Shown here: positions 1 to 64,000 of the stretch, one piece after another
Layout of the letters: each line of letters begins with the position of its first letter
How positions within the stretch are numbered: the stretch's first letter is position 1
Origin: Abditibacterium sp.
GTDB taxonomy: Bacteria > Armatimonadota > Abditibacteriia > Abditibacteriales > Abditibacteriaceae
Length of the DNA: 64,000 nucleotides
Assembly: GCA_965199495.1 (NCBI GenBank)
Contig: CBDASK010000003.1
Coordinates: 2,048,001-2,112,000 of the forward strand
Direction of reading: 5' to 3'
The notes under the pieces: model-generated
Seen by the model: the letters and a program-made list of their open reading frames with translations, nothing else
What the model was told of the DNA's origin: nothing
Database searches by the model: none
Made by a program: the position numbers and the translations under genes

Positions 1-5
1 GGAGG

Positions 6-596
6 ATGCGTTATGGTTTCGAAGCGGGTTGGGGCGCCAATAACGCACAAAACGTTCAGGTGCCCGCCGCCGATGCCAAAATGTTGGCGCGCGTCGAGGG
101 CACGGCGACTTATGTGGTGCCCTCGGCGTGGCAACAATGGGAAATCGCCGATGTTTTGGGCAAAAAAGATTTGACGCACGAGTTTCAAAGTGGCGGACGC
201 ACAATCACGGTCATCGTCAAAGGCGCGGAGGGCGAGGGCAATAGCATCAACCTCAAGCTCGAAATCAACGCGCCGCCGCAGGGCAACAACGAAGGTGGCA
301 CTGATCCGCTTCTCTCTTTCAGCCAAATAGCCAAAGCGTTCACTTTGCAAGACGCCAACGGCAATGTCCTGCGAACGGGCGGTTACAGCGGCAGTGGCAG
401 AGGCGGTGCTGAGGGCCAGAAGATGCAATTGAGCGGAGTGTTTGTTTCGGCCACTAATGGCGGCCCGCGCGGTGACAACGGCAAAATGCCCGCGCCGCCC
501 GAAATCGCCGAACCGGTGAAATTGGTGTTCGACGCGCCGACCGAGTTTGTGCAAACGACTGTGCCGTTCGCATTCAAAGACGTGCCGTTGCCATAA
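6..596 (+). CDS. Hypothetical protein, probably the 3' part of a gene starting before the window
   Basis: Open frame from the window edge with host-like codons; no motif recognised. Confidence 0.6.
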   Translation: MRYGFEAGWGANNAQNVQVPAADAKMLARVEGTATYVVPSAWQQWEIADVLGKKDLTHEFQSGGRTITVIVKGAEGEGNSINLKLEINAPPQGNNEGGTDPLLSFSQIAKAFTLQDANGNVLRTGGYSGSGRGGAEGQKMQLSGVFVSATNGGPRGDNGKMPAPPEIAEPVKLVFDAPTEFVQTTVPFAFKDVPLP

Positions 597-737
597 ATCA
601 TGCGTTTTGTGCGTTGGCGCCCAAGAGCAGCCACGGCGGCTTTGGCGGTGGGTTTAGCTTTACAATTCGCGTGAGCCGCGCCGCTTTTTCGCGCGTCGGT
701 TAAAGCCGAAACTGCGGACGCGGTTTCGATTTTTCCG

Positions 738-2045
738 ATGTCATTTTCTCGTGCCGGGCAACTCGCCCGCTCCGTTATTGCCGCGCGCGCTTCCGATCCG
801 ATTGGCCTCGTCGCCGAAAATTTGCGGATGTCGTCGGGCGGCGTGTTGCCAGTTTTAGACCGCCCAACGCTGGGCGAATCCGATGGCAGCGAACGCAATG
901 CGCGCGTGCTGGGCCTGATTTCGCAGGATGATTTATCGCGCGCCACGCGCAATTTGATGGCGCCGCTCGCGCCCGTGGCTGCTCAATCGGTCGCGGTTTA
1001 TTCCAACGGCGAAAGCGCCGACGGCAATGGTCTCGCGAATGTCTATTCTAACGGCTTTGCCAACGGCCACGACGGTGGCGAGTGGACGACGCGCAACCCC
1101 AATTTAACGGCGGGCGACATCATGCAAACCGATGTGCCCTACATTCCCGCGAATTTTTCGTTGCACAACGCCTTACTCACGCTCGACCGCTATGAACTTT
1201 CGGCGATGCCGGTTTTCGATGATGCGCGCCAATATTTGGGCATGGTTTCGCGCGCCGATTTGCTGGCGGGCGTTTACAAAAGCGTGCGCCCGCCCCTCGT
1301 TGGCGGCATGGCGACGCCCCTTGGCGTGTGGCTCACCGATGGCCGCGTTTCGGGCGGCGCGCCCAACCTCGGTCTGTTTCTGACCGGCCTGATCTTGTCC
1401 ATCGGCTTGATGCTTTCGACGGTATTAATTGTGGCGGGCGCGTGGGCGATTAACCCGGCGTGGGGCGCGATGGCCTATTCGGGCCGACTGGGCGCCGCGC
1501 TCGAACCGACCAGCGTTTTTAATACGATAACGGCGCTGATTCAGAGCTTTTTGTTCCTGATGTTCTTTCGGATGCTGCCGATTTCGGGCGTTCACGCCGC
1601 CGAACACCAAACTGTGTGGGCGCTCGAACGCGGTTTGCCTTTAACCGTGGAAAACGTGCGCCGGATGCCGCGCGCGCATCCGCGTTGCGGCACCAATTTG
1701 GTTGCGCTGGCCGGCTTGCTTTCGATTGGCATTCAGCATTTGCCCGAACTCACGCCCAACTGGATTTTTCTGATTTTCATCATCGCGTTTTTCGCGTGGC
1801 GCAGTCTGGGTACCGCGCTACAAAACCTGTTCATGACGCGACCGGCGACTGACGCGCAAATCGAAAGCGGCATTCGCGCCGCCAACGAAGTGATGGCGAA
1901 ATATCAGGCGCAACCGTTCGCGACGGCGCCGCTCCCATTGCGTCTGCTCAACAACGGCATGATCTGGTCGGCGGCGGGCATGATTGTCGGTTTGTTCACG
2001 CTCGATTATTTGCTATCTTTGGTGATGCTGAACATCATGCGATAG
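738..2045 (+). CDS. CBS-domain + DUF1385 membrane protein
   Basis: CBS-like segments (AGDIMQTDVP...MPVFDDARQYLGMVSRADLL); DUF1385-type HAAEHQTV and HPRCGTN; hydrophobic helices. Confidence 0.8.
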   Translation: MSFSRAGQLARSVIAARASDPIGLVAENLRMSSGGVLPVLDRPTLGESDGSERNARVLGLISQDDLSRATRNLMAPLAPVAAQSVAVYSNGESADGNGLANVYSNGFANGHDGGEWTTRNPNLTAGDIMQTDVPYIPANFSLHNALLTLDRYELSAMPVFDDARQYLGMVSRADLLAGVYKSVRPPLVGGMATPLGVWLTDGRVSGGAPNLGLFLTGLILSIGLMLSTVLIVAGAWAINPAWGAMAYSGRLGAALEPTSVFNTITALIQSFLFLMFFRMLPISGVHAAEHQTVWALERGLPLTVENVRRMPRAHPRCGTNLVALAGLLSIGIQHLPELTPNWIFLIFIIAFFAWRSLGTALQNLFMTRPATDAQIESGIRAANEVMAKYQAQPFATAPLPLRLLNNGMIWSAAGMIVGLFTLDYLLSLVMLNIMR

Positions 2046-2060
2046 AAATTGGCGCAATAG

Positions 2061-2099
2061 AAAAAGCCCCGCGACTTGATTTAAGTCGCGGGGCTTTTT
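2061..2099. terminator. Bidirectional intrinsic terminator
   Basis: AAAAAGCCCCGCGACTT-loop-AAGTCGCGGGGCTTTTT between convergent genes. Confidence 0.85.
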
Positions 2100-2136
2100 G
2101 CTGACCAACTTTTATTGCGCCCTGGCCCTCCGCAAT

Positions 2137-2302
2137 TGCGTTCGCCTGTCATTTCGAGTGAGGCACGAACCGAGAAATCTTGCGACTCCGCGTCAGCGGA
2201 AGTTATGCTTTTTCTCGAACGCCGAAATTTCTTTAACATGCGCTGCCGCGCAGGCGCAAGATTTCTCGGTTCGTGCCTCACTCGAAATGACAGGCGAACG
2301 CA
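2137..2302. repeat. Long palindromic intergenic element (TGTCATTTCGAG...AGAAATCT type)
   Basis: ~47 bp inverted arms TGCGTTCGCCTGTCATTTCGAGTGAGGCACGAACCGAGAAATCTTGCG around a ~70 bp spacer. Confidence 0.85.
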
Positions 2303-2343
2303 GTTACAGTTCTCTTAGTCAAGGCGCAGTAACAAAATCTCGT

Positions 2344-3426
2344 TTATTTCACCTCGAACTCGAAGCGGAAGCGTTGCGAAGACGCGACGGGTTCGCCGTC
2401 TTTGAGCGCGGGTTTCCAGCGCCATTTGTTGAGCGCGGCGATGGCCAAATCGTCAACCTGCGAGTTGCCCGAACCGCTGAGAATGCTCGCCGAAGCCGAG
2501 CCGTCCGCTCCGATATCAACGCGCACGCGCACCGAACTTTTGAAGTTTTCGTTCAGCAGGTCATCGGGAATGCGCGGCTGCACCTGACGAGTCGGCACGG
2601 CGTCTTTGGTCGGGCCTTTGGGGCGCGGCGTTGGCGTTGGTTCCGGTCGGGGAGTCGGCGTCGGTCTTGGACGCGGAGTTGGCGTGGGTTCGGGTTTGGG
2701 CGTCGGCGTTGGCTCTGGTTTAGGAGTTGGCGTCGGCTCTGGTTTAGGCGTCGGCGGAATCGGCGTGGGTTCGGGCGGTGGGGGAACTGGTGTCGGCGGC
2801 GGCGCGGGCGCTTCGGTTGGTTGCGGTTGCGGCGCGGGCGTGGCGTATTCTTTGGGCGTCTCTTTTTTCTCGCCAAAAGATTGGTCGCCCGCCGGTTTGC
2901 CCAGGTCGCGATTGCCGCCCGCTTTCACGCTGCCCGCGTTCGGATCGGGTTTGCCGGTGGCAATCAGAGTTTTGTGGTGCGCGCCTTCGGGTTTTGGTTT
3001 GGGTGGTTTATTGAGTGGCTTGTTGGTTTGTGGCGCCTCTTGTGGTTTGGGTTTCGGCTTGGCCGTCGTCGGCGTGAGCGGACGCACGGGCGCTATTTTG
3101 GGCTTGGGCGCGTTGGGTTTAACGACGCGCGGTTTTGGTGGAATCGGTTTGGGTTTGGGTTGCGGCTTAACCACACGCGGCTTAGGTTTTGGTTTCGGCT
3201 TTGGTTTGGGCGGCGCGACTTTGGGCTTTGGCTTTGGTTTAGGCGCGACTTTGGGTTTGGGCTGGGCGGGCCGCGCGACCAGACTGATTTCGACGGTTCT
3301 GGGCGGCGGCGCTTTTTGCGCGACGATGGCGGCGCCAAATCCCGTCCACAGCAGACCGTTGGCGACGAGCGAAATCAGACCCGCCGTCAACAGGCGGTTT
3401 TGACTGCCTCCGAATGCGTCTTTCAT
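2344..3426 (-). CDS. tonB: Energy transducer TonB
   Basis: N-terminal TM helix, PK/PT-rich linker, C-terminal TonB domain ([10 protein letters not shown]...[22 protein letters not shown]); follows exbBD. Confidence 0.9.
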
Positions 3427-3869
3427 TGTGGCGCTCCCACCGGCGTTGCGTCGCCGCCGGGCGAAGTCGCGATGGCGAACTTGGAAATGCCGACTTCGCG
3501 CGCGCCGTCAATGCTGCGCACGACTTCGCCGTGCGGCACCGTGGTGTCAGCGTTGATAATCACCGTCATGTCAGACAAATTCGCTTTGGCACCGCCCGCC
3601 TTTTCGAGCAGAACCGGCTCTAACGTCTCGAAAGTGACCGGCGTTTTGTTGACGTAGAGCTTGCGATTGGCGTCAATTGTAATTGTCAATGGCGCCGGTG
3701 GCTGCTTGTCGGCGCTGGCGGCTTTGGGCAGGTTGACCTGCAAACCGTTGAGCTTGGTCAGCGCCAAACTCGACAGCATGAAAAACACCAGTAAAAAGAA
3801 CATGGTGTCGATCATCGGGATGATTTCGATGCGCGTGCGCTTAAGCTCGCGGTGCCTTTTGAACTGCAT
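3423..3869 (-). CDS. exbD: ExbD/TolR biopolymer transporter
   Basis: [39 protein letters not shown] upstream of the ATG at 3869. Confidence 0.92.
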
Positions 3870-4587
3870 ATTCGGCCTCCGTGGATTGCCCGTTAGTGTT
3901 GGCGTGTTGAGCAGCCACGCCGGGCATGGCGATGCCCGACTGCGCGTCTTGATCGGGGAAAAAACCGGCGCGCATATCCACCAAAGCATTGATGAGTTTG
4001 GTCGCGCCCTGCTCGGTTTCGCTCGTCACGGTGCGCAACCGCGCCGCGAAATAGTTGTAGGCCACGAAACACACGACCGCGATGGTGATGCCGGTCGCTG
4101 TGGCGTAGAGCGCCTCGCCGACGCCCGCCAGAACCGCGTCCGAGTTGCCGTGCGATTGTTGCTGAATCGCAATCGCGTTGAACGTTCCGATCATGCCGAC
4201 GATGGTGCCCAAAAGTCCGAGTAAAGGCGAAATCGTCGTCGTCGTATCGAGAAACGGCAGCAGACGTTCGAGCCGGATGAAGTAATCCTGCCCGATGTCT
4301 TCGACCTGACGCTCGGCGACGGCAATCGGGCGGTCGCGGTGTTTGAGAATCGCGCTCAACGCGGCGGCGAGCGGGCCGGGCGCGTTGTCGCAGAGTTGAA
4401 TGGCCTGCGCGAATTTGTTCTGGCGGGACAGGTCAATGACCTGTTTGAGCAAGCCGGGCGCGACGTGGCCGAGCGAGCGAAACGCGAGGATGCGCTCGAC
4501 GATAACCGCGATGGCGCACAGCGACAGGAACAGCAACGGATACATAATGATGCCGCCGTCGCGCACGAAGTTGATGAGATTGGACAT
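3841..4587 (-). CDS. exbB: MotA/TolQ/ExbB proton channel
   Basis: SPLLGLLGTIVGMI and EALYATATGITIAV motifs. Confidence 0.92.
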   Translation of the reverse strand: MSNLINFVRDGGIIMYPLLFLSLCAIAVIVERILAFRSLGHVAPGLLKQVIDLSRQNKFAQAIQLCDNAPGPLAAALSAILKHRDRPIAVAERQVEDIGQDYFIRLERLLPFLDTTTTISPLLGLLGTIVGMIGTFNAIAIQQQSHGNSDAVLAGVGEALYATATGITIAVVCFVAYNYFAARLRTVTSETEQGATKLINALVDMRAGFFPDQDAQSGIAMPGVAAQHANTNGQSTEAEYAVQKAPRA

Positions 4588-4721
4588 GGTGAAACTGACT
4601 TGTCTTGATAGGCTACACGAATAATTCGTGTTACGCTACGAAAGATTTGTGTGAAAAAAAAAGAAGAATGGGAACAGGAGCGATAATGCGGCGGCAAAGC
4701 CGCATTATCCCCTGTTTTGAT

Positions 4722-7318
4722 TTAAAATCCCAGATTCGCCGATAGAATCACGCGGCGTCCTTGCTGGAAGCGCGTGCCCGAAAAGTCGGAGTTGAAGTTG
4801 ATTAGCGCGCGGTCGTTGAAGACGTTTTCGACATCGAGCGTCAGGCCGCCGCGTCCTTTGAACAGGCGCGGGCCGCTCGTCAAGCGGGCGTCAACGCGCG
4901 TGCGGTCTTGGCGTTTGCCGGAAAAGCCGAAAACGCCGCCATCGCCGATGCCGCTTGAAGCCAGACCTGAACCGTAGAACACGTTGACGCCCGCCGAAGC
5001 GCCCGATTTGACCGTATAATTCAGGCCGCCCGACGCCGTATATCGCTGATCGTGGTCGTTGAAGTCGCGGCCTTCGTCGGGGTCGTTGAAGCGAGCAACG
5101 GCGCGCGCGAGCGAGAAATAGCTGCCCAAACCAACGCCGCCGCGCGGGTTGAGATTGTAAGACAATTCGATGCCGTGAACGCCATCGTGAGCCAGATTGA
5201 CCGCCGAATACACGCCGATTTGCGAGCCGGGCACCAGCAAAGCGATGTCCAACTGATTCTGAATCTGCTTGTAATAATACGCCAACTTGACCGATTGATT
5301 GCTGTGAAATTGCTTTTCAATGGAAGTCTCATATTGGTTCAAGGTTTCGGGCTGAATCTGCGCGCCGACGGTGCCGCCTTCGGCCAGCGGTGGCTGAATG
5401 AACAGGCGATTATACGAACCGCGCAAGACCACCGTGGGCTGCAACGCATAGCTGAGGTTGAGGCGCGGGCCTAAGAAGTTCTTCTTCAATTCCGTTGAAC
5501 TGTCGCCGTTCGCCGTGCCGGTCACGTCTTCGGTGCGCTTGAACATATCGTAGCGCACACCGTAATTCGCGGTCAATTTCGAGTTGACGCGCCAGGTGTC
5601 CTGCACGTAAGCCGCGCGATAATAACCTTTGCGATTGATGCCCACCGTCGGCGAAGTCGCGCCCGGCGTCAAGTTATAAATCTGGTTGCCGTTGACGTCC
5701 ATGACTGGGTCGCCGTTGCCGTCAACTTGAGGTGTTCCGGCGGGCGCCAGGTCGGGCGCGGCGCCATAAAGCGCGTTGAGCGCGGCCTGCGATCCGGGAA
5801 TCAAGTTATAGCTTTCGTTGCCGCGCTGTTGGTCGGTCGAAAGTCCAAATTTGACCGTATGTTTATCCAATGCGTAAGTCAAGCTGCCCTCGGCTTGTCC
5901 GTGCTTGCCGTTGCGATTGATCGTTGGGCTAAATTCAACTGGATCGTCCTGGCGCGAGGCGAAACCATCGGCGGGCAAACTCTGATAAATGCTCGGATTG
6001 TTGTTGGTCAAATCGAGCTTCGAGCGCGCGCCGCCAAACGATAAAAGCCCGGTCAAACGGTCGTCGAATGTGTGGCGATACTGCAAAATGCCGAAGTCGT
6101 TGCGGTCGCGCTGGTTCACGTCCTGATTGGCCTGATCTTGCGTCAATCCGACGTTGGAGTTGGTGTAGCCCGCCGTGCCCGCCAACGATTGCGCATCGGC
6201 CCGCGAGAGCGCGCCGCCAAAGCCAAAGCCCTGGCCGACTCCGGCGTATTTATCGGACAAACCGGTGCGGTTGGCGATGCCGTTGGTTGAAGGCGCCGCG
6301 TTGAGCGTGAGCGTGAAAGCGTCTTTTTGCGTGGGCGTAAAGTCGAAGCGGCCCAGAAAACTCTCGGCGCGCCCGTTGTTGTGCGCGGTCTGATCGTCGG
6401 GTTGCGGCGCCTCCAACGCGTTGTTGGTGCGGCGCGCGGTCGCGTTGAGGAAGTAGGAAAATTTGCGCTCGGCCTTGGCGCCCGGCGCCAACGTCACGCC
6501 CGAAACCGGCGCGCCGGTTTGTCCGCTCAAAGAGAACGTGCCCTGCGCCGTGCCAAACTCGCCGCCGCCCGCGCTCAACGCAAACTTCTGGTCAATCGTG
6601 CCGCGCTTCACCGTCGTATTAACGATGGCGGCGGTTTCGCTGCCGTATTCGGGCGCGTAAGAACCGGTTTGCACGTCGGCGCTTTCCAAAGCGTCGGGCG
6701 CGACAAGCGGCCCAAATCGCCCGACGAGCGCGCCGCCCAACTGGAAGCCGCCCAGATAAACCGAAGTTTGCGTGTGTTCGCCGCGAACGTGGGCTTGGCC
6801 CGCCGAATCGAGAGCCACGCCGGGCACCGTCGCGATGATGCCCTGCAATTGCTGCGGGTTGGACGCGGTCGCAGGGAATTTCTGGATGAAATTCTGGTTG
6901 CGCACCGTCGAGTTCGCCGTCTGGCGCGGACGCAAAATGCTGCGGTCGCCGTCACGCGAATCGTTTTTTCTTCGGGTTCGAGATCGAAACCGACATCGGT
7001 TGTCGTGTCGGAAATAACCGCTACCGAACGCGTTTCGGGGTTGAAACCGGGCGCGGCGACGGTAATATCGAACGAGTGATTTTCGAGTGGATCGGTCGTC
7101 ACTTCGCCGGTGGCTGCATCGGGCGTCAGAACGGTATCGGCGCGCGAGCCGGTCGGGTCTTTGAGCGTGATCGTGGTGTCGGGGACGGCTTTAGCGGTGT
7201 CCACGTTCTTGACAACGATGTGCAAACGCCCGACGACATCGGCCTGAGCGGGCAGCGCAAAAACGAGCGCAGTCGAAGCACCCGCGAGGAGCGGAAGCAT
7301 TCCATATTTGGGTTTCAT
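4722..7318 (-). pseudogene. TonB-dependent receptor split by a 1-nt frameshift near 6940-6947 (real lesion or sequencing error)
   Basis: Signal peptide and N-terminal domain in one frame (from 7318); plug (VPGV...HVRG) and barrel ending in F in another (6935-4722). Confidence 0.8.
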
Positions 7319-7457
7319 AAAAGTATAAAAATGCGGCTTTTGGCGCGAACGGGCGCGCAAAGCGAGATGAAACGCGCCGGGCGGCGCGCGAAAAAATGGC
7401 GCACAGAGGCGCGGGAAAGCCTACGAAGGCGGCGAAAAACGCGACGCCAGCAGAAAT

Positions 7458-7835
7458 TTAGATAAGCGAAACGGGCGGGCCGCGCGCGCCATAAATCAGC
7501 GCGCGGGCGACGGCGTGGCTGCTTGTCGGGCGCGTGAAAATTAAAACGGCGACAAACGCGACAGACAAGACCAGCGCCAACGCCAAAACGCCCTGCGCGC
7601 TGAGTTGCAGCAACGAACTCGAACAATCCACCTCGAATTGAAACGCGTGCGACGCCGGAAAATGCCCGACGGTCGAGATGTGGCTACTGGCGCGCAAAGC
7701 CAATTGGTCGGGACAATTGGCGGTATGAAACAGATCGCTGCCCGCAAAACCGAAGATAAAACTCGCCAGCCACGCCCAGAAGAGGAACGTCCGCCAAAAA
7801 ACGCGACGATCTTTCCAATGGCGAGCGGGCATCAT
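7458..7835 (-). CDS. DUF2946-like leader protein with C-terminal RGPP arrest motif
   Basis: Two hydrophobic segments around a His/Cys loop; ends ARGPPVSLI; immediately upstream of the TonB receptor. Confidence 0.7.
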   Translation of the reverse strand: MMPARHWKDRRVFWRTFLFWAWLASFIFGFAGSDLFHTANCPDQLALRASSHISTVGHFPASHAFQFEVDCSSSLLQLSAQGVLALALVLSVAFVAVLIFTRPTSSHAVARALIYGARGPPVSLI

Positions 7836-7935
7836 ATTCGATATTGATTTTACATTATCAAATATTGGGAGCGCAAGTGTTTTCTTTAAATTTAAGCACA
7901 ACTTTGCCGAATCGTTGGTGAATTTCGGGCAAAAC

Positions 7936-7972
7936 AAAAGGCGGATTGCTCAATTGAGCAATCCGCCTTTTT
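7936..7972. terminator. Intrinsic terminator
   Basis: AAAAGGCGGATTGCTC-AATT-GAGCAATCCGCCTTTT downstream of the receiver gene. Confidence 0.8.
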
Positions 7973-7986
7973 CTAAAATTCGTGGT

Positions 7987-8355
7987 TTAACGCCTAATTT
8001 TTTCCAGCGCGCGCACCTGTTCCACCAACTGACCGGGGCCAAAAGGTTTGAGCAAAAACTCGTCACAGCCCACACCTTTGGCCATGCGCCGAGCGAGCGC
8101 GGTGCCCAAATTGGACATGATCAAAACTGGCACTTTCTGGCCAGATTTAGAGGCGCGCAACTGCGAAACCAGCGAAAGTCCATCGGCCTCGCCCAAGAGC
8201 GAGTCAATTAAATAGGCATCGAATTTTTGCGCTTCGGCCAACGCCAGCGCGCGCGGCCCATCGCCCACGGCGACCGCTTCAATGGAAGACTCGCTCAGGC
8301 ACTGCACCAAAAACTCGCGTAACTCCTCGTTATCATCTACCAGAAGAACTTTCAT
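7987..8355 (-). CDS. Single-domain response regulator (receiver)
   Basis: KVLLVDDN, YLID phosphoacceptor, FLLKPF. Confidence 0.9.
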   Translation of the reverse strand: MKVLLVDDNEELREFLVQCLSESSIEAVAVGDGPRALALAEAQKFDAYLIDSLLGEADGLSLVSQLRASKSGQKVPVLIMSNLGTALARRMAKGVGCDEFLLKPFGPGQLVEQVRALEKIRR

Positions 8356-8449
8356 ATTTGTTTATAAAAGAATACAGGAGGACGCAAAATAGGGGAACAA
8401 AACCAACGCCGCAAATGCAAAGTAAAACCGGATGTCGAATAAACAAATA

Positions 8450-9013
8450 CTATTTCACGCGTTCGAGATAGTTGCCGGTGCGGGTGTCCACGCGAATGGA
8501 TTCGCCTTCGTTGACGAAAAGCGGGACGGTGATGACGGCGCCGCTTTCGATGGTCGCTGGCTTGGTGCCGCCCTGCGCGGTATCGCCTTTCAAACCCGGA
8601 TCGGTTTGCGTGATGACATATTCCATTGTCTGCGGCGGCTCGACGCCCAGAATATGCTCTTTCCACTTGGTCAATTGGACGGGCGTGTTATCTTTGAGAA
8701 ACTTGGCGACATCGCCGACCTGCGCGGCGCTCAGTTGCATCGGTTCGTAGCTTTCCATGTCCATGAAATGAAAATCTTCGCCGTCGCGGTAGAGAAACTC
8801 GACGTTTGTGCGTTCGACGAGCGCGGAATCCATGCTGTCGCCCGCGCGCCACGTTTTCTCGAAAGTCGCGCCGGTTTGCAGATTTTTCAGTTTGGAGCGC
8901 ACGAAAGCGCCGCCCTTGCCGGGCTTGACGTGCTGAAAATCCATGATTTGAAACACTTTGCCTTCGTATTCAATGGTGAGACCGTTTTTAAAATCGGATG
9001 TTGAAATTGCCAT
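8450..9013 (-). CDS. efp: Elongation factor P
   Basis: HVKPGKGGAFVR, PGLKGDT, VPLFVNEGESIRVDTRTGNYLER. Confidence 0.97.
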   Translation of the reverse strand: MAISTSDFKNGLTIEYEGKVFQIMDFQHVKPGKGGAFVRSKLKNLQTGATFEKTWRAGDSMDSALVERTNVEFLYRDGEDFHFMDMESYEPMQLSAAQVGDVAKFLKDNTPVQLTKWKEHILGVEPPQTMEYVITQTDPGLKGDTAQGGTKPATIESGAVITVPLFVNEGESIRVDTRTGNYLERVK

Positions 9014-9193
9014 GAGTAAAAAGGATAAAGCATAAAGGAGGAAGGCTCAAGGCCAACGGCGACTTTCGCTGGCGACTTCGGTTGCTGGCTCGCTTGAATA
9101 TGGGCATTTCATTTGCGTCGAATCGGGATAAATTAACTCGCGCCCCCACCCAAACCTTTGTGGGGGCGGCGCTCGAAATTCTCCAAAAAGATC

Positions 9194-10612
9194 ATGTTCC
9201 CCTTCAAAAAACCTCCCTCGCGCGCCGAAGTCGCCCGAAAAACCGTCATTGATGTCGCCGATTCGTTTTCTCATCACGCGCTCGATTTGCTGGAAAACGC
9301 GACCGATTTTATTGAGGGCGCATTAGACAGCGCGCACGACAAACTGGAAATCATCGGCGAAAAAGTCGAGCATGCCGTCGAGAAATCGCCGCTCGAAAAA
9401 GCCAAGTTAGCGGCGGGCGCCGCCGCCGTGGCTGCCAATGTAACGGCTACGGCGAACCAAGCCGCCGAAAAAGCGGGCGCGCTCAAAATGGGCGCCGCCA
9501 GCGCAGCAGCCACGGCGGGCCAGAGCGTCGCCGGTAAAGTCGGGCAAACCCTTTCCAAAGTGCGCACCCCCGACGATGACGTGCCCGACGTGAAACGCGC
9601 GCGCAAACAGGCGCAAAACCAGATTGACACCATGAACAAAGAAGCCGCCAATTACAAACGCGAACTCGAAAAAGAGTTGGCGCGCGACCAAAAACTCTTC
9701 GACGCCGAACAAGAACGTCTGCAACGCGAATATAACGAGTTGCAAAGCGACCTTTATCGGGCGCGTCGCGAGGCCGAGGAAGAGCGCAAAACGTGGGACA
9801 AAAAGCGCGAGCAAGACGATGAGAAACGCGACATCGTGCGCGTGCCAATCGCGCCGACCGACCGCGTTGTGGGATTTGACGACGATGACGATGAGGACGA
9901 TTATAACGACGGCGATTTTCGTTACGACGATGACGAAAAGCGTAGTGGTGGCAACGCGTGGCTCATTTTGGGCGGATTGTTATTGGCGAGCGCGGGCGCG
10001 GTTTATTATCTGTTTTCCTCGACCGATGGCAAGCGCAAACGCGCGCAGATTCAGGATCGTGTCGGGCAGGTCGCCGATGGCGTGCGCGAAAAAGTAACGC
10101 AACATTCGGACGAAACCGGTGAACCCAGCGTCGAAGAAGTGACCGAAGCCGCGAGCGAACTTTCCGATTTTTCCAACGAGAAAATCGCCGATGCCGATGA
10201 TTTGATCGGCGCAACAATCGAAGCCAAGTTGCCGCCAACGAGTTCTTCTGTCAGCCAACCCAGTTTGCCCAACAAGGCCGTGGATAAAATCGAGGAAGTC
10301 AGCGACAAAGTCGCCGACGGCATCGCGGGAGCGGGCGCATTTCTGGCCGACAAACTCGAAGCCGCCGGAGCGGGCGCCAAAAGCGCGGCCCACTCCGCCG
10401 CCGGAAAACTCGACGATGTCAAAGACAAAGCCGCCGCCAAATTGGACGACGTGAGAAAGCCAGCGCCCGGCGCGGCCAAAACGCCCAACGCCGTCGTCGT
10501 TGAGGTGATCAGCAACGAACCCGTCACTAAAGAAACGACCGAAGAAGTTTTGGCCGAAGTCGAGGCGACCGTGCGCAACATCGAAAATTCGGCGCGCGAA
10601 GAAAGGAAGTAG
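9194..10612 (+). CDS. Ala/acid-rich coiled-coil membrane protein with a YtxH-like segment
   Basis: Coiled coil, acidic tract, one TM helix followed by GKRKRAQIQDRV. Confidence 0.6.
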   Translation: MFPFKKPPSRAEVARKTVIDVADSFSHHALDLLENATDFIEGALDSAHDKLEIIGEKVEHAVEKSPLEKAKLAAGAAAVAANVTATANQAAEKAGALKMGAASAAATAGQSVAGKVGQTLSKVRTPDDDVPDVKRARKQAQNQIDTMNKEAANYKRELEKELARDQKLFDAEQERLQREYNELQSDLYRARREAEEERKTWDKKREQDDEKRDIVRVPIAPTDRVVGFDDDDDEDDYNDGDFRYDDDEKRSGGNAWLILGGLLLASAGAVYYLFSSTDGKRKRAQIQDRVGQVADGVREKVTQHSDETGEPSVEEVTEAASELSDFSNEKIADADDLIGATIEAKLPPTSSSVSQPSLPNKAVDKIEEVSDKVADGIAGAGAFLADKLEAAGAGAKSAAHSAAGKLDDVKDKAAAKLDDVRKPAPGAAKTPNAVVVEVISNEPVTKETTEEVLAEVEATVRNIENSAREERK

Positions 10613-10625
10613 GGAAAGAGAAACG

Positions 10626-10661
10626 CAAAAGCCGCGAGAATTTCGATTCTCGCGGCTTTTG
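10626..10661 (+). terminator. Intrinsic terminator
   Basis: CAAAAGCCGCGAGAA-loop-TTCTCGCGGCTTTTG. Confidence 0.75.
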
Positions 10662-10687
10662 TTTTGCCGGTGAATTTTACCAGCCTG

Positions 10688-11176
10688 ATGCAACCTTTTA
10701 TTCTCACGCTGTGGCTCGACGCTGAATCGGCGCGCCGATTTAACGAACTGCGCCAGCGATATTTTCCGCGCGAACGTAATTATCTCGATGCGCATTTGAC
10801 TTTATTTCACGCTTTGCCCGCCGAAGCCGAAACGTGCATTCGCGCCGATTTGGACGAGATTTGCGCGCGCACTCCCAAACTCGATTTGAGTTATCCCGGC
10901 TTGCGATTTTTAGGCAAAGGCAGCGCCGTCGAAGTCGAATCGGGCGAATTAGTGCAACTGCGTCGCGAACTTTCAGCGAAGTGGCGCGATTTGCTCGGCG
11001 CGCAGGATTCGCGCGTGATTAAGCCGCATATAACGATTCAAAATAAAGTCGCGCCCGACCCGGCGCGCGCATTGTTCGATCAATTATCGCGCGACTGGCA
11101 ACCGTTTGACGGGTCGGGCGAAGGGCTTTTGTTGTGGCGCTATCAGGGCGGCCCGTGGGACGCGGCGGGGCAGTAG
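10688..11176 (+). CDS. 2H phosphoesterase (2'-5' RNA ligase family)
   Basis: Two HxT motifs: AHLTLF and PHITIQNK. Confidence 0.85.
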   Translation: MQPFILTLWLDAESARRFNELRQRYFPRERNYLDAHLTLFHALPAEAETCIRADLDEICARTPKLDLSYPGLRFLGKGSAVEVESGELVQLRRELSAKWRDLLGAQDSRVIKPHITIQNKVAPDPARALFDQLSRDWQPFDGSGEGLLLWRYQGGPWDAAGQ

Positions 11177-11202
11177 AAATTCGCGGGTCAGCCGATAATT
11201 TA

Positions 11203-11325
11203 GCGAATGAATTCGCGGCAACGTAGGGCTAAGCCCGCCTACGCGGACTGGAATTAAGACCCGAAAGAGTTCGCCCGCAGTCCGCGTAGGCGGACTTGGC
11301 TCTACGTTGCCGCGAATTCATTCGC
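11203..11325. repeat. REP-like palindrome (GCGAATGAATTCGC type)
   Basis: Inverted arms GCGAATGAATTCGCGGCAACGTAG...CTACGTTGCCGCGAATTCATTCGC. Confidence 0.85.
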
Positions 11326-11392
11326 GGGAATAAGAGCAGCGAAACTCTTTGTGACCACTTGAGACCGGAACAATTTATTTACTACCCAATGC

Positions 11393-13414
11393 TTAAACCC
11401 ACGGAAAACCGGGCACGCTCCAGCCACGCGCGATGTTTCCAATACTCCAGAAGACTGCCGATGTGAATTCGCCCAAAATCAGGCCCAGCATGAAGGGCGC
11501 CAGCTTGCGATACGTGTCTATGCCGCCGAACTTCAGGACGGCGCTTTTGACGATCCACGCCACCAAAAAAGGAAACCAAAAAACCCACATCGTCCATGTC
11601 GGCGCCAGAGCGTAGCCCAACGGGTGAAGGGGAAACCACGAGAACTGCGCGCGCGCCCACACCATCGCGATTGTCAAAACGATGCCCACAGCCAAACCGC
11701 CGTAGGATGTCGAGTCGGGCACGAAACCGCTACCGCTACCAATCGCCGCGCCCTGATTGAACATATTGCGCGCGTTGAACTGCGGATAATCGTAGAGCGC
11801 CAAACCGCCCGTCTTGTAATTGGTATAAAGCATGAACGCGCAACTCACAACAAAGGCGACGACGATGCTGCCCAACAACGGCCAGCGCATCGCGCGCGGC
11901 TTGAGGCCAACTTCGACGGCCATTTTTTGCGTGTCCATGAACGGCGAGAGCAACACGCCGCGCAAATCGCGCGCAAATGTCGCGTTGGTGAGTCCCAGCA
12001 TCGCCGCGTTGTGCGGCCCCATGCCCGCGAGCGGATAGACCAGCGAAATCAGATGTTGCGGCAAAAACGAGGTTTCGGTCATCAAAAGTCCGGCCTCGGC
12101 CACCGCGCGCGACATCACGACGGCGACGAAAAAGATGTAAATGGCCATCTGCGCCAAGGCCAGCCACGGGTTTAGGCCCGCCAGTCCCAGCCACAAAACG
12201 ATACCGCCAAAGCTCAAAATTAGCCCTACAACGGCGGCGCGATAGGAAAAGAGTTCGCCCGAATCGTCGCCCGCTTCGCCCAAATGCGCGCGGTTGCCGC
12301 GCCCCAGCCACGCCGACTGCAACACGACTTTAAAGCTCGGCCAGCCCACGCGCGCCCAAGTGAAAACCAAAACTAAATACGCGCCCGCCGCCTGAAATCC
12401 CGTCCAAATGCGCGCGTTGTGAGTCACGATACTCATCGGCAAACCGCCCATCTGCACCGCCGCCGCATCCTGTAAACGCGTGAGGACGAAGAAAAACCAC
12501 AGCGAAAATAGCAAATCCGTCGGCAAAAAATAGGCGAATCCCAAAGCGGCCAGCGAGAAATAAATGTTGAAACCGTCCATCGAATTCCACGGGCGCTCAG
12601 AAAAATAGGGCTTCAAATCCAAATCCATCACGAATTTGGGCACATCGGGAAAATTGGCCGCCAATCCGTTGACGCCAAAGATAAAAAACGCGAAAAGGGC
12701 GCCCGCCCACATCATCGGGTTGGAGAAAAACGGCTGGCCTTCGATTTCGTCTTTAGCCAGCGCCAAAGGCAACGCTGTGAGCGGAAATCTGAGCTGTTCG
12801 TTGTCCATCCATTGTTTGCGCAGGAGGGTTGCCAGACACAAAAAGCACCACACGACGCACGCCCACAACGCGCCCCACGCCACCAATGGCCCCAGCCACG
12901 TCGCCCACGGAATCGCGCCGCCGTTGCCTTCCCAAAAACCCGAAATCGCGGGCGGCGCGGCGCCAACCGCGTTGGCCGGAGAAAACGGCATCGCCCACGC
13001 GGGCATATATTGGCTGACGGTTTCGGCCAACTTATTCTCGCGCGTCGCAAAATAAGGCAAATAAGCGAGCGGCGGAATTAATTTTTCGATGATGCCGCGC
13101 GTCGAAACCATCACGCCAACCAACGCCATCGCGTAAATCACGATGAGTTCGGCGGGATTGAGAATTTGTAACTTCGCCCATTTCACTAGACCGCGATTAA
13201 ATAGCGCCAATCCCAGCAGCGCCACAACGGCGGGCGGCGCGATCTGCAATACGCCGAATTGCACGACTTTCGAGACCATATCGGCGTAAATGCTGAGGCA
13301 GCACAGCGCCATAACCAAAGGCAAACCGAGGAGAAAAGTGCGCGCCCGCACGCGCGGTGGCTCTAATGTTGGAACCGATTTGAGCGGCGCATCGGTTGGG
13401 AGAACTTCGGGCAT
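11393..13414 (-). CDS. DUF6785/DUF6784-type, OPT-like polytopic membrane protein
   Basis: LRKQWMDNEQLRFPL, WFPLHPLGY, PFMLGLILGE; many TM helices. Confidence 0.75.
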   Translation of the reverse strand: MPEVLPTDAPLKSVPTLEPPRVRARTFLLGLPLVMALCCLSIYADMVSKVVQFGVLQIAPPAVVALLGLALFNRGLVKWAKLQILNPAELIVIYAMALVGVMVSTRGIIEKLIPPLAYLPYFATRENKLAETVSQYMPAWAMPFSPANAVGAAPPAISGFWEGNGGAIPWATWLGPLVAWGALWACVVWCFLCLATLLRKQWMDNEQLRFPLTALPLALAKDEIEGQPFFSNPMMWAGALFAFFIFGVNGLAANFPDVPKFVMDLDLKPYFSERPWNSMDGFNIYFSLAALGFAYFLPTDLLFSLWFFFVLTRLQDAAAVQMGGLPMSIVTHNARIWTGFQAAGAYLVLVFTWARVGWPSFKVVLQSAWLGRGNRAHLGEAGDDSGELFSYRAAVVGLILSFGGIVLWLGLAGLNPWLALAQMAIYIFFVAVVMSRAVAEAGLLMTETSFLPQHLISLVYPLAGMGPHNAAMLGLTNATFARDLRGVLLSPFMDTQKMAVEVGLKPRAMRWPLLGSIVVAFVVSCAFMLYTNYKTGGLALYDYPQFNARNMFNQGAAIGSGSGFVPDSTSYGGLAVGIVLTIAMVWARAQFSWFPLHPLGYALAPTWTMWVFWFPFLVAWIVKSAVLKFGGIDTYRKLAPFMLGLILGEFTSAVFWSIGNIARGWSVPGFPWV

Positions 13415-13490
13415 AAAGTCCTTCCAGTGTGCGCTTTATACTCGCCCGCTGCAAACGGAGCAGCGAAGTTTGAAAAGCGAAATTTGAGTT

Positions 13491-13952
13491 TCAAATAATC
13501 GGGGTTTTGACAGGATTTTTTGCGGGAGCTACAATAATTGTTTTCCACAAACCGCCCAGCGCAAACAGTGTGATCAATGTGCCGATGCCCAGCGAACTCG
13601 CTGCGTTATTCCAAATGTTTAAAGCGAAAATTACGACGTGAGCGATGGCGTAAATCAACAATATCTTCGGGAGTTTCGGCGACAGATCAGCGCCCCCGGC
13701 GCGCGCACAAACCACGCCCGCTGCGCCAAAGGCCGCGATAATCGGCAACCAGTTGGGAATTTGCATGCCCCACAATGTCAAATTGCTTTTCCACGCGTTC
13801 GCCAAAATCACGATACCATCAGCAGGAATTTCAGTAGAAAAACCGCCGAAATTGTTGGGAAACGAAGTTGTAAATCTTCCCCACGTTAAAAACGAGGCGA
13901 CGCTCAAAACAATGAGCCACGCCCACGCTGCCGCCGGAAGGGAATTTTTCAT
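13491..13952 (-). CDS. Hypothetical membrane protein
   Basis: About four hydrophobic segments. Confidence 0.6.
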   Translation of the reverse strand: MKNSLPAAAWAWLIVLSVASFLTWGRFTTSFPNNFGGFSTEIPADGIVILANAWKSNLTLWGMQIPNWLPIIAAFGAAGVVCARAGGADLSPKLPKILLIYAIAHVVIFALNIWNNAASSLGIGTLITLFALGGLWKTIIVAPAKNPVKTPII

Positions 13953-13977
13953 GGTCTCACAATTTTACCAATTTCGC

Positions 13978-14520
13978 TCACCAAGTCCACAAATGCGGTT
14001 CGATAGTTGAGCCTTCGATAGTCAGCAAGCCGCAACCGTAATTTTGTCCCATGCGCTTATCGGTTGGCGAGCCGGGGTTAAACAACAAAACTTCGCGGCC
14101 CTCGATGCGATGCCACATCAACATCGGATTGTGCGAATGGCCGAAAATCAGGCAATTCACGTCGTCCTCGAACTCGAATAACGAGAGCGCGTTGGCGGCG
14201 GTTGAATTGTTGCCGGGAAATTGACCGAGCGGTTTTTCGTAGCGCGTGCTGCCCCGATCGCCGTGGCACAAACCGATGACGACATCTTCGACTTCAAAGC
14301 GGCGCGAGCGCGGCAGTTCGAGATGCGCGGGGTCGTTATTGCCGCGCACGCCGATGACGGGCGCGATGACCGACAAATCGTTGATGGCGCGGCGCGCGGT
14401 GAAATCGCCCGCGTGCAAGATGTAATCAACGCCGCGAAAATACTCGAACACGCGGCCCGGAATGCAGCGCCGTCCGGTTTCCGAGAGGTGAGTGTCGCTA
14501 ATAACGCCGATTTTGTGCAT
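13978..14520 (-). CDS. YfcE/MJ0936-family metallophosphoesterase
   Basis: ISDTH, HAGD, GNND, FGHSH, NPGS. Confidence 0.92.
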   Translation of the reverse strand: MHKIGVISDTHLSETGRRCIPGRVFEYFRGVDYILHAGDFTARRAINDLSVIAPVIGVRGNNDPAHLELPRSRRFEVEDVVIGLCHGDRGSTRYEKPLGQFPGNNSTAANALSLFEFEDDVNCLIFGHSHNPMLMWHRIEGREVLLFNPGSPTDKRMGQNYGCGLLTIEGSTIEPHLWTW

Positions 14521-14529
14521 AGTTTTTAA

Positions 14530-14632
14530 GGTGACAAGTAGCAGGTCTCAGGTGGCAAGTGAAGGAAGCGCGCACTTTCGCTCAACTTTTAATTTCTTCC
14601 CTTGCCACTTGTTACTTGAAACCTGACACCTT
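14530..14632. repeat. Inverted pair of degenerate heptamer arrays
   Basis: GTGACAA GTAGCAG GTCTCAG GTGGCAA ... CTTGCCA CTTGTTA CTTGAAA CCTGACA. Confidence 0.75.
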
Positions 14633-15706
14633 TTAAGGAAAAACCGGCGCGCTGTTTAATCCCATCGTTTCGGGCAAACCGAACATAATGTTTAAGTTTT
14701 GCAGCGCCTGGCCGGACGCGCCTTTAAGGAGGTTATCTTCCGCAGATATGACGATGAGGCGACCGGTGCGAGCGTCAACTTTCGTGCCAATGTCACAGAA
14801 ATTCGAGCCGTTGACGTGCTTAATCTGCGGGTATTGGCCCAACGGCAAAACGCGCACGAAGGGTTCGTGCTGATAACATTCGGTCAAAATTTGATGCGCG
14901 TCTTCGCTCGTCATTTCGTTCATCGGCGCGGCGTAGCAGGTGCTTAAAATGCCGCGCGCGACCGGCAATAAGTGCGCGGTAAACGTAATAATCGCGCGCG
15001 CTTCTGGGTCTTGCGGATTGGGCGAAACATCGTTGAGCATCTGCTCGATTTCGGGCGTGTGACGATGTCCGGCGACGTTATAGGCTTTGAAATCGCCGAC
15101 GTATTCGGGAAAATGCGTGCCGACACCAAAGCTGGCGCGCCCGGCGCCCGAAACGCCCGACGCGCTGTTGACGATAATCGAATGCGCCTTAATCGCAGAT
15201 TTGGCGATGAACGGCGCCAAAGCCAAAATCGCCGAGGTCGGGTAACAACCGGGATTGGCGACGAGTTGAGCCGTTTTAATTTTCTCGCGATTCCATTCGG
15301 GCAAACCGTAGACGACTTCGCGAAGTAATTCGGGCGCGCTGTGTTCGAGATGATACCATTCGCGATAAGAATCGGCGTCGCGCAAACGGAAATCGGCACC
15401 CAGATCAATCACGCGCACGCCACGTTTTAAGAGTTGCGGCGCGATTTCGAGGGCTTTGCCGTGTCCCAGCGCGATAACAGCCACGTCGCACGTATCGGCG
15501 ATTTCGTCGAGGTTAATTTCGCTCAAAACCAAATCGCACACGCCGCGAAGGGACGGAAACAGATCGGATAATTTACACCCGACGCGTTCGCCCGACGCCG
15601 TGGCTACTGTTAATTGTGCGCCATCGTGGCCCGCCAAAAGGCGCGCTAATTCGGAGCCGGTATAACCCGACGCGCCGATGAGGGCGACGGAAAATTTTTC
15701 GCTCAT
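14633..15706 (-). CDS. argC: N-acetyl-gamma-glutamyl-phosphate reductase
   Basis: GASGYTG, VANPGCYPT, SGVSGAG, HRHTPEI, DNLLKGASGQA. Confidence 0.97.
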   Translation of the reverse strand: MSEKFSVALIGASGYTGSELARLLAGHDGAQLTVATASGERVGCKLSDLFPSLRGVCDLVLSEINLDEIADTCDVAVIALGHGKALEIAPQLLKRGVRVIDLGADFRLRDADSYREWYHLEHSAPELLREVVYGLPEWNREKIKTAQLVANPGCYPTSAILALAPFIAKSAIKAHSIIVNSASGVSGAGRASFGVGTHFPEYVGDFKAYNVAGHRHTPEIEQMLNDVSPNPQDPEARAIITFTAHLLPVARGILSTCYAAPMNEMTSEDAHQILTECYQHEPFVRVLPLGQYPQIKHVNGSNFCDIGTKVDARTGRLIVISAEDNLLKGASGQALQNLNIMFGLPETMGLNSAPVFP

Positions 15707-15785
15707 AGCAAGGCAGTTTAGGCTAAAACTAAACTTTCTCAGAAGTCGGCGCGAAACGGGTAAATTCGGCTTCTCCAAAATCACT

Positions 15786-16436
15786 ATGAAAAAAGCATTA
15801 ATGGTCTGGGGCGGTTGGGCGGGTCACGAGCCGGAGCAAACCGTGAAACGGTTCGAGCCGTTTCTGCGCGACAATGGTTTCGAGGTGCGCATCGAAGACA
15901 ACATGGACGTTTACACCGACACCGAATATATGAAATCGCTGTCGCTCGTGGTGCCGATTTGGACGATGGGCAGCATTGAAAACGAACAGGAAAAAGGTTT
16001 GCTCGAAGCCGTCAAGTCGGGCGTCGGCCTGGTCGGTTGGCACGGCGGAAGCGGCGATTCGTTTCGCCAGAACACCGGCTATCAGTGGATGATCGGCGGC
16101 CAGTGGGTCGCGCATCCGGGCAATATCATGGATTACACGGTGCAAATCACCGACAAAGACCACGAAATCACGCGCGGCTTGAACGATTTTTCGATGCACT
16201 CGGAGCAGTATTATATGCACACCGATCCGGGCAACCACATTTTGGCGACCACGACATTTTCGGGGCAGCACGAAGGCGCCGATTGGATTGCGGGCACGGT
16301 CATGCCGGTTTTATGGACGCGTATGTGGGGCAAAGGCCGCGTGTTCTATTCGTCTCTGGGCCATGTCAACTCAGATTTTGAAGTGCCCGAAGCCGCCGAA
16401 ACCGTGCGTCGCGGAATGTTGTGGGCGGCGCGTTAG
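15786..16436 (+). CDS. ThuA-like domain protein
   Basis: VWGGWAGHEP, SEQYYMH, GKGRVFYSSLGH. Confidence 0.88.
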   Translation: MKKALMVWGGWAGHEPEQTVKRFEPFLRDNGFEVRIEDNMDVYTDTEYMKSLSLVVPIWTMGSIENEQEKGLLEAVKSGVGLVGWHGGSGDSFRQNTGYQWMIGGQWVAHPGNIMDYTVQITDKDHEITRGLNDFSMHSEQYYMHTDPGNHILATTTFSGQHEGADWIAGTVMPVLWTRMWGKGRVFYSSLGHVNSDFEVPEAAETVRRGMLWAAR

Positions 16437-17078
16437 GTAAGGAACAAGGGGCAGGGAGCAAGGGACAGGGATAGCGGAATTTACTTGTTGGGACTGGTAT
16501 CAGACTGACAGGTGGCAGTGTTTTAAGCAGACAACTTCCGCAATAGCTAAAAATTTCCGCTAAGATAACAACAAATAGCGGACTGAAATTCCCCCAATCT
16601 TGTCCTTTGTTCCCTATCCCTTGTCCCATTTTTTATCATGGCTATCAAGCGTTTTGAAGACATCAAATCTTGTCAAGAGGCGCGCGTGTTGGCCGGAGAA
16701 ATTTACGAAATTACAAATGGTGGTGATTTTGCTCGCGACTATGGTTTGAGAGACCAAATTCGGCGGGCCACAGTTTCGATATTGAGCAATATCGCCGAAG
16801 GCTTCGAGAAAGATACGCCGCGCGAGTTCTGTCGATATTTACGCATCGCAAAAGGCTCGGCGGGTGAGGTGCGCGCCCAACTTTACGTGGCGCTTGATGT
16901 CGGTTTTCTAACCGAAACGCAATTCAATTTGCTCTATAATCGCGTCAGCACTATCAGTCGATTACTTCACGGACTGGTTCGCCAACAAGAAGCCGTCATA
17001 GATTCTCAACAACCTCCGCGCCCATCCAAAACATTGTAATCTCTTTACTTGTCCCCTGTCCCTTGCTCCTTGTCCCTT
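16437..17078. repeat. Heptamer arrays bracketing the four-helix-bundle gene
   Basis: GGRRCAR array at 16441-16470; complementary YTGYYCC arrays at 16599-16628 and 17048-17078. Confidence 0.8.
16638..17039 (+). CDS. Four helix bundle protein (23S rRNA intervening-sequence protein / bAvd-like)
   Basis: FEDI...DQIRRATVSILSNIAEG...IAKGSAGEVRAQLYVALDVGFL. Confidence 0.93.
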   Translation: MAIKRFEDIKSCQEARVLAGEIYEITNGGDFARDYGLRDQIRRATVSILSNIAEGFEKDTPREFCRYLRIAKGSAGEVRAQLYVALDVGFLTETQFNLLYNRVSTISRLLHGLVRQQEAVIDSQQPPRPSKTL

Positions 17079-17083
17079 AGAAT

Positions 17084-18190
<1,107 letters not shown>

Positions 18191-18246
18191 ATTTGGAAAC
18201 GGCGAGCGCTCGAAGTGTTCGCTGTTTTTGTTAAATTCGTAGCTTC

Positions 18247-18382
18247 TATAGCTTTTCCTAATTAGCAAACTACACCAGCGGGGCTGACGCCCTCTTCCAA
18301 TCGGCGGAGTTCCTCGAAAGCGCGCTGATTGGAAGAGGGCGTCAGCCCCGCTGGTGTAGTTTGCTAATTAGGAAAAGCTATA
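18247..18382. repeat. Perfect 56 bp inverted repeat (AGCGGGGCTGACGC core)
   Basis: Arms 18247-18302 and 18327-18382; overlaps the kinase stop codon. Confidence 0.9.
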
Positions 18383-21300
18383 CAACAGTTCGCCGCACGC
18401 CTTCAGCAATGCGTCCATTTCGATGGGTTTGGCCAGATGACGCTGAAAGCCCGCCGCCTGAGCGCGCTCGATGTCGGCGGGCGAGGCATACGCCGTGAGG
18501 GCAATCGCGGGCAGCGCGGGCAGACGCGCGCGCATCTGTTTCAATAATTCGTAGCCGTCCATTGCGGGCATTCCGATGTCGGAAATCGCGAGTTGTGGCG
18601 CGAACTCATCGAGCAGTTGCAGCGCCTGCGCCGCCGATGCCGCCACGCGCACGCGGGCGTCGTGGCTCTCCAAGAGGCGCGCCAGGGTTTCGCGTGTGTC
18701 GGCTTCGTCGTCAATCAGCAAAATGCGGGCGTTTTTCATATTTCTCGAATTCGACGAGAGCGTTGGATTCTCCCCGTTTTCCACTTCGCCCGCGACCCTC
18801 AAAAGCGGAACTTCGACGCGGAAAGTCGCGCCCCGACCTTCGCCCTCGGAATGGGCGCTGACTTGCCCGTCGTGCATGGCGACGATGTGGCGCACAATCG
18901 CCAAACCCAAACCCAAACCGCCCGCTTTGCGCGTCGAACTCGAATCGGCTTGGCGAAACGCCTCGAAGACATCGGGCAAAAATTCGGGCGCAATGCCCTG
19001 TCCGCTATCAGCGATTTCGAGCGTTGCAGTCGGCGTTTCGCCCGCGTTTTTGGTGCGCAGAGAAATCGCGATATGGCCGCCCGATGGCGTGAATTTGATC
19101 GCGTTCGACATCAAATTCCACACGACTTGCTGAAAGCGATTGACGTCAATTGACGCCAGACCGACTTCGTTTAAATCGAGACGCAGTTCGATGTTTTTGT
19201 TGTCGGCGATTAATCGCAAACTTTCGACTGCATTGCGCACCAGCAAAGTCAAATCGAGCGGTTTGCGCTCCAGCCGCAGCTTGCCCGACGTGATGCGCGA
19301 AACATCCAAAATATCGTTGACGATTTGCGATTGCGCGCGCGCATTGCGCTCGATCACGTCGTAGCCCTGCGCGCGCAGTTCATCGGTCATGGCGGGCGCG
19401 CGCAACAAATCGAGCCAGCCTAAAATTGGCGTCAACGGCGTGCGCAGTTCGTGTGAGACGACCGCCAAAAACTCGTCTTTGGCCAGATTGGCCGCTTCGG
19501 CTTCGTCGCGCGCTTGCTGCGCCTCACGAAACAAGCGCGCGTTATCCGCCGTCAACGCTGCGCGCACGGCCAGTTCGCTCGCCAACTCCAAATCCTGTTC
19601 GTCATAGATGCGGCCCGAATCGGAAGTTATCCAAATCATCAGGCCCACGGTGCGGCCACGCGCAACAAGGGGCGCCACAATCGCACTCCGAGCGCCGATT
19701 TGCTGGGCCAGTTTCACGAATTCCGCGCTTGTGCCGCGCTGAACCAAACTGTGCGTGTCGTGATTGGGATAAAATTGAGGTTTCCCCGTCGAAAGCGCGC
19801 CCGCGATGTCCCACGGTGGCGCTGGATCGCGCGCCAATTGAGCGGCAAAACGACTTGCGATTTCGGCATTGTCTTTGACATCGGCGCCCGAAATGTGGGC
19901 GATTTCGGCGTTGTGCAACAGACCGTCGGCGCCGGGGATGGCGACGATGCACCAATCGGCGACTGTGGGCACACACAGATTCGCCAGTCGCCCGTGGCTG
20001 GTGCTATCGTCGAGCGTGGCGATGAGCGCGCTTCCGGCGTTGGCCAGAAACCGTTGCGCGGCCTGCTCGCGCGCGCGCCGCGTGATGTCGTCGAAAATGG
20101 CGATGCCCGCCGTGATTTTGCCGTCGCGGTCGCGAATCGGCGAGGCCGTGACGCGTAGCACGCGACTGCCGCCATCGCCGGGCAACAAAACTTCTTCGTC
20201 TTTGACGATTTCTCCAGTTTCGATGGCGCGCGCGAGCGGCCATTCCTGTGCCTGAAGCTGGTGACCGTTGGGCCAAAACGCGCGATAATTGCGGTAATCG
20301 GTGATTTTGTCGAGCGCGACGCGTTGCCCGATGACGCGGTCAACCTGCGCGTTGCCCAGTAATAAACGGCCCGATGGCGCCTCGGCGATAATCACCGCCG
20401 AGGGCATCTGTTGCAGCACGGCTTCCAAACGCGAGCGCTCGTTTTCGAGTTCGATGACCAATCGCGTCTTCTCTTCTTCGTCGCGAATGCGCTCGGAAAT
20501 GTCCAGCACAATCGCGCCCACGCCCAGCAATTCGCTCGACGTTAGTCCGGCGTTTTCGATGCGCACCGGATAAAGCGAAACCAGACAGAAGCGTGTGCCT
20601 CCGTCGGATTGATCGCTCAAAACGAACTCGCCGCTGGCCTCTCCGGTGCGCCAGACTTCTTGCAAACGCCGCTCGAATTCACTGTCAGTTTCGTGCAAAA
20701 CCTCGCGCATAGTGCGCCCGATGTGTTCGCTAATCGGCTTGCCGTTGATGGCGGCGAGGGCGTTATTGAGCAGAACGTAACGCTCGTTGCGGTCGAACAG
20801 CGCGAATCCGACCGGCGCCGAATCGAGCAACGTGTTCAAAAGCGCCAACGATTCCTGCTGGCGCCGCGCCAAATCGCGCGTTTGATCATCCAAACGTGCG
20901 CGATCCAGTGCTTGCGCGCAACTATTGGCTAACGTCTGCAAAAACAGGCGCGATTCGTCGTCGAAAACGCGCGGCTCGCTCCACGAAAGCGCCATCACGC
21001 TGACGACTTCGCCCTCGGCTTCGAGCGGCAACAGCGCGATGGACTTGGTGCCGGTGGCTGGTAATGTCTTTTCGAGCGACGGAAACCGTTCCGCCCAATC
21101 CCATGCTGTGTCCATCCACAACGGCGCGCGCGAACGATAAACATGGGCAATCGGGTGATCGCTGTTCACTTCAATCGAGGAAAATTTATCCACGGTTCCG
21201 TCTGGGTAACCGCGCGCGCCAATGGTTTCGAGCGTGTGCGGATTGGCGACATCATTGGGTGCCACCAGCACGCCGCCGCGCGCACCGACGGTTTCGGTGA

Positions 21301-23086
21301 CGCGCTCAATGGCGATATTGGCTACGTCTTCTGGCGCGCGTGGCCGCAGCAAATCGAACGAAATTCCCAATAAATTTTGCGCGCGTTCGGTCGCGTCGCG
21401 CCCCTGATCCAATAATTGCGCGATGGCGGCATCGGCCTGTTTTTGCGCCGTCAAATCGAACAAAAACATCAGCGTTGCGCCACCTTCGGGCAACTGGATT
21501 TGCGCCATTTCGACGCGCGCCGGAAAAATCGCGCCGTCGGATTTCTGGATGCGACTTTCGTAAATCAAAGGCTCCTGCCCGCCCGCCGCGCGACTGAAAG
21601 CGCGCTCCCTCACGAGGGCGCGCTCCGTGGGCGCCACGAAATCGGTGATGGGCTGACCAATTAAATTCTGGGGATTTTCGTAGCCCAACAGATCGCAGAG
21701 CGCGTGGTTCACGTAAAGCACATGCTGGCCGCGCCCGATGCCAAGCGGAACTGGCGCGGCATCGAACAGCGAGCGAAAACGATTCTCCGATTCTTTAAGT
21801 TCGCGCTCGGCCTCGCGCTCGGTGGTCACATCACGCTGGGTGCCCCACACGCGAACCAGAAAACCGTTTTCTACGATGCCGGTCAGGCTACTCAATAAAA
21901 CGTGTTGCTGTCCGTCGCGATCAACCTCGACCGATTCGGCGTCGCTAACGCGAAAATCTTCGTTGATGAGGCCCATCAAAAAATCGCGCACGCGTTCGTC
22001 GTCGCGATTCATGATCTGCCACAAACGCATGCCGACCATCTGCTGTGCGCGCTCGAAACCATACATTTTGGCGAGCGCGTCGTTGCACTCGGCCAAAATG
22101 CCGTTTTGCCACGCCAACTCCAAAATCTGCGCGCGATTAAGCGACATATCAATCGGCTCGTCCATCTCGAAGCGCCAAATCGCTTCGGACGATTGCTCGA
22201 CGAACGAGCGATAGCGCGTTTCGCCCTGCACCACGCGCGCGCGCGCCTCGCGCCCGGCGATAGCCACGCCCAACACGCCCACGACCGCGCGAATCCATTC
22301 CATCTGCTCGCTCGACCAAACTCGCACGCCATAGTCTTCCGCATCGCCGATTTCCAAAACGCCCCAATAGCGTTCGACCGGCCCAATCGGCGCGCTCAAA
22401 TTGCCGGTAATCTGGCCGCTCGCATCGCCAATGGGAAAGCCGGTTTTAATCGCGCGTTCGGCGGGAGAATTGGTCAAAAAGGGCCGCTTTTCGCCAATTG
22501 CACTGGGCGCATTGGGCGGCGCAACCGCAGCGCGCACGCAAAAGAAATCGCCGGTCGTTTCATCGGTTGAAAAAATGGCTTCGGGCCGTTCCAATTCGAG
22601 AATCGAGGCGTATGGCGCATCGAGCGTTTGCGCGCACAGTTGCGCGGTGCGCTCAAAAAGTGCATCCAAATCGTCAATGCGCGCGAGCGCCAACTGCGAA
22701 AGTTCCGCAAGCGCGCGCTGGCGTTGCGCCTGCGCCGCGAACGCGTCGTTGGCCAGACGCGCGCGCGCCGTCAGCAAAGCCATGAAAAAGCATTCGACTA
22801 AAAAAACGCCGATTTGCACCCAGCCCGCCGAGTTCAAGTGAAAAGAGTGCAACGGCGGCAAAAAATAGTATTCGACTAAAACCGCCGAAATCAGCGCCGA
22901 AACCACGCCGATGCCAAGCCCGCCATTCCAGGTCGCGATCATGATGGCGCCGAAAAACAGCAGAAACGGCGTCAGTTCGCCGATCTGCGTTTCGAGCGCG
23001 ATTTTGGCGCCCCACGCCACCGCGCACAGGGCGAGCGCAAGCAAAAACGACCAAGGGGTTTTGCGAAGGAATGCGAAAGCCGACAT
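18368..23086 (-). CDS. Hybrid sensor histidine kinase (DUF4118-GAF-PAS-HisKA-HATPase-REC)
   Basis: SHELRTPL, NLMSNAIKFT, DSGQGI, GLGLGL, C-terminal receiver SDIGMP. Confidence 0.93.
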   Translation of the reverse strand: MSAFAFLRKTPWSFLLALALCAVAWGAKIALETQIGELTPFLLFFGAIMIATWNGGLGIGVVSALISAVLVEYYFLPPLHSFHLNSAGWVQIGVFLVECFFMALLTARARLANDAFAAQAQRQRALAELSQLALARIDDLDALFERTAQLCAQTLDAPYASILELERPEAIFSTDETTGDFFCVRAAVAPPNAPSAIGEKRPFLTNSPAERAIKTGFPIGDASGQITGNLSAPIGPVERYWGVLEIGDAEDYGVRVWSSEQMEWIRAVVGVLGVAIAGREARARVVQGETRYRSFVEQSSEAIWRFEMDEPIDMSLNRAQILELAWQNGILAECNDALAKMYGFERAQQMVGMRLWQIMNRDDERVRDFLMGLINEDFRVSDAESVEVDRDGQQHVLLSSLTGIVENGFLVRVWGTQRDVTTEREAERELKESENRFRSLFDAAPVPLGIGRGQHVLYVNHALCDLLGYENPQNLIGQPITDFVAPTERALVRERAFSRAAGGQEPLIYESRIQKSDGAIFPARVEMAQIQLPEGGATLMFLFDLTAQKQADAAIAQLLDQGRDATERAQNLLGISFDLLRPRAPEDVANIAIERVTETVGARGGVLVAPNDVANPHTLETIGARGYPDGTVDKFSSIEVNSDHPIAHVYRSRAPLWMDTAWDWAERFPSLEKTLPATGTKSIALLPLEAEGEVVSVMALSWSEPRVFDDESRLFLQTLANSCAQALDRARLDDQTRDLARRQQESLALLNTLLDSAPVGFALFDRNERYVLLNNALAAINGKPISEHIGRTMREVLHETDSEFERRLQEVWRTGEASGEFVLSDQSDGGTRFCLVSLYPVRIENAGLTSSELLGVGAIVLDISERIRDEEEKTRLVIELENERSRLEAVLQQMPSAVIIAEAPSGRLLLGNAQVDRVIGQRVALDKITDYRNYRAFWPNGHQLQAQEWPLARAIETGEIVKDEEVLLPGDGGSRVLRVTASPIRDRDGKITAGIAIFDDITRRAREQAAQRFLANAGSALIATLDDSTSHGRLANLCVPTVADWCIVAIPGADGLLHNAEIAHISGADVKDNAEIASRFAAQLARDPAPPWDIAGALSTGKPQFYPNHDTHSLVQRGTSAEFVKLAQQIGARSAIVAPLVARGRTVGLMIWITSDSGRIYDEQDLELASELAVRAALTADNARLFREAQQARDEAEAANLAKDEFLAVVSHELRTPLTPILGWLDLLRAPAMTDELRAQGYDVIERNARAQSQIVNDILDVSRITSGKLRLERKPLDLTLLVRNAVESLRLIADNKNIELRLDLNEVGLASIDVNRFQQVVWNLMSNAIKFTPSGGHIAISLRTKNAGETPTATLEIADSGQGIAPEFLPDVFEAFRQADSSSTRKAGGLGLGLAIVRHIVAMHDGQVSAHSEGEGRGATFRVEVPLLRVAGEVENGENPTLSSNSRNMKNARILLIDDEADTRETLARLLESHDARVRVAASAAQALQLLDEFAPQLAISDIGMPAMDGYELLKQMRARLPALPAIALTAYASPADIERAQAAGFQRHLAKPIEMDALLKACGELLYSFS

Positions 23087-23129
23087 GGCAAAAGGGCGCG
23101 GGGAGTTAGGGGACTTGGATTTACGTGGT

Positions 23130-23236
23130 TCGTAGGCTAAAGCCTACGGCAGATGGCTGCGCCGAACGTGCTTCGCACTTATTTTTAGTGCGAAGCACGT
23201 TCGGCGCAACCATCTGCCGTAGCTTTTAAGCTACGA
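23130..23236. repeat. REP-like palindrome (CGTAGGCTAAAGCCTACG type)
   Basis: Near-perfect arms ...GCGCCGAACGTGCTTCGCACT / AGTGCGAAGCACGTTCGGCGC... Confidence 0.85.
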
Positions 23237-23319
23237 TGAAGGCGTAAGTCCTATAAAGCTTTGGCAAATCGCGTTTCTTCTATTTGGCGACTTGCGTTGT
23301 TTGCTCAAGCGCGCGCTCA

Positions 23320-24945
23320 TTAAAATCTATCGCGCGCTTCGATGCCCAGCATTTTTAGCGCCGCCGCCGCGACAAAGCCTGCCGCTCGCAACAGTTCTAA
23401 TCGCACCGCGCCCGGCACCGACGAAGGCGCCGTGGCTGCTAACAGGTTGCGGGTCGCGCTCGCCATTTCAAGCGCGAAATTCGCCACCAACGCTGGCGCG
23501 CGCCGCGTCGCCGCTTCGTGCGCGGTGTCGGGCCACAGCGCCACCAAACGCGCCAATTCGCGCTCGCCCGCCGACCACTCGACTTCGCTCGCGTCGGTTT
23601 TGGCGCCAGCGTTTTCTCCGGCGCGTCCCTGCGCCTCGCGCGTCAATCTGGCCAAACGCGATGGCAACAATTGCACGGCATACGCCGGATTGGTTTCGTC
23701 ATCGCGCGCGGCGGTTTCGATGTCCACTTCGGCGGTTTTGCCCGGTTCGGCACGCGCGAAAAACCATTTCAAACGGTCGCCGTCCATTTCCTGCAATTCC
23801 TCGTTCATCAAGATTTCCGAACCGCTCAGCCCCATGCGCAATGGCACGCCGTCGCGCTTGAGTGCCGCGCCGTTCACGATGACGAACTCAAATTTTTCAT
23901 CGGCCACGCCCGCCGCTTTGAGCGCCGCCTGCGTGCGTTTCACATACAATTCGTGCGTCGAATTCCACACGTTGATAATGGCGTCAAAATCGCGTTCGGC
24001 TTTCCACAAATGGTAAGCGATGTCGCCCGCGAAATAGGTCGGCGAGCCGTCGCCACGCTGCAAAACGCGGTCGGCGCTATCGCCGAAATCCGACGTTTTG
24101 AGCCACAACGCGCCCGCGTTTTCGTAGGTTTGGCCGCGACTTTGGAGCAGTTCAATCGCCGCCGCGACGCGCCCATCGTTCATCATCGCGGTTTCCGAAA
24201 CCCAGTCGTCGAAGCGCGTGCCCAAATTTTCCATCGTGGCGCGCTGGCTTTCGATGGCCGACTGCAAAGCCGCCGCGCTGCACGCCGCCAAGCGCTCGGA
24301 CGCGGAAACGTTCAACCACTTCGCGCCATCGCGCCGCGTCAGTTCGGCAGCCACGCCGCGTACGAACGCATTATCGAACGCGCCATCGGGCGCGGGCGCA
24401 TCTTGCCCAAACGCCTTCAGATAATAGTTGGCGACGCCTTCGCCCAGCAAACGATTTTTGCTCGAAGTCGTGGCGTCGTTGAGATAAAACTCGCGCGTGA
24501 CGCGCGCGCCCTGCTCTTCCAAAAGTCGGCAAATCGCTTCGCCGATAACGGCGCGGCGCCCGGCGGCAAACGGCAACGGCCCTGTCGGATCGGACGAAAC
24601 ATATTCGACCAAAATCCGCTTCCCGTTGAGGGCGTCGCCGCTCCCATAATGCGCGCCTTCGCGCGTAGCGCGCTCCAATGACTCGACAATGCTGTGATCG
24701 CTCATAAAAAAATTTAATCGGCCCACAACCAATTCGATGCGCCCATCAAAAGCGGGCTGCAATTGCGTCAATAGAGTTTGGCCGATTTGCCCGGCGCTCT
24801 GCCGCAAAGCGCGCGCCGCTTGCAAAGGCGCGTTGCTGGAAAACTCGCCAAATTTCGCGTCGAGCGGGCGCGATATGGCGAATTCTATCTCGGAAATTTG
24901 CGCTTGAATCAAGCGGCGAATATGAAAGCGAAGCATGGTAAGCAA
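23320..24945 (-). CDS. Arginyl-tRNA synthetase-like protein with degenerate catalytic motifs
   Basis: ArgRS layout (VEYVS.DPTGPL, GALWLKTSDFGDSADRVL, TYFAGDIAYH) but HIGH is replaced by PFAA and KMSKR by RMGLS. Confidence 0.85.
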   Translation of the reverse strand: MLTMLRFHIRRLIQAQISEIEFAISRPLDAKFGEFSSNAPLQAARALRQSAGQIGQTLLTQLQPAFDGRIELVVGRLNFFMSDHSIVESLERATREGAHYGSGDALNGKRILVEYVSSDPTGPLPFAAGRRAVIGEAICRLLEEQGARVTREFYLNDATTSSKNRLLGEGVANYYLKAFGQDAPAPDGAFDNAFVRGVAAELTRRDGAKWLNVSASERLAACSAAALQSAIESQRATMENLGTRFDDWVSETAMMNDGRVAAAIELLQSRGQTYENAGALWLKTSDFGDSADRVLQRGDGSPTYFAGDIAYHLWKAERDFDAIINVWNSTHELYVKRTQAALKAAGVADEKFEFVIVNGAALKRDGVPLRMGLSGSEILMNEELQEMDGDRLKWFFARAEPGKTAEVDIETAARDDETNPAYAVQLLPSRLARLTREAQGRAGENAGAKTDASEVEWSAGERELARLVALWPDTAHEAATRRAPALVANFALEMASATRNLLAATAPSSVPGAVRLELLRAAGFVAAAALKMLGIEARDRF

Positions 24946-24993
24946 GCGAAATATCTCTCTTCAAATTTTACCTCGCCTAAATGATATGAAACG

Positions 24994-25028
24994 AAAAAAG
25001 GGCCGCGTCAGATGACGCGGCCCTTTTT
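24994..25028. terminator. Intrinsic terminator after dps
   Basis: AAAAAAGGGCCGCGTCA-GA-TGACGCGGCCCTTTTT. Confidence 0.85.
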
Positions 25029-25042
25029 GGATAGACAAACTT

Positions 25043-25864
25043 TTACTGTTTCTGCACGCGCAACTGCCACAAATCATGCTCGAAACCCTGAATCATGCCT
25101 TGCAACATATTCTCGGTGACCGGATCCAAATCCTGCACGCGATTCATGCGCGCCCGCGTGCGTAGCGCGATAGTATCCAAGCGATCCGAAATCAAATCGA
25201 GCGCTTCGGAATCGCGCACGAAACCGTCGGGAAACGGCGCTAAGCCGGTCGTGCCCGCGACAGTTTCGGGGCGCCCATCCACCGAATATCCCAGCGACAA
25301 AGAACGCTCGGCGATTTGGTCGGCGTATTCGGCGTAGCGGTCGGCGAACATTCCCAATTGCTGGTGAACTGGCAAATAAAGCGGCCCGACCAAATTCCAG
25401 TGCGCCTCTTTGGTTTGCAAACGCAAATCAATCACGTCGGTCAAGGCGCCTTCGAGTTCGGCGGCGACTTTACGGCGCGCATCGGCGTCGAGCGGCACGC
25501 GCTCGGAAATCGGCAAATTGGCGCGTTCGGGATTGTAGGGCAAACCCGGAATCGGGTTGAGTTTGAGCGCATCGAACTTCGTCGGCGCGGTGACGGCGGT
25601 GTTAGTGCCATCGTTTTTGACCGGCTCCTGCGGTGGCGATCCGGGCGTCGTGGCTCCCGAAACCGGGCCGGGTTCGGTGGTGCCGCGCGCGTCTTTGCCC
25701 TTGGGAATTTCGACTTTGGGCGCGGGTTGGAGATTTTTTTCGGTTGGCAAAGGCCGCGAAGTCGGACGGTTCGGGCTGGGCGCGGGCTGAGCCAGCGCGG
25801 GCAAAGCCAACAGTGCGGAAAGAGACAGCGCCGACAAAGCGGCGGCAATGGATTTGTGTGTCAT
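25043..25864 (-). CDS. dps: Dps family ferritin-like protein with signal peptide and Pro-rich extension
   Basis: KEAHWNLVG, H...DQIAER, EHDLWQL; N-terminal Sec-like signal ending ALA. Confidence 0.85.
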   Translation of the reverse strand: MTHKSIAAALSALSLSALLALPALAQPAPSPNRPTSRPLPTEKNLQPAPKVEIPKGKDARGTTEPGPVSGATTPGSPPQEPVKNDGTNTAVTAPTKFDALKLNPIPGLPYNPERANLPISERVPLDADARRKVAAELEGALTDVIDLRLQTKEAHWNLVGPLYLPVHQQLGMFADRYAEYADQIAERSLSLGYSVDGRPETVAGTTGLAPFPDGFVRDSEALDLISDRLDTIALRTRARMNRVQDLDPVTENMLQGMIQGFEHDLWQLRVQKQ

Positions 25865-25899
25865 TTTGTTTAGAAAGTTTGGGGTTGTGTCTCTACGAT

Positions 25900-28071
25900 T
25901 TACGCCGCGATCATCCCCAACATTTCGCGGTCGCGGAAACGATGTTTGGCCACGCCTTCGATGAACGATGCAGCCACGTCGAGCGCGTTGCCATCGGGAG
26001 CGAGGAAAACGCCGGGCGCTTCGGCACCATTTTTGGCGAAATCGGTCGCATTAACCAACTGCACGCCCGCGCCCGACGCCGCGATGGCTTTGCCGTGCTT
26101 GAACGCTTCGTCCACGAATTTGCGCGCGTCGCCCATTTTGACTAAAGCCTCGATATTGGTGCTGCCGGGAACGTAAACCGCGTCGAACAAGACCGAACCG
26201 GCGTTGCCGTAGGTTTTCTTCGCCATGAACGTTCCTTCGTCGCCCGCGATTTCGCCCAAGTGCGGGCCGACGACAACGCCCATCGCGCCTTCTTTGGCGA
26301 GCTGTTCCATCATCGCCTCGACGCATTTGGTGAACGAACCTTTGCCGGTCAAAATCGCCACTTTGCGCGCTTTTGCCATCGTCGGCTGACCGTCGGCTTG
26401 TGTCAAACCACTGGTTTTGTGCAAACCGCCCGAAGCCGTCGTTTGCGATTCGGCGTTCGCTAAAACTTCGATTTCTGGGGCGCTATCGGCGGTGCCGCTT
26501 GGCTCGCCTTTGGATTCGGGCATCTCTTCGCCAATCGCCAGACCGATTTGCGCGGCCAATTGATCGTTGATTTTCGCCAGATTCTCCAGCATCCGCGTGC
26601 GCACGGCGGGCGTTTCGACCAGGCTCAGCTCGAACGATAACGCTTTGACGATATGTTCTTTTTCAAACGGCATCATGCTGTTCCAGAACAAGCGCGCTTG
26701 CCCATAATGGTCGCCGAAACTTTCGCTGCGCGCGCGCACTTTTGGGGCGTTGACTTGTTCGGGATAGCTTTTGAAACCGGCGTCGTTGGTCACTTCGTCG
26801 GGCGAATGGCCGTCCAAAGAGGCGGGCGCGTAAGCCACGCGGCCTTTGTTGATGGTCTGGCGCATATGCGCGTCGCGCTGGTTGTTCGAGAATGGACAAA
26901 CCGGACGGTTGATCGGCAGTTCGTGGAAGTTCGGGCTGCCCAGACGCGACAACTGCGTGTCGAGATACGAAAAATTGCGGCCCTGCAACAACGGATCGTC
27001 GGAAAAATCAATGCCCGGCACGACGTTCGTCGTCTGAAACGCGACTTGCTCAGTTTCGGCGAAGTAGTTGTCGGGATTGCGATTGAGCGTCATTTTGCCG
27101 ATGCGACGCAAGGGAATCAAATCTTCGGGCCACAGTTTGGTGGCGTCGAGGATGTCGAAATCGTATTTCATTTCGTCTTCTTCGGGCATCAACTGCACGG
27201 CCAAATCCCATTCGGGATAATTGCCGCATTCGATGGAATCCCACAGATCGCGGCGATGAAAATCGCCGTCTTGTCCGGCGATTTTGACGGCTTCGTCCCA
27301 CACCAGCGAGTGCGCGCCCAACGCGGGCTTCCAGTGAAACTTGACGAAAGTGCTTACGCCCTCTTTGTTGACCAAACGGAAAGTATGAACGCCGAAACCG
27401 TCCATCATGGCGAAACTGCGCGGGATGGCGCGGTCGCTCATCACCCACATGATCATGTGCATCGCTTCGGGCGTGAGCGAAATGAAATCGTAAAACGTGT
27501 CGTGCGCCGAAGCCGCTTGAGGAATTTCGCGGTCGGGTTCGGGCTTGACGGCGTGAATCAAATCGGGAAATTTAATCGCGTCCTGAATGAAGAAAACCGG
27601 AATGTTGTTGCCGACCAAATCCCAGTTGCCCTCGTCCGTATACATTTTGACGGCGAAGCCGCGCACGTCGCGCGCCGTATCCGCCGAGCCGCGAAATCCC
27701 GCGACTGTCGAAAAGCGCGTGAAGAGCGGCGTCTGGCGAGAAGTGTCGGTTAAAACCGGCGCCATCGTGAATTCTTCGAGCGAATCATACAGCTCGAAGA
27801 CGCCGTGCGCCGCCGCGCCGCGCGCGTGAACCACGCGTTCGGGAATGCGCTCGTGATCGAAGTGCTGCAACTTCTCGCGCAAGATGAAATCTTCGAGCAA
27901 GCCCGGCCCGCGCGCACCGGCGCGCAACGAGTTTTGGTCGTCGCTGACGACGATGCCTTCATTGGTCGTCAAAGGCGCCGGATCGGTTGTGGTGAATTGG
28001 TTCAGTTGCGCGTCTTTGGCATTGGCGGGCGCGGCGTGGCCGTTGGATTGGCCGTTGTTTTGGTTCGTCAT
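25900..28071 (-). CDS. katE: Large-subunit catalase HPII
   Basis: FDHERIPERVVHARG, RFSTVAG, LLQGRNFSYLDTQ, C-terminal DJ-1-like domain. Confidence 0.96.
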   Translation of the reverse strand: MTNQNNGQSNGHAAPANAKDAQLNQFTTTDPAPLTTNEGIVVSDDQNSLRAGARGPGLLEDFILREKLQHFDHERIPERVVHARGAAAHGVFELYDSLEEFTMAPVLTDTSRQTPLFTRFSTVAGFRGSADTARDVRGFAVKMYTDEGNWDLVGNNIPVFFIQDAIKFPDLIHAVKPEPDREIPQAASAHDTFYDFISLTPEAMHMIMWVMSDRAIPRSFAMMDGFGVHTFRLVNKEGVSTFVKFHWKPALGAHSLVWDEAVKIAGQDGDFHRRDLWDSIECGNYPEWDLAVQLMPEEDEMKYDFDILDATKLWPEDLIPLRRIGKMTLNRNPDNYFAETEQVAFQTTNVVPGIDFSDDPLLQGRNFSYLDTQLSRLGSPNFHELPINRPVCPFSNNQRDAHMRQTINKGRVAYAPASLDGHSPDEVTNDAGFKSYPEQVNAPKVRARSESFGDHYGQARLFWNSMMPFEKEHIVKALSFELSLVETPAVRTRMLENLAKINDQLAAQIGLAIGEEMPESKGEPSGTADSAPEIEVLANAESQTTASGGLHKTSGLTQADGQPTMAKARKVAILTGKGSFTKCVEAMMEQLAKEGAMGVVVGPHLGEIAGDEGTFMAKKTYGNAGSVLFDAVYVPGSTNIEALVKMGDARKFVDEAFKHGKAIAASGAGVQLVNATDFAKNGAEAPGVFLAPDGNALDVAASFIEGVAKHRFRDREMLGMIAA

Positions 28072-28224
28072 GGTGAAACTCCTTAAGGGGCACAGACGCA
28101 ATGCCAAAACTGAGCCAACAACGCGTCTGCGGGCGTTTTCAAATTTACTAATTTCGCATGAGAAGTAAATGAGCGGGAAATGAGATTTTCTCATTTTCAG
28201 GGATGGCATCGTCCTTCACCAAAC

Positions 28225-28453
28225 GCATTCGTTTATGAGGCTTTATAACTCACACCCCTCTGCCTTCGCACTGCCCAAAGGGCGCCCACCCCCTCCGAGA
28301 GGGGAAGAATGCCTCATCAGGATGAAGAGCTAACTTGGTAAATGCGAAGGTGCGAAAGTTATGAGGTATTCTTCCCCTCTCGGAGGGGGTGGGCGCCCTT
28401 TGGGCAGTGCGAAGGCAGAGGGGTGTGAGTTATAAAGCCTCATAAACGAATGC
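28225..28453. repeat. ~93 bp-arm inverted repeat (CCCCTC...GAGGGG type)
   Basis: Arms 28225-28317 and 28361-28453 with one mismatch. Confidence 0.9.
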
Positions 28454-29895
28454 TATCGTTGATATTCAACCGGCAACCGCACCATAAAAACCGCGCCGCC
28501 CTGCGTGCCATTGCGCGCGCTCACCGCGCCGCCGTGACTACACACAATCGCTTTGACAATCGCCAAACCCAAACCCATGCCGCCCGATTTGCGGTCGCGC
28601 GAACTGTCGGCGCGATAAAAGCGGTCGAAGACGCGCTCCAATGCGTCCGCGCCCAGACCGACGCCGCTATCTTCGACGATTAAACAACAATTTTCGCCGT
28701 CGCTCTCTACCGTCACGGCGACGTGGCTGCCGCGCGGCGCGTAGCGCAACGCGTTGTCGAGCAAATTATCAATCACTTCGCGCAGACGGTCGGCATCGCC
28801 CATCACGCGCGTGACTTCGGGCGCGTCGAAATCCAAAATCACCATGTTTGCCGCCGCGCGCGCCGCGTGCGATTTGACCGATTGCGCAACGATTGCGCTC
28901 AAATCGCACACTTCAAACGGGCGCGCCATGCTTCCTGCGTCGGCGCGCGAAAGCGTCAACAGTGCCGTTACTAAACGCGATAATCGTTCGATCTCGCCCA
29001 GCGAAACTTGCAGCGTTTCGCGATAATCTTCGTTCGTGCGCGGACGGCGTAGCGCGACTTCGACGGTGCCGCGCAGGTTGGAAAGCGGCGAGCGCAGTTC
29101 GTGCGAAGCGTCGGCGACGAAGCGACGCTGACTGGCAATCAAAGTCTGTTGCGCGGCGAAAGCGGCTTCGAGGCGCGCCAACATTTCGTTCAAAACCTGC
29201 GTCACATCGGCGATTTCGGCGTCGGGCGCCGCGACCGCGATGCGCGAATTTAAACTTTCTTCGCCGATTTCGCGCGCGGCCAAAGCCATTTGTTCGAGCG
29301 GTTGCGTCAGGCGTTTTGCGAGTGCGCCCGCGCCCAGCGATGCAGCCACGCCGCCCAGCAACAACGAAAGCGAAAGCGCCATCAACAGCGATTGCAACGC
29401 TTTTTGCATCGGGCGTTGCGGAATGCTGACGATTGCCAGCAAATGCTCGCCGCCCGGCGCGCGAAACGGATAGTAAATGCAGCGCAACGGTTCGGCGCCC
29501 AAATGAATATCGGCGAAGGTAATCTCGCCCGCGCGCGCGCGTTTTTCTTCGGCGGGAGCGCGGCTGAGTTGGGGGCCGCGCTGCAAATTTGGCGTGCGCG
29601 CGATGACGCGGTCGCGGCTATTTTCGATTTGCGCGAATTTCTCGTAGCCCGGCTGTGATTGGAGCGAAAGCGCGCTCGCATCATTGGAATGAACGTGAAT
29701 CTTGCCGTTTGGCCCATCGTCCGCCGAGGCGATTTCGGCGGCGGCGATGCTGCGCAACGCGTCGTCCAAACTGGCGCGCAACGCCTGACGCACACCCAGA
29801 TAAACGCCCGCGCCCGCCACCAACAAAATGCCCAGACACAGCGAAGTCGTCGCTAACATAATGCGACGGCGCAGTGTGGTTTGGTGGCGTTTCAT
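28453..29895 (-). CDS. Membrane sensor histidine kinase (HAMP, CusS/CzcS-like)
   Basis: FVADASHELRSPL, NLLDNALRY, GMGLGLAIV. Confidence 0.93.
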   Translation of the reverse strand: MKRHQTTLRRRIMLATTSLCLGILLVAGAGVYLGVRQALRASLDDALRSIAAAEIASADDGPNGKIHVHSNDASALSLQSQPGYEKFAQIENSRDRVIARTPNLQRGPQLSRAPAEEKRARAGEITFADIHLGAEPLRCIYYPFRAPGGEHLLAIVSIPQRPMQKALQSLLMALSLSLLLGGVAASLGAGALAKRLTQPLEQMALAAREIGEESLNSRIAVAAPDAEIADVTQVLNEMLARLEAAFAAQQTLIASQRRFVADASHELRSPLSNLRGTVEVALRRPRTNEDYRETLQVSLGEIERLSRLVTALLTLSRADAGSMARPFEVCDLSAIVAQSVKSHAARAAANMVILDFDAPEVTRVMGDADRLREVIDNLLDNALRYAPRGSHVAVTVESDGENCCLIVEDSGVGLGADALERVFDRFYRADSSRDRKSGGMGLGLAIVKAIVCSHGGAVSARNGTQGGAVFMVRLPVEYQR

Positions 29896-29981
29896 AGTGG
29901 AAAAGTTGTGGCCGTTTCAGCAGTACAGGCGTGCAAGCGGGGCTGACGCTCGACGAAATGTATTGTCGCCACGGCTAAAAA

Positions 29982-30072
29982 GGTTCGGAGTAGGCGCGTG
30001 AGCGCCTTGAGAAAATTAATTCAGTTGCTGAAGTCCTCGCGTTTTGAGGCGCTTACGCGCCTACTCCGAACC
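29982..30072. repeat. REP-like inverted repeat overlapping the regulator's 3' end
   Basis: GGTTCGGAGTAGGCGCGTGAGCGCC ... GGCGCTTACGCGCCTACTCCGAACC. Confidence 0.8.
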
Positions 30073-30735
30073 CCGATTTATCGGCAAAACATAACCCATG
30101 CCGCGCACGGTCTCAATGCGCTCGCGCCCGATTTTGTTGCGCAAATAACGCACGTAAACATCCACGACGTTGGAATCCGGCTCCATATCGCTGTCCCAGA
30201 CGTGTTCCCACAGCGCCGTGCGCGTGACGACGCGGCCCGCGTGGTAGGCGAAATATTCGAGCAATTGATATTCGCGCGCCGTCAACGGCACGGTTTGCCC
30301 GGCGCGCATGACGCGGCGCCGCGCGGTATCAACGGTCAAATCGCCGAACTCGAAAATCGCCGTGCCCGACGCATTTGTATGGCGGCGCAAGAGTGCCCGC
30401 ACGCGCGCCAACAATTCCTCGAAAGCAAACGGTTTGATCAAATAATCGTCGCCGCCCAAATTCAAACCCTGCACGCGGTCGCTGATGTCGTCGCGCGCGG
30501 TCAAAAACAAAATAGGCGTCGTCAATCCTTCGTCGCGCCACTGTTTGCACAGCGAAAACCCATCGCCGCCCGGCAGCATTACGTCGAGCAGAATCGCGTC
30601 GTACCCGTAAACGCCGACCGACTTTTGCGCCTCGCGCACATCAACAGCCACGTCCACGACAAAGCCTTCTTCGGACAGGCCGCGCCGCAGATAAGCCGCC
30701 GTTGGCGCTTCGTCTTCGACAATTAAAAGTTTCAT
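30061..30735 (-). CDS. OmpR-family response regulator
   Basis: LIVEDE, LDVMLP, DDYLIKPF, SNVVDVYVRYLR, ETVRGMGY. Confidence 0.95.
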   Translation of the reverse strand: MKLLIVEDEAPTAAYLRRGLSEEGFVVDVAVDVREAQKSVGVYGYDAILLDVMLPGGDGFSLCKQWRDEGLTTPILFLTARDDISDRVQGLNLGGDDYLIKPFAFEELLARVRALLRRHTNASGTAIFEFGDLTVDTARRRVMRAGQTVPLTAREYQLLEYFAYHAGRVVTRTALWEHVWDSDMEPDSNVVDVYVRYLRNKIGRERIETVRGMGYVLPINRGSE

Positions 30736-30772
30736 TTTTCGGCCTCGTTATCTTCAGCGTAACACGCCGACA

Positions 30773-30821
30773 ATGAGAAAACGATGAGAAACTTTTCACG
30801 GCTTTCTCATCGGTTTCTCAT
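30773..30821. promoter_or_regulatory. Putative operator: ATGAGAAA x2 followed by TTTCTCAT x2
   Basis: Direct repeats with 11 bp period in inverted arrangement in the divergent promoter. Confidence 0.7.
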
Positions 30822-30857
30822 GTGGGCGCTTCAAACTGGCAAAATTGAATTGATATT

Positions 30858-31553
30858 ATGCCCCAGACTCCGCACGTCGAGCATCATTTTACCGCGTCCG
30901 AAACCATCCGCGACATCGTCATCGGCATGGCCGATGGCTTGACGGTTCCGTTCGCCCTCGCCGCCGGATTGTCGGGCGCCGTTGATACCACGCGCATTAT
31001 CGTGACGGCGGGTTTGGCCGAAATCGCCGCCGGTTCGATTGCGATGGGTTTGGGCGGTTATCTGGCCGCGCGCAGCGACGCCGAACATTACAGCAGCGAA
31101 CGCATTCGCGAAGAGCGTGAAGTCGTGGAAAAGCCCGCAGCCGAAATGCGCGAAGTCGCCGAAGTTTTCGAGTCTTACGGCTTGACGCCCGCGCAAAGCG
31201 CGCCGATTGTCGAGGCGCTGAGTAAAAATCCGAAAGCGTGGGTGGATTTTATGATGCGCTTCGAGTTGGGTTTGGAAGAACCCGATCCCAAACGCGCCCT
31301 GACCAGCGCATTAACCATCGCGGCTTCTTATATCGGCGGCGGATTTATTCCGCTCGCGCCCTACATTACGCTGTCGAGCGCGTCGCGCGCCCTGCCGATT
31401 TCGGTCGTTTTGACGCTGTTGGCGCTGGCGATTTTCGGTTACGTCAAAGGCCGTTTCACCGGCACGGCGCCGCTCAAAAGCGCAATTCAAACCGCGCTCA
31501 TCGGCGGCATCGCGGCGGCGGCAGCGTTTGGCATCGCGCGGATGATTGCTTGA
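30858..31553 (+). CDS. VIT1/CCC1 Fe/Mn transporter
   Basis: RDIVIGMADGLTVPFALAAG, AGSIAMGLGGYL, FMMRFELGL. Confidence 0.93.
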   Translation: MPQTPHVEHHFTASETIRDIVIGMADGLTVPFALAAGLSGAVDTTRIIVTAGLAEIAAGSIAMGLGGYLAARSDAEHYSSERIREEREVVEKPAAEMREVAEVFESYGLTPAQSAPIVEALSKNPKAWVDFMMRFELGLEEPDPKRALTSALTIAASYIGGGFIPLAPYITLSSASRALPISVVLTLLALAIFGYVKGRFTGTAPLKSAIQTALIGGIAAAAAFGIARMIA

Positions 31554-31571
31554 TTTCAAACAAAACACACC

Positions 31572-31973
31572 ATGAACAAATCTAAAATTATTGTCTCCCC
31601 AGTTATCGTTATGTTGGCGATGTTCGCGATTCTCGTCACGGGCGCGATTCACTTCAAACTCGCGCCCGACGCGTGGGGCGACGCGCATTATAAAGGCGTT
31701 CTCTTCGCGCTCAACGGTCTGGGCGCGCTCCTTTCGGCTGTTGGCATTTATCTCGGCGCGCGCAGTTGGGGCTGGGGATTGGGCCTACTCATTGCGGCAG
31801 GTTCGATTGCGGCTTATGTCGCCTCGCGCACCATCGGCTTGCCGGGTTTGCCCGCCGAACCCGACGCGTGGCTCGAACCTTTGGGCGTGGCTTCACTTGT
31901 CGCCGAAGGTGTATTCGTCGCATTGGCGACGTGGGTTTTGAGCCGAGGCAATCCAAGCCAAACCGCGAGATAA
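31572..31973 (+). CDS. Four-TM hypothetical membrane protein
   Basis: GAIH..., SRTIGLPG, hydrophobic helices. Confidence 0.7.
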   Translation: MNKSKIIVSPVIVMLAMFAILVTGAIHFKLAPDAWGDAHYKGVLFALNGLGALLSAVGIYLGARSWGWGLGLLIAAGSIAAYVASRTIGLPGLPAEPDAWLEPLGVASLVAEGVFVALATWVLSRGNPSQTAR

Positions 31974-32081
31974 AACGTCGCCCGAAAAATAAAACACACA
32001 ATGTTTTGTGTTACGATATAATTAATTCGTAACCAACGCTTTGTGCTTCTGTCGTTTGCAAAGCGCCATTTTGCTTTCGAC

Positions 32082-34379
32082 ATGAATCCAAAGTATTCTC
32101 CTTTTATTTTGTGTTTGGTCGCGCCGTGTGCCTGCGCCGCCCTCGCCCAAAACACCGTCCCCACCGCGTCCGCCCCGACTTCCTCCGATGCAGCCACGCC
32201 GCCCGTATCTGTGCCGGGCAAAAAATATGCTTCTGCCACACCGCCCATTATTTTGCCAGCCAAACGGCTCGCGCAGGCTCCGGCTTCCGCGCCCGCCAGC
32301 GACGGCGCTTCGGTCGCGGGCGATGGCACTGCCGCGCAAAACCCCGGCACGGCGCCGACCGATACTTCGGCGATGCCCGCCGATGCCACTCCCAAAACCG
32401 ACGATTCGGAAATCGAAACGGTGATTTCAGTGGTGCGCGAGCGTTCCAATTCGTTGATTGGCAAAGCCAACGCGGCGTCCGAAGGCGTCGTCGGGCCGCG
32501 CCAGTTGGAGCGCCGCCCGATTCTGCGTCCGGGCGAATTATTGGAAACCGTGCCGGGCGTGATTATCACGCAGCATTCGGGTTCGGGTAAGGCCAACCAG
32601 TATTTCCTGCGCGGCTTCAACCTCGATCACGGAACCGATTTGGCGGTTTCGCTCAACGGCATTCCGATTAACCTGCCGACGCACGCGCACGGGCAGGGCT
32701 ACACCGACCTCAACTTTCTGATTCCCGAACTGGTCTCGCAACTGCGCTATCGCAAAGGCTCCTACGAAGCCGATCAAGGCGATTTCTCGTCGGCTGGCTC
32801 GATTGATTTGAGTTACGCGCGCCATTTGGGGCGCGACCAGAACGGCGTGCCGCAAACGCAATCATTGGAACTTGGCAGCTTCGGATTTGAGCGTTTACTG
32901 CTCACCGGCAACGCCAACAAACAGGTGATTTACGGTTTGGAATTGCAGCATTCCGACAGTTCGTTTCAACTCAAAGAAGATTTTCGCAAGCTCAACGGCA
33001 TCGTCAGTTACGACCGGGGCGACGCCAAACGCGGCGTTTCGGCGACGGCTTACGCTTACGATGGCAAATGGAATTCGTCGGATCAGATTCCCCAGCGCGC
33101 CGTTGACGCCGGTCTCATCGGACGCTTTGGCAACATTGACCCGACCGACGGCGGCAAATCGCGGCGTCTGGCTTTGTCGGGCGAAGTGCGCCGCGACAAA
33201 ACCAATTTGACCGCCTACGCGATGAATTACAAGTTGAACTTGTTTTCCAACTTCACTTATTTTCTCGATAATCCGGTTCAGGGCGACCAGTTCGAGCAGG
33301 AAGATCGGCGCAATTATTACGGTTTTCATCTGCGCCAGCAAGTCGGCGAAAGCAGCGGCAAGTTCACCACGTTCGTCGGTTTACAGGGCCGCTACGACGA
33401 CATCGGTCGCGTCGGTTTGTTCCACAACCAAAACCGCGTGCGCTTCGAGACGGTGCGCCAGGATCGCGTCAAAGAAAGCTCGATTGCGCCTTATATTCAG
33501 GCCGAATATAAGTTCAATCCGCGATTGCGCGCCAGCGTCGGCGGGCGCTACGATTATTACCGTTTCGACGTGGATTCGAGCATCGCGGCCAACAGCGGCA
33601 AAGTCAACGACTCGCTATTTTCGCCCAAGGGTTCGCTGGCCTATCGCGTCGGCAAATACGACGAAACCTATTTTTCCATCGGGCGCGGTTTTCACTCCAA
33701 CGACGCGCGCGGCACGACGATCACGGTTGATCCCAACGATCCCAACGTGCCCGCCGACCGCGTGACGCCCCTTGTGCGCTCGAACTTCGCCGAAATCGGC
33801 GTGCGCCACGCGCGCGGTGGCTTGCAGTCTACGCTCGCACTTTTCGGATTGGATTCGGCGTCGGAATTAGTCTTCGTCGGCGACGCGGGCACGACCGAGC
33901 CGTCGCGTCCATCGCGGCGCGCGGGCATCGAGTTCACCAACTATTATAACGTCGGCAACGGCCTGATTTTGGACGCCGACTTCGCTTATGCGCGCGCCCG
34001 TTTTCGCGATTCCGACCCGGTCGGCAACCGCATTCCCGGCGCATTGGAAGGCATCATCGCGCTGGGCGCGACTTACGAACGCGAGCGCGGCATTACCGGC
34101 GCGCTCCGTCTGCGTTATTTCGGGCCGCGCCCGCTCATCGAAGACAACAGCCAGCGTTCGGATTCGTCGGCTCTGGTCAACGCCAGAGTTGGTTACAAAT
34201 GGAAGAAAGGTTTGCGATTGAACGTGGACGTTTACAATTTGTTCAACTCCGCCGTCAGCGATATTGACTATTATTACGCCTCGCGCTTGCCCGGCGAACC
34301 GGCGGCGGGCGTGGACGATACGCATTTTCATCCGTCGGAAAAACGCAGTTTGCGCGTCGGAATCGTGCGGCAATTTTAG
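32082..34379 (+). CDS. TonB-dependent receptor
   Basis: LETVPG...QHSGSGKANQYFLRGFNLDHGTD plug; C-terminal F. Confidence 0.92.
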   Translation: MNPKYSPFILCLVAPCACAALAQNTVPTASAPTSSDAATPPVSVPGKKYASATPPIILPAKRLAQAPASAPASDGASVAGDGTAAQNPGTAPTDTSAMPADATPKTDDSEIETVISVVRERSNSLIGKANAASEGVVGPRQLERRPILRPGELLETVPGVIITQHSGSGKANQYFLRGFNLDHGTDLAVSLNGIPINLPTHAHGQGYTDLNFLIPELVSQLRYRKGSYEADQGDFSSAGSIDLSYARHLGRDQNGVPQTQSLELGSFGFERLLLTGNANKQVIYGLELQHSDSSFQLKEDFRKLNGIVSYDRGDAKRGVSATAYAYDGKWNSSDQIPQRAVDAGLIGRFGNIDPTDGGKSRRLALSGEVRRDKTNLTAYAMNYKLNLFSNFTYFLDNPVQGDQFEQEDRRNYYGFHLRQQVGESSGKFTTFVGLQGRYDDIGRVGLFHNQNRVRFETVRQDRVKESSIAPYIQAEYKFNPRLRASVGGRYDYYRFDVDSSIAANSGKVNDSLFSPKGSLAYRVGKYDETYFSIGRGFHSNDARGTTITVDPNDPNVPADRVTPLVRSNFAEIGVRHARGGLQSTLALFGLDSASELVFVGDAGTTEPSRPSRRAGIEFTNYYNVGNGLILDADFAYARARFRDSDPVGNRIPGALEGIIALGATYERERGITGALRLRYFGPRPLIEDNSQRSDSSALVNARVGYKWKKGLRLNVDVYNLFNSAVSDIDYYYASRLPGEPAAGVDDTHFHPSEKRSLRVGIVRQF

Positions 34380-34391
34380 AACATAAAGCTC

Positions 34392-34431
34392 AAAAAGCCT
34401 CGGCATTCTCTTGATAATGCCGAGGCTTTTG
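34392..34431 (+). terminator. Intrinsic terminator
   Basis: AAAAGCCTCGGCATT-loop-AATGCCGAGGCTTTT. Confidence 0.8.
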
Positions 34432-34456
34432 CGCGTTTTATAATTTCCTATAGCGT

Positions 34457-34576
34457 TTTTCACGGCGAAGGTTAAACAAGCGGGGCTGACGCACCCTTTC
34501 AATCGGCGATTTTTCGAGACACTCCACCGATTGGAAGGGTGCGTCAGCCCCGCTTGTTTAACCTTCGCCGTGAAAA
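34457..34576. repeat. 50 bp-arm inverted repeat (AGCGGGGCTGACGC core)
   Basis: Same core as the 18247 element, different outer arms. Confidence 0.88.
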
Positions 34577-34597
34577 TCTCTCTATCTCTTTCTAAAT

Positions 34598-34918
34598 TTA
34601 CTCGATAATCGAGACGCGTTCGCCGTAAACTTCGCGCACGCCGCGCACCGAGTGAATCTGAGTTTTGATGATCTGAAACTCTTTGCGCACGTTGACGCTG
34701 CCGGCGGCGCCGCGTGGCGCGCGCACTTTGCCGTCCATTTCGATGATGCCGCCGCGACACGCGATGTTGAGTTGCGTGATGTCCAAGCTGGTGCGGGCAA
34801 TGGCCGCGCGCGCGGTTTTCGCGAGGGCGCGGTCGTCGTCTCTGCTGGTTCCTGCCATGATGTGATGCCTCCTGACGCGGCGAATGGCGCCGCTTTTGTT
34901 TATCGCGACTTTCCCCAT
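34598..34918 (-). CDS. Small BON-like hypothetical protein
   Basis: LNIACRGGIIEMDGKV...VRGVREV pattern. Confidence 0.55.
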   Translation of the reverse strand: MGKVAINKSGAIRRVRRHHIMAGTSRDDDRALAKTARAAIARTSLDITQLNIACRGGIIEMDGKVRAPRGAAGSVNVRKEFQIIKTQIHSVRGVREVYGERVSIIE

Positions 34919-34943
34919 CGAAGCCGCTCGGTAGTTTCACTCT

Positions 34944-35609
34944 TTATTTTCCCACTTTTGGCGCCTTTTGCATAGGAGATGCCATTGATTTCGCTGAAAT
35001 TGGCGCCTTCATTTCAATGGCGGCGCGCACTTCAAATTGCCGGTATTGCGCGGCCCAGAACGTCAATTGTAGTGGCAAAACCGCGCCATTTTTCTCCGTT
35101 TTGCCGGGCATGAAAACCATCTTGATAATCGAATTGCGCGGCAATTCGTCCCACCCATAATAACGGCCCTGACCGCGCATTTCGGTCGTATCGGGCGGAG
35201 GCTGCACGTTGACAACGACGACGTGGCTCTGCGTTTGCTGGCTGAGGCGCAGACTGACGGTTTCAAAGTTATTGTCCGCTTCTTTCAACGCGGAATCGAG
35301 CGTGAATTGCGCTGTGGCCATCTGCCCCACTCGCACTGTGCGCGGAATTTGCGAGTAAATTAGCAATGGTTTGTCGCCCAAATTTCGGGTTTCCGCCGCC
35401 AGATTGGCGATGGCCAGAGCCAACATCGCTAAACCACTGCCGACGGCCAATATCCAGTAAAAAGGCCGCACCGGTCGCCGCAACTTGCCGCGCCAGCGCG
35501 CGGGTTTTTCCGGTTGCGCCAACAGTGCGCCGCAAGCGGCGCAGTGCGGGAAAGAGACGAATTGATCCAAATTCACCAATCCGCACTGGCCGCACACGAC
35601 TTTTTTCAT
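34944..35609 (-). CDS. Zinc-ribbon membrane-anchored hypothetical protein
   Basis: CGQC...CAAC followed by a TM helix. Confidence 0.65.
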   Translation of the reverse strand: MKKVVCGQCGLVNLDQFVSFPHCAACGALLAQPEKPARWRGKLRRPVRPFYWILAVGSGLAMLALAIANLAAETRNLGDKPLLIYSQIPRTVRVGQMATAQFTLDSALKEADNNFETVSLRLSQQTQSHVVVVNVQPPPDTTEMRGQGRYYGWDELPRNSIIKMVFMPGKTEKNGAVLPLQLTFWAAQYRQFEVRAAIEMKAPISAKSMASPMQKAPKVGK

Positions 35610-35622
35610 GAAGTTTTCGCGC

Positions 35623-36306
35623 TCAAAACGCGCGCTCGATGGCGACGCGCATCTCCTCGACGCTGGTTTGTAAACGCTCGTGCGCGCCAAAGATTCCCGA
35701 TCCGCTCACGATGATGTCGGCTCCCGCGCGCACCACGGTCTCGACGTTAGCAGCAGATACGCCGCCGTCCACCTGAATTTTAAAGCTCAATCCACGCTCA
35801 TCCCGCAAGCGCGCCAGATGCTCGATTTTCTTCAGCGCCATCGGCAAAAACTTCTGGCCGCCAAAGCCGGGATTGACGCTCATTACCAAAACGTAATCCA
35901 AATCGGGCAAAATCACGTCGAGCGTTTCGATGGGCGTCGCCGGATTCAAAACCGCGCCGCCCATCGCTCCGGCGTCTTTGATATGCCAGATGAGTTTGTG
36001 CAAATGCGGCTGACATTCGACGTGAACGCTGATGCTCTGCGCGCCCGCTTCGAGAAATTCGTCCAAACGGTCGGCGGGATTGGAAACCATCAAATGCGCG
36101 TCGAAGTGCATGCGGCAGTGCGGGCGCATCGCTTTCAAAAAGAGCGCGCCAAACGACAAATTGGGCACGAAATGCCCGTCCATCGCGTCGAAGTGCAGCC
36201 ACTGCACGCCCGCTTCGTCCAAAGCGCGCACCTGCTCGCCCGCGCGCGACCAATCCGCCGCCAACAGCGACGGCGCCAACCAGACATCTTGAGAATTACG
36301 TGTCAT
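35623..36306 (-). CDS. rpe: Ribulose-phosphate 3-epimerase
   Basis: HFDAMDGHFVPN, MSVNPGFGGQ, VDGG. Confidence 0.97.
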   Translation of the reverse strand: MTRNSQDVWLAPSLLAADWSRAGEQVRALDEAGVQWLHFDAMDGHFVPNLSFGALFLKAMRPHCRMHFDAHLMVSNPADRLDEFLEAGAQSISVHVECQPHLHKLIWHIKDAGAMGGAVLNPATPIETLDVILPDLDYVLVMSVNPGFGGQKFLPMALKKIEHLARLRDERGLSFKIQVDGGVSAANVETVVRAGADIIVSGSGIFGAHERLQTSVEEMRVAIERAF

Positions 36307-36309
36307 TTT

Positions 36310-36582
36310 TTATAATGGATGCGAATCGGAAACCGGCTTTTCGATCATCACGGATTGAACATCGGATTGCGCGCGCGTTTGATTTTCCACCGCTTGTTGT
36401 TGCATCTGGTGTTGTTGCATTAAAAGCCACGCTTCGGCGACATCGGCCATGCGGTCGAGACCGGCGGCGGCGCGATTGAGGCAATAAAGAACGTAAAGTC
36501 CGCCTAAGACAAATATCAGCGCGCCGCCGATTTGCAACAGTAAAAGCAGGCCCAGTATGGTGCCGGGAGAATTGGATTCCAT
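36310..36582 (-). CDS. Small membrane protein
   Basis: One TM helix; ends 3 nt upstream of the rpe start. Confidence 0.6.
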   Translation of the reverse strand: MESNSPGTILGLLLLLQIGGALIFVLGGLYVLYCLNRAAAGLDRMADVAEAWLLMQQHQMQQQAVENQTRAQSDVQSVMIEKPVSDSHPL

Positions 36583-36659
36583 GAGAATGGGTGACCGAAA
36601 AAGTTCACTTGTCAGTTTGACTTATCGGGGCCGTTAGTCGCTTGACTTTTAAAAATCTT

Positions 36660-36750
36660 CGTAGAGACGCCGATTTACCGCGTTTAAAAAGCTTGAACGT
36701 GCTTCAAATTTATGGAGAATTAAACGTTTTAGACGCGATCATCCGGCGTC
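36660..36750. repeat. Degenerate REP-like palindrome (GTAGAGAC type)
   Basis: CGTAGAGACGCCGATTTACCGCGTTTAAAA ... TTTTAGACGCGATCATCCGGCGTC. Confidence 0.65.
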
Positions 36751-37470
36751 ATTCCGCTCGTCATACAGCGCCGCCGCGTAACCAATTTTTTGCAATGGTC
36801 GCCAGAGTCCCAGCACCAAAAGCGGCGTGATGCACGCATAAAACCACAACAATTTGCCCGCGCCTTCGTGTTCAAAACGCCGTCCGCTCGTGCCCAACGG
36901 CACCAACAATTGCCGGTGCAAACCGTAGCGCGGGCACAACTTGCGAATCAGTTGCACGTCTTCGCCCAGATGCAGCGATTCATCGAAACCGCCGCAACTT
37001 TGGAAGGCGGCGCGCGGCGCGATGAGACACACGCCCGAACCCATGCGCAACGTGGATTGGCCCAGCCAGAATCCGACGTTAAACCCAAAATAAATCGCGC
37101 GCGTCAAAACATTGCCGTCGTGCGCCACGAACCACGGACAAGCCACGGCGAACGGCAAGCGGCGATAAGCGTTCGCCACATCGGCCAAAAATTGCGGCGG
37201 CGGCATATCGTCGGCATCAAGAAAAACCAGCAATTCGCCCGTTGCCGCGCCCGCGCCCGCGTTGCGTTGGCGCGCGACGCCGCGCTCGCAATTTAAGAAT
37301 TCAACGCCCGCAAATTCGCCGACGACGCGCGCGGTTTCATCATCGGAATCGCCGTCGGCGACGATGATTTGTGCGCTCACCGTTTGCAATTCCAGCGCGC
37401 GCAACAATTCGCCGATGCGCGCGGCTTCGTTGAGCGTGGGAATGACGACCGAAAGCGTGGGAAGTGACAC
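36739..37470 (-). CDS. Family 2 glycosyltransferase
   Basis: SVVIPTLNE, VADGDSDD, FLDAD, GEDV. Confidence 0.9.
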   Translation of the reverse strand: MSLPTLSVVIPTLNEAARIGELLRALELQTVSAQIIVADGDSDDETARVVGEFAGVEFLNCERGVARQRNAGAGAATGELLVFLDADDMPPPQFLADVANAYRRLPFAVACPWFVAHDGNVLTRAIYFGFNVGFWLGQSTLRMGSGVCLIAPRAAFQSCGGFDESLHLGEDVQLIRKLCPRYGLHRQLLVPLGTSGRRFEHEGAGKLLWFYACITPLLVLGLWRPLQKIGYAAALYDERNDAG

Positions 37471-37478
37471 GACGTAAC

Positions 37479-38168
37479 TTAATCGAACAACGTTTGCGCC
37501 GCTTTCACTGGGTCGGCGGCGCTGGTAATCGGGCGCCCAACGACCAGATAATTGGCGCCCGCTTTTAACGCTTCCGTTGGCGTCAGCACGCGCTTTTGAT
37601 CGCCCAATGCGGAATTAGCGGGCCGAATGCCCGGCGTGACGAGCATAAAATCGTCACCGCACGCCGCGCGCACCGGCAAGATTTCGCGCGCCGAACAAAC
37701 GACGCCATCCAAACCAGCTTCTTGCGCCAACATCGCCAGACGCGGCACGGCTTCGCGCGGCGTTTCGCTCAGACCAATTTTCGCCAGCGAATCGCTATCG
37801 TGTGAAGTCAAAATCGTGACGCCGATGACCTTCACATCGGGATTGGTTTCACGCGCGGCGTCGGCGGCGGCGCGCATCATTTCCAGTCCGCCCAGACAAT
37901 GCACGTTGAAAATATGCACGCCCAACCGCGCCGCCACGCGCGAGGCGGCGGCGACCGTGTTGGGAATATCGTGAAATTTCAAATCCAAAAACACGCGCTT
38001 TGGCCCGATTTCTTCGACGATTTGCGGGCCGCACGCGCAAAACAATTCCAAACCAATTTTTATCCCGCCGACGTGGCTGCTCAGTTGAGTGGCCAATTCG
38101 AGCGCCCGTTCGCGCGTCGGCACATCAAGCGCCACCAAAACCGATTGTTGAGGAGAATCCAAATTCAT
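37479..38168 (-). CDS. pyrF: Orotidine-5'-phosphate decarboxylase
   Basis: FLDLKFHDIPNTV, VTPGIRP, VVGRPI. Confidence 0.97.
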   Translation of the reverse strand: MNLDSPQQSVLVALDVPTRERALELATQLSSHVGGIKIGLELFCACGPQIVEEIGPKRVFLDLKFHDIPNTVAAASRVAARLGVHIFNVHCLGGLEMMRAAADAARETNPDVKVIGVTILTSHDSDSLAKIGLSETPREAVPRLAMLAQEAGLDGVVCSAREILPVRAACGDDFMLVTPGIRPANSALGDQKRVLTPTEALKAGANYLVVGRPITSAADPVKAAQTLFD

Positions 38169-38179
38169 CGCGCGTCAGT

Positions 38180-38680
38180 TTAAGCCGTCGGATCGTTATC
38201 GTCCAAAACGCGTTGCGTTTGGGCGGCGCGAAATTCGTCCAACTTTTGCGCGATTGCGGGATATTTATTGCCTGTAATCGAAGCCGCCAACAGCGCCGCG
38301 TTAGTCGCGCCTGCCTTGCCAATCGCCAACGTCGCGACAGGAATTCCGGCGGGCATTTGCGCAATCGAAAGCAACGAATCCAGACCGTTCAAAGCCTTCG
38401 ATTGAACGGGCACGCCCAAAACCGGCAGCGACGTTTGGCTGGCGCACATGCCGGGCAAATGCGCCGCGCCGCCCGCTCCAGCGATGATCACTTCGAGGCC
38501 GCGCCCGCGCGCGGATTTGGCGTATTCAAACAATAAATCGGGCGTGCGATGCGCTGAAACAACGCGCGTTTCGTGCGGAATTTCGAGTTGTTCTAAAGTT
38601 TCGACGCAATGTTTCATGGTTTCCCAATCGGATTTGGAACCCATAATCACGCCGACGAGCGGTTTGGTTTGTTCGGGCAT
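38180..38680 (-). CDS. purE: N5-CAIR mutase
   Basis: [24 protein letters not shown]. Confidence 0.97.
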
Positions 38681-38704
38681 AATTTAAAATTTCAGCGTGG
38701 GGAG

Positions 38705-38823
38705 TTTCACACAAAGAAACAAAGAACGGCACAGAGGACACAAAGGGAAAGAAGAAAATAAAATCTAAAATTTCTTCTGACTCTTTGTGTCCTCTGTGCC
38801 GTTCTTTGTTTCTTTGTGTGAAA
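38705..38823. repeat. Perfect 41 bp inverted repeat built from ~9-mer CACARAGRA units
   Basis: TTTCACACAAAGAAACAAAGAACGGCACAGAGGACACAAAG and its reverse complement. Confidence 0.9.
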
Positions 38824-38832
38824 TCCCAAATC

Positions 38833-39885
38833 TCAAAACCCGACGGCTGATGGATCGAATCCCATTTTACTCAACAATTCGCGAAAGCGTTCGGGTGGCA
38901 AAATGCCGCCCGACGCTTGATCATGGCCGTGACCGAAACTGCCATCGCCCTCGGATAATTCAAAACTCTTGAGAAAATCCAAAACGCTCAAACCTTTGGC
39001 CGAGCGCGCCGAGAAGTTCACTCGGTCTTTCATGTAGCCTTTGTTGGCGCAAATCACATGATATTTCGGCAAGCGCCCGCGCCAAATCTGCGCGATGAGC
39101 GGATGAATCTGGCAGGGCGAATCAATCGTAATCAGCGCGACTTGACCGGCGAATTTGGGTGCGGCTTTTTTGGCTTCGTTCATCTCGGCTTTGACTTCTT
39201 CGCGCGCGTTTTTCAAAGTTTGCACGTCGGGCGCGTCCGAATTGCACAAATCTTTGGGATTATCGAATTGCGTTAAAGCGCGCGCGGCGGCTTCGGGATC
39301 GAAATTCGACGCGCGACGCGGCGCGTTAATTAAGGCCGTGGCTTCTTTAAGCCACTTGGCGGTATATTTTTTCTTGGCCTCGTCAATGAGCAGCCACGGC
39401 GCCTTTTCGCCCAAATCCGACAGCGTGCCGATGACCGCAATCCAATCCATATCTTCGATTTCGACTTTGCCGCGCGCCAATTCATAAGTCATCCACGAAG
39501 TGTTGGGCACGCAGGGCCAACCGTAGCCGGTAATTAAAAAGTCTTCGTCTAAAACTCCTTCGGGACGGTGATGATCCAAAAACGCGGTCGGCACGCCGTC
39601 GAGAACTTTTTCGTCGCGACAACCCAAATCCAAAACCCACAAAAAATTGGGTTTCACAGCGGCGATGAGCGCGCGATTCGATTCCGTCCAAACGTTGCGC
39701 TCGCGATTGGTGGGTAGTCGTGCGACGCGGAAATTCAAACGCTCCAACACGCGTTGCCAAACCACGCCCGCCGTCACGCCATCGGCGTCCACATCGTGAA
39801 CGAGGCCAATAATTCCGTCACGCGGCATTTTTTCTAAAACGGCATCGAAAGTTTGGCGGGCGGAAGCGAATTCTTGGTCGAGCAT
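38833..39885 (-). CDS. DHH family phosphoesterase (RecJ-like)
   Basis: HDVDADG, LDLG, LDHH, GHGHDQASG. Confidence 0.88.
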   Translation of the reverse strand: MLDQEFASARQTFDAVLEKMPRDGIIGLVHDVDADGVTAGVVWQRVLERLNFRVARLPTNRERNVWTESNRALIAAVKPNFLWVLDLGCRDEKVLDGVPTAFLDHHRPEGVLDEDFLITGYGWPCVPNTSWMTYELARGKVEIEDMDWIAVIGTLSDLGEKAPWLLIDEAKKKYTAKWLKEATALINAPRRASNFDPEAAARALTQFDNPKDLCNSDAPDVQTLKNAREEVKAEMNEAKKAAPKFAGQVALITIDSPCQIHPLIAQIWRGRLPKYHVICANKGYMKDRVNFSARSAKGLSVLDFLKSFELSEGDGSFGHGHDQASGGILPPERFRELLSKMGFDPSAVGF

Positions 39886-39901
39886 AAAGTTAATTTGGAT
39901 C

Positions 39902-39996
39902 CGTAGAGACACCGATTTATCGTGTCTAAAACGTAAAATCGCTTTAATCTAACGGCAACTCCAACATTTTAGACACGATAAATCGGTGTCTCTACG
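39902..39996. repeat. REP-like palindrome (GTAGAGAC type)
   Basis: CGTAGAGACACCGATTTATCGTGTCTAAAA ... TTTTAGACACGATAAATCGGTGTCTCTACG. Confidence 0.9.
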
Positions 39997-40007
39997 AATG
40001 AGACATA

Positions 40008-40688
40008 TTACGGTAGCGTCACGACTTGCAAATCGCGGATATTTGCGAACGGGCGCGGCGTGCGCGTGACGAGCGGGATTTCATGGGCAATCGCCGTGGC
40101 TGCGATCAGCGCATCGAGCGCGCTCAAGTCGGGGTCGCCGCTTTCGAGCATTAATTGGGCGGCGCGCGTCGAGGCCATCGGGCCGAGGCTCAAAACCGCG
40201 AACGGTTGCACGAACGCTTTGACGCGCGCGCGCTCGTTTTCGTCGGCGCAGTGTTCGAGCAAATATAAATAAGTCGCCGTCGCCAAACGCACTTCAACCG
40301 GCGGATTGCTCCAAAACGTTTGCGTCGGCGCCAGATTCATCGCCAGCGCCATCACCGCCGAAGTGTGAACCACGACCGGCGAACCGGCGGGCAAACTCGA
40401 AACTTCATCGGCGTTGGCGTTTTCATCGGCGCGCGCATCGTCGGCTTTTAATTCGGCCCACATTCCGCGAATCGCGTCGGGGCCGGGCTGGGCGTTGGAC
40501 GCGCCGACATCCAAAACGGCGTGGCCGCGTTCGGCTTCGCGCCACGTTTTGGCATCGGGGCGCGCGGGCGCCGCCATTTGCAGCGTGGCGCGCGGCGCGA
40601 GTTTTAAACCTAAAGCCTGCGCCAAACGTTCGCGCTCGGCGAGCGGCAATTTGACGGCGGCGGATACGGCATCTTCGTAAAGGGACAT
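40008..40688 (-). CDS. Antitoxin-like domain fused to a degenerate PIN/VapC domain
   Basis: C-terminal DALIAATAIAHEIPLVT; N-terminal LPLAERERLAQAL and IRGMWAE. Confidence 0.75.
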   Translation of the reverse strand: MSLYEDAVSAAVKLPLAERERLAQALGLKLAPRATLQMAAPARPDAKTWREAERGHAVLDVGASNAQPGPDAIRGMWAELKADDARADENANADEVSSLPAGSPVVVHTSAVMALAMNLAPTQTFWSNPPVEVRLATATYLYLLEHCADENERARVKAFVQPFAVLSLGPMASTRAAQLMLESGDPDLSALDALIAATAIAHEIPLVTRTPRPFANIRDLQVVTLP

Positions 40689-40835
40689 GGGCGCGCCCTT
40701 GTCGCAAAAGCGGCGCCGTGGCTGCGGTTGCGCCCGTGAAAATGATAAAATCAAAGCGGCGTTTGCGCGCCGCAAATATGAAAACGATTTTCCGACTCCA
40801 TCTCTTTTAACGGCCTTGGCCGTAAGGAGATAACA

Positions 40836-41081
40836 ATGAGTCGTTCCTATCTGCGCACGCCTATCTGCGGAAATTTCTTCTGCGGAGATTGCAGCGAAAA
40901 AGCAGACAAGCGCATTTGGCATCGCCGGATGCGCGCCGCAATTCTGGTGCGTTTGCACAACGCCGATGCCGATGAAATCGTGTTGCCCCACGAACGCGAA
41001 GTGTCGAACGTTTGGGCAATGGCCAAAGACGGCAAATGTCGCTTTGACCCGCGTGAGCATCCTAAATTGATGCGCAAATAA
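40836..41081 (+). CDS. Small basic hypothetical protein
   Basis: MSRSYLRTPI...SEKADKRIWHRRMR...WAMAKDGK; AAGGAG RBS. Confidence 0.75.
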   Translation: MSRSYLRTPICGNFFCGDCSEKADKRIWHRRMRAAILVRLHNADADEIVLPHEREVSNVWAMAKDGKCRFDPREHPKLMRK

Positions 41082-41146
41082 ATAAAGATGGCTCGCGTCT
41101 TTCGGGGCGCGAGACCTTTATTCGTCAGATTGCTTCCTGCTTCCTT

Positions 41147-41995
41147 ATGTTCCCATTGCCGTTCGTTGATTTTCCCGGCCCAATCTTGGCCGCGATTCTC
41201 TTTCTCTCGCTGCTTTACCTGCAAGCGCGCCGACCTTTGCGCGTTCAGCGATTTGGCGCGTGGACGCGCATTTTTCGCAACTTGGTTCTGGCTGCGCCCG
41301 CGCTGGTTTTACTACGTTTGATTCTCATTCCAATTCCTTATTTCGTCGCGATTTGGGCGCAGCATCACGGCGTGGGCATTTTGAACTGGTTGCATCTGCC
41401 GTTCTGGATAGCAGCCACGGTGGGCGCGTTGGGGTTCGATTACGCTTATTATTGGTGGCACGTCGGCACCCATCGCATTCCTTTGTTGTGGCGTTTTCAC
41501 AACGTGCATCACACCGATTTGGATATGGACGTTTCGACGGCGGCGCGCTTTCACTTTCTCGAAACCGCGATTTCCGTGGTTTATCGCGTCGCCGTCGTTT
41601 TGTTGATTGGCATCGCGCCGCTCGTTTATTTGTTCTACGAAATGGTTTTTGAACTCGCGACGCAATTTCATCATTCCAACTGGCGTTTGCCGCGCCGCGT
41701 CGAAGCGATTCTCAATCTGTTCATCGTCACGCCGCGCATGCACGGCATTCATCATTCAATTGTAAAAGGCGAAACCGATTCCAATTGGAGCACGGTTTTT
41801 TGTTGGTGGGACAGATTACATGGCTCGCATCGCATGGACATCGCGCAGGACGAAATAATTATCGGCGTTCCGGCTTATCGCGACGAACGCGAATTAACGC
41901 TGGGCGATTTATGGCGGATGCCATTTCGTCCGATTCGCGATTGGCGCTTGCCCGATGGCGAAGTGCCGACGCGCGAAAAATCCGCGCGAAATTAA
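41147..41995 (+). CDS. Sterol desaturase / fatty acid hydroxylase family protein
   Basis: His boxes HVGTH, HNVHH, FHHSN, HGIHH. Confidence 0.92.
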   Translation: MFPLPFVDFPGPILAAILFLSLLYLQARRPLRVQRFGAWTRIFRNLVLAAPALVLLRLILIPIPYFVAIWAQHHGVGILNWLHLPFWIAATVGALGFDYAYYWWHVGTHRIPLLWRFHNVHHTDLDMDVSTAARFHFLETAISVVYRVAVVLLIGIAPLVYLFYEMVFELATQFHHSNWRLPRRVEAILNLFIVTPRMHGIHHSIVKGETDSNWSTVFCWWDRLHGSHRMDIAQDEIIIGVPAYRDERELTLGDLWRMPFRPIRDWRLPDGEVPTREKSARN

Positions 41996-42043
41996 TTTCG
42001 CGCGGACTCAAAAGTTGACTTCACTTATTTGATGTTGACGCCT

Positions 42044-42469
42044 TTATCGTTTATCGTTGGCGCCCATACGGGGTTTGCCATCCAAACGCTCGACGGTGGG
42101 ACGATCATAATCGTCGGCGCTATCGCTGGCTTTGGCGCGCAGCAAACGCACGTTGGCGTCGTAAATCACTTTGCCCAATGGATGCCCATAAACGCGGACT
42201 TGGTCGCCGCCGTGAATCTCTTTCATGTTGACTTTGGCGTGAAACTTCACCCGATAAATGCCCGCTCTGGTGCGCAGTTGGAAATCGGTGGCGCTCGGCG
42301 CGCCCGCGACGATGCCAGTGGCCGCCACCGATTTCGATTTGGGATTGGATTTGGGTTGGGCCTGCACGAGCGTGGGCGCCATCGCGAAAGTGCCCAGCAC
42401 GAGGGCGGTGGCTGTCAGGGGAAACGTGAAACGTGGAAACATAGTGAAATTTGTTTTGGCAAAACTCAT
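42044..42469 (-). CDS. Secreted hypothetical protein
   Basis: Signal peptide followed by a small beta-rich domain. Confidence 0.6.
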   Translation of the reverse strand: MSFAKTNFTMFPRFTFPLTATALVLGTFAMAPTLVQAQPKSNPKSKSVAATGIVAGAPSATDFQLRTRAGIYRVKFHAKVNMKEIHGGDQVRVYGHPLGKVIYDANVRLLRAKASDSADDYDRPTVERLDGKPRMGANDKR

Positions 42470-42488
42470 TCCAAATGCCCATCGGAAA

Positions 42489-44417
42489 TTATTTTGCGCG
42501 CGGCATCAGAAACGGAACGCCCGCGTCTGCAAAGGCGCGCGTGACAATGCGTGTGCCCGCCACGTTTTGCGTGCGTCGCAGCGCGCTCAGACGAAACGGC
42601 GATGGAACTTCGCCCAACGGAATACGCATTTCGATATTGGCAAACCCGGCGAACGTTTTGATTTTCGCCTCAAAATCCGACATTTGGGCCTCGAATCGCC
42701 CATCACGCGTCCATTTTTCGACGACAGTTTTGCCCTGAAGCGTCGCCACAAAGCGCCATTTTTCTGGCGTCTTGCCCACGTCAACCGGCGCGATTTCCGC
42801 CGCGACCCAATCGCCGTTTTGCGGCGATTGAACGCGAAACGCCAAAGTTAAAAATTTGTCGTCGCGTCGCGCCCACATTTTGGTCGCGGGCCACTCGCTT
42901 TCGATTGTTCCATCGCGCGTAAAATGAATAAATTTATCGGCGGCCCATTCGGTTAAATTGCCGTCCAACTCAACGGGCGCGCCGCGCGAAATTGAAAAAT
43001 CGGGCAACGCCGCTTTATCGCGCGGGAAAATCGGCAGTGCGCTCGCGCGTTTCAGTTCGTAATCTTCGATGGCATCGCGCAAAAGCATCAGACGAATCGA
43101 AGGCAATGGCCCGACGTGTCCGACAATTTCGCCGGGATAAAGCAAGGTGCCATCGCCGTTGGTCTCGCCAAACGATGGCAAAGTGTCCAGCGGTTTTGGC
43201 CCCCAGCCGTGCGCCATTGAATAGACGAAACTGCTAAATCCATATTTGCGCCAGAACGCGCCGTATGCGCGCACGCTTTGGCCGTCGTCGTCGAGCAGCC
43301 ACGTCGGGTAAGGGAACTTTGGCTCGAACATCGTGTAAAGCCAAGTTTCGTGGCCCGCAACGCGTTCTCGTTTGAGCGCGTCGAAATCCAAACCGCCGAT
43401 ACCAAAAAAATCGCCGATGTTGGGCGCCCAAATATCCACGCTATCTTTGAGCGATTGATTGGGATGCGCCGTCACCAAATGTTTAATACCCAACGCGCGT
43501 AGTCTCGCCGTGGCGGCACGCGCGGCGGCGTAGCGCGGTTCGTCAGTCGGTTCGTCTATCCAATAATAAATCGCTTTAGGCAGCGTTTTAGTCGCGCGCA
43601 ACTTTTCCAGCGCGATGTCGAATTCGGGCGTGTCCAGTGGCGGCACGCGCACGCTCAGGACGCGCGTATCCAACAGATATTTCTCGGCGAGCGGCGAACT
43701 CCAACTCACGGGCAAATCGTAGGCGTTGAGGCGATAATCGAGCAGAAATTCGTAATATTTGCGCTTCTGGATTTCCCATTCTTCGTCGGTAAAACTCTGG
43801 CCCAGATTTTTGCGATACCAATCGCGCAAAACGTCGTAATAAACCGCGACAGTCGCGCGAAACGTCGGCGCTGGCAAAGTCTGATCGTCCACGCGTAACG
43901 TCAGCGCCAGACGCCGGTTTTCGCCGTCGGCATTTACGTCTAATTCGCCGAAATAATCGCCCGCGACGGCATCTTGGGGCACGCGAATCGTCGCCCAGAA
44001 AACCGCGCTTTGCCCGGCTTCGATGCGCGCGGTTTTATCCAACGGCAACAACGCGTCGGGCCAATAGAGCGGGCGCAGTTCGCGGTTGCCGCTCGGTTTG
44101 GCGACGTAAACATAGTTTTCGCGCCAAATTTCCAACTGCTTCGATTCAATGAACTCGGCGCCGATTGTCGCCAAGCCGTTGGGCGTGATTTGCAAATTTT
44201 CGATGGGTTTTGCGCCCGCCGTCACCACAAATTGAAAGCTCTCCCACTCGCCGCGCGCCGCGCGCATGACGACGGGGTCGGCCCCAAACGGCAGCAAAAC
44301 GCCCGGTTTGGATGCGACCAATTTGCGCGTTGACGCAACCGGCGTTAGCGACCATTTCGCGGGCGCGGCGAGAACGGGCATGGCGAGCAAAAGCACAATG
44401 GCGAAAAGGCGGAGCAT
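42489..44417 (-). CDS. Secreted DUF4091 / GH123-like glycoside hydrolase
   Basis: ARGEWESFQ, IDEP, NGDGTLLYPG, SIRLMLLRDAIEDYE. Confidence 0.75.
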   Translation of the reverse strand: MLRLFAIVLLLAMPVLAAPAKWSLTPVASTRKLVASKPGVLLPFGADPVVMRAARGEWESFQFVVTAGAKPIENLQITPNGLATIGAEFIESKQLEIWRENYVYVAKPSGNRELRPLYWPDALLPLDKTARIEAGQSAVFWATIRVPQDAVAGDYFGELDVNADGENRRLALTLRVDDQTLPAPTFRATVAVYYDVLRDWYRKNLGQSFTDEEWEIQKRKYYEFLLDYRLNAYDLPVSWSSPLAEKYLLDTRVLSVRVPPLDTPEFDIALEKLRATKTLPKAIYYWIDEPTDEPRYAAARAATARLRALGIKHLVTAHPNQSLKDSVDIWAPNIGDFFGIGGLDFDALKRERVAGHETWLYTMFEPKFPYPTWLLDDDGQSVRAYGAFWRKYGFSSFVYSMAHGWGPKPLDTLPSFGETNGDGTLLYPGEIVGHVGPLPSIRLMLLRDAIEDYELKRASALPIFPRDKAALPDFSISRGAPVELDGNLTEWAADKFIHFTRDGTIESEWPATKMWARRDDKFLTLAFRVQSPQNGDWVAAEIAPVDVGKTPEKWRFVATLQGKTVVEKWTRDGRFEAQMSDFEAKIKTFAGFANIEMRIPLGEVPSPFRLSALRRTQNVAGTRIVTRAFADAGVPFLMPRAK

Positions 44418-44430
44418 GAATAGACAAAAT

Positions 44431-45126
44431 TTACTGCGCCGACTGCGCCATTAAATCGCGGGCGGCGGCGTTGGTTTTCGCTTCGGTTTCCACGTCGCTG
44501 AACTCGCCGTGGCCGCATAAAATTTGGGTTTGTGGCGCCATCTTCATGACGCGCGCGAGCGAGTTGGCCAAGTGCGCCGCGTTGGCGCCGGGCAGGTCAA
44601 CGCGTCCGTAAGATTGGCGAAAAATCACGTCGCCGCTGACGAGATGGCCGTCGAACTCAAACGCGACCGAACCGGGCGAATGGCCGGGCAGTTCGATGAC
44701 TTGAACTGCCAAATCGCCGATTTTCAAGGTTTGGCCTTCATGCAAGGGTTCGTCGGGCTGCACGACTTCGGGCTGCGCTAAGCCAAAAAACAACGATTGC
44801 TCGCGCAGATGCTCCAAGAAAAAATGGTCGGCGGGATGGCAATAAATCGGCGCGCCAAATTCGGCTTTCCAGACGGCGTTGTCGTAAACGTGATCGATGT
44901 GGCCGTGCGTGTTCCAAATCGCGACGAGTCGGACGCCCTCGTTTTGCAAGGCGCGCATTTTTTCCAGCAGTTCATCGGCGCCAATCGAAGGGTCTATGAT
45001 GACGGCCTCACGGCCCTGCCACAGCAAAAACGAGTTGGTTTGCATTGGCCCACAGTTTTGCGTGGCCAAATGCCAATCGGGACGGGAGTCGGGAACAGAA
45101 TCGGGACGAGGAGAATCGGAATGCAC
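44431..45126 (-). CDS. MBL-fold hydrolase (glyoxalase II-like)
   Basis: THGHIDH, PGHSPGS, SGD, GHG. Confidence 0.93.
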   Translation of the reverse strand: MHSDSPRPDSVPDSRPDWHLATQNCGPMQTNSFLLWQGREAVIIDPSIGADELLEKMRALQNEGVRLVAIWNTHGHIDHVYDNAVWKAEFGAPIYCHPADHFFLEHLREQSLFFGLAQPEVVQPDEPLHEGQTLKIGDLAVQVIELPGHSPGSVAFEFDGHLVSGDVIFRQSYGRVDLPGANAAHLANSLARVMKMAPQTQILCGHGEFSDVETEAKTNAAARDLMAQSAQ

Positions 45127-45314
45127 CGATAGAGTTTAAAATAACGCGCGCTTTGATTGGCCAAACGCGACTTTGTGTTTAGAAAATCGCTCAAATGGGT
45201 AAAATTGAAGCTGCGATGTGGCACACTTGCGTGTCTCGCGCGTCCAAAAGATAAGTATTCGATTTCTCAAAAGTTTCCGACAACCGGAATAACCGGGAAA
45301 TTTCAGGTTCCGCT

Positions 45315-47258
45315 ATGCGCATTTCTCCCAAATCTCCTTCTCCTGCCGAGGCTCTCGCCGATGACGCGCGCCTCGAAGCGTTGGCCGCCGAAGCCGCCGA
45401 GGAACAGGCGCCCAAAACTTCGCCCGGCGAAATTGATGCTCGTCGCGCGCAGCAACTTTTGGAGCGCTCCGCCTCGCTCGCCGGGCGCGGCGATATGAGC
45501 GCGGCCCTTTTGGCGACGCGTCAGGCGTTGGCGCTGGCGCCCACCAATATCGAGGGCCATCTTTTGTTGGCTCGCTTGCTCGAACGCGGGCGCGACTTCG
45601 GCGGCGCGCGCGCCGCCTACGAAAAAATCGTCCAACTCGCGCCTGAACGCACCACCGCGCGCGAAAATCTCCTGCGCCTCAGCACGTATTTGGAGCAATC
45701 GCAGGACGCGGCGGGCCAATTCCATTTCAACTCCGACGAACTTTTCAGTTCCGAAGCCAAATCGGACGCGGCGCCCGCAGCAGCCACGTCGGCTGAGTCT
45801 TTGGCACAGGCTTCGGTTGCCGACGCGGCTTTAGATGACGATCCGATGGAAATGCTCGATCAATCCATGTTGCCGGTTGTCGAAGCGCGTCTGCCGCCCA
45901 CGCGATTGGAAACGCCGAGCGAAAAACCCATCGAGACGCCGGTAATTGCTGGTGCCACCGCGCCCGCCGCACCTTTTGAGGAACGGCGCAAAAATAATAT
46001 TCCGGTCGCAACCGAGCGACGCCGCGCGCCCTCGCTCGTCGCGGCACCCCTTGTTCCAACGCCGATTCAGGCGCCAACTCCGGTTGCGTCGGCGCCCTTG
46101 GTTGCCAAACCATTGTCGGCGCGCGCTTCCGATAACATTTTCGATTTGGACGCGGGCCTCAACGCGGGCGCGCCGCCCCGGACGCCGCGCGCGGCGTTAG
46201 ACCTCGATATGCCCGGCGCCACCAACGTGCCGTTGTGGCAACAGGTCGCGGCGCGTCCGTCGTTTTTCGCGCGCACCCTACCTGTTGTCGCGGTCGCGTT
46301 GCTCAGCCTTGGGTTCTTGAGTTGGGCGCGCGGACGCGCCGTCTCGAAAATCGTGGCGCCCGACCCAACTGCGTTAGCACAGGCCGCTGCGCCCACGACG
46401 CAAGAGGTTTCGACTTCGACGGGAACCACCAATTCCGGCGCCGTCGCGCCCGCGAATAACGCCGCCAACGGCAACGCGCCCACGACGGATGCGGCGGGTT
46501 TCCCGATTTCCAATGTGCCCGCGACCTTCACTGCGCCGCCCGCGCCCAACTCGTCGGGCGGCGCGCCCAATCCAGCCACGGGCGGCAATAACGCGCCTTC
46601 GACCACGGCGCGCGCCAGCAATCGCGCCAATAACAATGGCAACGGGCGCGCGCCGCGCCGGAATTTCCCGTCGCCGCGTCCGGTGCCGAGTTTCCCCAGC
46701 GTTTCGCTGGCGCCCGCGCCGATTCCTCCGGCCAGCGTGCGCAATCAACTGCCGAGCGCGGGCGGACAAAACGGCGGCGGCAACATCATTTTGCCCAGCC
46801 CGTCCATCGAAATGCCGAGCGCGCCCGTGCAACGTCAGCGCGTGTTGCCACCGACCGATAACGGCTTGAACCCGGCGGGTGCGCCGGGGCGTGGCTACGT
46901 TCGCGTCACCGAAGGTCGCGTCGGCAGCGGCGTAATGCCTTCGCAACCGAGCAACGTCGCGCGCGAGAACGAGAATAACGCCAATGCTGCGGCGCGCAAC
47001 GGCCAGACCGATCAGGCGATTTCGCAGATGTCGCAGGCGATTCGCGCCGATAGCGACAACGCCGGTTTTCGCTATCAGCAACGCGCGATGCTGTTTTTGC
47101 AACGCGGCGATTACAACCGCGCCAGCGACGATTTTCAATCCGCGATTTCGGCCTACCAGAGCCAAATTAGCAACGGCGACAACGTCGCTCAAGCCAAAAG
47201 TGGTTTGAATTCGGCGCGTAGCGGTTTAACGCTGGCGCTGGCGGGCAAACGCGGCTAA
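45315..47258 (+). CDS. TPR membrane protein with Pro-rich linkers
   Basis: TPR-like helices at both ends, central TM helix. Confidence 0.75.
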   Translation: MRISPKSPSPAEALADDARLEALAAEAAEEQAPKTSPGEIDARRAQQLLERSASLAGRGDMSAALLATRQALALAPTNIEGHLLLARLLERGRDFGGARAAYEKIVQLAPERTTARENLLRLSTYLEQSQDAAGQFHFNSDELFSSEAKSDAAPAAATSAESLAQASVADAALDDDPMEMLDQSMLPVVEARLPPTRLETPSEKPIETPVIAGATAPAAPFEERRKNNIPVATERRRAPSLVAAPLVPTPIQAPTPVASAPLVAKPLSARASDNIFDLDAGLNAGAPPRTPRAALDLDMPGATNVPLWQQVAARPSFFARTLPVVAVALLSLGFLSWARGRAVSKIVAPDPTALAQAAAPTTQEVSTSTGTTNSGAVAPANNAANGNAPTTDAAGFPISNVPATFTAPPAPNSSGGAPNPATGGNNAPSTTARASNRANNNGNGRAPRRNFPSPRPVPSFPSVSLAPAPIPPASVRNQLPSAGGQNGGGNIILPSPSIEMPSAPVQRQRVLPPTDNGLNPAGAPGRGYVRVTEGRVGSGVMPSQPSNVARENENNANAAARNGQTDQAISQMSQAIRADSDNAGFRYQQRAMLFLQRGDYNRASDDFQSAISAYQSQISNGDNVAQAKSGLNSARSGLTLALAGKRG

Positions 47259-47581
47259 ACGATGTGGCAAATGTGCGCGACAGAATGACAGAACAGCGAA
47301 CTTTAGAACGGGCACGCCGCGTTAAATAAGCCACGTCGCTTCCGCTCCGCGTTCTGTTTCAGCGTTCATTCGAGAGCTGTTTATCGTGCTTTCGCCGCGA
47401 ACCGATTTGGATTATCGCGAAATTGTGCGCCGGGTGCGCTAAACTTTTGGGAGCTGGCTCTGTCAAACCCCATGATCTAATCAGAGTTGCGCGCCAAACG
47501 GAATTTTTTTGACAAATTTCGTTCAAAAGACAGCGCGCATTTTGTCGCGTCGTTGGGGCGCACAACCTTCCGTTTCCGATA

Positions 47582-49789
47582 ATGAAAATTTCTCCCATTT
47601 CGCCGAACTCTACGCGCGCCAATCCGATTAAACAGCTCGGCGGTTTTGCGCTCGGCCTGACATTGGGTTGCGCTGCGCTCGCCGGAGCGCAAAACGCGCC
47701 GATTAGCGTCGCTCCCGTTGCCAATGTCCCGGCGCCGGTGGCTGCTAACGCCGCCGCGCCCGTTTCGTCCAATATCAGCGTTTTGATCGTGGCGCTCGAT
47801 GATTTGGGCGCGCCGGGCGCGGGTATGGTGCCGCTGATTTCGCCGCCCATTGTGCCTGCGACGGCGCCGCCCGTCATCGCGCCCGCCGATGGGATGCCGC
47901 CGCTCGTGACGCCGACCGGATTTGACAAAAGACCGCTGTGGCAATGGCGCGTTTCCGCGCAGAAGAAAACCAAAGCAGAAAAAAAACGCGAGAAAGAAGC
48001 GGAAGACGCCCGACTTTTTAATCCCAATCCCGTCCCGATTACGCCCTACACGCCGCCCGGCAGAACTCCCAACCCGCTAACCGATAACCGCCCGGCGTTC
48101 GCCGCCGCGCCGCCCGACGGCAGTCTGGCGCCCATTGTGCGCGCGCCCGGCGCCGGGATTTTCGTTGATCCGTCGGCGTCTAACACCGCGCCCGACACTT
48201 CGGCGCCGGGGCGTTCGCAGTTGATGGCGGTGCCGCTCCGCCGCATTTTGGTTTCGCAGGGTTACAAAGATGTGCAGGTCGTCACGCCCGCCAGCAACGC
48301 CATCGTGCGCGCGATTGGCGAGGCGCGATTGTCGCCGCGCGTGTTGGACGAACTCAAGCGCTCGCTGGCGACTTTGGCCGCCAACAACGCTGCTGGCGAA
48401 CCCGCCGACGTGAGCGCGACCATCGCGGCGGGACGCGCGGCGTCGCGCATCGGTCAGGCGACCGGTTATCGCGCGGTCGTCGGTTTTTACGTCGCCGATC
48501 CAACGATGATTAACTTGGTCGGCGCTACAGCCACGCCCGATGCCAAGACGCAAAAAATCGCCGTCAACATGGTCGTGGCCGATGCGCAACGCGAAAGCGT
48601 CGAGCCATTGCAGTTCATTGAAACCGGCGATACCGAAGAAATTTGGCGCGAAACCGGCGCCGGTGCGGGCGCCAAAATGCTCGACGAAACCCTGAAAGAT
48701 TGGCCCGCTAATTCGTCGGCCAACCGCGACAAATTGGCGCAGGTTCACTTCGACGCCGCGCGCGCCGCCTACGAAGACAGCGATTTGCCCCGCGCGCAGG
48801 ACGAATTGAATCAATCGCTTTCGCTCGACCCGACTCGTCCCGACGCGTTTTTGCTGCGCGGCGATATTCTCAACGCCCTTGATCCGGGCGACGGTTTGGC
48901 GGCTTACCAAAAGGCAATCGAACTCAACTCAACCAACGGGCAAGATTGGGCGCGCATCGCCGTCGCATATGCGAATGCCAACGCCAACACCAACACGCCC
49001 GATTGGGGCCCCGCGTGGGAGGCAGGCAAAAAAGCTCTCTCGCTCAACTACGATTCGGCGGCGTTGCGCGTGACACTCGCCACCATTCAATATGGGCGCG
49101 CCGAATTGTTTCGCAAAGCCCAATATCCCAATCAGGCCGAAGAAGCCGAAGCCGACGCGCGCACAAATTTGGATCGCGCTCTGCAACTGGCGCCTGACGA
49201 TCCCACAGCGGTGCGTCTGTTGTCGCGAAATTTGATCGCCACGCGCCGCTACGAAGAGGCCGCGCGCACGCTCGACCGCATCGCGCCCAATTATCCCAAA
49301 GATTTGGAAATTCAGAGCCAATATGCCCTCGCTCTGGGCAGCCAAACCGGGCGCGAAGAAGATGCGTTTGCCGCCTACGCCCGCGTGTGGAAATTGAGCG
49401 GACAAACTAAAGTCACCGTGGATGCCGCGCTTTATCGCACGCTGGCCAGCGGTTTTGACCAGCGCTTATTCAACTTGGGCAGACTCGCGATTCAATTGGC
49501 GCGCGGCGTCGAAGCGCGCGCCGTTTTGCGCGAATCCGCGCTGATTCAACTGACCAAACTCAAAGAAGAGATGGACACGGCCAAAGACGCCATCAGCATT
49601 ATGCAGCCCACGGCGGCTATCGCCATTACGACGACCAATTCGCGCGTATTCGCCGCCAACCTGATGGATCAATCGCTCGAATCGCTGCAAACCTATCTCG
49701 ATACCGGCCAGGCCGATTACTTCCAAACCGGCGATGGTCTCTATCGCCAGGCCGTGGCTCAACTGAATACAGCGCGCGGCGGACAGTAA
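47582..49789 (+). CDS. Secreted TPR protein
   Basis: Signal peptide; repeated TPR patterns (SLSLDPTRPDA, ALQLAPDDPTA). Confidence 0.75.
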   Translation: MKISPISPNSTRANPIKQLGGFALGLTLGCAALAGAQNAPISVAPVANVPAPVAANAAAPVSSNISVLIVALDDLGAPGAGMVPLISPPIVPATAPPVIAPADGMPPLVTPTGFDKRPLWQWRVSAQKKTKAEKKREKEAEDARLFNPNPVPITPYTPPGRTPNPLTDNRPAFAAAPPDGSLAPIVRAPGAGIFVDPSASNTAPDTSAPGRSQLMAVPLRRILVSQGYKDVQVVTPASNAIVRAIGEARLSPRVLDELKRSLATLAANNAAGEPADVSATIAAGRAASRIGQATGYRAVVGFYVADPTMINLVGATATPDAKTQKIAVNMVVADAQRESVEPLQFIETGDTEEIWRETGAGAGAKMLDETLKDWPANSSANRDKLAQVHFDAARAAYEDSDLPRAQDELNQSLSLDPTRPDAFLLRGDILNALDPGDGLAAYQKAIELNSTNGQDWARIAVAYANANANTNTPDWGPAWEAGKKALSLNYDSAALRVTLATIQYGRAELFRKAQYPNQAEEAEADARTNLDRALQLAPDDPTAVRLLSRNLIATRRYEEAARTLDRIAPNYPKDLEIQSQYALALGSQTGREEDAFAAYARVWKLSGQTKVTVDAALYRTLASGFDQRLFNLGRLAIQLARGVEARAVLRESALIQLTKLKEEMDTAKDAISIMQPTAAIAITTTNSRVFAANLMDQSLESLQTYLDTGQADYFQTGDGLYRQAVAQLNTARGGQ

Positions 49790-49838
49790 AGAGAATTTCG
49801 CTTGAGTCGTTAAGCGTTTCAATTCTCCGTTTTCCCCG

Positions 49839-51011
49839 ATGCTCACTCGCGAACTTGATTTCGATTTGCCGCCCGAACGGATCGCGCAAACGCCGCTCGA
49901 ACCGCGCGACGCGGCGCGTCTGCTTTGTCTCAACTGCGCCGATGAGGTTTTGACGCATCACATCGTGCGCGATTTACCCGATTTATTGCGCGCGGGCGAT
50001 TTATTGGTTTTGAACGACACCCGCGTTTTGCGCGCGCGCTTGCAGGGCCAAAAGCCCAGCGGCGGGCGCGTCGAAGCGCTGTTGCTGAAAGAAGAACGCG
50101 CCAGCGAACACGGATTGGATGTCTGGGAAGCGCTACTCAAACCTTCGGCGCGTTTGCAAATCGGTGGCGTTGTCTGGTTTCGCGGCGAAGCAAACGGCGA
50201 ACCCATCGCCGTGCGCGCCGAATTATTGGAGCGGCGCGACGCGGCGTGGCTGCTACAATTCTCGTCGAACAATGGACAACCCCTGCGCGAACTTTTGCCA
50301 ATTTTGGGCGAAGTTCCGCTGCCGCCTTATATTCACGAAAAGGCCGACGAGGCGCGTTATCAAACGACGTTCGCGCGTGCAAAGCCGGACGCAGATTCGG
50401 ACGCAAATCCGCTCGATTCGGCGGCGGCGCCGACGGCGGGGCTGCATTTCACGCCCGAACTGTTTGAGCGTTTGGAACAGCGCGGCATCGAGCGCGTCTT
50501 CGTAACGCTGGCGGTCGGCGCGGGCACCTTTCGTCCGGTGAAAGTCGAAAACTTGGATCAGCACGACATGCACGCCGAAGAGTTTTGGATTTCGCCTGAA
50601 ACCGCCGCGCGTATCAACGCTCACAAAAAAGCGGGCGGGCGCGTCGTGGCTGTTGGCACGACGACGGTGCGCGCGCTCGAAAGCGCGGCGCGAATCAACG
50701 GAAATGGCGCGGTCGTGGCGGGTGCGGGCGAGACGCGTTTGTTTCTGCAACCCGGCGCGCCGTTTTACGTGGTAGACGCGCTGATGACGAATTTTCACCT
50801 GCCGCGCTCGACGTTGTTGGCCCTCGTTGCGGCTTTTGTGGAGAGCCGGTTAGAACGCGCGAAAAACGCGGAAAACTCAAATGGCGAAAACAGTTCTACT
50901 AAGTCAATCGTTGGCGGCGATGGCCTCGCGATAACGCAAAGCGCGTATCGCGAGGCAATTGCCAACAACTACCGATTCTTCTCGTTTGGCGACGCTATGC
51001 TAATCGAGTAA
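49839..51011 (+). CDS. queA: SAM:tRNA ribosyltransferase-isomerase
   Basis: AAPTAGLHF, VGTTTVRALE, TNFHLPRSTL, YRFFSFGDAM. Confidence 0.97.
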   Translation: MLTRELDFDLPPERIAQTPLEPRDAARLLCLNCADEVLTHHIVRDLPDLLRAGDLLVLNDTRVLRARLQGQKPSGGRVEALLLKEERASEHGLDVWEALLKPSARLQIGGVVWFRGEANGEPIAVRAELLERRDAAWLLQFSSNNGQPLRELLPILGEVPLPPYIHEKADEARYQTTFARAKPDADSDANPLDSAAAPTAGLHFTPELFERLEQRGIERVFVTLAVGAGTFRPVKVENLDQHDMHAEEFWISPETAARINAHKKAGGRVVAVGTTTVRALESAARINGNGAVVAGAGETRLFLQPGAPFYVVDALMTNFHLPRSTLLALVAAFVESRLERAKNAENSNGENSSTKSIVGGDGLAITQSAYREAIANNYRFFSFGDAMLIE

Positions 51012-51059
51012 CGCCCGAACTCACTGGCCGTAACGCGAGCGTTTGGGTTTTCCGAAGCA

Positions 51060-51515
51060 ATGAAGCTCTCATCGACCGCTGGAATTTTATCCTCATCGCC
51101 TCTGACCGCGCCACCAAAAATGGCGGCCAGCGCGGCGGATTCGCGTGCCAATGTGCCGCGCACCGCATCGCCCGCCGAGCCGCAGAAAAAGCCGGCGGAT
51201 GCCGCCAAAACTCGCGAAGTCGTTATCGAACGAAAACCCAAAAAAGCGGGCGACGACCAAAAAGATGACGGCGAAAAGAAACCCAAAAAGCGCGTGCGCC
51301 TCAAGCCCGAAACGCCCGAAAAACTGATCGAACGCCTGCGCAACCCGCAGCTTTCGCTGCACGAAGCCTCGATTTTATTGCGCGTCAGCCGCGCGACGGT
51401 GCGCCGTTACGCCGATTCGGGCCGTTTGGTTTGCCAGCGCACGCCCGGCGGCCAACGCCGCTTTTTCCTGCGCGACATCGAAAATTTTTATCGCCAGTTG
51501 AAATTAAAAAGGTAA
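51060..51515 (+). CDS. MerR/excisionase-type (BldC-like) HTH DNA-binding protein
   Basis: EASILLRVSRATVRRYADSGRL...RTPGGQRRF. Confidence 0.8.
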   Translation: MKLSSTAGILSSSPLTAPPKMAASAADSRANVPRTASPAEPQKKPADAAKTREVVIERKPKKAGDDQKDDGEKKPKKRVRLKPETPEKLIERLRNPQLSLHEASILLRVSRATVRRYADSGRLVCQRTPGGQRRFFLRDIENFYRQLKLKR

Positions 51516-51630
51516 ATTTCGGATTTCAGATTTCGGATGCCAGAAATCGGATAAGTTTGAGGAGAGTTAAACTCTAAAGTTCACTCTCAAACCTATCCGA
51601 TTTCCGACATCTTGCTATCCGATATCCGAT
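51516..51630. repeat. Inverted heptamer arrays (TTTCGGA / TTTCCGA)
   Basis: TTTCGGA TTTCAGA TTTCGGA TGCCAGA AATCGGA ... TATCCGA TTTCCGA ... TATCCGA TATCCGA. Confidence 0.8.
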
Positions 51631-51642
51631 AAATTTTAAATT

Positions 51643-52476
51643 ATGAATCCCGAAGAATACGAGCGAATGCACGCGCTGGAGACTGATTATTGGTGGTTCG
51701 TCGGGCGGCGCAATTTGGTGGCGCAGTTGCTCAAAGCCACGCTTCCCACCATCGAAACCGAGGCGCCGCAGTTGGTGGACATAGGTTGTGGAACGGGTGC
51801 TAATTTGCCGATGTTACGCGAAGCCGTCGGCCCCAAAGGTTCGGTTTTCGGCCTCGATTTTTCGCCTTTAGCGCTGCAATGGGCGCGCACCGAAGGCGGC
51901 ATTGAAAACGGACAAATTCATCTTTCGCAGGGCGACGCGTTGTCGCTGCCATTGCGCGACAACTGCGCCGACATTGTGACGATGTTAGACGTTTTGGAAC
52001 ACCTGAGCGACGACGGCACCGCGCTGCGCGAAGTGCGCCGCATTCTCAAACCGGGCGGCGCGCTAATTTTGTCGGTTCCGGCCTACCAACATTTGTGGAG
52101 CGCGCACGACGAGGCGTTGCACCATTTCCGGCGCTACGAGAAAGCCGGTCTGAATCGCGTTTTGAATCGCGCCGGTTTTCAGGTTTGGCGCCTCTCGTTC
52201 GCGATGTCGGCGATGCCGCCCGTGGCTTGGTTGTGGCGCCGCTTCGTTTTGCCATTCGCCGAACGTCGCCCGCGCGATGCCGCGCGCCATTCGCAGGGCG
52301 CGGTTTTGCCCGCCGTGCCGCCCGCCATCAACCAAATGTTGGTGCGCTATGTCGGCGCCGAAGGGAAAATTATTCCCAAACGCCCGCTGCGTTTCGGCAC
52401 TTCCCTCGTCACTATCGCGTTCGCGCCCAAACACGACCGGCGCAAGGGCGACCGGCGCAAAAGCGGCAACGATTAA
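51643..52476 (+). CDS. Class I SAM-dependent methyltransferase
   Basis: VDIGCGTG, LDVLEHL, LKPGG. Confidence 0.92.
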   Translation: MNPEEYERMHALETDYWWFVGRRNLVAQLLKATLPTIETEAPQLVDIGCGTGANLPMLREAVGPKGSVFGLDFSPLALQWARTEGGIENGQIHLSQGDALSLPLRDNCADIVTMLDVLEHLSDDGTALREVRRILKPGGALILSVPAYQHLWSAHDEALHHFRRYEKAGLNRVLNRAGFQVWRLSFAMSAMPPVAWLWRRFVLPFAERRPRDAARHSQGAVLPAVPPAINQMLVRYVGAEGKIIPKRPLRFGTSLVTIAFAPKHDRRKGDRRKSGND

Positions 52477-52503
52477 CGAAGCGAAAAATTATACTACGGG
52501 GCG

Positions 52504-53004
52504 ATGACACCTTTTCGCGTCGCCTTCATTTTCTGCAAAGCCTTATCGCTAAGCCTGTGGATTAACGCGGTTTTCGGATTGATTGGTTTGATCTTTACGC
52601 TGGTTTTCGCAGGATTGGGATTTCCGACGTTTGGTGTTTTTAGCGGCGTCAGTTGGTTCGCCGACGGGATTTTGGCGTTGATAATAGGAGCCACGGCGTC
52701 CAGCTTGAGCGCGAGTTTGGCCGGACAACCGACGCTCGAAGGCGAAGCAATCGCGGCGCGGCGCGCTCTGGCGCCCGAAGAACAAAATTTGGTGCGCGCC
52801 GGAACTGGATTACTCACGCTAACGTTTGGCCTTTCCGCCTGGATTTCTTATGCACCCGCGCTTTATTCGTATTGGACAATAAGCAAAACTGGCCCCAATT
52901 TCCTGCCATTGATGGCTGGTAATTTAACCTTAATTACCGTCAAAATCGCGCTCGGTTTTCTGCTTGCCTTTGGCGTCGTGTTGCGCCGCAATATCGCGCG
53001 CTGA
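52504..53004 (+). CDS. Hypothetical membrane protein
   Basis: Four hydrophobic segments. Confidence 0.6.
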   Translation: MTPFRVAFIFCKALSLSLWINAVFGLIGLIFTLVFAGLGFPTFGVFSGVSWFADGILALIIGATASSLSASLAGQPTLEGEAIAARRALAPEEQNLVRAGTGLLTLTFGLSAWISYAPALYSYWTISKTGPNFLPLMAGNLTLITVKIALGFLLAFGVVLRRNIAR

Positions 53005-53011
53005 CAAAAAT

Positions 53012-53767
53012 ATGAACATCAACATTTCCAAAGATATTCCCTACAAATCCGGCGAACTTTCGGCGGGCGAACGCGCGCTGTGCAAACTCGATGTTTACGC
53101 GCCCGATGGCGCCGATAATTTGCCGGTTCTGGTGTTTTTTCACGGCGGCGGCCTGACCGAAGGCGACAAAGCCGATGAATGGATCGCGCCTTTAGCGGGC
53201 GCGGGTTTGGTCATCGCTTTGGCCAATTATCGGTTGTATCCCGACCATCAATTCCCAACTTTTGTCGAGGACGCGGCGGCGGCAGTCGCGTGGATGCGCA
53301 TTCATGCGCGCGATTATGGCGGCGGCGACTCGCTGTTTATCGGTGGCCATTCAGCGGGCGGCTATTTGGCGGCGTTGCTGGGAACCGACGCCACTTATTT
53401 GGCCGCGCACGACATGACTTTCCGCGACATCGCTGGAGTTATTGCGCTGAGTGGCCAGATGATCACGCATTTTTCGGTGCGCGCCGAGCGCGGCGCGCCC
53501 GAAACGACGATTCGCGTGGACGAAGCGGCGCCGCTTTATCATGTGAACGGTGAAACGCCGCCGTTTTTGTTGGGATTCGGCGAAAACGACATGGCGATGC
53601 GCCCCGAAGAGAATCGCCTGATGGCGGTGGCTCTACGCAACGCGGGCAACGCCGACGTGAAGTGCATCGAACTCGCGGGGCGCGATCACGATACGATTTC
53701 GCAAATGACGCGCGCCGACGATATTTTGCGCGGCGAAATTTTGGAGTGGATTGGCGCGCATTCCTAA
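53012..53767 (+). CDS. Alpha/beta hydrolase (HSL-like esterase)
   Basis: HGGG and GHSAGG. Confidence 0.92.
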   Translation: MNINISKDIPYKSGELSAGERALCKLDVYAPDGADNLPVLVFFHGGGLTEGDKADEWIAPLAGAGLVIALANYRLYPDHQFPTFVEDAAAAVAWMRIHARDYGGGDSLFIGGHSAGGYLAALLGTDATYLAAHDMTFRDIAGVIALSGQMITHFSVRAERGAPETTIRVDEAAPLYHVNGETPPFLLGFGENDMAMRPEENRLMAVALRNAGNADVKCIELAGRDHDTISQMTRADDILRGEILEWIGAHS

Positions 53768-53871
53768 TTTTAGATAGGATGAACAGAATATGACAGGATA
53801 AATTCAAAATAAAATGTTCGAGTATCAAAACTTTAAATACTCGAATCTATCCCGTCAAATCCTGTCTAAAA
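53768..53871. repeat. Degenerate inverted repeat (GACAGGAT type)
   Basis: TTTTAGATAGGATGAACAGAATATGACAGGATA ... TATCCCGTCAAATCCTGTCTAAAA. Confidence 0.65.
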
Positions 53872-53875
53872 TTAC

Positions 53876-53911
53876 AAAAAAGCGGGCATTGAACTCAATG
53901 CCCGCTTTTTT
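53876..53911. terminator. Bidirectional intrinsic terminator
   Basis: AAAAAAGCGGGCATTGA-AC-TCAATGCCCGCTTTTTT. Confidence 0.85.
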
Positions 53912-53925
53912 AGTCTCCAGCGTTT

Positions 53926-54795
53926 TTAACAAGCGCTGAGGAACTGCGCGCCCGCGATGAAACCAGCTTTTTCGTTGGCTTCCGTGCCATCGAAGTTAGC
54001 GTCTTCCAACTCGATACAAATCGCGCCTTCATATTTGTTCTGGTTGAGAATGCGACAAATTTCGCTCCAATTCGACTGGCCTTGGCCGGGAATCGTGTAA
54101 CGCCACGCCGCCGAGCCGTGGCGCGGGCTTTTCTTGAAAGTGGCGGGTTGTTCCCAGCCGTATTCGTATAAATCCTCGGTCTTAATTTCGCAATCTTTGC
54201 CGTGAACGTGATGAACGCGCGCGACGAATTCGTTCAAGAAACGAATCGGATCGATGCCCATGCGCACCAGATGCGACGGATCGTAATTGATGCCCATGCT
54301 TTTTGACGGCACGGCCTCAAACAGCGCGCGGTAGCTTTCGGGCGTGCAACAGAGCGCGCCCGGCCCCGGCCAACCTTCGATGACGACCTGCGAATTGTGC
54401 GCTTCCAGAATCGGAGCCAGCGCGCTCATACCCTCGACGACATAGCCGAAATTTTCGGCGCGCGGCAGTTTCGGATCGGCGGGCAAAACCACCGCGAAAA
54501 AGTTGTGCGCGCCCGCATCGGCGGCGCGCGCGATGTATTCTCTATTTTTCTCGATGGCCTCGTCGCGCGCCGCTTTATCGGCGCCAAAAAGCGGCTGCCA
54601 CGCGCCCAGATCAATCGAGCCGACACGAAGTCCGGCGTCCTGAACTTTGGCGATGTCGTCGAGGTTGCGGCCCAAATCGAGCGCACCAAAACCGTTGTCG
54701 CGCGCCCAACTGGTGAGCGACGAAATATCTTTTTGCCAGTCGCTGCCTCCGCGACGAAAACCGATGGGGAAATTTCCCGTGCGTGTTGTAAACAT
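53926..54795 (-). CDS. Sugar phosphate isomerase/epimerase (TIM barrel)
   Basis: INYDPSHL, HVHGKD, ICIELED. Confidence 0.88.
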   Translation of the reverse strand: MFTTRTGNFPIGFRRGGSDWQKDISSLTSWARDNGFGALDLGRNLDDIAKVQDAGLRVGSIDLGAWQPLFGADKAARDEAIEKNREYIARAADAGAHNFFAVVLPADPKLPRAENFGYVVEGMSALAPILEAHNSQVVIEGWPGPGALCCTPESYRALFEAVPSKSMGINYDPSHLVRMGIDPIRFLNEFVARVHHVHGKDCEIKTEDLYEYGWEQPATFKKSPRHGSAAWRYTIPGQGQSNWSEICRILNQNKYEGAICIELEDANFDGTEANEKAGFIAGAQFLSAC

Positions 54796-54807
54796 GAACC
54801 CTTTTGT

Positions 54808-55608
54808 TTACCGTAAATCGCCCCTTTCGCGCCGCACTAAATCGCGCACTTTCCCCGCTAATTCTTGTAAATCATGCGCGCGCGTGCCCAACATCGAAAC
54901 CATTAAACCGCCACTTTCCAGCGCGCTGGCGCCCGCGTAAACCAAAGTTTGACTTTCTATTGTTTCCCAAATCGTCTCGATTAAGTTTTCGTTTAGCGTT
55001 GGCCCAAACGCCCAAAAATTGCCGGAATGCGTGCAATTATCCCATGCGCCCAATTGTCTCGGCTCGAAGTTTTGCGGCGCCAAATCGAGCGACGAAGCGA
55101 AAACCGGCGCGCCCGCGCGCGCGATATTCCAGCGACTTCGATAGCGCGCAAAATCCCATTTCTCGCCGCGCCCGATGCGGCCCGCGCACCAAATATCACT
55201 CGCCAAAAACGTCGCTGTCGGCGCTAAATCAACCGTCGTTTGCGCGTTTAAATCGGCGTCGGCGTAAAGCATCAAAGGTTCGGGAAACCATTCCAGACGC
55301 GCGTGTTCGCCGATATTTAAACGCGTTTGCAATGCACACGGATTGTCGCGCGATGGATGAACGCGCGTGAAACCCTGCGTCGTGACTTCGACGCGCGCAT
55401 CGGCGCCCAAATTGAAATCGAATTGGTAACAATCGCCCGCCAACATTCCGGGCGACGCGTCCATAAGACACACGCCCAACGCGCCATGTTCCAGCGCGAA
55501 CGTGCGCGCGATTTTGAGCGGCGCGCTTTGCACCAAACGCGCGGCGCGCGTGCGCCCGTCGCGCGCTTCAAAAACCGCCGTAATGCCCGCGTTATTTACA
55601 AAGTTCAC
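54808..55608 (-). CDS. ureD: Urease accessory protein UreD
   Basis: [30 protein letters not shown]. Confidence 0.9.
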
Positions 55609-56297
55609 GACGCCGTGGCTGCATCGAGCGTCCCGATGTTTTCGTCGTGCAACGCGTGTTCGAGCCAGTGCGCGATTTCGCCGACGCCATCGCCGGTTTT
55701 CATGTTGGTTAGCAAAAACGGTTTGTCGCCGCGCATCTTGCGCGAATCGTCGCTCATCACCTGCAAACTGGCGCCGACATAGGGCGCCAGATCGGTTTTG
55801 TTGATAATCAGCAAATCCGATTGGCGAATGCCCGGCCCGCCTTTACGCGGGATTTTTTCGCCCTGCGCCACGTCAATAATATAGATGAAAACGTCGGCCA
55901 ATTCGGGCGAAAACGCCGCCGCCAAGTTGTCGCCGCCGCTTTCGATGAAGACGATTTGCAAATCGGGAAATTTCTCGTTGAGTTCGTCCAAAGCCTCGAA
56001 ATTCATCGAAGCGTCTTCACGAATCGCGGTGTGCGGGCAACCGCCGGTTTCGACGCCGACAATGCGCTCGGCGGGCAAAGCGTCGGCGCGCATCAAAATC
56101 AGCGCATCTTCGCGCGTAAAAATATCGTTGGTAATGGCCGCCAGTGAATATTGGTCGCGCATGGTTTTACAAAGCTGCTCGACCAAAGCGGTCTTGCCCG
56201 ACCCAACCGGGCCGCCGATGCCCACGCGAAGCGGGCCGTCATGAGTGCGCGCGGCGGGACGCTCCCAGCCGCCGTGTCCTTCGGTTCCGATGTGCAT
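55605..56297 (-). CDS. ureG: Urease accessory GTPase UreG
   Basis: [25 protein letters not shown]. Confidence 0.97.
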
Positions 56298-56308
56298 GAT
56301 TTTTTAGA

Positions 56309-56421
56309 GTGACAAGTGGCAAGGGACAAGTGGCAAGGGACAAGTGACAAGAGCAGAAATTCGCAGTTTTTACCTTTCCGTTCGTTTGCGAACCTTGCCA
56401 CTTGCTCCTTGTCACTTGTCC
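56309..56421. repeat. Inverted heptamer arrays (GKGRCAA / TTGYCMC)
   Basis: GTGACAA GTGGCAA GGGACAA GTGGCAA GGGACAA GTGACAA ... CTTGCCA CTTGCTC CTTGTCA CTTGTCC. Confidence 0.85.
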
Positions 56422-56427
56422 CTGCCG

Positions 56428-57123
56428 TTAAGACATAAACAAGCGCGAATACAAACGCGCGTGGCGCATTTGCGCGATTTCGAGTTGCGGCGCGTTGGCG
56501 GCCCAATCGCCCGGCGACTTGCCTTTGTTTTGCAGCCACGCTGCCTCGATTTGCGGCAGCAGTTCGCCGATGATTTGCTGACCTTGAGTTTGGCCGATTC
56601 GCATCGCCCGCGTGGCGTTGTTCACGCAACTGCTGAGATTGGCGAACAAAAAACCCGTCGCGGCTTCATCCAAACGGACGTTTAACTCGCGGCAAACCCA
56701 ACCGTAAATCGTCGGATAGGCGCCGACGCACTCGCCGCTCGTAACAGCCACGGCGAGCGGCTCGAAGTCCATGTTTGGATAAAGTGCGCGCGCCAACTGC
56801 AACAAACGCTTGCCGATTTTGCGCTGTCCATCGCGCGCCTCAAACGCCGCGCGCGCGGCGTGTAATTCGCGGTCTAAACGCCAAATTTGCGCGCTTTCCA
56901 GTTCGTAATTCGCTTTAACCAGCATCGCATCGCACGGCGCCCACACGCCAAAAAGCGCGGTTTCGCAAAACGCGCGCAAATCGTCGGCGCCCGCGATTTT
57001 TTCTTCTTGAACCAAAGTTTCCAGTCCGAAAGAATGAGAAAACGCGCCGATGGGCAATGCGCTGTCGAGCAGTTGCAAATGTTGAAGCCGCATGAAAATG
57101 AACTCGAACCGAGGTTGCGTCAT
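56428..57123 (-). CDS. ureF: Urease accessory protein UreF
   Basis: LLDSALPIGAFSHSFGLE, C-terminal YSRLFMS. Confidence 0.95.
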   Translation of the reverse strand: MTQPRFEFIFMRLQHLQLLDSALPIGAFSHSFGLETLVQEEKIAGADDLRAFCETALFGVWAPCDAMLVKANYELESAQIWRLDRELHAARAAFEARDGQRKIGKRLLQLARALYPNMDFEPLAVAVTSGECVGAYPTIYGWVCRELNVRLDEAATGFLFANLSSCVNNATRAMRIGQTQGQQIIGELLPQIEAAWLQNKGKSPGDWAANAPQLEIAQMRHARLYSRLFMS

Positions 57124-57339
57124 TTCATTTTGCGCGGTTCGCGCGCTTTTGCAAAGAGCGAAATTCGGAGCTTACGCGACGAAATTAACGAATTTAACGC
57201 AGGTGAAACAAGGCGGAAATAATTGAGGCCAAAGATAATGCGGCAAACGCGAGCGAACAAAAGCGAAAATTACATAAATATTATTTTTCGGGAACAATTG
57301 TTTTGGCTTCGGCATTGGGAACACTGGAACTTCTCCAAA

Positions 57340-57999
57340 ATGAAACCATCTCTTTCGTCGTCAAAATTGACGCACCATCTGTTGTTCGCCGTGGCTGCAA
57401 CGGCCCTCGTCGCCGGATGCAACGTCGCGCCCGCCCAAGATGCCACGCCCGACGCGATGGCCCCCGACACAATGGCGGCGGATGCTCCTGCTCAAGCGCC
57501 CGCAACGCCCGCAGTCGGCGATATGGCGCCCGATTTCGAGTTGACATCGCTGAGCGGCGACCAAGTCAAACTTTCCGACACGCTCGCTAAAGGCCCGGTT
57601 GTGTTGGTGATGTTGCGCGGTTATCCGGGCTATCAGTGCCCGTTTTGCACCGCGCAAGTCGGCGGTATGATCAACAAAGCCAAAGCGTTGGCCGACAAGG
57701 GCGCCAACGTTTTGCTGGTGTATCCCGGCCCCGCCAACGGCCTGAAAGATCACGCTTCCGAGTTCGTGCAGGGCAAAGACATTCCCGCCAATTTCGATTT
57801 GCTGCTCGACCCCGATTATACGTTCACCAATCTCTATAATTTGCGTTGGGAAGCCAAAAATGAGACTTCTTATCCTTCGACTTTTGTATTGGATGAAGAT
57901 GGCAAAGTCTTGTTCGCCAAAGTCAGCTACGAGCATGGCGACCGCGCCAAAATGGCCGATGTTTTGGCGGCGTTGCCCGCAAAGACCGAAACCGAATAA
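57340..57999 (+). CDS. Peroxiredoxin-like (AhpC/TSA) lipoprotein
   Basis: Lipobox LVAGC, GDMAPDFEL, CPFC. Confidence 0.85.
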   Translation: MKPSLSSSKLTHHLLFAVAATALVAGCNVAPAQDATPDAMAPDTMAADAPAQAPATPAVGDMAPDFELTSLSGDQVKLSDTLAKGPVVLVMLRGYPGYQCPFCTAQVGGMINKAKALADKGANVLLVYPGPANGLKDHASEFVQGKDIPANFDLLLDPDYTFTNLYNLRWEAKNETSYPSTFVLDEDGKVLFAKVSYEHGDRAKMADVLAALPAKTETE

Positions 58000-58018
58000 G
58001 TTTTTAACCAATCACAAC

Positions 58019-58062
58019 CAAAACGGCTCGCGCTTGAATTGTTCAAGCACGAGCCGTTTTTT
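58019..58062. terminator. Bidirectional terminator
   Basis: AAAACGGCTCG...CGAGCCGTTTT between convergent genes. Confidence 0.75.
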
Positions 58063-58077
58063 ATGCGACCGATACCA

Positions 58078-59166
58078 TCAATCCAAGGCTTCGCGCGTTG
58101 GCGGTTTCGCATCGCGCGGGCTTTGCTGAATCAGGCGTTTGGCTTCGGCGGAAAGCGCTTCGGGGCCGATGGCTTCGGGCGGCTTTCTCATCAACGGAAC
58201 CGCGCCGAAGTAAGGCGCGCTGCCATCAACGGTTTGAATTGTCGCCTTGAAGAAATAGGCGGGCTGAATGTAGCCGCCATCGCCATCGTAGTAGTTGATC
58301 GAAACGTCGTTGAGGCTGATTTTGGCGTCTTTGCCCCACTCGCTGCTCAGCAAACGACTGATTTCGGCTTGCGCCTCGCGCTGACTTTTGACATCGTTCG
58401 CAGCGATGGGCTGAGCCTTGCCGACCTCGCGCCACTTGCGATCTAAGCCGATGACTTCGCCTTTATCGCCGATATGCACCACGATTTTGGAGCCGGTGCC
58501 CAGCACTTTTTGCCCATCCAACAGGCGCCCATAAGTCAGCGTGCGCGATTTGTCTATAACCGGGCCGCCTTTGCCGCTATTGGCTTCCGTCATGCGCATA
58601 CCGCCCGTGTGAATCAGGCGCAAATCGGAGGGATTCGCGGGCATCAGACCGGTTTCTTTGAGATAGGACATCGCCAAGTCCTGAGCTTTTCGAGGATCGG
58701 GCAAGTCGGGTTTTGCCTCGCCGAAATATTTGGCCATGCTGCCCGTATAGCTGAGGTTGCCCGTTTTGCGGTCTTGCATAAAGAACGCCGACGGGTCTTT
58801 GGGATCGGCAAAAGTCAGTTCCTCTGCGCCCTCGCCCATTTTGCCCTGCATACCGCCGGGCAACGTGCGCTGGATAATCCGTTGAAAATCGTCGCCATTG
58901 ACGCGCGGCGTTTCAAGGGCGTAGAAGTTCCACTTGGGCCGCCGAATTTGTGGCCCGCCCGGTTTGATTAAGATCGGTTTATCGCCTGCGGGTAACTGTA
59001 AAATCGTCGGATTTTGCAGGGCCGGGCGCCCGGTGGCTGGTTTGTCCACGACGGGTTTGCGCCCCTGAGCCAGCACTGTCCACGCGCCCGAAAGCGCGAC
59101 CAAAGTTAGCGCGGCGGCCATGTGCGGGCGCCGAATTTTCTTGATGATTCCGAAAATATTGTTCAT
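58078..59166 (-). CDS. Secreted hypothetical protein, partner of the DUF6345-like gene
   Basis: Signal peptide; GGAGG RBS; 18 nt downstream of the upstream gene. Confidence 0.75.
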   Translation of the reverse strand: MNNIFGIIKKIRRPHMAAALTLVALSGAWTVLAQGRKPVVDKPATGRPALQNPTILQLPAGDKPILIKPGGPQIRRPKWNFYALETPRVNGDDFQRIIQRTLPGGMQGKMGEGAEELTFADPKDPSAFFMQDRKTGNLSYTGSMAKYFGEAKPDLPDPRKAQDLAMSYLKETGLMPANPSDLRLIHTGGMRMTEANSGKGGPVIDKSRTLTYGRLLDGQKVLGTGSKIVVHIGDKGEVIGLDRKWREVGKAQPIAANDVKSQREAQAEISRLLSSEWGKDAKISLNDVSINYYDGDGGYIQPAYFFKATIQTVDGSAPYFGAVPLMRKPPEAIGPEALSAEAKRLIQQSPRDAKPPTREALD

Positions 59167-59184
59167 GGTTGACCTCCTGTCTTA

Positions 59185-60003
59185 TTAATACTGCCAGTAA
59201 GTGCGGAGCGAATTGTGGTTGGCGGGTGGGTCGTTGCCGTAACTGCCCAGCGAATCGTTATCGAGGCCCGGATAAAGCACGACGCTGGCAAAGCCGGGAT
59301 AGGGCAAATCGTCGCCGTCCCATACGCGCTCGCTGTTGACGGCGGCAAACCACGCGGGCCACATCGCCTGAGAACCGCGCAGACGTTTGCCGAAATCGTT
59401 GGGAATGCCGTTGTCCGACCAACTCAAAGTGCGATAGCCCAACGCCTGATGCAAACCCTGAAAAATATGTTTGCCCCCGGCATCGCGCAGCCACGGGCTA
59501 TACCAATCGGTCAGTTCGGGCGCCGAGGGCACAACCGAACAACTCTCGAAGATGATGAACTCCAAATCGCCGCCTTTGGCGAGGTCGCCATAACCGGTGG
59601 CATCGCGGAAATCGACATCGGCGGTTTTGTTGTGACAGGCCATTCTAAAGTTGGCGCCGTGCCCCGAAAAGAACGCTAAATCCTGCGAGTCCACGTAAGA
59701 GCTTTTGTTGCCCAAAAAGACGTAGGGTTCGGCCCAGTAATATTGGTCATACTTCCACTTGTGGGCGCCCACGCTTTGCGGACTCTTGAAATTCTTGATG
59801 AAGTTCCACACGTTGCGCTGAAAGCGCGGCTCGGCCTGCGCGACATATCCGCCAATCTGGCGATCATCCGCGTTAGCGGGCGTCGCTGGCGCCAACAAAG
59901 TGCCGCACAAAAAGAGCGCACTTCCCATCGCGCCCACGACTTTTCGCTTGCTTTGGCTAATTTTGAACATACGGTTTACCTCCGGTGTATTGACTTCATT
60001 CAC
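59185..60003 (-). CDS. Secreted DUF6345-like protein (His-Cys dyad pattern)
   Basis: VDSQDLAFFSGHG, DLEFIIFESC, FQGLHQALGY. Confidence 0.7.
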   Translation of the reverse strand: MNEVNTPEVNRMFKISQSKRKVVGAMGSALFLCGTLLAPATPANADDRQIGGYVAQAEPRFQRNVWNFIKNFKSPQSVGAHKWKYDQYYWAEPYVFLGNKSSYVDSQDLAFFSGHGANFRMACHNKTADVDFRDATGYGDLAKGGDLEFIIFESCSVVPSAPELTDWYSPWLRDAGGKHIFQGLHQALGYRTLSWSDNGIPNDFGKRLRGSQAMWPAWFAAVNSERVWDGDDLPYPGFASVVLYPGLDNDSLGSYGNDPPANHNSLRTYWQY

Positions 60004-60244
60004 ACATTTTATACTATTAGATATAAAATATGTGAATAATCTCAGAAAATTGCAAATATTATTCCTTAAAATATATCTTTATATTTGACAATGTCGTTTA
60101 TCCATTGTATTTGAATGCGTTGGGAATAGGGATTGAAACACGACAATTAGAGTTGTCAACATTTAAGTTTCGCGGGCTTGCGAACTCGCGCTGGCGCAGA
60201 ATCCGCTTGAACCACGATTAATCCCAAATAGTGGAAATAAAATC

Positions 60245-61255
60245 ATGGAACAAAACCAACAAATTCATCTCGTCAGCCGCCCGCAGGGCACGCCGACGCC
60301 CGACAATTTCAAGATCGTGGACGCAACGACGACCCAACCCACAGACGGCGAAGTCTTGGTGCGCGCGCTTTATCTCTCGGTTGACCCGTATATGCGGGGC
60401 CGCATGAGCGACCGTAAATCGTATGTCCCGCCATTCCAACTCAACGAAACGATGGGCGGCGCCGTCGTCGGTCAAGTCGTCGAATCGAAGTTCGACGGCC
60501 TACAAAAAGGCGACATCGTGATGGGCCATCTGCTGTGGCAAAAGTTCGCCGTCGCGCCCGGCAAGGAACTATTAAAAGTTGACCCGAATCGCGCGCCGAT
60601 TTCGACCGCGTTGGGCGTTTTGGGCATGACTGGTTTGACGGCCTATTTTGGATTGTTAAAAGTCGCCGCGCCGAAAGAGGGCGAAACCGTCGTCGTTTCG
60701 GGCGCGGCGGGCGCGGTTGGCAGCGTCGTCGGGCAAATCGCGAAAATCAAAGGTTGCCGCATCGTCGGCATCGCGGGCGAAGACGAAAAATGCGCTTATC
60801 TGCGCGACGAATTGGGTTTCGACGCGACGATTAATTACAAGACCGACGACGTGGCTGCATCGCTGGCCAAAGCCTGTCCCGATGGCGTTGATGTATATTT
60901 CGACAACGTCGGCGGCGAAATCTCGGATGCGGTTTTGCGTCTCATCAATCACGGCGCGCGCATTTCGGTGTGCGGCCAAATCTCGATGTATAATATGGAA
61001 AAGCCCGACGAAGGCCCGCGCCCGCAACCGCTTTTGCTGACCAACAGCGCGAAGATGCAAGGCTTCATCGTCGGCGATTTTAGCGCCGATTTTGCCGAAG
61101 GACGCGAACAATTGACGCAGTGGTTTAGCGCGGGCAAATTGAAATATGCCGAAAATATCGTCGAAGGTTTCGAGAACACTCCCGATGCGTTTTTGGGTTT
61201 GTTCGAGGGCGAAAATACCGGCAAACAGTTGGTCAAAGTCGGCGAAATGGAGTAG
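60245..61255 (+). CDS. NADP-dependent oxidoreductase (CurA/YncB type)
   Basis: LSVDPYMRGRM, SGAAGAVGS, YFDNVGG, NTGKQLV. Confidence 0.95.
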   Translation: MEQNQQIHLVSRPQGTPTPDNFKIVDATTTQPTDGEVLVRALYLSVDPYMRGRMSDRKSYVPPFQLNETMGGAVVGQVVESKFDGLQKGDIVMGHLLWQKFAVAPGKELLKVDPNRAPISTALGVLGMTGLTAYFGLLKVAAPKEGETVVVSGAAGAVGSVVGQIAKIKGCRIVGIAGEDEKCAYLRDELGFDATINYKTDDVAASLAKACPDGVDVYFDNVGGEISDAVLRLINHGARISVCGQISMYNMEKPDEGPRPQPLLLTNSAKMQGFIVGDFSADFAEGREQLTQWFSAGKLKYAENIVEGFENTPDAFLGLFEGENTGKQLVKVGEME

Positions 61256-61268
61256 AAACTATTTGATG

Positions 61269-61307
61269 AAAAAGCGCCCCGCAATTTTATGTTGTGGGGC
61301 GCTTTTT
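61269..61307. terminator. Bidirectional terminator
   Basis: AAAAAGCGCCCCGCAA-loop-TTGTGGGGCGCTTTTT. Confidence 0.8.
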
Positions 61308-61334
61308 ATGTTTACAATAATAATTGCGGAGTGA

Positions 61335-61811
61335 CTAATTTGGACTATCGCGACGATATTGTTCTTCGCTGACCTCGTCATCCTCCAACGAACGGAGCGC
61401 CACCCAGTAAATTTCCATAAGTTTCAAACGCACTTCGGTATTGTTTCTCTTTTCGCCTTTGACATCTGTGTGCGCACGATTGCCTTCTGGAGTTTCGGGG
61501 CAGCACTGAATCGGCGTGTGTTCCACTCTTTGAAGTGGCACACGACGCGTTGGCCCAACCCTCAATCCCACAATGATGTTATCCGCAGGAACTTTGGCTT
61601 TCTGCAATGATTGATGAGCCGTCGAGTAGCGGTTCCAATCCGTGGACATTCCATCGTTGGGAGATAAGGGCTGACCTTCAGGAGGGCGGTTTCTAAAAGC
61701 TGCGGCCTTAGGTTTCCCGTTCTCCTGAAAACCTTTGTGAACACGATAATAAAGAACGGCATCGTCTGGTATTCCCTCTACTGGCCAATCTGCATCGCTT
61801 GATGATGACAT
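61335..61811 (-). CDS. Hypothetical protein, possible ADP-ribosyltransferase/RES-like fold
   Basis: LYYR, GMSTDW, VEHTP...NRAH pattern. Confidence 0.6.
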   Translation of the reverse strand: MSSSSDADWPVEGIPDDAVLYYRVHKGFQENGKPKAAAFRNRPPEGQPLSPNDGMSTDWNRYSTAHQSLQKAKVPADNIIVGLRVGPTRRVPLQRVEHTPIQCCPETPEGNRAHTDVKGEKRNNTEVRLKLMEIYWVALRSLEDDEVSEEQYRRDSPN

Positions 61812-61845
61812 AATGTTTTCGGATAGTGGCTCAACTCAACATAAA

Positions 61846-62466
61846 CTATTTGCGAGTGGGTTGCGCAGCCCATAGCAGTAACCAAGGCTCAATATGAGAT
61901 GTGTTTAGAGAACCACGCGTTTCGCTACCATCCATCCTGTGACCGTAGTAGTTAGCAGGAGATTCCAACTCAACAGGAATGTTGAGTAGCAACTTTGCAT
62001 GGGGCGTTTCCCAATACAGGTCTATGGTTCCTTCGGGGCCATTTTGCACCTTGGGAATGGCGAACACCAAACCCAACTCCTGAACAAACTTCGCGCTGTC
62101 GATGAGAAAGCGCGCCGCACGTTCCCAGGTCGCTTCGGCATAACCAGGACTACCTTCATCGTCCCAGTTGTTGTGTAAGGCCAGCATCCATCGGGACTCA
62201 TTGAGCGCCTCGGTCAAACCCTTTAACTCCATTGGCAACTCTTCGTCCAATCCAGTAACGCGGGGCAATTGTGGTGAACGAACATCCGCACTCGGCAACA
62301 CCAATATTATTCTCGTTGTTGCATCTTCGCGTCTCGAAGTCGGGCGCTTGATCTGAGATTGCCTTGAAGCATTATCTGATGGCAGTGTGATCCACCATGA
62401 TGGCTCTTCTGTATATTCAAAAAATGAGGTGCATTTACGCACATTAGCAGCAATGCTTAAGCTCAT
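61846..62466 (-). CDS. Hypothetical protein (NWDxxG...GxIxLxW pattern)
   Basis: ATGA overlap with the upstream gene; LHNNWDDEGS, PEGTIDLYW. Confidence 0.7.
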   Translation of the reverse strand: MSLSIAANVRKCTSFFEYTEEPSWWITLPSDNASRQSQIKRPTSRREDATTRIILVLPSADVRSPQLPRVTGLDEELPMELKGLTEALNESRWMLALHNNWDDEGSPGYAEATWERAARFLIDSAKFVQELGLVFAIPKVQNGPEGTIDLYWETPHAKLLLNIPVELESPANYYGHRMDGSETRGSLNTSHIEPWLLLWAAQPTRK

Positions 62467-63170
62467 GAGAGATTCCTTTTAGGTGTCAACTGAGGGACGC
62501 CCGACCTTTCCAACAACTGCGCCGTGACTTGTGCTTTCTGCTCGGCGCGCTGGAGCTTAGTAATGAGTTCGGCTACATCTTTAGGGGAAAGCGTGAGATG
62601 CAGTTGGCGCCAGCCATCGCCTTCCATGTAATCCAGACTCAAAGTGTGAAGCACCAAGGCTCCGGTGATTGCCGTCGCTGAGTTATTAAAGATGTGCCGC
62701 ACATCGGTGTAAACGGCGCTTTCACGCAAAACGCACTGAAAGTCAAAGAGCAACTCGCGCGCCTTGGACATAATGACGATTGCACTCTCTTCTCCCCACG
62801 CTGGAGCGATAATTTCGACACATTCCAACCACTTTTGTCTCACCTCATCCGTCCAGTCGGGAAATTGGCTCTGCTCTAATCCTTTGGCGAATGCCTCGGC
62901 AACAGAAAAGGTCACGTCATTTTCATTCTCAGAGAAATCACGTTCCAAGCGGCTAATGTTAAGTGCCAGAAACAGAACTGACTCAACAATCGTGGGCGTA
63001 ATCTGTTCGCGCCCAATTTGTGTGGAGCAAGCCACAGCTAAATCTTCAACATCCGAGCAGGGTTGAGCGGTCTCCAAATAAGTGGAAATGGCGCGCAGAT
63101 CATCCAATTCAAGATTAAGAATAGCCTGAATATGTGGCCATGCGACTTTAGAAATTTGCACGGGAGGCAT
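62463..63170 (-). CDS. Hypothetical protein, possible prokaryotic COMM-domain (COMMD-like) protein
   Basis: Helical N-terminal region, then three beta-like strands and a long amphipathic helix (LSPKDVAELITKLQRAEQKA). Confidence 0.6.
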   Translation of the reverse strand: MPPVQISKVAWPHIQAILNLELDDLRAISTYLETAQPCSDVEDLAVACSTQIGREQITPTIVESVLFLALNISRLERDFSENENDVTFSVAEAFAKGLEQSQFPDWTDEVRQKWLECVEIIAPAWGEESAIVIMSKARELLFDFQCVLRESAVYTDVRHIFNNSATAITGALVLHTLSLDYMEGDGWRQLHLTLSPKDVAELITKLQRAEQKAQVTAQLLERSGVPQLTPKRNLS

Positions 63171-63308
63171 GAGATGAACCGGAAAATGACAAAGACACAA
63201 TCGGACAGCGCCTTGAAGAATTTCAGTGTTCTAATAATATACCTTTAAATTGCCAATTCAGTCCACCAAAGGATTACTAAAAGTGAATTTTTGAGTGCCG
63301 GACAAATT

Positions 63309-64000
63309 TCAAAACAAGAAATAACGTTGCGTCATCGGCAATTCCGTCGCCGGTTCGCAGGTCAACAGTTCGCCATCGGCGCGAACTTCGTAAGTTTCAG
63401 GATTGACGCTAATTTCGGGCGTCGCGTCGTTGTGAATCATGTCGGCTTTGCTCACATCGCGGCAATTGCGCACCGCTTCGATGCGGCGTTCCAATCCCAA
63501 TTTTTCCGGCAAACCTTCGTCTAAAGCGATTTGCGAAACGAAAGTCAAACTCGTCTGGCGGCGCGCGAGGCCGAAATTGGCGAACATCGGGCGGCCCCAT
63601 TGCGGTTGCGGCGTGGGAATCGAGGCGTTCGGGTCGCCCATCTGGGCGTAGGCGATGGCGCCGCCTTTGAGAACCATTTCGGGTTTGACGCCGAAAAACG
63701 CCGGATTCCAGATCACTAAATCGGCGAATTTGCCGACTTCGATTGAGCCGACCAAATGCGCGATGCCGTGCGCGCGCGCCGGGTTGATGCCGACTTTGGC
63801 GATGTAACGTTTGATGCGCGCGTTGTCGGAATGGTTATCGTCGCCGCTTAAAGCGCCGCGTTGCGTTTTCATTTTGTGCGCGGTTTGCCAGGTGCGCGTG
63901 ATGACTTCGCCGATGCGGCCCATCGCCTGCGAATCGGAACTGATCATCGAAAAGACGCCCAAATCGTGCAAAATATCTTCGGCGGCGATAGTTTCCGAGC
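63309..64000 (-). CDS. ureC: Urease subunit alpha (3' part; gene starts beyond the window)
   Basis: [34 protein letters not shown]. Confidence 0.97.

Follow-up and report, generated by a model that had tools for sequence, protein, structure and literature searches.

Organization and composition of the locus

The window analysed is a 64,000-nucleotide stretch of the genome of an Abditibacterium species. Three co-oriented ORFs lie on its minus strand. Gene 1 (62463..63170) encodes 235 amino acids from its ATG; a TTG located 30 nt upstream is an alternative start that would make a protein of 245 amino acids. Gene 2 (61846..62466) encodes 206 and gene 3 (61335..61811) 158 amino acids. Genes 1 and 2 overlap by the sequence ATGA, and a gap of 34 nt separates gene 2 from gene 3. 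An ORF that we identified by eye as the urease alpha subunit ends at 63309 on the same strand, 138 nt upstream of gene 1, and the AT-rich leader between the two (63171..63308, minus strand; 138 nt, 37% GC) is likely the promoter region. The leader contains one sigma-70-like consensus site (63236-63265), which is not above the chance expectation of 2.1. Because all three ORFs possess conserved homologs (13, 63, and 11 matches, with the query included), we regard them as genuine genes. Peak hydropathy over 19 residues is 1.35, 1.24, and 0.36 for the products of genes 1, 2, and 3, and thus no transmembrane helix is evident in any of them. In each of these respects, the layout and the lack of transmembrane helices described in an earlier note on this DNA are borne out. 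Scans of the three proteins against the Pfam, NCBIfam, and PADLOC families returned nothing above the cut-off.

The cassette is foreign in composition. Its GC content is 0.495 compared with 0.557 for the genome (3.5th percentile among 2570 equal tiles), which agrees with the lower GC content reported earlier, and CGCG occurs 12 times, whereas the median is 37 (2.5th percentile). The CGCGCG-rich style of the host had been described as missing; the hexamers CGCGCG and GCGCGC are indeed reduced (5 vs 14, 11th percentile) but still present. Codon adaptation of genes 1, 2, and 3 falls in the 9th, 1st, and 4th percentiles among 2457 long ORFs. Among 12 further genomes that belong to the genus, gene 1 turned up in one, at a different site, and this distribution, together with the composition, supports the horizontal acquisition proposed previously. 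An inverted repeat flanked on either side by A/T runs (61269..61307, no strand assigned), read by eye and not in the output of a terminator scan, lies between gene 3 and a convergent oxidoreductase gene and is likely a two-way terminator belonging to this host gene. In genome G011 the orthologous oxidoreductase gene is trailed by a similar hairpin, and the cassette is absent from that place. We did not find an empty insertion site: in G011 the gene that comes after the oxidoreductase is unrelated and not urease.

Gene 1 encodes a COMMD-like protein

A profile built from 11 gene 1 homologs matches the structure of the COMMD-like protein MBK5214510 (PDB 9q6a) with an E value of 3.2e-16, aligning profile positions 6-213 with residues 22-228 of the chain; the runner-up match has an E value of 0.014. 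The sequence has a helical N-terminal part followed by a C-terminal COMM domain, which is the full-length architecture of prokaryotic COMMD-like proteins, and its size and domain order correspond to theirs. Based on this profile evidence gene 1 belongs with the prokaryotic COMMD-like proteins, as its provisional COMM-like label had anticipated, in a family of 3838 representatives at 50% identity. A homo-oligomeric ring of 8 or 10 subunits is characteristic of prokaryotic COMMD-like proteins, and by analogy with the solved relatives gene 1 may form a ring as well. The ring of eukaryotic COMMD proteins binds extended segments of partner proteins. Prokaryotic COMMD-like proteins were described in 2026 together with the structures 9q6a, 9q6c, and 9q6d (PMC13392464); that paper reports T6SS-like neighbors of the genes in Myxococcota and gives the bacterial function as unknown, and its main text makes no use of the words toxin, operon, defence, or defense. 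The SecB family is absent among the Pfam and NCBIfam matches of gene 1. Searches with tblastn gave no match for two COMMD homologs in plasmids or for one in phages.

Gene 3 encodes an ART-fold protein and gene 2 its probable antitoxin

The structural model of gene 3 (pLDDT 90.5) has the split beta-sheet of the ART fold. Its best fold matches are tRNA 2'-phosphotransferases, Tse2, Scabin, RES, TreX, TreTu, and DarT, with Z-scores from 8.2 to 5.5, all of them at or under the range that the tool rates as common. Judged by title or by what is known of their fold, 47 or 48 of the 50 matches listed are ART-fold proteins. Residues R23, S56, and H114, which by our own strand assignment lie on strands 19-25, 54-59, and 114-118, are kept in 94, 99, and 99% of 70 aligned rows. 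This R-S-H variant takes the place of the classic ART triads (R-S-E, H-Y-E, and H-H-h), none of which is found. Tse2 likewise uses R-S-H. Judged from the model, gene 3 is an ART-fold protein, in agreement with the ART-like label it had been given, and it is probably a toxin. Foldseek returned no match for gene 3 at an E value of 0.001 in the PDB or in a viral library, a search of its profile against the sequences of solved structures gave nothing significant, and tblastn with gene 3 and one of its homologs found no match in plasmids. In the Atlas, genes 2 and 3 found no clusters other than ones without a name; the nearest Atlas family to gene 3, DUF6098, was not found in this genome, where the control gave no signal either.

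Gene 2 consists of a folded domain at approximately residues 70-200 and an N-terminal extension of residues 1-62 (62281..62466, minus strand) that is poorly conserved and modeled with low confidence. The pLDDT is below 50 at residues 1-10 and 13-62, which may be explained by the shallow alignment of 13 rows. The folded domain weakly matches the TriTu immunity protein at rank 5 (Z 5.2, rmsd 2.8, 76 of 87 residues aligned). The best rows, Mediator subunit 17 (Z 6.3 and 5.6) and capping protein (Z 5.5), were taken to reflect a common alpha/beta arrangement. For gene 2, Foldseek found no match in the PDB at an E value of 0.001, nothing significant was obtained from its profile among the sequences of solved structures, and no relatives were found in viral contigs.

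A complex model of genes 2 and 3 scored 0.86, compared with 0.03 for the best of three controls, and because of this difference the two are most likely an antitoxin-toxin pair, which we hold with considerable confidence. The mark that this score attains is reached by 116 of 157 solved pairs vs 2 of 215 mismatched pairs, counts that are only a rough guide when our own alignments are used. The model runs share at least 98% of their contacts, with partner pLDDT of at least 86. Interface residues of gene 2 are more conserved than the rest of the protein (0.66 vs 0.45); those of gene 3 are no more conserved than the remainder (0.36 vs 0.42), and R23, S56, and H114 are not among the interface residues listed for it. 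An ART-like gene follows the gene 2 homolog at all five metagenome loci and at 13 of 17 genome matches. Type II toxin-antitoxin systems are likewise made of neighboring genes in one orientation with products that bind each other directly, and the complex model supports the assignment without proving it. Of the two roles proposed earlier for gene 2, antitoxin or adaptor, the model favors the former over a mere adaptor.

Distribution of the pair and its exchangeable first slot

The trio occurs in identical order at seven loci (L001, L002, L008, L009, L030, L033, and L034), which confirms the co-occurrence predicted earlier, and the GC content of the cassette is below that of the flanks at all seven. 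A search with COMMD profiles, which were seeded by gene 1 and retrieved loci nearly all from one phylum, yielded 21 loci; four of these are truncated at contig ends, leaving 17 informative loci. Four weak matches within long unrelated ORFs (L016, L017, L019, and L076) had been excluded before counting. The COMMD gene is followed by a gene 2-like and an ART-like gene at 5 of the 17 loci, by a small gene and a PIN gene at two (E values 1e-7 and 2e-11), and by a small gene and a Fic/Doc gene at two (2e-8 and 4e-12), such that a toxin family is assigned at nine. Two further loci have a pair whose third gene looks HEPN-like by eye, a label with no database backing, two have another pair without a family label, and two have a gene 2-like gene alone. 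At L018 no third gene was found. The remaining two carry membrane-protein-like genes after the COMMD gene (L004) or nothing at all (L014). The close gene 3 profile failed to detect the third gene of L035 (E 0.32), which we scored as ART-like solely because a profile of more distant members, made without it, recovered it (E 7.8e-12). The spacing between first and second genes, given the starts we chose, is -4 to +13 nt at all 12 loci checked, with a 4-nt overlap at seven.

Pairs of the gene 2-gene 3 type also stand behind TIGR04255 genes (E < 1e-39), including one in this genome (C3:2685847-2687640), and by these profiles L006 and L032 each begin with a gene of neither the COMMD-like nor the TIGR04255 kind. 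At L027, L029, L031, L046, and L047 the pair is found without any first gene, and gene 1 is therefore not essential to it. The trio co-occurs as the earlier note held but is not a fixed unit: the gene 2-gene 3 pair forms the core, and what occupies the first slot can be exchanged. Relative to L033 and L034, identity is 15-20% for gene 1 and 45% for gene 3, a gap in keeping with different COMMD clades having joined the pair on separate occasions. The N-terminal extension is longer in gene 2 homologs that follow a first gene. The position equivalent to W101 has a median of 96 in homologs with a first gene (n = 13) vs 41 in those without (n = 9), and of 95 in eight COMMD-linked homologs, although these lengths hinge on how the starts were called, related sequences do not count as independent, and L027 (82) and L045 (64) depart from the pattern. 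Linkage of the trio to defence islands is weak; of the five trio loci for which 4 kb or more was read on a side, one adjoins a recognizable defence gene, a type I methyltransferase, which falls short of the enrichment that the earlier note had put up for checking.

Relationship to known systems

No named system of this composition had been recognized in the earlier note, and the family scans bear this out. A related entry is PDC-M32 (A+B), a PADLOC phage defence candidate listed as one of 145 untested (10.1101/2024.01.29.577857). The gene order is the same, and the gene 2 family shows a relationship to the C-terminal domain of PDC-M32A: its distant members match PDC-M32A profile positions ~257-365 with E values down to 7e-10. 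PDC-M32B appears weakly related to the gene 3 family (E 2.4e-4 for the third gene of L042): gene 3 itself gives an E value of 0.035 over residues 16-59, none of its 63 close homologs matches at 0.01, and the profiles are linked through distant ART-like genes with an hhalign probability of 96.8 (E 2.8e-10). A full-length PDC-M32 example is found at L093. PDC-M32A, with ~375 amino acids, is longer by ~250 residues at its N terminus, a stretch that has no relation to COMMD at an E value of 0.01, whereas gene 2, of 206 amino acids, has no match to the PDC-M32A model at an E value of 1; moreover, PDC-M32 has no COMMD gene. From these profile comparisons the gene 2-gene 3 pair is a distant relative of PDC-M32.

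The toxin-antitoxin-chaperone (TAC) logic has been established with ART toxins (PMC11618068; 10.1101/2024.02.24.581848). Like CmdTAC (PD-T4-9), the cassette appears, from its genes and models, to combine an ART-fold toxin, an antitoxin with a long unstructured part, and an oligomeric accessory protein. As in TAC systems, the accessory gene adjoins the unstructured end of the antitoxin and one kind of accessory is found with several toxin families. The differences are that the accessory protein is COMMD-like rather than SecB-like, that the order is accessory-antitoxin-toxin, that the extension is N-terminal with the C-terminal part folded whereas the chaperone-addiction element of TAC is C-terminal and unstructured, that the antitoxin is a folded alpha/beta domain and not two helices, and that the triad is R-S-H as opposed to the H-Y-[EDQ] given for CmdT (PMC11618068). 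TreTu-TriTu (PMC9825190) and Tse2-Tsi2 (PMC6099711) share with the cassette a small ART-fold toxin with a strand-1 Arg and a strand-2 Ser that lacks a Glu on strand 5. The fold of gene 3 is similar to those of TreTu (Z 5.5) and Tse2 (Z 6.3), and gene 2 resembles TriTu weakly, with all these Z-scores in the common range of the tool. Unlike those systems, the cassette has no secretion or Rhs carrier domain, and its antitoxin gene lies upstream.

A proposed toxin-antitoxin-chaperone-like module and its alternatives

A functional tie between gene 1 and the gene 2-gene 3 pair is quite probable. We propose, tentatively, a mobile toxin-antitoxin-chaperone-like module in which a COMMD ring stands in place of SecB. 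Gene 3 would be an NAD-using ART-fold toxin, its fold taken from the model and its activity inferred, with a nucleic acid, a translation factor, or NAD itself as the likely target. Gene 2 would bind it through the conserved face of the folded domain, as in the complex model. By analogy and gene context, the gene 1 ring would do the chaperone job of SecB, holding the N-terminal extension of gene 2, a candidate chaperone-addiction-like element, and thereby keeping the pair stable. A phage or stress-born protein would compete for the ring, the antitoxin would be lost, and the toxin would arrest growth. That gene 1 acts as a chaperone or sensor via the extension is a possibility to which we give not quite an even chance, and whether phage is the trigger we consider evenly balanced.

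The locus family offers a small, clonable hypothesis, namely that COMMD-like rings are accessory factors of toxin-antitoxin pairs. If true, phage sensing of the TAC type would extend beyond SecB, two more unannotated families, that of gene 2 and TIGR04255, would gain a role, PDC-M32 would gain a likely ART toxin-antitoxin mechanism, and there would be a bearing on the origin of the eukaryotic COMMD ring. More speculatively, and in our estimate rather doubtfully, many prokaryotic COMMD-like rings may constitute a second class of toxin-antitoxin chaperones or sensors parallel to SecB, gripping the unstructured extensions of antitoxins for ART, PIN, and Fic/Doc toxins and letting go of them when phage proteins are sensed, with TIGR04255 proteins, which take the same slot, as a third class. 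The fold that eukaryotes use in their Commander trafficking complex would in that case go back to a peptide-gripping ring of bacterial immunity.

It is unlikely, but consistent with some observations, that gene 1 is functional in another way: as a scaffold oligomerizing the toxin-antitoxin complex, as a sensor that releases the toxin directly, or as an operon regulator replacing a DNA-binding domain. Family scans and the fold model recognize no such domain in gene 2, and an AbrB-like N-terminal segment was seen by eye in four stand-alone relatives (L049, L051, L052, and L101), although that label has no backing in Pfam, NCBIfam, or the PDB. COMM domains resemble Whirly/Pur-alpha folds, yet COMMD-like proteins appear to have no nucleic-acid-binding surface residues (PMC13392464), and the net charge of gene 1 is -14.

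We also find it improbable that genes 2 and 3 are self-sufficient, with the COMMD gene as cargo or as a separate one-gene function stabilized by the pair as an addiction module, without protein contact. The pair stands alone at several loci, COMMD-like genes have many kinds of neighbors here, and in the clusters examined in PMC13392464, COMMD-like proteins were not predicted to form complexes with their neighbors. However, COMMD genes hold the same first, tightly coupled slot before pairs of at least three toxin families, and second genes behind a first gene bear longer N-terminal extensions; such order and spacing are not expected of cargo. Least probable by a clear step is that gene 3 is a non-toxic, NAD-dependent Tpt1/KptA-like transferase of RNA repair or signaling with gene 2 as its regulatory subunit: its two best fold matches are of the 2'-phosphotransferase type, a non-toxic enzyme class (Z 8.2 with rmsd 2.8 over 93 residues, and Z 6.9), and a phage putative RNA 2'-phosphotransferase ranks third in the viral library (E 0.07), but the triad of Tpt1-type enzymes is H-H-h (PMC9825190) where gene 3 has R-S-H, the distribution of gene 3 is sporadic and foreign, and its slot is common to PIN and Fic/Doc toxins.

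Layout and Origin of the Cassette

The cassette consists of three ORFs on the minus strand, of which gene 1 (62463-63170, 235 aa) overlaps gene 2 (61846-62466, 206 aa) by ATGA, and gene 3 (61335-61811, 158 aa) follows gene 2 after 34 nt. A leader of 138 nt and 37% GC separates the urease ORF from gene 1, so the co-oriented layout with an AT-rich upstream region described in an earlier note on this DNA is borne out. The foreign composition claimed there holds as well: the cassette has 49.5% GC versus a genome value of 55.7%, which places it at the 3.5th percentile among 2570 tiles, and 12 CGCG sites versus a median of 37. Host codon use is poor in genes 1, 2, and 3 (9th, 1st, and 4th percentile), and none of the proteins contains a long hydrophobic stretch. 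When 12 further genomes from the genus were searched, gene 1 was found in one, where its flanks are different. Among 301 genomes of the phylum, the gene 1 family is present in 12 (including two weak matches that were later dropped) and the gene 3 family in seven. The cassette is mobile.

At window 57123-63309, the urease alpha ORF and the ureF-ureG-ureD-like ORFs are ∼6.2 kb apart. Besides the cassette, this interval holds a zinc-type oxidoreductase, a peroxiredoxin-like lipoprotein, and a secreted pair that includes DUF6345 (all names given by eye apart from Pfam hits). Insertions may favor this junction as a hot spot.

Identity of the Three Proteins

Gene 1 matched no family in Pfam, NCBIfam, or PADLOC. 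Its profile, built from 11 homologs, nevertheless matched PDB 9q6a (MBK5214510) over nearly its whole length (E 3.2e-16), the second-best structure match reaching only E 0.014, which supports the COMM-like assignment proposed earlier. The family comprises 3838 representatives at 50% identity. Prokaryotic COMMD-like proteins are described as rings of 8 or 10 subunits with a function given as unknown, in a paper that reports T6SS-like neighbours in Myxococcota and predicted no complexes with neighbours; its main text lacks the words toxin, operon, and defence, although its supplementary datasets may list neighbours of that kind (PMC13392464). The cassette turns the open question of what these rings do into a directly testable one.

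The predicted structure of gene 3 is confident (pLDDT 90.5). Foldseek returned no match at E 0.001 with this model, and the matches of a wide structural search were almost all ART-fold (ADP-ribosyltransferase) proteins. An entry of 2'-phosphotransferase type ranks first (Z 8.2, rmsd 2.8, 93 aligned); others include Tse2 and Scabin (both Z 6.3), a RES-type toxin (6.0), TreX (5.9), and TreTu and DarT (both 5.5). Single Z values are middling, and it is because the matches agree that we assign gene 3 the ART fold, as the note had suggested. Residues R23, S56, and H114, which lie on the strands bearing the triad in ARTs, are kept in 94, 99, and 99% of 70 aligned rows and are mostly retained in distant members as well. 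The site is thus an R-S-H variant in which the classic strand-5 glutamate is missing; the characterised toxin TreTu has a similarly unorthodox active site (PMC9825190). Gene 3 presumably uses NAD and acts on a cellular target.

In the gene 2 model, residues 1-62 have low confidence and residues ∼70-200 form helices and an antiparallel sheet. Its fold matches are weak, the fifth being the immunity protein TriTu (Z 5.2, rmsd 2.8, 76 of 87 aligned). A complex of gene 3 residues 6-150 with gene 2 residues 62-206, modelled alongside three controls, scored 0.86 versus 0.03 for the best control, with at least 98% of contacts shared between runs and partner pLDDT of at least 86. Of 157 solved complexes, 116 attain the mark applied, as do 2 of 215 mismatched pairs; these counts are only approximate for our own alignments. 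The model supports binding of gene 3 by gene 2; resemblance to solved toxin-immunity pairs may have raised the score. The predicted gene 2 interface carries its invariant residues D102, D149, L160, and N162 and is more conserved than the rest (mean 0.66 versus 0.45). The gene 3 interface, which includes H25, F39, K121, E126, and R128 and none of the triad residues, is no more conserved than the remainder (0.36 versus 0.42).

A Modular First Slot

The trio does co-occur, a point on which the earlier reading depended: the same gene order is found in seven loci, namely this one, genomes G004, G057, and G233, and metagenome records L030, L033, and L034, and at a further locus (L022) the contig stops after genes 1 and 2. 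Between L033/L034 and this locus, identity is 15-20% for gene 1 and 45% for gene 3, as if separate COMMD clades had been joined to the same pair. An ART-like gene follows gene 2 in 13 of 17 genome matches and in five of five metagenome loci. Ahead of the pair, the metagenome loci have COMMD in three, another first gene in one, and none in one; the genome matches have COMMD (four), the family TIGR04255 (three, E below 1e-39), or nothing. Three gene 2 homologs with an empty first slot have an N-terminal segment that is AbrB-like by eye, a label without database support. A second triad in this genome lies outside the window (G000:C3:2685847-2687640, minus strand, 49% GC) and comprises TIGR04255-like, gene 2-like, and ART-like genes of 254, 166, and 165 aa; pairs of this kind also stand behind a TIGR04255 gene in L042-L044, L098, and L100. 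At L006:2464-3327 and L032:447-1142, other first genes (287 and 231 aa) precede the pair and matched neither the COMMD nor the TIGR04255 profiles used. A gene 2 homolog at L041:164-3251 lacks an ART partner; its neighbours are a Ser/Thr kinase on one side and an HsdR gene of type I restriction on the other.

The COMMD profile search yielded 21 distinct loci, leaving out four weak matches inside long unrelated ORFs; four of the 21 stop at contig ends. The 17 informative loci, most of them from one phylum, with non-independent kin among them, and found with profiles seeded by gene 1, continue with gene 2-like and ART-like genes (five), a gene 2-like gene alone (two: one at a contig end, one with the COMMD gene in two frames), a small gene plus PIN (two) or Fic/Doc (two), a pair whose third gene is HEPN-like by eye (two), another pair without family assignment (two), membrane-like genes (one), or nothing (one). 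The PIN and Fic/Doc loci are L054:1366-3001, L012:731-2175, L056:3-1110, and L059:2641-4456, the last a viral contig. L068:440-2184 and L069:564-2178 have a COMMD-like gene and then a conserved pair without a PADLOC match, whose last protein is papain-like by eye, with a conserved Cys-containing motif near the N-terminus and a His further on. At L010:1474-3162 and L055:1480-3220, a COMMD-like gene precedes a gene with a nucleotidyltransferase-like segment at its end and a HEPN-like gene, both labels being by eye and without database support.

A Proposed Mechanism and Its Alternatives

The W101-equivalent position of gene 2 has a median of 96 in 13 homologs with a first gene and 95 in the eight COMMD-linked ones, versus 41 in nine with none or an unrelated first gene; this comparison omits the three AbrB-like-segment homologs and L035 (anchor unaligned), and its nominal p of 1e-4 is overstated, being confounded by kin and start calls. 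The extension of gene 2 in this cassette contains the aromatics F15, F16, Y18, W24, and W25. In SecB-type toxin-antitoxin-chaperone (TAC) systems, an unstructured chaperone-addiction element with key aromatics makes the antitoxin chaperone dependent, and phage proteins contest this contact (10.1101/2024.02.24.581848, PMC11618068). The gene order is reversed here (accessory-antitoxin-toxin), and the antitoxin extension is on the accessory-gene side here too.

Sequence comparison and models establish the identity of gene 1, the fold of gene 3, the conserved adjacency, and the modular first slot. We propose that gene 3 would be an NAD-using toxin, that the gene 1 ring would hold the extension of gene 2 and thereby stabilise it, and that a phage or stress protein displacing this contact would free the toxin. 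The whole chain is the reading we favor, at somewhat less than an even chance. It is rather unlikely that gene 1 serves as something other than a chaperone. Slightly less probable still is that the COMMD gene is cargo of an independent pair, which does occur with an empty first slot; against this, the spacing from first to second gene is −4 to +13 nt in all 12 loci checked. That gene 3 is a non-toxic transferase we consider improbable. The third gene is assigned by profile to a toxin family in 9 of the 17 loci (five ART-like, two PIN, and two Fic/Doc).

Relation to Known Systems and Phage Defence

By hypothesis, the favored chain likens the cassette in its mode of action to CmdTAC, the SecB-type TAC with an ART-fold toxin, but the cassette lacks SecB and the C-terminal element and its triad differs. 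ART toxins are reportedly included in a later survey of TAC classes, which may thus share ground with the present work as regards the toxin. In the open-access papers searched, we found nothing tying COMM domains to toxin-antitoxin systems or COMMD-like proteins to phage, no paper naming TIGR04255, and, PMC11980606 included, no survey of non-SecB TAC systems.

A role in phage defence is indicated indirectly by the TAC analogy, kinship with the PADLOC phage defence candidate PDC-M32, neighbours (a type I methyltransferase beside L030 and HsdR beside one gene 2 homolog), and two viral contigs (L006 and L059). The defence-island enrichment that the earlier note suggested looking for did not emerge: four of the five trio loci with wide flanks have no defence gene by eye, which counts against such a role.

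With E values as low as 7e-10, distant gene 2 relatives align to the C-terminal region of PDC-M32A. PDC-M32B is matched by one distant ART-like gene at E 2.4e-4 and by gene 3 at E 0.035, and L093 is a full PDC-M32 pair. The cassette is related to PDC-M32 but lacks its N-terminal domain. PDCs are presented as experimentally untested candidate systems in a paper whose supplements may annotate PDC-M32 (10.1101/2024.01.29.577857), and one is recorded in a Sinorhizobium prophage (PMC12429752). At L094:824-2163, a fusion joins the PDC-M32A N-terminal domain to a short tail resembling an antitoxin, ahead of a gene that is PIN-like by eye; judged likewise, this domain appears to be another accessory domain that toxin families have in common.
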